This document shows positions 1 through 20,000 of a stretch of 20,000 nt of DNA, piece after piece. The position numbers and the translations under genes were made by a program. The notes beneath the pieces are model-generated. The model saw only the letters and a list, made by a program, of their open reading frames with translations, made no database searches and was not told the DNA's origin. Within the stretch, counting starts at the first letter, position 1. Every line of letters begins with the position of its first letter. The DNA comes from Rotaria socialis (taxonomy: Eukaryota): the NCBI GenBank assembly GCA_905331295.1, contig CAJNYD010000293.1, positions 170,339 to 190,338 on the forward strand, in the 5' to 3' direction.

Positions 1-144
1 TGTTGAATTACTAGCCTCTTTAATGGGGAGTTGTTAGACATACGCGTGCCGTACAAATGAACACGGCTTGTACACGCACGTACATGTGGCGAGACGCGTA
101 CCAAGCGCATAAAGCGTGTTGTGCGCGTACTAGTAGCGTTCTAG

Positions 145-693
145 TTGGCTTGGGGAGGTGACACCTTATTATCGCCTAATTTTTCATTGGTTCGCACGTT
201 ACCTCTCGATAATGTTGACTTACACAGCTTTCGTTTTTCTGAAGCAACTATACGTGTAACTATTCCTACACATTATATCATTTTGATAAATAATATTTGC
301 TGTTTAAATAATTGTTTATTTACATTAAATATTCGTTCCATTCATATTTCACTTTACTCATCATCAAATATTGTCGATATCAATTGGAATTCATTACATG
401 TATTGTCGTTACTTCCATTGTTAAAATCACTACGCATTGTTGTATATAATGAAAAAAAGATTCTCGATAGCAAAGATTGTCAAATAATCGTCGAAATATT
501 GTCGATGCTCAACAACTTTGCCTTTTGTTTTCGAACAAATAATGATTATTGTAGAGATACTGCTATTGATATCTATGACGTCTATGGTAAATCAATAGTC
601 AACTTGCGCCATCATATATTTACTTATTTACTTGATCAACAATTTGATATCATTATCGAGTCCGATGGCTGCGGACTAGCTGTGTGGTTGTGA
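145..693 (+). CDS. Probable 3' exon or fragment of an uncharacterised protein with weak LRR-like character; true 5' end not identified
   Basis: 182-codon stop-free frame in very AT-rich DNA. It has LRR-like leucine patterns (LFTLNI, LPLLKSLRIVV) and ends in IIIESDGCGLAVWL*. The start is TTG rather than ATG, so the frame is probably spliced or truncated upstream. Confidence 0.4.
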   Translation: MAWGGDTLLSPNFSLVRTLPLDNVDLHSFRFSEATIRVTIPTHYIILINNICCLNNCLFTLNIRSIHISLYSSSNIVDINWNSLHVLSLLPLLKSLRIVVYNEKKILDSKDCQIIVEILSMLNNFAFCFRTNNDYCRDTAIDIYDVYGKSIVNLRHHIFTYLLDQQFDIIIESDGCGLAVWL

Positions 694-2452
694 TTGATAA
701 ATATGTAGAATATATTTATTCATAATAGTTGTCGAATTTAATATTATAATTATGAATATAAGTTCATGCTTAGGCGTTTGATGATTATTTACTTTTTCTG
801 AAAACACAGATATGACTATCAACAAAATAAGCATGAGTGAGACAATGAGATATAATTTGACTAATATTATTTCTTTTAAAATAAAATATTGTCAACGGTT
901 TCTCTGAAACATTCAAAAATTGAACCGGTTAGTCAATTGTTATTTATGGCATTCGAAAGAGCATAGTAACAACGAAATTTTGTTCATATAAGACTATGAG
1001 CGGCGGAGCCACTGGACTTGGGGAGGCTCAAATGTTAAAAAATATTTTAGACGTAATCGCGAGTTTACGCCTTATTAGCGAAAACTGAACAAACGTTGAC
1101 TCGTGTTTTTTTCTGAATGGTATATCCAGTCAAATGTTAGATAGTTCATATATATCGCTATATTTTTATGATCATAAACATTTATCTCTGCTTCAGTTTT
1201 TCAACAACAATTTGAAGTAATAGACGAACACGAATCTTTTGGCAGACAAAATCTTTACTAGATAGTGTGGAAGCAGTATATTCACTAATGTTCACGTAGT
1301 TAGTGCGAATATATTATCAATTAATTTAACTGACCGCATTAAAACTCCTTGTTTATAACATGTAACGAAGATAGAGAATGTAGATAATATATACAAAAGA
1401 ATTGAAATCATTAGTGACGTATCAAACATTTGGTTTTAATAATAATTTAATAAGTTAGAAGTGCTAAAAAGACCAGTGAAAGTACAATCATTTTGGTGAA
1501 GTAGCAATAAAGCACTCAGATGATGATTTCATTCAATTTGTCTTATCGAATAAAAGACGTCTAAATTTAGTTGTTTTCACGTATTGCTTCACCATTAGTG
1601 TTTTATTATAAAACGATCTGTGCATTTACAGTTAAATTTTCCGAATTACATAAGAATACTCTAATCTCTATTCTTTTTAATAGTCATTTGATAAACAAAT
1701 AACGTTTTCTTAACAGAGAAAAAAGAATTTTATAATGTTTAAGACAAGAATAGCAAAAAAAGTCTTTTTTAGATTAACAAAAATGCCTGTGTCAGTTGTG
1801 AAAATCTGTTTTAGATGCCACATTTATAGAGAAATGGATTTTCTCATTGTTAGAATTTTCTTTTGGATTTAATATTAATAAACAAAAAAGTGCTATTTAT
1901 TTTTGTATGAACATATTTTTATTTGCTGATTTTCGAACTAAAACAAATATGTTAAACAATGAATTGTTTCTTTGATAGTTTTGATTATCACAAAGCAATT
2001 TTCTTTGAATCAATGTTTTATATAGATCCTTTCTTTCTTTCGTTTGATATTCTATAGTCAATAAGATGTACATACCCAAAGAAGGCAATCAATACTAAAT
2101 GAAAGTTACATCATCGGAGGGTGTTGGTGTAACTGAAGAGACGAGTCGCAGCCGCATTCTCAATTAGATAAGTAGAAGTGTAATAAAGCAACAAACTATG
2201 TATAAAGGCACTTGTCTGCCTTAGTGAATGATAGAATGCTGGATTAACGTAATCGTATCTCTGATCAACACATATTTTGCTATGCAACAACATAGAAACT
2301 TTCTCTATTGTCGCTTCGATGTAATACTGCTCTTCCTTATTGTCTTTGAGTTTGATCCAGGCCTATCAATCTATCGTTGAGAAGTTCCTACAGAATAACA
2401 TTTCAATTATCATGCTTTCTGATATTTTTGACTTTTTGTTTTCAAATAACTG

Positions 2453-3371
2453 TAGATATATTTTGAGCATATCAAAACTAGTCTCGTCAACGCGCTATTT
2501 CCGTATATAAAACTTAAAGAAATTTCATTTTTTTATGCAATGATAGAGAAAAAGATGCTCTATTCTTCTATTATATTTCATCACTATTCAACTAATATTA
2601 TAACTACAAAATTTCAATAAGATCTGTTTCATTCACATCTGCGATCGTAACATGAATACCCGTGAGTATTTTTCCAATAACGTTTAACAAAAACAGGATA
2701 GAGAATGGTGATTTTCACCGTTAGAAGGAGGAGATGAAGACGCATCGAATCATATATTGTAGGTTTTTCTAATGTGGCTTCTCAAAGGTTTTTTTGTTCC
2801 ATTTTCTAACCGTCGGAAAGATACTTTTCTTATGAAAAAAGAAAAAGCAAACAAGTTGCTAGAAAATCGTAGTAGAGTTTCAGATAGAATCTATAGTATC
2901 TCTGAATAATTATATTTAAACATCTCGGCCTCTCACAGTTTGTGAATTTGCGATTAGCGGTTTGCATACGCACCTGATTCTTGAAAATAAACGGTAAACA
3001 ACTCATGGTATGTGTTTGTTCTGTAGAAAGCCAATTGACTACTTTACAAGAAAAGCAGGCCAGGAAATTCTGTAATATATACGAATCGATGTATCTTCAT
3101 TTTCGATTTACAACGGTGAAAACCGTAGGTCTCTATCTTGTTACTGTCAAAAGTTATTCAAAACATGCGTGCATTCATATAACCGCCACATTTCATCACA
3201 AACAACTCTGTCGAAATTTTATAACCATGATATTAGCTGAATAGTGATAAACTAGCATAGAAAAATAGAGCATCGTTTTCTCTATTATTGCATTAAAAAA
3301 GTTCCCTCAAGTCTTCTATACGGAAATAAGATAATGACGACACTACTTTTGGTATGCCGTAAGGATATGTA
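2453..3371. mobile_element. Non-autonomous TIR element (MITE), ~0.9 kb, with ~170-bp imperfect terminal inverted repeats flanked by TA (Tc1/mariner-like)
   Basis: The left arm ~2453-2629 (tagatatattttgagcatatcaaaactagtctcgtcaacgcgctatttccgtata...) is the reverse complement of the right arm ~3200-3371 (...tatacggaaataagataatgacgacactacttttggtatgccgtaaggatatgta). No coding capacity is evident. Confidence 0.75.
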
Positions 3372-4290
3372 TATCGACTGATGATGGGCCTCTTTTGAAA
3401 TATTTTTGTCAGTTAATTATTTAGCAGCATATGAAAACCGAATAATTCTTAATTAGAATATTATCTTTCCAAAAACATATTTTCAATAATTGAGTCGATG
3501 CCATCGAATAATAACTCTTTTAATGATTGATGTTTTAATTGCCTATTAACCAATTTTTAAAAATGACTTGACATTTTGTTCATATTATTTATTTTCTAAT
3601 AAAATATTTTCGAGAATTTGGTGCGTGTTGCTTTAGAATATAATTGAAATTTTTAATTTACTTTCTAATAGACTACGAAGCTATTTCTGAAAAGAGATTA
3701 GCATACGGAAGATTTTTGAAAAGTGACCACTATATAAACGATGATGTGAGAGATAATGAACATGAACTCTCTTACATTATTTTAATTCATTGTAGTATTA
3801 AAAAAGAACAAATATCAATGCGTGCTTTTATTTTTTTTTCTAATTTAAAAGCATTTTCTTTTAAATGAAAACAGCACGTTCTGATAATTCATGAACATGC
3901 AAATGATGTTTGTGCAGTTGTTTTATTCATTATTCATCTCCAGCTGCATTATCTTGCTCATCGACATTTGGCTTCAATCTAAATAGAAAATTGAATAGTT
4001 AAAAGCAATCAGATATAGAAGGCCGAACTCACTCAACTACAACATTGTTTTCAGTAAATTTCCTTTTTAATACATTTCGTTTACTACTTATAACATTGTT
4101 CTCGTAATACATAATACCGATTTTTCGTTCCACTGCTGCACACACCGGATGACAAGTCTAAAACAAAAAGAATAGTTGAATTTCTGTGCATATCGAAATC
4201 TATAGATGCTACCTTATTTTCTATGTAAACTAGCCACCTATGTATACAATGCCGAAATTTATTTTGGACTCTCCAACAAATTATAGTAGC

Positions 4291-5288
4291 CATGGGCGGC
4301 GCAAGCTAAAGTTTCTAGGGGTAGCAATAAGTTTATTAAACCGATAATGTTTAATCAATTTTCTATGTGCTAAAGAAATAGTTTTGCATCAAATAGCAAA
4401 CAATAAAAGCAAACCTTTTTACAGAAATTGCTAGAAAAATCGCTTACGGCTTCTACTAGAATATCTATGATTCCAGAATAATAAATTCTAAACATGTCAA
4501 CTCTTTTTGCTGTTGTATAGATCTTTCATTAACGGTTTGAATGCACACGTGATAATAGAAAATTCGCTGCACATAACTCGCGAAGTAGATTTATTTTGAA
4601 AGAAGACTGAAAAATCTTAAGAAAATCAGAATGAAAAAACCTATAATATACGATTCGATACATCTTTATGTCCTCTTTTAAACTGTGAAGACCACAGCTC
4701 TCTATCTTGTTCCAATGAAAAGTTACTCAAAAAGTACTCACTTGGCCTTTTTTAATATAATTAGTGCTACTGTCGCATTTTATAGAAAAAGAACAGTTCT
4801 TATGCAGGCTTTTTAATTTTGATATTAAGTGAAGATTGATCAAGTGCCGTAGAAAAAAAAGAGCATTGTTTTCTCTATCACTATATGAAAAAAGAAAATT
4901 GTTTCAAGCTTTCTATACGGAAATACAGTATTGACAACACTACTTTTGGACTGTTCGTAGTACATCATAAAAAAATCGAATTGAATATAAAACAGCGGAA
5001 ATTAATCAAGAGTTTCTTTGTATCAGGAAAGGAAGCGAAAAAATAGTCTTTGTTTCTCCAACCATGTAATGCAAACCGACATCAAACTTGACACAAATAA
5101 ATTTCAGACATACATGATGAAAGTAGAGCCTCAGAAGAAAATAAAGCAAAGCTCATCGTGTATAAGCGTTCTTCTAACAATTATCGAAATGTGTATTATT
5201 AGGGGTAGCAATAGCTTTTTATTGCTACCCTTAAATTTCCATAGGGGTAGCAATTGATACCCCTCGCATAGCTGGCGCGCCGCCTATG
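4291..5288. mobile_element. Non-autonomous hAT-superfamily DNA transposon
   Basis: Perfect 8-bp TSD ATAGTAGC at 4283-4290 and 5289-5296. TIRs CATGGGCGGCGC and GCGCCGCCTATG match at 11/12. The subterminal motif AGGGGTAGCAAT occurs at 4317, 5201 and 5243, with inverted copies at 5221 and 5253. Confidence 0.9.
4406..4968. mobile_element. Diverged partial second copy of the 2453-3371 MITE family (internal part plus right TIR), lying inside the hAT element
   Basis: Collinear direct similarity to ~2843-3371, with shared blocks ttgctagaaaa, tctctatcttgtt..aaaagtta.tcaaaa, gagcat.gttttctctat and ctatacggaaata...acactacttttgg. Boundaries are approximate. Confidence 0.75.
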
Positions 5289-6498
5289 ATAGTAGCTAAT
5301 CTTATAAAGATATGGCATAATTGATCAAATATCATTTGATATATGGTTGATCCCAAGAGTTTAAAACACTTTTATTACTTTCGTGTTTTCTTTGAAAAGA
5401 AAGAAAGTAAAAGACGTACTTTGAGTGCCATATAAAGTTAGAATCAAGGTCTACACAAGTCACCTATCCTTGACATAATTAATTGTAGTGTAACGAAAAA
5501 GAAGTAATTTCAATTTTTCTCTAGGAGGCAAAAGTTTAAGAAACTTTTCGTATTTTGTCGATTACGTCATTATCAAAAAAGCAGAGACATTTGCCGAAGA
5601 TATAGCATTATACGCAGCATTGAAGAAGCTACATTAAGGTAAAAAACACTTTTGAAAAATTATTCCTTATAATAATTTCTAAAACTTCTTAATTAGAGAA
5701 ATGTTTTGTTGTTAATTTGCATCTTCAAGTCTATCCGTAGAAAGAGTATTGAAAACTGAATAACACTGTATTTTTGTTTTGTAATAACACTATGTGACAG
5801 GACTGTTTTGAACACTAATTAAAATTTAATCAATACTCTAATAATAATTAAGAAAACTGCTGAGGAAAGATCATTAACGTAACTGATAAATCGCTTTTAT
5901 GTAGGGACAATGTGTAGCATGCAGGTTCTAATGAGTAGTGAATTTCTTGATAAGATTTCGGGCTTTTAACTTATTGCTGCTGAAAAACTACATTTTTACG
6001 GTATTTGTTTTTCATGAATGATTTCCTTGCCTTCAAAGACACCGAGAAAACTCATTAGCGAATTTTGACTTGCAATCTTCTATAGAGACCTTAACGGGAG
6101 TAGTTTATTATGAAAATTTCAGATCTTTTTGTTGTTCCTATCCAAAGATACAGTTATGACAAAAGAGTGTCTTCGCTATGGCTAACATATACTAGAAACA
6201 AAGCACGCAATCAGCAATGTCACACGCTACTACCAGGTTAAATTGTTTTTTTTTATTCTTTAGTCTAGCATCATATCAATAATTTGATATGGTTTCATTT
6301 GTAATTAAATCATCGATAGGTCTCTTTATGCATGTTAAATATAGGTTCAAATACCCGATTTTTATTTTGCCATCGATAATAGATCCCCACAAGTCCATTC
6401 ATAAGCATAAAAGAATTTACCCGATCGAATTCATGAAGTTAGTTTAATTATATTGCTCAGTTCTGCTCAACGAGAAGTTCAGCAAATTCAGATACTCA

Positions 6499-6988
6499 CT
6501 ATAACTGATCATCGTTTTCTTTTAATAAAGCGATTGTCGATCTTTTGTCCATTCCTTCTTCAGAAAGGTCACAATAGATACTACCGGTAGTAACTGACAA
6601 CAAACACTAGGAAAACAAATTACTGCTTTCAATTAATAGAATCTTTTAAACAAATGTCAACGTGTTACTGTATTAAAAAGCAAATTTTGATCACTACGAC
6701 CGCATGTATTCGATGCAGCTACTGAATTACCAATTGATTCCTAGGCGAATTAAAGAAAGAAAAACATCAAGTAAAATAAAAAGCAACACAACATACCATG
6801 CTTTGGTGACTTTTTTCTTTGATGTGAATATCAACTGGTGTTGACTGGGCACAAGTACATATAGCTACTAATTGACCGTTCTCTACAATAATATTCTTTG
6901 AAAGACAACTTTGACACGTGTAATGTCCACACCATAAGATAATTAAATTTATATTTGTACTCCAACATCGATTACACATTTGACTCAT
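6499..6988 (-). CDS. Small spliced RING-finger (C3HC4-like) protein, ~123-126 aa; exons 6988-6797, 6740-6669, 6606-6500
   Basis: The N-terminus has the pattern C-x2-C-x11-C-x-H-x2-C-x2-C-x15-C-x-C. Introns 6796-6741 (56 nt, GTATGT..TAG) and 6668-6607 (62 nt, GTAACA..TAG) join three stop-free in-frame exons. The gene ends at TAG 6501-6499, or via a further GTGAGT intron to a tiny last exon near 6190. An acceptor-like TTTTGTAG lies 15 nt upstream of the ATG. Confidence 0.7.
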
Positions 6989-7649
6989 ATTTGCATCGAC
7001 GATCTACAAAATAAAACATTTCTAAAAGTAGAAAATCATTATTTGGTATATGAAAGTATATAAATGAAACCGTCTATTTCGAAGTAGTAAATATCTTAGA
7101 CGATTCTCTACGAAGGAGAATGATTACTTGTTGAAACATTATGTGTGCACATGGCTATTTACATGTAAAATGGCTGGCTGACTATCCTCGCGTTAAGGCT
7201 ACTGTTTGTTTATTTACTTCCTTCCTGCCGTCTATCACTTTCTTACTTGGGACCTATTTATGCTTTTGACATAATCTTTATTGGATAGTTGAATGCAAAG
7301 GATAAACAATGGATTTGACGTTTTTTCTCTCTTTTGAATTGAAAAGCTATGTATCTCTTACTCTTTCTAACGAAAATAATTAGTATCTATAACGAAGTAA
7401 GTATTACTAGAAAAAAAATAATGTAAATGAATTTGCTCCTTTTTTATTTGTATGATTAAGATATGATAAATTTTATTTCTAAAGACCACTTTGTCAACTT
7501 ACAACGGAAGGTAGCTTACTGTACGTTAAGGAAATTGATCATATTTAGGTCCAATGAATGCTCTGACTATCAAACTAACTAATTTAAAATAAGAGTTATC
7601 TACAGCGTACACTGTAAAAAAAATAGGTGTTCTACCGAACTTTGAAGGT

Positions 7650-8900
7650 TTGGTACTATTTTACGAAACGATTTTAAGTTCCGTGGCATCAAAATAGCTT
7701 CGGAACTTTCATGCAGAACCTTTTTAAGTTCCGAAAGTTGGAAAGGGTTTTGAAGTTTTACTACGAAACCATCTAGAAGTTTCATTGAGCGTGAACCGAA
7801 CTTTTGATAGTTTCGTATTCGTCATACAAAACCATTAGGAGTTCTGAACAGCATATAAAAGTTCCGCATAAGTTCTCCGAAACCATTCAGGGTTGCGTAA
7901 GTCCAGTAAAGGTTCTGGACACATTCTACGAAACTATTTCCGGTTCCGTCAAAGAAATACTGAACCATTGTATCATTTATGAAGCAGTGAATAGTTCCGT
8001 ACGATCTATGCTGAACTATTTTATGTTTTACGAAACGAATGAGAGTTTCGTTTAACAAGGAAAGGTTCCGTGTATCTTATACGAATCTATGGAAAGTTTT
8101 GCGAAGCATTTAAAGGTTCAGCATACATTACACGAAACCATTTACACTTTCGTAAATGATATAATAGTTCAGTATACCCAGGTGAATCAATCCGACACCG
8201 AGTCCCATTGGATTCTATGGGGTCCTACCATCCGACGAAATCCCGTTGAATTCTTAGTTGAGAAATCAATGTCGGATCCGACAATCGTATTTCCAATGAT
8301 ATCCGATTGTCGGAACCAATGAAATCCGAAGCCTTCCGGTTCCGATTGACGGTTACTGTCGGATTTTATTAGTTTCCGATATTAGGATCCGATATCGATT
8401 CCGGAACCAGGAATCCGACGATAATCCGATAGTTTTCTTGCGCCTTCCGAAGAGCTCCGTCGGATTCCAATAGGAACCGATCGGAACTCATCGGATCCTA
8501 GCCTAGGATTCATTCTCCTGGGATATCTTTTGCAAAACCATGGCTAGTTTCGTGGAATATGTTCGGACCGATTAGAGCCTTTAAACAACTATGAATGGTT
8601 TCGTAGAGCTTATCCGGAACTTTTAGATACTCTATAACACTGGCAAAAGTTTCGTAGTATGTCTACTGAACCTTCAGACAACTGGACGAAACCGTTAATG
8701 GTTCCGCAAAAGATATTCAAAACCAATTTATGCCTTTCGAAGTAATTAATAGTTTCGTAAAGTGGATGCAAAACCTTTGCAACCCTTATAGAGACATGCA
8801 TGGTTTCGTAACAAATATACGAAACCATCATTCGTATTATATAATTCGCATAAATCATATATCTGGCTTTCGAAACTATCTATAGTTTGAAATATGTGTA
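7650..8900. repeat. Degenerate ~51-bp subterminal repeat array with internal dyads (ACGAAAC-N-GTTTCGT)
   Basis: Units of the form aggttc-N-acgaaacc-N-gtttcgt recur at ~8063, ~8114 and ~8165 (51-nt spacing), and elsewhere in both orientations. Confidence 0.65.
8177..8522. mobile_element. 346-bp CCCAG-ended MITE nested in the 51-bp repeat array
   Basis: TIRs CCCAGGTGAATCAATCC and GGATTCATTCTCCTGGG match at 15/17. A 3-bp TSD ATA flanks both sides. The interior is packed with TCCGA/TCGGA motifs. Removing the element and one ATA restores the register of the host repeat unit. Confidence 0.85.
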
Positions 8901-9063
8901 ACAAACCTTAAAATTAGTGGTGAAACTCCTAATGCTTTCCTACACTGTATACGAAAGCATGAACACAAACGAAAAAGAATCATAGTGTACTCATCTGTCT
9001 TTCGATTCTTTTTTCTGAAAGATTGTTAACGCGTTTTTTAAGGCGCTTGTCTGAATGGAAATT

Positions 9064-9244
9064 GTAATAAACCCTTTTTGGGTATGGGACAAAAGTAATA
9101 AACCATTTTTGGGTATGGGACAAAAGTAATAAACCCTTTTTTGGGTATGGGACAAAAGTAATATACCCTTTGAAGGGTTTATGAAAGTGCAACGTATCAT
9201 AAACCCTTTAAGGGTATATTAATATACGGTTTTTATTTACAGTG
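9064..9244. repeat. Three tandem 31-32 bp repeats plus a hairpin, ending in a second CACTG-type terminus (right end of another transposon family)
   Basis: GTAATAAACCCTTTTTGGGTATGGGACAAAA occurs three times (9064-9157). An inverted repeat taatataccctttgaagggtttatga / tcataaaccctttaagggtatatta spans 9159-9221. The terminus is TTTTTATTTACAGTG|TA at 9244. Confidence 0.75.
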
Positions 9245-9417
9245 TAGTTGTCATGTTAGTTTATTAGTCCAAAAAACTGGTTATTTGTTTGCTGTGGATG
9301 AGTTCGCATACTTGATACGGAGGTAAGTTTATGGTTTTTGTCGGTTCTTTTTTTGAGCAAGACTTATTCACGGGTTTGAAGTAAACAATATTTTTTCTTT
9401 CGTGTCTAAAGAGGGAG

Positions 9418-10330
9418 CCCTAGGAAGGGATGCATGGTTTTCAAGTTGAGCTGCCGTACATATCGTCGATTTCAGTGAGATAAGGAGAACCCCTGAAGGA
9501 TGCCTTTCGTTAGTTCTTCCTTCGATAGTTATCCTCATGTTATCAAAATTTCAGTGAAATGCCAAGGAGGAAACCTTTGTAGCTGTCGAATTGGTTTGAG
9601 TTTGAGCCCAGTTTGTCAAATAGATCTTAGTGAAATATAAAAAGCTCGGAATGAACGATGACTCATAAGCCTTCTATAGAAAGTTGCAGACTTTTTCTTG
9701 AATTTTAACCTATAGTGTGGCTGATATCAATGAAATGAATGAGACTATTTCTATTTGAGATTTCATGAAGAGAGTAATTGACTTATCAGGGAAATGTTTC
9801 AAAGGTTCTTTTCAAAAGCACACACCTGTTCCAGAGTTTTTAAAGTTCAACAATACCACTAGTGTCTAAAAAAGGATGATGAAATGTGGTATTTTTCGTG
9901 AACTTTGCTATCCCTAGGAAATATTCATTCTTGTGAAATAAACCTTTTGGGACATTTTCCTGATAAACCAATTCTTCTCTTCATGAAACCTCAAATAGAA
10001 ATAGTCTCATTCAATTCGCTGATATCTGTGACACTAGGTTAAAATTCACGAAAATGTCTGCAACTTTCTACAGAAGACTGATGACCCATCGTTCATTTCG
10101 AGCTTTTTATATTTCACTAAGATCTATCTGACAAAGTGGGCTCAAACTCAAAATCAATTCGACAGCTACAAAGGTTTCCACCTTGGCATTTCACTGAAAT
10201 TTTGATAACATAAGGATAACTTTCGAACGAAGAACTAACGAAAGCCATCCTTCAGGGGTTTGTCTTATCTCACTGAAATCGACCATATGTACGGCAGCTC
10301 AACTCGAAAACCATGCATCACTTCCAAGGG
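9418..10330. mobile_element. Foldback element / long palindrome with ~390-400 bp inverted arms and a ~110-130 bp spacer
   Basis: 9418-~9810 is the reverse complement of ~9935-10330 over its whole length, with scattered substitutions (e.g. gttgagctgccgtacatat / atatgtacggcagctcaac; tgttatcaaaatttcagtgaaatgccaagg / ccttggcatttcactgaaattttgataaca). No TSD was identified. Confidence 0.85.
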
Positions 10331-10516
10331 GTTTTTCATCAGATAAATATGATTCGGAAAGTTTTATACGAAACCATGTGTACGAAACCATTTTTTCCAT
10401 TTACCAAGAAGAAGTTCCATAGGGAACCTTTTTTCTACGAAACCTAAAAAGGATTTGACCGTGTGCCCGTGCTCAGATCCTTTTTTAGTTCCGTGGAAAA
10501 CCTTTTTTTTACAGTG

Positions 10517-10937
10517 CGAAGAGGAGAATCTCAAGGAACAGTGGTTGTAGGTGGCAATGGAAGTGGAAGTAGTCTCGATCAACTCTCTTACCCACGATAC
10601 GTATTCGTCAATCGAGATCATTCAGTGTACGTGTCTGATCGGGGAAATGATCGTGTGATAAAATGGGTGGAAGATGCAAAACAAGGCATTGTCGTGGCTA
10701 CTTCAAGGAGTCATTGTCGATCAAGTGGGCACTGTCTATGTGGCTGATGGGGGAAATGATCGAATCATGCATTGGCTCAAAGGAGCCACACGGGGAAGTA
10801 TCCTTGTTGGTGGAGATGGCGCAGGAGAACAATCGAACCAACTCAATACACCCTTCGGTTTGTCATTCGATCGACACGGCAATCTCTATGTCGTCGATAG
10901 GGGAAATCGTCGAGTACACCGTTTTGCTATTCAATGA
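10517..10937 (+). pseudogene. NHL-repeat (beta-propeller) gene, 5'-truncated at the transposon end and frameshifted
   Basis: The first frame reads RRGESQGTVVVGGNG..QLSYPRYVFVNRDHSVYVSDRGNDRVIKW..QGIVVA. The second reads QGVIVDQVGTVYVADGGNDRIMHW..QLNTPFGLSFDRHGNLYVVDRGNRRVHRF*. At ~10700-10703 the GGxGxG...QLxxP segment of one repeat is missing and the frame shifts. AATAAA lies at 10982. Confidence 0.85.
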
Positions 10938-11158
10938 GCTCATTTACATTGTTGTTCCGCCACTTTCTCCCTTTGCTCTCTAATAAACGCGATTTATTGA
11001 ATTTTGTTTTGTATGCAATTCACCTGTGCGCAGGATCAGGAAACATCCTGAGAGTCGTAACAAGCAACAAGAGCTCATGCACGTACGAGAACAGATTTGT
11101 ATCATGTCATACCTCGCGTCACCGAGCTATGTCAACAGAATCTGTCCAATCTTGAGGA

Positions 11159-11272
11159 TGTGGCCGTGAATGTGGGTGTAAGCATGGGTGTGGGTTCAGA
11201 ATAAAACTTCTCTATCTACAGCCACACCCACACCCAAAACTCAAAATTGGTTTTAGTGTTGGTGCATGCCTG
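11159..11272. repeat. Degenerate TGTGGG/CCCACA inverted hexamer repeats (telomere-like), probably part of a small MITE
   Basis: TGGGTGTGGGT (11185-11195) pairs with ACCCACACCCA (11226-11236). The segment ends in GTGCATGCCTG, which resembles a TIR end. Confidence 0.55.
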
Positions 11273-11653
11273 AATATAATAATAGAAGGAAACGAACAGC
11301 CACTATCATGAACAAAAAATATTCTTAATCAGTCACAAGTTAACACAAGAAATTGCCTCGAAATTTTATGCTGATGCTCCTATTACTAGTACATCACAGT
11401 AAAAGATGTCGGCGTCTTCCAAATTAATCAATTTCACAAAGTATGATTTTTATTGCACAGTAAATTCATGAAAATTATAAAGTTTACGTCATTCAGTACG
11501 ATAAAAACGAAATGGCCTTTTCTTACATGTGAGTAAAGTACTAGCAAACCACTGGGCTATTGGGAAGCAAAGTTCATCTGAAAGACTATATTGTTTCTCT
11601 TCTATGAATAATTAAAATTGATGACTCCAGATTTCTACACGAAAAGCAAGATT

Positions 11654-11659
11654 TTTATT
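11654..11659 (-). promoter_or_regulatory. Candidate polyadenylation signal (AATAAA) of the helicase-NTase-PARP gene
   Basis: TTTATT on the + strand, ~115 nt downstream of the stop codon. Weak evidence in AT-rich DNA. Confidence 0.35.
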
Positions 11660-11772
11660 TGAACTGAGCAAAAACAAAATTAATTGAGAAAATCCTTCAC
11701 AAACAGATGTTACACAATGGGCACATTTTGTCTCAACGTAGACATTAATAATGGAGTGAAAAACAGTGTTGG

Positions 11773-12035
11773 TCATGCTGTGTAAGTAATAAGAATGTAT
11801 GGTAAAGCTTGAGCATTGCGATAAACAATGTATTCAGGCATGCTTGGATTTGCCAAACCACAAACGGAGTGATAGTTCTTTGGGGCAGCAACTAGAGAGC
11901 GATCTGTTACTGTGATATCGTATAATTGTCCAAGTGTTACTCTACAATAAAACATTTTACAAGTTTGCTCCACTTCTGATTTTTTCGTATATTGATGAGA
12001 CTTGAGAGGATTGCCAGCAAAGTAAGCCCCGTGAC
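11773..12035 (-). CDS. Exon 3: C-terminal half of the PARP catalytic domain (tankyrase-like)
   Basis: Reads GHGAYFAGNPLKSHQYT...MFYCRVTLG...YHSVCG...PEYIVYRNAQALPYILITYTA*, carrying the catalytic Tyr and Glu of the H-Y-E triad. Confidence 0.9.
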
Positions 12036-15000
12036 CTATAACAAAAACAGGAAAGTATGGAATAAAACTGTTTCTATTTTCGGTTCTACGAGGAAAGCAC
12101 TCTCAATTGAAGAGAAAAACGTAAAGATGTTTTATTATTTACAAATCAAATTAGAACAGTTTCTCAATCAGCTATTCGCCACTGGGCTCATTACAATGAA
12201 TTTCATTTTAAACATGTCTTATTTGAAATGCCCTTCTATGGCATCGGCATACATGTTCAACTATGTGCATTTAGCTATTGTCTGTTGATGGCTAAACCCA
12301 ACTTATATTTCAATTAAATTTAAAGAAGAGGCCACAATTTTCATTCTTAGAAAACATTTCGACATACCGTAAAGGCCATCACTGCTAAAATAGCGATCAT
12401 CAAAACCCATTTCCATTATACTTTCGACGTTATCAGCACTTGTACCATGAAAAAGATATAATTCGTTTGCATTGTTATTGACACATTGACCACTAATTAA
12501 GTTTTTCATTGAATGATATACGTCATCGAGACCTGGATTACGAATTTGCACCAATTTTTGAACTTTCACGTTAGGGATAGTTTGCATTTTGTTTTCGATC
12601 AACTGATAGATAGGTGAGCTTTTCGGTACTTCAGTAACAACGAATTTGTCTTTACTCTTGTCTTTTGGAGGCGGTATATAGTTTTGTTCTTCTCCAATTT
12701 GTATCCATCCACGAGCTATCATCTTATCACGGCGAACTTTCATTATGTCATCAAGTGGACGAAGTATGCTGAACTGTTTTTGTTTTATCTTTTGAACAAT
12801 TTGTTCTAAATCAATCAAGAATGGCTCATGACTTAGATTAACACGTTGTCCCAAGTCTGTACAAAAACCACGCATGACATAAAGATTATTGACGTCAAAA
12901 TCAATTCGATCGTGCGTTGCTGCTATGTGATGTTCGATTAAATCCATGGTAAACGGACCAGTAGGATAATCTTCATCAAAAAGTAAAATATAGCGCCAAT
13001 TTTCTCGAAATACTTCTGTTTGAATTTCATACTTATGCATTTCATCAAGAAAATGCTCAATATCAAAATAGTGATCTATTGGTAATTGGCAATCGAGATC
13101 CGATGGAATACAGGCTTTGTCTATGCAAGGAATCTTATTTGGGCGTGTAACCCATTGTTTGGGTTGTATAGACGTTGGTGGTCGAGCGGTTTGGTTGGCT
13201 ACTATCCAATCGCGAACGAAGCCACCTTCTAATTTACAGTGAAATATACATACAGCTATCCATGCGACAACTTCCATTCGAGTTTCTCGTGTTGCAGCCG
13301 GACCGCGTAGCCTTGACCATAGACCAACCGGCGTCATTGTTGTGTCTGTTATACGTTTAATGCGGTCTTCAATATCAGGCGAAGGTTGTTTTGTAACAGA
13401 ATCAATATAACGACGTGGCAATACACCGGAATCCAAATGCATAGCTACGCATAATTGAAGCCATCGCACAAAAGACTTAAGCTCCTTATGTACTTTTTTG
13501 TAATTCTTTTCACGAGCCTTGATGACAATCTTGCATTGATCTTTTTCTTTGAGAAATATTATCTTCACTTGTTTCTGAGCTCTCCAACGCCATCCCATCG
13601 GCCGAAAAATGTGCAGTTCTTCAGTAAGATCTTCAACTTTTCGTTTCAAACCAGTATCAGTTTCGTTGACTGGTATCAATGGTATTTCATTCTTCACTAC
13701 AAGTTTTTGTCGAACACATAGTTCCGTTGTTAATACACGACCAGCTGATCCCGCTAAAGTTAATTGGTCGTCATGCAGTTCACAGTTGACACCATTGGAT
13801 GCCAGCAAAAAGTCTTGGCTTTCTTTGATGTTGTCATTAAATAGTTTTATCTCTGTTTCACTCATTGGAATATTACGTTCGAGAGCCCTATCGAGCCAGT
13901 CAGATTGTATTTCACCAAGAAACGAAAGGATCGATCGAGCTCGAATATCCGATGAGATACGAATATCACGTGCAAGTATTAATGCAACCGGATTAGCACT
14001 TAGCTTACGTGCAAGTGTCGATGTAGAGTCGAGAACCGCTGTTTTCTGTTTTTCTGTTATGCCTGCAGCAGTATAACAAATGAACCGATGTTTTCTACCT
14101 TGGATCTCTGCAGCTGATAGATAAACATTGTTTGAATACCCATTAAGAAGCGCACGAGCAACCGGTTCCCAATATCCATTGGAAGAACACTGAGCTGCTG
14201 TACAATACTCATTTGGTGAACGAAAAAACTTTTCAAATAACGAATATCTTAAGATGGCACGTTTGATGTAATGTTTCATGAATGATAAGCCAGTCTCTTG
14301 ACATACATTGTCGACGTTAAACGTACATGGCGGTTGAACTAGCTTTTTAGCAAGAATAGTATCCATCACATTAAGTAATGTCATAAAGTCACCCTCAACT
14401 TTCTTATATTTACGGGGAAGATTACGTAGAATAGAAGAGGTATTGAGTACACCGAGGATAGCTGCTAGCCGTAGAACATCTCGACCACATTTATAGTCTT
14501 TCAGTGCCGCTAAAACTGCTCGACTCATTTCAACGCTACCAAAATCAGGTAATTTAGAAATAGAGAGGCCAATTGACGTGAAATCTCTTTTCAAATCAAG
14601 AATATCAAGTTGATGTAATCGTTTTATGGCTGTATCAATAGCTTGTTCACTCGGTGCATTAGGTAGCCATTTCTTGAGATCATTGAGTCCACATTTCAAT
14701 GGCAATCGACGAAGTGAGAATTCAATATTGCTTAATTCTGTTTGACATATCTGTGGTTCAGGAAATTTTTTGTTCTTAGGATCAAAGGTGTATAATGGAT
14801 AGTATTCACCAGGTCGCGTTCGACCCAATCGTCCCTGACGTTGCTTTATAGTTGATTCAGCCGCATTCATCTCACGTAGCTCAGTTGAATCTGTCAATGG
14901 ATCATATACAGGAATATGAATGAGACCAGTGTCTATTACATATTTAAGCGAGGGAAAAGTTAGAGATGTTTCGGCTACCGTCGTCGAAAAGAAGATTTGT

Positions 15001-18000
15001 TTCGTTTTAATGAGTTGCTGTTGTTCCATCGATGATTGTGATTGAATCAATGGAAAAGCTGATAATCCTTTCAATAGTTTCAATAACTTTATAGATTGTG
15101 TGACTTCGGTATTTGATTTAACAAAACATAGTATTTGTTCTTCTCTCTCGATTTGTTGATGCAATCGAGCAACTAAATCAATTAGATTCTCACTACAATA
15201 CGAGTTTTCGTTGATACGATTCAAAGTCGACGTTTTTATTTGTATTTCATGGAATTTGAATTCAAAGAAGAGTTGTGCTATACATGGATTAAGAGTGGCT
15301 GATGATATTATGATTTTCAGTTTCGAATGTAAATGAGGATTCTTTTCGAGAAATCGAGCTAAAAATGCAAGGCACAAATCAATATTAATTGAACGTTCAT
15401 GAACTTCATCGATAAAAAATACAAGTCCACGTTTGCTAGTTTTCAATTGATGGATTAGATATCGTTCACGATGTAATAAGTATTCTTTAAGTAGTCCATC
15501 AGTCAAATAGAGTATTGGTGCACTCGAAAAATTGCTTGAACGTGCTCCTGACACTGCCCAACCACTTAACGTTGAACTTTTCATACTCGTGTTGACACGT
15601 TCGGATAAGAGATTGCACGGTAAGCGACGTGGCTGCGTCACTAATATTTTCTCGTAGCCATCAGCAGCGAGCAATGATGGCAAGAGAGTTGATTTACCCG
15701 ATCCCGTTGCAGTCGATATGGCAACGACCGTGTTTTGATTGATTTTTTCCAATAGATCAACTGATGAATCGAATAAAGGTAATTGCAATCGAAAACATTC
15801 AAGTATGATATGAATTCTATGAATTAGAGATGATAGTAACGAAAAATGATGAGATTCATGGCCAATATAGTCCTTAGAAGTTTCAAGCAATTCTTTTAAC
15901 TTTTGTACATGTAAATCTAGAATTATCAAAACTAAATGTTTCAGATAATCATAAAAAAAATATATTACCTTTTGCTGTAATTGATGTATTCACACGTTGA
16001 ATACCAGCTAAACATAAGTCCTCCATTTTCATGAGGTATTGTTTTAAAGCATTTCGTTTGAGCTCTTCGACTAATGTCATGATGTCTTTTTTTTTCAGAT
16101 ACTCACTTGTTTCCATTCTAAGTCGTTTCCACCAATTGGAAGCGTTTCGGATCATATCATCAAGAATACTTTTTACCTTTTGACCAATGTAAAGATCAAA
16201 CTGCTGCTCGAATTCTTCACGCTTACGTTTGATTAACATTTCGAAAATTTCGACAAAGATTTTCCAATTCGCCATGTTGCATTTTATTTGTGCCTTACCC
16301 AATTCTTTAACGCTTCTCTTAAGAAATGATTCCACACAGTTAGTCAGCGTTTTTCTGTAATCATTTTGTTGCTTCTGTAGATGCCTAATGATCCATGTCG
16401 TTCGATAGCAAATAGCTTTCATCTCTACATGATGAACCGAATAAGCTTCTACAATCCATGAGTATGAGCTACTATTGGTTTGGCTTATTTCTTGACATAT
16501 GTTTATCTTTTCCTCATGAGATGATGTTTTGCCCGAAAAGTTAAGTGTCTTTAAATATTTTTCCACTGTAGTCACTTGCAGTTGAATATTATCAGTAAAT
16601 GGTATATCATATTTAATTACAATTAAGTCTTTCACTACTTGATCTTCTTTTCGACGTTGGTTTTCATAGAATTCAACTTTATTTCGTTCATTCTCTAGAT
16701 CGCTTTCAAGATCGTAGCATTTTTTTTTAATATCATCCAACTCTTTTAATTTCATTTTCAATACTTCTTCTTGTTCTTCATGATTCTTCTGCAACAATGT
16801 GAATTCGTCAGACAATAGTGAATTTCCAGATGTATCACATATTATGTTAAGTAGCTCATTTTGTTTTGAAGGTTGCATTTTCTTTTTTTCGATATCCTCT
16901 AGTTTTCGATTTTCTTCTTCAACTGTCTGTTGATATTGTTTCATGATAGCATTTAATCTATCAAGATCTTCTCGCTTCTTTTTAATATTTGTTCGAATTT
17001 CTTCTTCTTTGGCAGCATGATCATTCTCTGTATTATCATTATTGATCAACTCTGCATCCTCGTCATCCATTGATATTGTTTCATGTTCTTCCTTCAATAC
17101 CGATGTCGGATTTTCTGAGCTTCTCTCATCTTTATCATTAGTATTATTATCGATTTTATCATCGTTCACATAAAGTCTAACATTCTCAGTTGCAACCGAT
17201 TCATCCTTCTCATCAGACAAACTGATCTCTTCATTTTCTTGGCTATCAGCTGTTGCAAGCGTGCACAAAAGCGATTTTCTCAACGGTTCTGGTGGTTGAT
17301 TCTGTCGAGAAATGTCTTGAAAATTGTCGATAGGCATAATTCGTTTCATTGTTCGATCGACACTAACAAATCTTGGTAACCATCGTATATATCCAGCTAT
17401 TTTTCGGTTTACATCTTGGAAAGAAAATGATTCTAGATTGAAAGTGATTAATCCAAGAAGCTGAGTACGAATGGTGAGATACCGGAGATGTTGATTCATT
17501 GCTTCTTCAATTGCTGCGTTGAGAAACTCTTCGGCATTATACCATGAATTGAGGCGATAATCAAATTGATCAGAATTGAAAATAGTTGGAATGTCTATGC
17601 TCTTCAATTGTGGAGATTCTTTTTCTTTATCAACAACACAACCATGTTGTGTAAACATAATTTGCCATATGGATACAATATCGAAATTATATACACTCGA
17701 TCCGCGACATCGAATCCATGCTTGATTTTCATTTACCTGTGTACTATTACCTGATTTGAGAAATCTTCTCATCGATACTGTATACATTTGATCTTCGACA
17801 TTGAGAAAAATATCCAAATCTGACGTCTCTCTCAACGTTTTACACAGTATTTTAGATTCCTTTTCTGCAAATTTTTGCCAATCTAGTTGATGTAATGGCT
17901 TGAATTCCCAAGTACAGTTGTACTCAAGTAGACTTGTATCATATTTCAATTTTGATATCTCGTCGTCAATAGTCATCGTTGGTAAATCACAACTCCGAGA

Positions 18001-18801
18001 TCCTTGTAACAAGTAATGGAGGACGAAATGATTGCGAAAAATATCGAAAAGAGCCGGATTGTGCTTGGCAATCATAGTGGGCGTTTCTTCCTTTTTATTT
18101 TGCACATAACAGTTAGCACCTTTATGAAGAAGATAACGAACAATATCTGCATGCCCACTGCTACAAGCTATATGCAGAGGAGTATCCATATTTGCCGATG
18201 AATCGTTTTGATTCTGAGCATTTACAGAGCATTTTGCTTCTTCAATTAAATACTTCATAATTTCTAAATGATTATTCGCAGTTGCTACATATAATAGTGT
18301 GTATCCATTCAACAGAGGTTGATCTTTATGGGATGGGTTTTTAGAAAGAAACTCCTTAACAATGCTAAGATTTCCACTTTGACATTCTCGACATGCTTGA
18401 ATAGAATCTATGAAGATAGCCAAGTTATGCGCAAATATCAAGAGATTGTCACTGGAAAGTACTTCAATGAAACTGTCACCATCAAAATGGAAATCATACA
18501 AAAAGTCAAGGAAGTAGTTATATGTCGTCTCGTCATAATTAGGTAAGTGACGTAATTGTTTAATATTGATTTGAATTTGGCTCGTAATATCAGTCAATAA
18601 AGTTTTTACCTCTTCCGATGGAGGAAATATACATAGTTCTTCACAATCGGTTGGCTCAGCGAATGTTGATTTATCATCGATTTTTTCCTCTTGATTGTCT
18701 ATCTGTGTCGATTCTTTCACCTTCGTCAAACAGGATTGAACATCACTTAGAATTAAAGAACAAATTTTTGTAAGTTCCTCAGTGAATAGTGATAATGCCA
18801 T
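11773..18801 (-). CDS. Multidomain ankyrin / WWE-like / coiled-coil / DEAH-RHA helicase / nucleotidyltransferase / PARP protein (3 exons, 2214 aa)
   Basis: Exons 18801-15969, 15916-12368 and 12035-11773 total 6645 nt (2215 codons) with no internal stop. Intron 1 is 15968-15917 (52 nt, AG|GTAATA..TTCTAG; an alternative in-frame acceptor lies at 15932). Intron 2 is 12367-12036 (332 nt, G|GTATGT..TTATAG), and its splicing rebuilds the PARP motif GLYGHGAYFA. Confidence 0.9.
12368..15916 (-). CDS. Exon 2: DEAH/RHA-family RNA helicase with HA2/OB-like region, nucleotidyltransferase-like domain and N-terminal half of PARP
   Basis: Helicase motifs: I ATGSGKST, Ia TQPRR, Ib TDGLL, II DEVH, III SAT, V TTVAETSLT, VI QRQGRLGR, followed by PQICQTELS and a GDFMTLLNV HA2-type motif. 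NTase motifs: EGGFVRDW, SDLD, RIDFDVNNL. PARP motif: NELYLFHGT..IMEMGFDDRY. Confidence 0.9.
15969..18801 (-). CDS. Exon 1: ankyrin repeats, WWE-like domains, acidic linker and coiled coil
   Basis: Ankyrin consensus in GYTLLYVATANNHLEIMKYLIE and DTPLHIACSSGHADIVRYLLHKGAN. WWE-like segments TWEFK..W.KF..ES.IL and SWY..E...AIEEA. An E/K/Q-rich heptad region spans aa ~600-725. Confidence 0.85.
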
Positions 18802-19697
18802 AATCTAGAATTAGTGAACCAGCATTGTCCTTGCCTTCTAAAATATTACTCTCCTTTTGGGAAACACGAACTGCAAGGAGTATTGAAGTGTATACAGGTA
18901 GAAATTCGCACCCCTCCCACCACCTCACAGACAGGGCGAGAAATATCACAGACCGCGAGAGAAGGATTCTAGAAACTCCCAGAAGCATCACAGACCGTAA
19001 CAGACGAATTCTAGGATAGTTCGTGTTTCACATTTTTAATCCCAAAGCAGTTATGCTAACAGCTTTCTTTTTCTTGCACATTGCACGGCTTTTCATACTG
19101 CACACTTATAATATAATCTGGTGTTAGTAATAAGCGATTATGAAACAACCATCGATAGAGTTTAATGTAACCAGTTAGTTTAACTAAGAATTAAAACGTC
19201 GAGCAGCCATAGCTGGTTCAGTCGTTATGTAAAATTAGACAACGAAATACATTAATCTCTATCGAAAGTGTTGCAATTAGTTCTCGAGACTATTGCATTT
19301 GAGTACGGTCTTCAATCTGTCACCATTACACTCCGAAATGTTGTTAGTAAGCAAATCGTTGTGCATTGTCATTGAAAACAGTAACGTAAACTTGTGCACT
19401 TTTATATCCGTGCGAAAGAGAAAAAAACAGCATGGCGTCTCACTTGGTTTTTTCCCACGTTTCTTCTAACAGTCTCATCAAATGGCTGAATTGGACAAAT
19501 TTTGTAATTGCTTTAATGGTAAGTATGCCATTGACTCTTCCGTCGGCAGATTATCGATGCATTAGAGCATTGAAAATAATTTCCAACCTCTTTATAAGAT
19601 GATTCTGAAGTTTTTGTCTTAAACTGAGCTGGAAAAAACAGAAAAATGTTGGAATTTTTTTCCACTACTGCCGACAACAGATGTAGTAAAAAGAATA

Positions 19698-19762
19698 GGG
19701 TGTGGGTGTGGGTGAAGATATTGATGTTCAGTTGTTTCGATGCCACACCCACACCCACACCC
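19698..19762. repeat. Inverted TGTGGG hexamer repeats (telomere-like hairpin)
   Basis: GGGTGTGGGTGTGGGTG (19698-19714) is perfectly complementary to CACCCACACCCACACCC (19746-19762). Confidence 0.7.
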
Positions 19763-20000
19763 CGCTCCTTCTCCATCTAATATTTCTACTAATTGATGTT
19801 AACCAATGACGAAGACAAATCTTATAACTCCAGACTATGCAGTGCATTGGTTCTTGGAAAAAATGGATATATGAAGGTTTTTTCTAGGACTCGATTTCTA
19901 GATAATATTAGTCAAGAAGCCTATTATTCTATCGTCATCATTTGACGTTATGATAAATATTATGGTCATGCATAGCAAGAGTCACCCCACCATAACGCAT

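Follow-up and report, generated by a model that had tools for sequence, protein, structure and literature searches.

Does a single gene of the bdelloid Rotaria socialis encode an RNA helicase, a nucleotidyltransferase (NTase) and a PARP in one chain and, if so, what might such a protein do? The question was raised by a preliminary description of a 20,000-nucleotide stretch of contig CAJNYD010000293.1 (hereafter, the window), which proposed that three open reading frames (ORFs) are joined through two phase 1 introns. No description of such a three-enzyme protein was found in the literature searched.

Gene structure

The gene lies on the minus strand and has the following parts:

15969..18801, minus strand: exon 1, aa 1-944 (the N-terminal region, then ankyrin repeats, a pair of WWE-like domains and an acidic/coiled-coil and helical region)
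15917..15968, minus strand: intron 1, 52 nt, GT..AG, phase 1, lacking in many paralogues
12368..15916, minus strand: exon 2, aa 945-2127 (the helicase with HA2/OB, the KH-like linker, the NTase and the N-terminal half of the PARP)
12036..12367, minus strand: intron 2, 332 nt, GT..AG, phase 1
11773..12035, minus strand: exon 3, aa 2128-2214 and stop (C-terminal half of the PARP with Tyr2132 and Glu2195)

As proposed, the exons join in frame. Translation of the spliced frame gives 2,214 aa with a single terminal stop, without any difference from the NCBI model P0237 (CAF3242491.1, labelled Rotaria socialis); two Rotaria magnacalcarata models of 2,214 aa show 141-147 differences. Intron 2 was surveyed at 34 homologous sites, many of them one gene in different samples. 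Leaving out three sites without the downstream exon on their contig, 30 of the remaining 31 have GT..AG at the identical codon and one is intronless. At locus L020, the GT at this position is part of a glycine codon. The intron 1 point is read through in frame at 11 loci (several being the same gene), with all 101 residues aligned and 0-3 aa more than in the spliced product. The frame is also kept by 37-nt and 76-nt versions of intron 1 and by a 266-nt version of intron 2. Stop-free ORFs reach 2,111 codons at locus L008 and 2,231 codons at L020; the L020 ORF spans the ankyrin repeats to the end of the PARP with all motifs. Since relatives without either intron exist, including the uninterrupted 2,231-codon ORF, the helicase-NTase-PARP fusion is real. 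The exact splice acceptors are predictions that rest on the NCBI model and on the homologues. Intron 1 is passed through in read run X1, as in DNA, and run X2 contains nothing relevant; neither run has a bearing on expression either way.

It is extremely improbable that neighbouring, separate genes were mis-spliced into one. Such an artefact would fit the absence of RNA reads over the gene and the splitting of the locus in some NCBI models (P0232, P0233 and P0236), but it is largely refuted by the unbroken L020 ORF, by the identity of the NCBI model to the spliced product, and by transcriptome-derived protist proteins that cover helicase-NTase, helicase-NTase-PARP or KH-NTase-PARP.

Domain architecture

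From the N-terminus, the protein comprises ankyrin repeats, two degenerate WWE-like domains, a coiled-coil-like segment, a DEAH helicase with HA2/OB, a KH-like linker, the NTase and a tankyrase-like H-Y-E PARP. This is the order first described, with KH-like domains added in the linker. The helicase, NTase and PARP motifs, originally reported as intact in this one gene, were confirmed in homologue alignments, the catalytic residues of the three enzymes being kept across 69-250 homologues. The domains map as follows:

18052..18396, minus strand: ankyrin repeats, about aa 136-250 (Pfam Ank_2, E 3.5e-19)
17317..17934, minus strand: a tentative pair of degenerate WWE-like domains at about aa 290-375 and 405-495 (weak evidence)
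16642..17304, minus strand: acidic linker and charged coiled-coil-like segment, about aa 500-720 (from composition only)
14745..15794, minus strand: DEAH/RHA helicase RecA1-RecA2, about aa 986-1335 (K1019, D1114-E-V-H1117, S-A-T 1150-1152, motif VI 1303-1310)
13905..14744, minus strand: HA2/ratchet and OB region, about aa 1336-1615
13440..13904, minus strand: linker of probably two KH-like domains, about aa 1616-1770
12696..13394, minus strand: head-only class II-type NTase, about aa 1786-2018 (G1842-G1843, R1846-D1847, D1884, D1886, D1936, D1950, R2006, K2009)
11776..12662, minus strand: catalytic domain of the tankyrase-like PARP, about aa 2030-2214, interrupted by intron 2 (H2101, Y2132, E2195)

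On the window protein, Pfam confirms ANK, DEAD/Helicase_C and PARP, and gives no WWE match. PF02825 (WWE) weakly matches 7 of 11 aligned members (best E 0.0015), and the paralogue P0061 has a WWE match at E 1e-10; WWE is also the top Atlas match of the region (0.80), which we take as a lead only. Profile searches of PDB sequences returned nothing significant for the WWE region, the KH region or the NTase, and NCBIfam and PADLOC gave nothing on the protein beyond ankyrin and helicase side-matches. Outside R. magnacalcarata, the coiled-coil-like segment is 16-37% identical to homologues from other species.

The helicase carries the DEAH/RHA motifs I, Ia, II (DExH), III (SAT), V and VI, together with HA2/OB, and motifs I-VI are kept in 73 homologues. 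It shares RecA1, RecA2, HA2 and the OB region with Prp43/DHX15, DHX8/Prp22 and HrpA (E 1e-37 to 1e-30). The Prp43/DHX15/DHX8 matches extend into the HA2/OB region, to about aa 1480-1565, and the Euglena homologue has an HA2_N match. Unlike these helicases, the rotifer one is fused to an NTase and a PARP, and the third position of its motif VI is Q, L or K. Helicases of the DEAH type engage RNA at a single-stranded 3' tail and translocate along it in the 3'-to-5' direction.

The stretch between helicase and NTase had been taken as a plain linker. Its position stands, but it probably holds KH-like domains of the PARP14/DTX3L type: aa 1718-1768 match KH domains by structure (VIA Z about 5), and weak profile matches to KH_DTX3L, KH_SLS1 and KH_PARP14 were found. 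A GxxG motif is present in 19 of 20 members; our reading of alignment A6 places it behind a strand, towards the end of the first repeat, whereas KH domains are defined by a GxxG loop between their first two helices.

The PARP domain

The C-terminal domain (Pfam PARP, E 3e-19) belongs to the PARP (ARTD) family, with the ART fold and an H-Y-E triad conserved among homologues (H in 68, Y in 68 and E in 63 of 69). Its best match is tankyrase 1/2, in sequence (E 1.5e-30) and in structure (VIA Z 25.1, rmsd 1.6 over 179 residues), and ankyrin repeats are common to both. Tankyrases have five ankyrin repeat clusters and a SAM domain ahead of the PARP. The rotifer protein, in contrast, has one short ankyrin block (aa 140-248 in Pfam), with a helicase and an NTase inserted, and no Pfam SAM match at E up to 0.1. 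With a single ankyrin block and no SAM match, we do not identify it as a tankyrase. The position of the tankyrase Met before G-x-G-x-Y-F-A is variable (L 19, A 15, N 9, Y 6 and M 5 of 69).

A C-terminal PARP and, probably, tandem WWE-like and PARP14/DTX3L-type KH-like domains are shared with the group of ZAP/PARP13, PARP12, PARP14 and PARP9-DTX3L, and PARP12/13/14 catalytic domains match the rotifer PARP at E 1e-26 to 1e-20. In the ZAP/PARP12/PARP14 clade, CCCH zinc fingers or macrodomains accompany the WWE and the catalytic Glu is replaced. The window protein differs in having its own DEAH helicase and NTase and in retaining the H-Y-E triad, and Pfam found no zinc-finger, macro or RRM match in it. 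Lacking zinc-finger and macro matches and keeping the Glu, it was not assigned to this clade.

The nucleotidyltransferase

Pfam makes no NTase call on the window protein, and automated annotation missed the domain: database records of the family are labelled either “Poly [ADP-ribose] polymerase” or just “unnamed protein product”. Structure comparison supports it, with VIA Z of 9.9, 8.8, 8.8 and 8.8 to 3wfo, TENT5B, 3aql and 3h37 over 162-176 residues; a model of the NTase alone reached a VIA Z of at most 7.3, with no Foldseek E below 0.001. The domain is a class II head of the Pol-beta superfamily, with hG(G/S), DxD and a third carboxylate on a Pol-beta fold. Among 250 homologues, G1842 is kept in 248, G1843 in 245, D1884 and D1886 in 248 each, and D or E at 1936 in 248.

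The preliminary description called this NTase CCA/poly(A)-polymerase-type. The class II head fold was borne out, but not an identity as a CCA-adding enzyme or poly(A) polymerase. Head fold, GGxxRD, DxD and third carboxylate are shared with class II CCA-adding enzymes, bacterial poly(A) polymerase I and TENT5/FAM46; compared with these, the rotifer NTase has a long GG-to-DxD insertion and lacks the helical neck, body and tail, structural matches ending near residue 196-217 of enzymes of 388-425 aa, with the PARP directly after. The central Arg of RRD (motif B) is replaced by I in 212, A in 13, L in 8, V in 6 and G in 5 of 250, the register having been fixed by comparing motifs with those of E. 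coli cca and pcnB and not by superposing structures. At EDxxR, the amino-acid template motif of CCA-adding enzymes according to part of PMC7014341, Asp is present in 218 of 250 and the Arg position is V, L, M or I in 242, counting back from the conserved R-x-x-K-M. Weak matches to the profile phrog_1614, which itself matches E. coli cca and pcnB, were obtained for 7 of 32 members, and hhalign to E. coli CCA and PAP recovered the GGxxRD motif alone.

The NTase most resembles viral head-only NTases: phage Gad2, DUF5769, the Pithovirus PAP-head and Pandoravirus cluster 7. Its top ESM Atlas matches are Gad2-family clusters (0.95; 178-185 of 256 features; Pfam share 12-56%; recognition 2488), and the similarity to Gad2 (PF26128) is seen through Atlas features only. 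The DUF5769 profile gives matches in 15 of 32 members (best E 8e-7), the window domain scoring 13.9 bits against a cut-off of 26.1. In BFVD, a Pithovirus “Poly A polymerase head” (E 4e-6) and a moumouvirus “NT pol-beta-like” protein (E 1e-6) were matched. The Pandoravirus BTB-fused NTase, by its description, has in common with the rotifer NTase a DFD-type motif B, a missing EDxxR and two downstream basic residues. These viral enzymes stand alone or are fused to BTB/F-box adaptors, whereas the rotifer NTase sits in a helicase-PARP chain. Exact-word and tblastn searches, insensitive at such distance, found no close relatives of the NTase in viral contigs, prokaryotic genome contigs or phage records.

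Of proteins at least 1,500 aa long, 86 bear the NTase; the helicase is present in 85 of them, and 78 combine helicase, NTase and PARP. In five, including a Euglena transcript product, the NTase is complete and the chain ends 11-44 aa later without a PARP. The NTase is thus tied more tightly to the helicase than to the PARP. The median gap between NTase and PARP profile matches is 7 residues (n=78).

These look-alikes bear on one possible activity. The NTase might place an NMP on protein, or cap the ADP-ribose made by the neighbouring PARP, with the helicase only localising or triggering it. The Gad2 and DUF5769 matches, the features common with the Pandoravirus enzyme and the replaced RRD arginine fit such a role. 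We nevertheless consider it unlikely: in long proteins the NTase may persist where the PARP is missing, yet it almost always accompanies the helicase, its neighbours, where any are present, are RNA-end enzymes (see below), and the part of the Gad2 source drawn on here names no substrate.

Distribution and evolution of the family

Rather than being a one-off, the window gene belongs to a multi-copy bdelloid family with protist members. At least seven paralogues occur in Adineta vaga, and the family is also found in Stenamoeba, Euglena and a marine protist; there was no other named animal among the matches. Tandem pairs of family genes are present, and divergent paralogues have 50-57% NTase identity to the window gene. 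The family tree (midpoint-rooted; 63 of 64 chosen rows, P0087 being dropped; several long branches) fixes neither the donor nor the direction of transfer. A dN/dS check on homologues, suggested in the preliminary description, gave no pairwise value above 1 in any domain, and the medians for close pairs were 0.34-0.56 (pairwise NG86).

Purifying selection throughout would suit a stress or housekeeping role, in which the protein would repair or turn over RNA or RNP of the animal itself that had been damaged by desiccation, radiation or ribotoxin attack, and would not sense foreign RNA. In its favour, parts of two studies report 9-17 bdelloid PARP genes up after rehydration or radiation (PMC10809525) and RNA ligases up in fungal infection (PMC11258130). 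Among 14 of 27 PF00271 rows of the table of PMC12220480, one A. vaga gene has this Pfam set; without challenge its expression is about 1.1-1.4 in the mean columns, and its best match is the “tankyrase-like protein” ACD54812.1; I4U23 numbers and FUN gene ids could not be matched up (FUN_004378 has no Pfam), so that this expression is not tied to named paralogues. However, the patchy distribution over bdelloids and scattered protists, aquatic ones included, and the many divergent paralogues and tandem pairs are atypical of housekeeping genes, and we regard this role as distinctly improbable. ADP-ribosyltransferase GO terms were not enriched among fungus-induced Adineta ricciae genes (8/98, FDR 0.40), and 12 of the 16 Nowell 2024 supplement files contained no “tankyrase” rows.

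Genomic neighbours and possible function

At two of seven distinct long homologous loci (L004/L007 and L020), the family gene is adjoined by genes for an oligoribonuclease (E 4e-23 to PDB Orn) and for a VP39-like protein (cap 2'-O-methyltransferase/poly(A)-polymerase subunit, PF01358). The linkage is missing from the other five loci and from the window, and it may be inherited synteny; the L004 family copy has in-frame stops.

The neighbouring oligoribonuclease would fit a signal synthase, in which the helicase, on sensing RNA, would activate the NTase to make a diffusible short oligonucleotide or dinucleotide from NTPs, with OAS/cGAS-like logic on a class II scaffold. The signal would gate the PARP or a separate effector, and the oligoribonuclease would erase it. 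A head-only NTase without primer-binding body or tail, abutting the PARP, also agrees with this. Structures of OAS, cGLR and CD-NTases, however, fall below class II enzymes (Cv-cGLR1 Z 5.3 and CdnE 5.1, against 7.3), five members have no PARP, and we know of no class II signal synthase; such a function therefore seems unlikely.

We tentatively favour, at a little short of an even chance, an RNA-end-marking defence or surveillance enzyme. Since the NTase has no body or tail domain, the helicase and KH-like linker would supply its grip on RNA. The NTase may add a few untemplated nucleotides to an RNA 3' end or a short oligonucleotide, and the adjacent PARP would ADP-ribosylate its own protein or partners, probably with mono- or short-chain products. 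The tandem WWE-like domains, ankyrin repeats and coiled coil may gather the modified complexes, by analogy with the WWE pair of ZAP/PARP13, which binds poly(ADP-ribose). The target would be foreign or aberrant RNA: virus, retroelement or damaged RNA. TRAMP (Mtr4-Trf4) and MOV10-TUT4/7 likewise couple a helicase to a nucleotidyltransferase that marks RNA by non-templated 3' addition; these are separate polypeptides with class I NTases and no PARP, in contrast to the rotifer single chain.

RNA-end marking is favoured by the co-occurrence of NTase and helicase, the class II head fold, the conserved catalytic Asp and the upstream KH-like domain; by the two RNA-end enzymes encoded next to the family gene at two of seven loci; and by the A. 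vaga copy number, the tandem pairs, the close-pair dN/dS medians and the binding of poly(ADP-ribose) by ZAP WWE2, reported in part of PMC10057411. It is weakened by look-alikes that are not known RNA-tailers (Gad2 is, in the part of its source drawn on, a phage anti-Gabija protein, and the Pandoravirus enzyme is BTB-fused) and by KH-like domains that, in PARP14/DTX3L, part of PMC11080071 reports to mediate protein contacts. The absence of dN/dS above 1, the lack of GO enrichment in fungus-induced genes, the patchy and perhaps syntenic Orn/VP39 linkage, the stops in the L004 copy and the low scores of the NTase-only model also count against it.

The sensor/effector role first predicted for the three-enzyme protein is plausible because of the copy number, the tandem pairs and the viral-type NTase. 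A broader proposal, speculative and rather unlikely, is that of an undescribed single-chain eukaryotic immune machine common to bdelloids and protists, probably gained by horizontal transfer: the helicase would sense RNA, the phage/giant-virus-type NTase would write an RNA mark or an oligonucleotide messenger, the PARP would relay it, and the linked oligoribonuclease and VP39-like protein would act as eraser and cofactor. If true, an animal would have a class II equivalent of signalling by OAS/cGAS.

Three RNA- and NAD-handling enzymes that are separate in animal RNA surveillance are here in one chain, so that a single recombinant protein allows a test of how they are coupled. The NTase group to which Gad2, DUF5769 and the giant-virus head-only enzymes belong is widespread and biochemically dark, and the product of the rotifer NTase would inform the whole group. 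Bdelloid antiviral immunity is little known, and the three-enzyme family provides a concrete, multi-copy candidate.

The gene model and the reality of the fusion

The window contains three long minus-strand ORFs (18804-15949, 15989-12303 and 12102-11773), which the preliminary description had joined through two canonical phase-1 introns:

15968-15917, minus strand: intron 1, 52 nt, GT..AG, phase 1
12367-12036, minus strand: intron 2, 332 nt, GT..AG, phase 1

This join was borne out. The spliced ORFs give 2,214 codons and a single stop, and the product is identical to the NCBI model P0237 (labelled Rotaria socialis); two R. magnacalcarata models have equal length and 93-94% identity to it. The splice junctions are predicted from comparison with homologues. 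The same PARP codon is split by a GT..AG intron of 44-619 nt at 30 of 31 homologous sites having a downstream exon, and the intron is absent at one, a count that includes many repeats of one gene from different samples. Intron 1 is absent from eleven homologous loci, where the alignment continues across the junction point, and in one locus (L020) ankyrin, helicase, NTase and PARP all lie inside a single uninterrupted ORF of 2,231 codons. Judged from these sequences, the fusion of helicase, NTase and PARP in one protein is genuine, and an artefactual gene model is barely credible.

Domains outside the NTase

Pfam recognized ankyrin repeats, DEAD/Helicase_C and PARP in the family protein, and sequence matches in the PDB (Prp43, DHX15, DHX8, HrpA) continue into the HA2/OB region. 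As had been claimed, the helicase and H-Y-E PARP motifs look intact: helicase motifs are almost invariant among 73 homologues, and the PARP triad is kept in 68 (His), 68 (Tyr) and 63 (Glu) of 69. In an AlphaFold model of aa 1718-2214 (record P0232, identical in sequence; pLDDT 93), tankyrase-2 gives the closest superposition for the PARP (Z 25.1, rmsd 1.6). The family protein qualifies neither as a tankyrase nor as a member of the ZAP clade. Because the position aligned with the acceptor-site Met of tankyrase varies in the family, mono- or short-chain modification appears more likely than long polymers. Related to the family PARP are three proteins with 2-5 tandem PARP domains (P0157, P0209, P0218).

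The two WWE-like domains previously proposed stood only in part: PF02825 is weakly matched by 7 of 11 aligned members and well by one paralogue, but not by the window protein, and ESM Atlas points to WWE as a lead only. Both putative domains are degenerate. The supposed plain linker between helicase and NTase is instead KH-like, with Z about 5 against KH structures and weak matches to KH_DTX3L (4/20 members), KH_SLS1 (4/20) and KH_PARP14 (2/20). KH domains of PARP14/DTX3L are reported to bind proteins (PMC11080071), which speaks for an NTase that nucleotidylates protein or ADP-ribose, a reading we consider improbable.

The NTase

Residues 59-306 of the P0232 model gave Z 8.8-9.9 to class II enzymes and TENT5B; modelled alone, the NTase returned identical top structural rows with Z up to 7.3, in the range of common folds, and a best Foldseek E of 0.003. 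Among 250 sequences, 245-249 retain the GG..RD motif, DxD and third carboxylate. Comparison with cca and pcnB of E. coli shows that Ile takes the place of the central RRD Arg in 212 of them and that a hydrophobic residue replaces the templating Arg of EDxxR (a template motif, PMC7014341) in 242, and the structural comparison found the helical body and tail of class II enzymes missing. Because of these replacements and losses, a CCA-adding enzyme or PAP I is ruled out; the class II fold and catalytic motifs of the originally proposed CCA/poly(A)-polymerase type remain.

The nearest look-alikes are viral. The family NTase resembles Gad2-family clusters in the Atlas (score 0.95), Gad2 being a phage anti-Gabija protein and predicted NTase (10.1101/2023.05.01.538930); DUF5769 is matched by 15 of 32 members, and BFVD gave structural matches to Pithovirus and moumouvirus NTases. 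Also similar is a Pandoravirus NTase, which is described as having DFD instead of RRD, lacking EDxxR and carrying two basic residues downstream (10.1101/2023.12.02.569716).

At window 12930-12932 (aa 1940), four residues off the third catalytic Asp, the protein has a His where 113 of 124 homologues have Pro; since two R. socialis records (P0236, P0243) carry Pro, it looks like a polymorphism.

Distribution and selection

Family searches matched 93 of 1,143 candidates, 27 of 88 longer ones and 255 of 4,195 short ones (120 of them listed); 185 representatives were obtained, 150 being listed. All organisms named among the listed matches of the first three sets are bdelloids. Of 30 proteins checked individually, three come from protist transcriptomes: helicase-NTase without PARP (Euglena gracilis), helicase-NTase-PARP (MMETSP) and a KH-NTase-PARP region (Stenamoeba stenopodia). 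In the NTase tree the named bdelloids group loosely (92/62), with Stenamoeba and one other protein as sister and the remaining sequences in deeper clades. This fits gene transfer from protists, short of proof; transcriptome contamination is a possible source of the protist members.

The helicase is present in 85 of the 86 long NTase proteins, and 78 carry the complete set of three enzymes; since NTase or NTase-PARP served as search seed, this count favours the complete architecture. The records P0089, P0231, P0271, P0392 and P0141 comprise a clade of ankyrin-WW-helicase-NTase proteins and the Euglena protein, which terminate past the NTase and lack a PARP. P0110 (A. vaga I4U23_022716), P0112 and P0115, of 280-353 aa, end soon beyond an NTase that is apparently their sole domain, and seem to be stand-alone paralogues or fragments.

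The preliminary description had proposed examining copy number and dN/dS. A. vaga has seven loci with helicase and PARP (an eighth model is NTase-only), and head-to-tail gene pairs occur at L008, L012, L014 and L017; dN/dS never exceeded 1 in any bin of the pairwise comparisons of five domain regions. Close-pair medians were 0.34 for the helicase (26/190 pairs), 0.36 for the NTase (38/528), 0.53 for WWE (10/66), 0.53 for KH (3/231) and 0.56 for the PARP N-half (17/276).

Neighbouring genes, expression and other features of the window

Two of the seven distinct long homologous loci carry the same pair of genes next to the family gene, one for an oligoribonuclease whose N-terminal extension is long and one that is VP39-like (PF01358):

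L004:3-1953 and L007:1-1744 (one locus): pair upstream of the family gene
L020:6812-8993: pair downstream of the family gene

Within the DNA available, the pair is absent from the other five loci and from the window, which includes only 1.2 kb upstream. As both are RNA-end enzymes, the neighbours favour an RNA or oligonucleotide substrate. The linkage could be inherited synteny; gene order differs between these divergent loci, whose family genes share 64% NTase identity. That the NTase makes a diffusible oligonucleotide signal is unlikely. The L004 family gene copy contains in-frame stops. The L020 VP39-like protein may be a pseudo-enzyme, since Gln replaces the Lys (kept in L004) aligned with VP39 K41, presumably catalytic. 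Other neighbours include reverse-transcriptase elements, MACPF, FG-GAP, 5'-nucleotidase, GT25 and EEP phosphatase genes (L009, L010, L018, L024) and a GH3 gene (L008).

A. vaga FUN_001161, assigned to the family by its Pfam set alone (top match 'tankyrase-like protein' ACD54812.1), has low expression that spaceflight lowers (log2 fold change -0.48, FDR 1e-4; PMC12220480). Table S2 of that paper lists a second A. vaga helicase-HA2-WWE-PARP gene, FUN_000628-T1, whose top matches belong to Macrostomum lignano and Mizuhopecten, so fusions of helicase and PARP may be more widespread among invertebrates. Two further studies report bdelloid PARPs collectively up after radiation and rehydration (PMC10809525) and RNA ligases up in fungal infection (PMC11258130), in which PARP-type GO terms were not enriched (8/98, FDR 0.40). 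None of these observations links the family to immunity directly. A role in stress or housekeeping RNA repair is quite unlikely.

The window also contains:

10448-10937, plus strand: fragment with NHL repeats, divided between two frames (E 1e-6 to Pfam NHL); probably what is left of a pseudogene
9405-10343: nested inverted-arm element of about 940 bp, arms 82-92% complementary, MITE or foldback-like
9069-9171: a 31-32-nt unit repeated three times in tandem
2453-2567, 3077-3371, 4646-4966: dispersed direct and inverted repeats of 58-113 nt
145-693, plus strand: 182-codon open frame with no match in a Pfam search; perhaps the 3' part of a gene truncated by the window edge

A proposed mechanism

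The preliminary description knew of no characterised protein with all three enzymes; our literature search, outside subscription papers and bioRxiv supplements, likewise found no description of the helicase-NTase-PARP architecture, including in PMC7824862, PMC9503650 and PMC3417536. Family members are labelled PARP or unnamed protein in databases. Taken singly, the modules are all of known kinds; what is undescribed is their combination.

We infer the catalytic outputs of the three enzymes and their coupling. Our best reading, held tentatively and at somewhat less than even chances, is that the helicase and KH-like linker offer an RNA 3' end to a tagging NTase. Once loaded onto a 3' tail of the RNA, the helicase would act together with the linker to hand the RNA end to the head-only NTase, which would append a short untemplated mark; the PARP would modify its own protein or partners. 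By analogy with the ZAP WWE pair, which binds poly(ADP-ribose) (PMC10057411), the WWE, ankyrin and coiled-coil regions would then gather the modified complexes.
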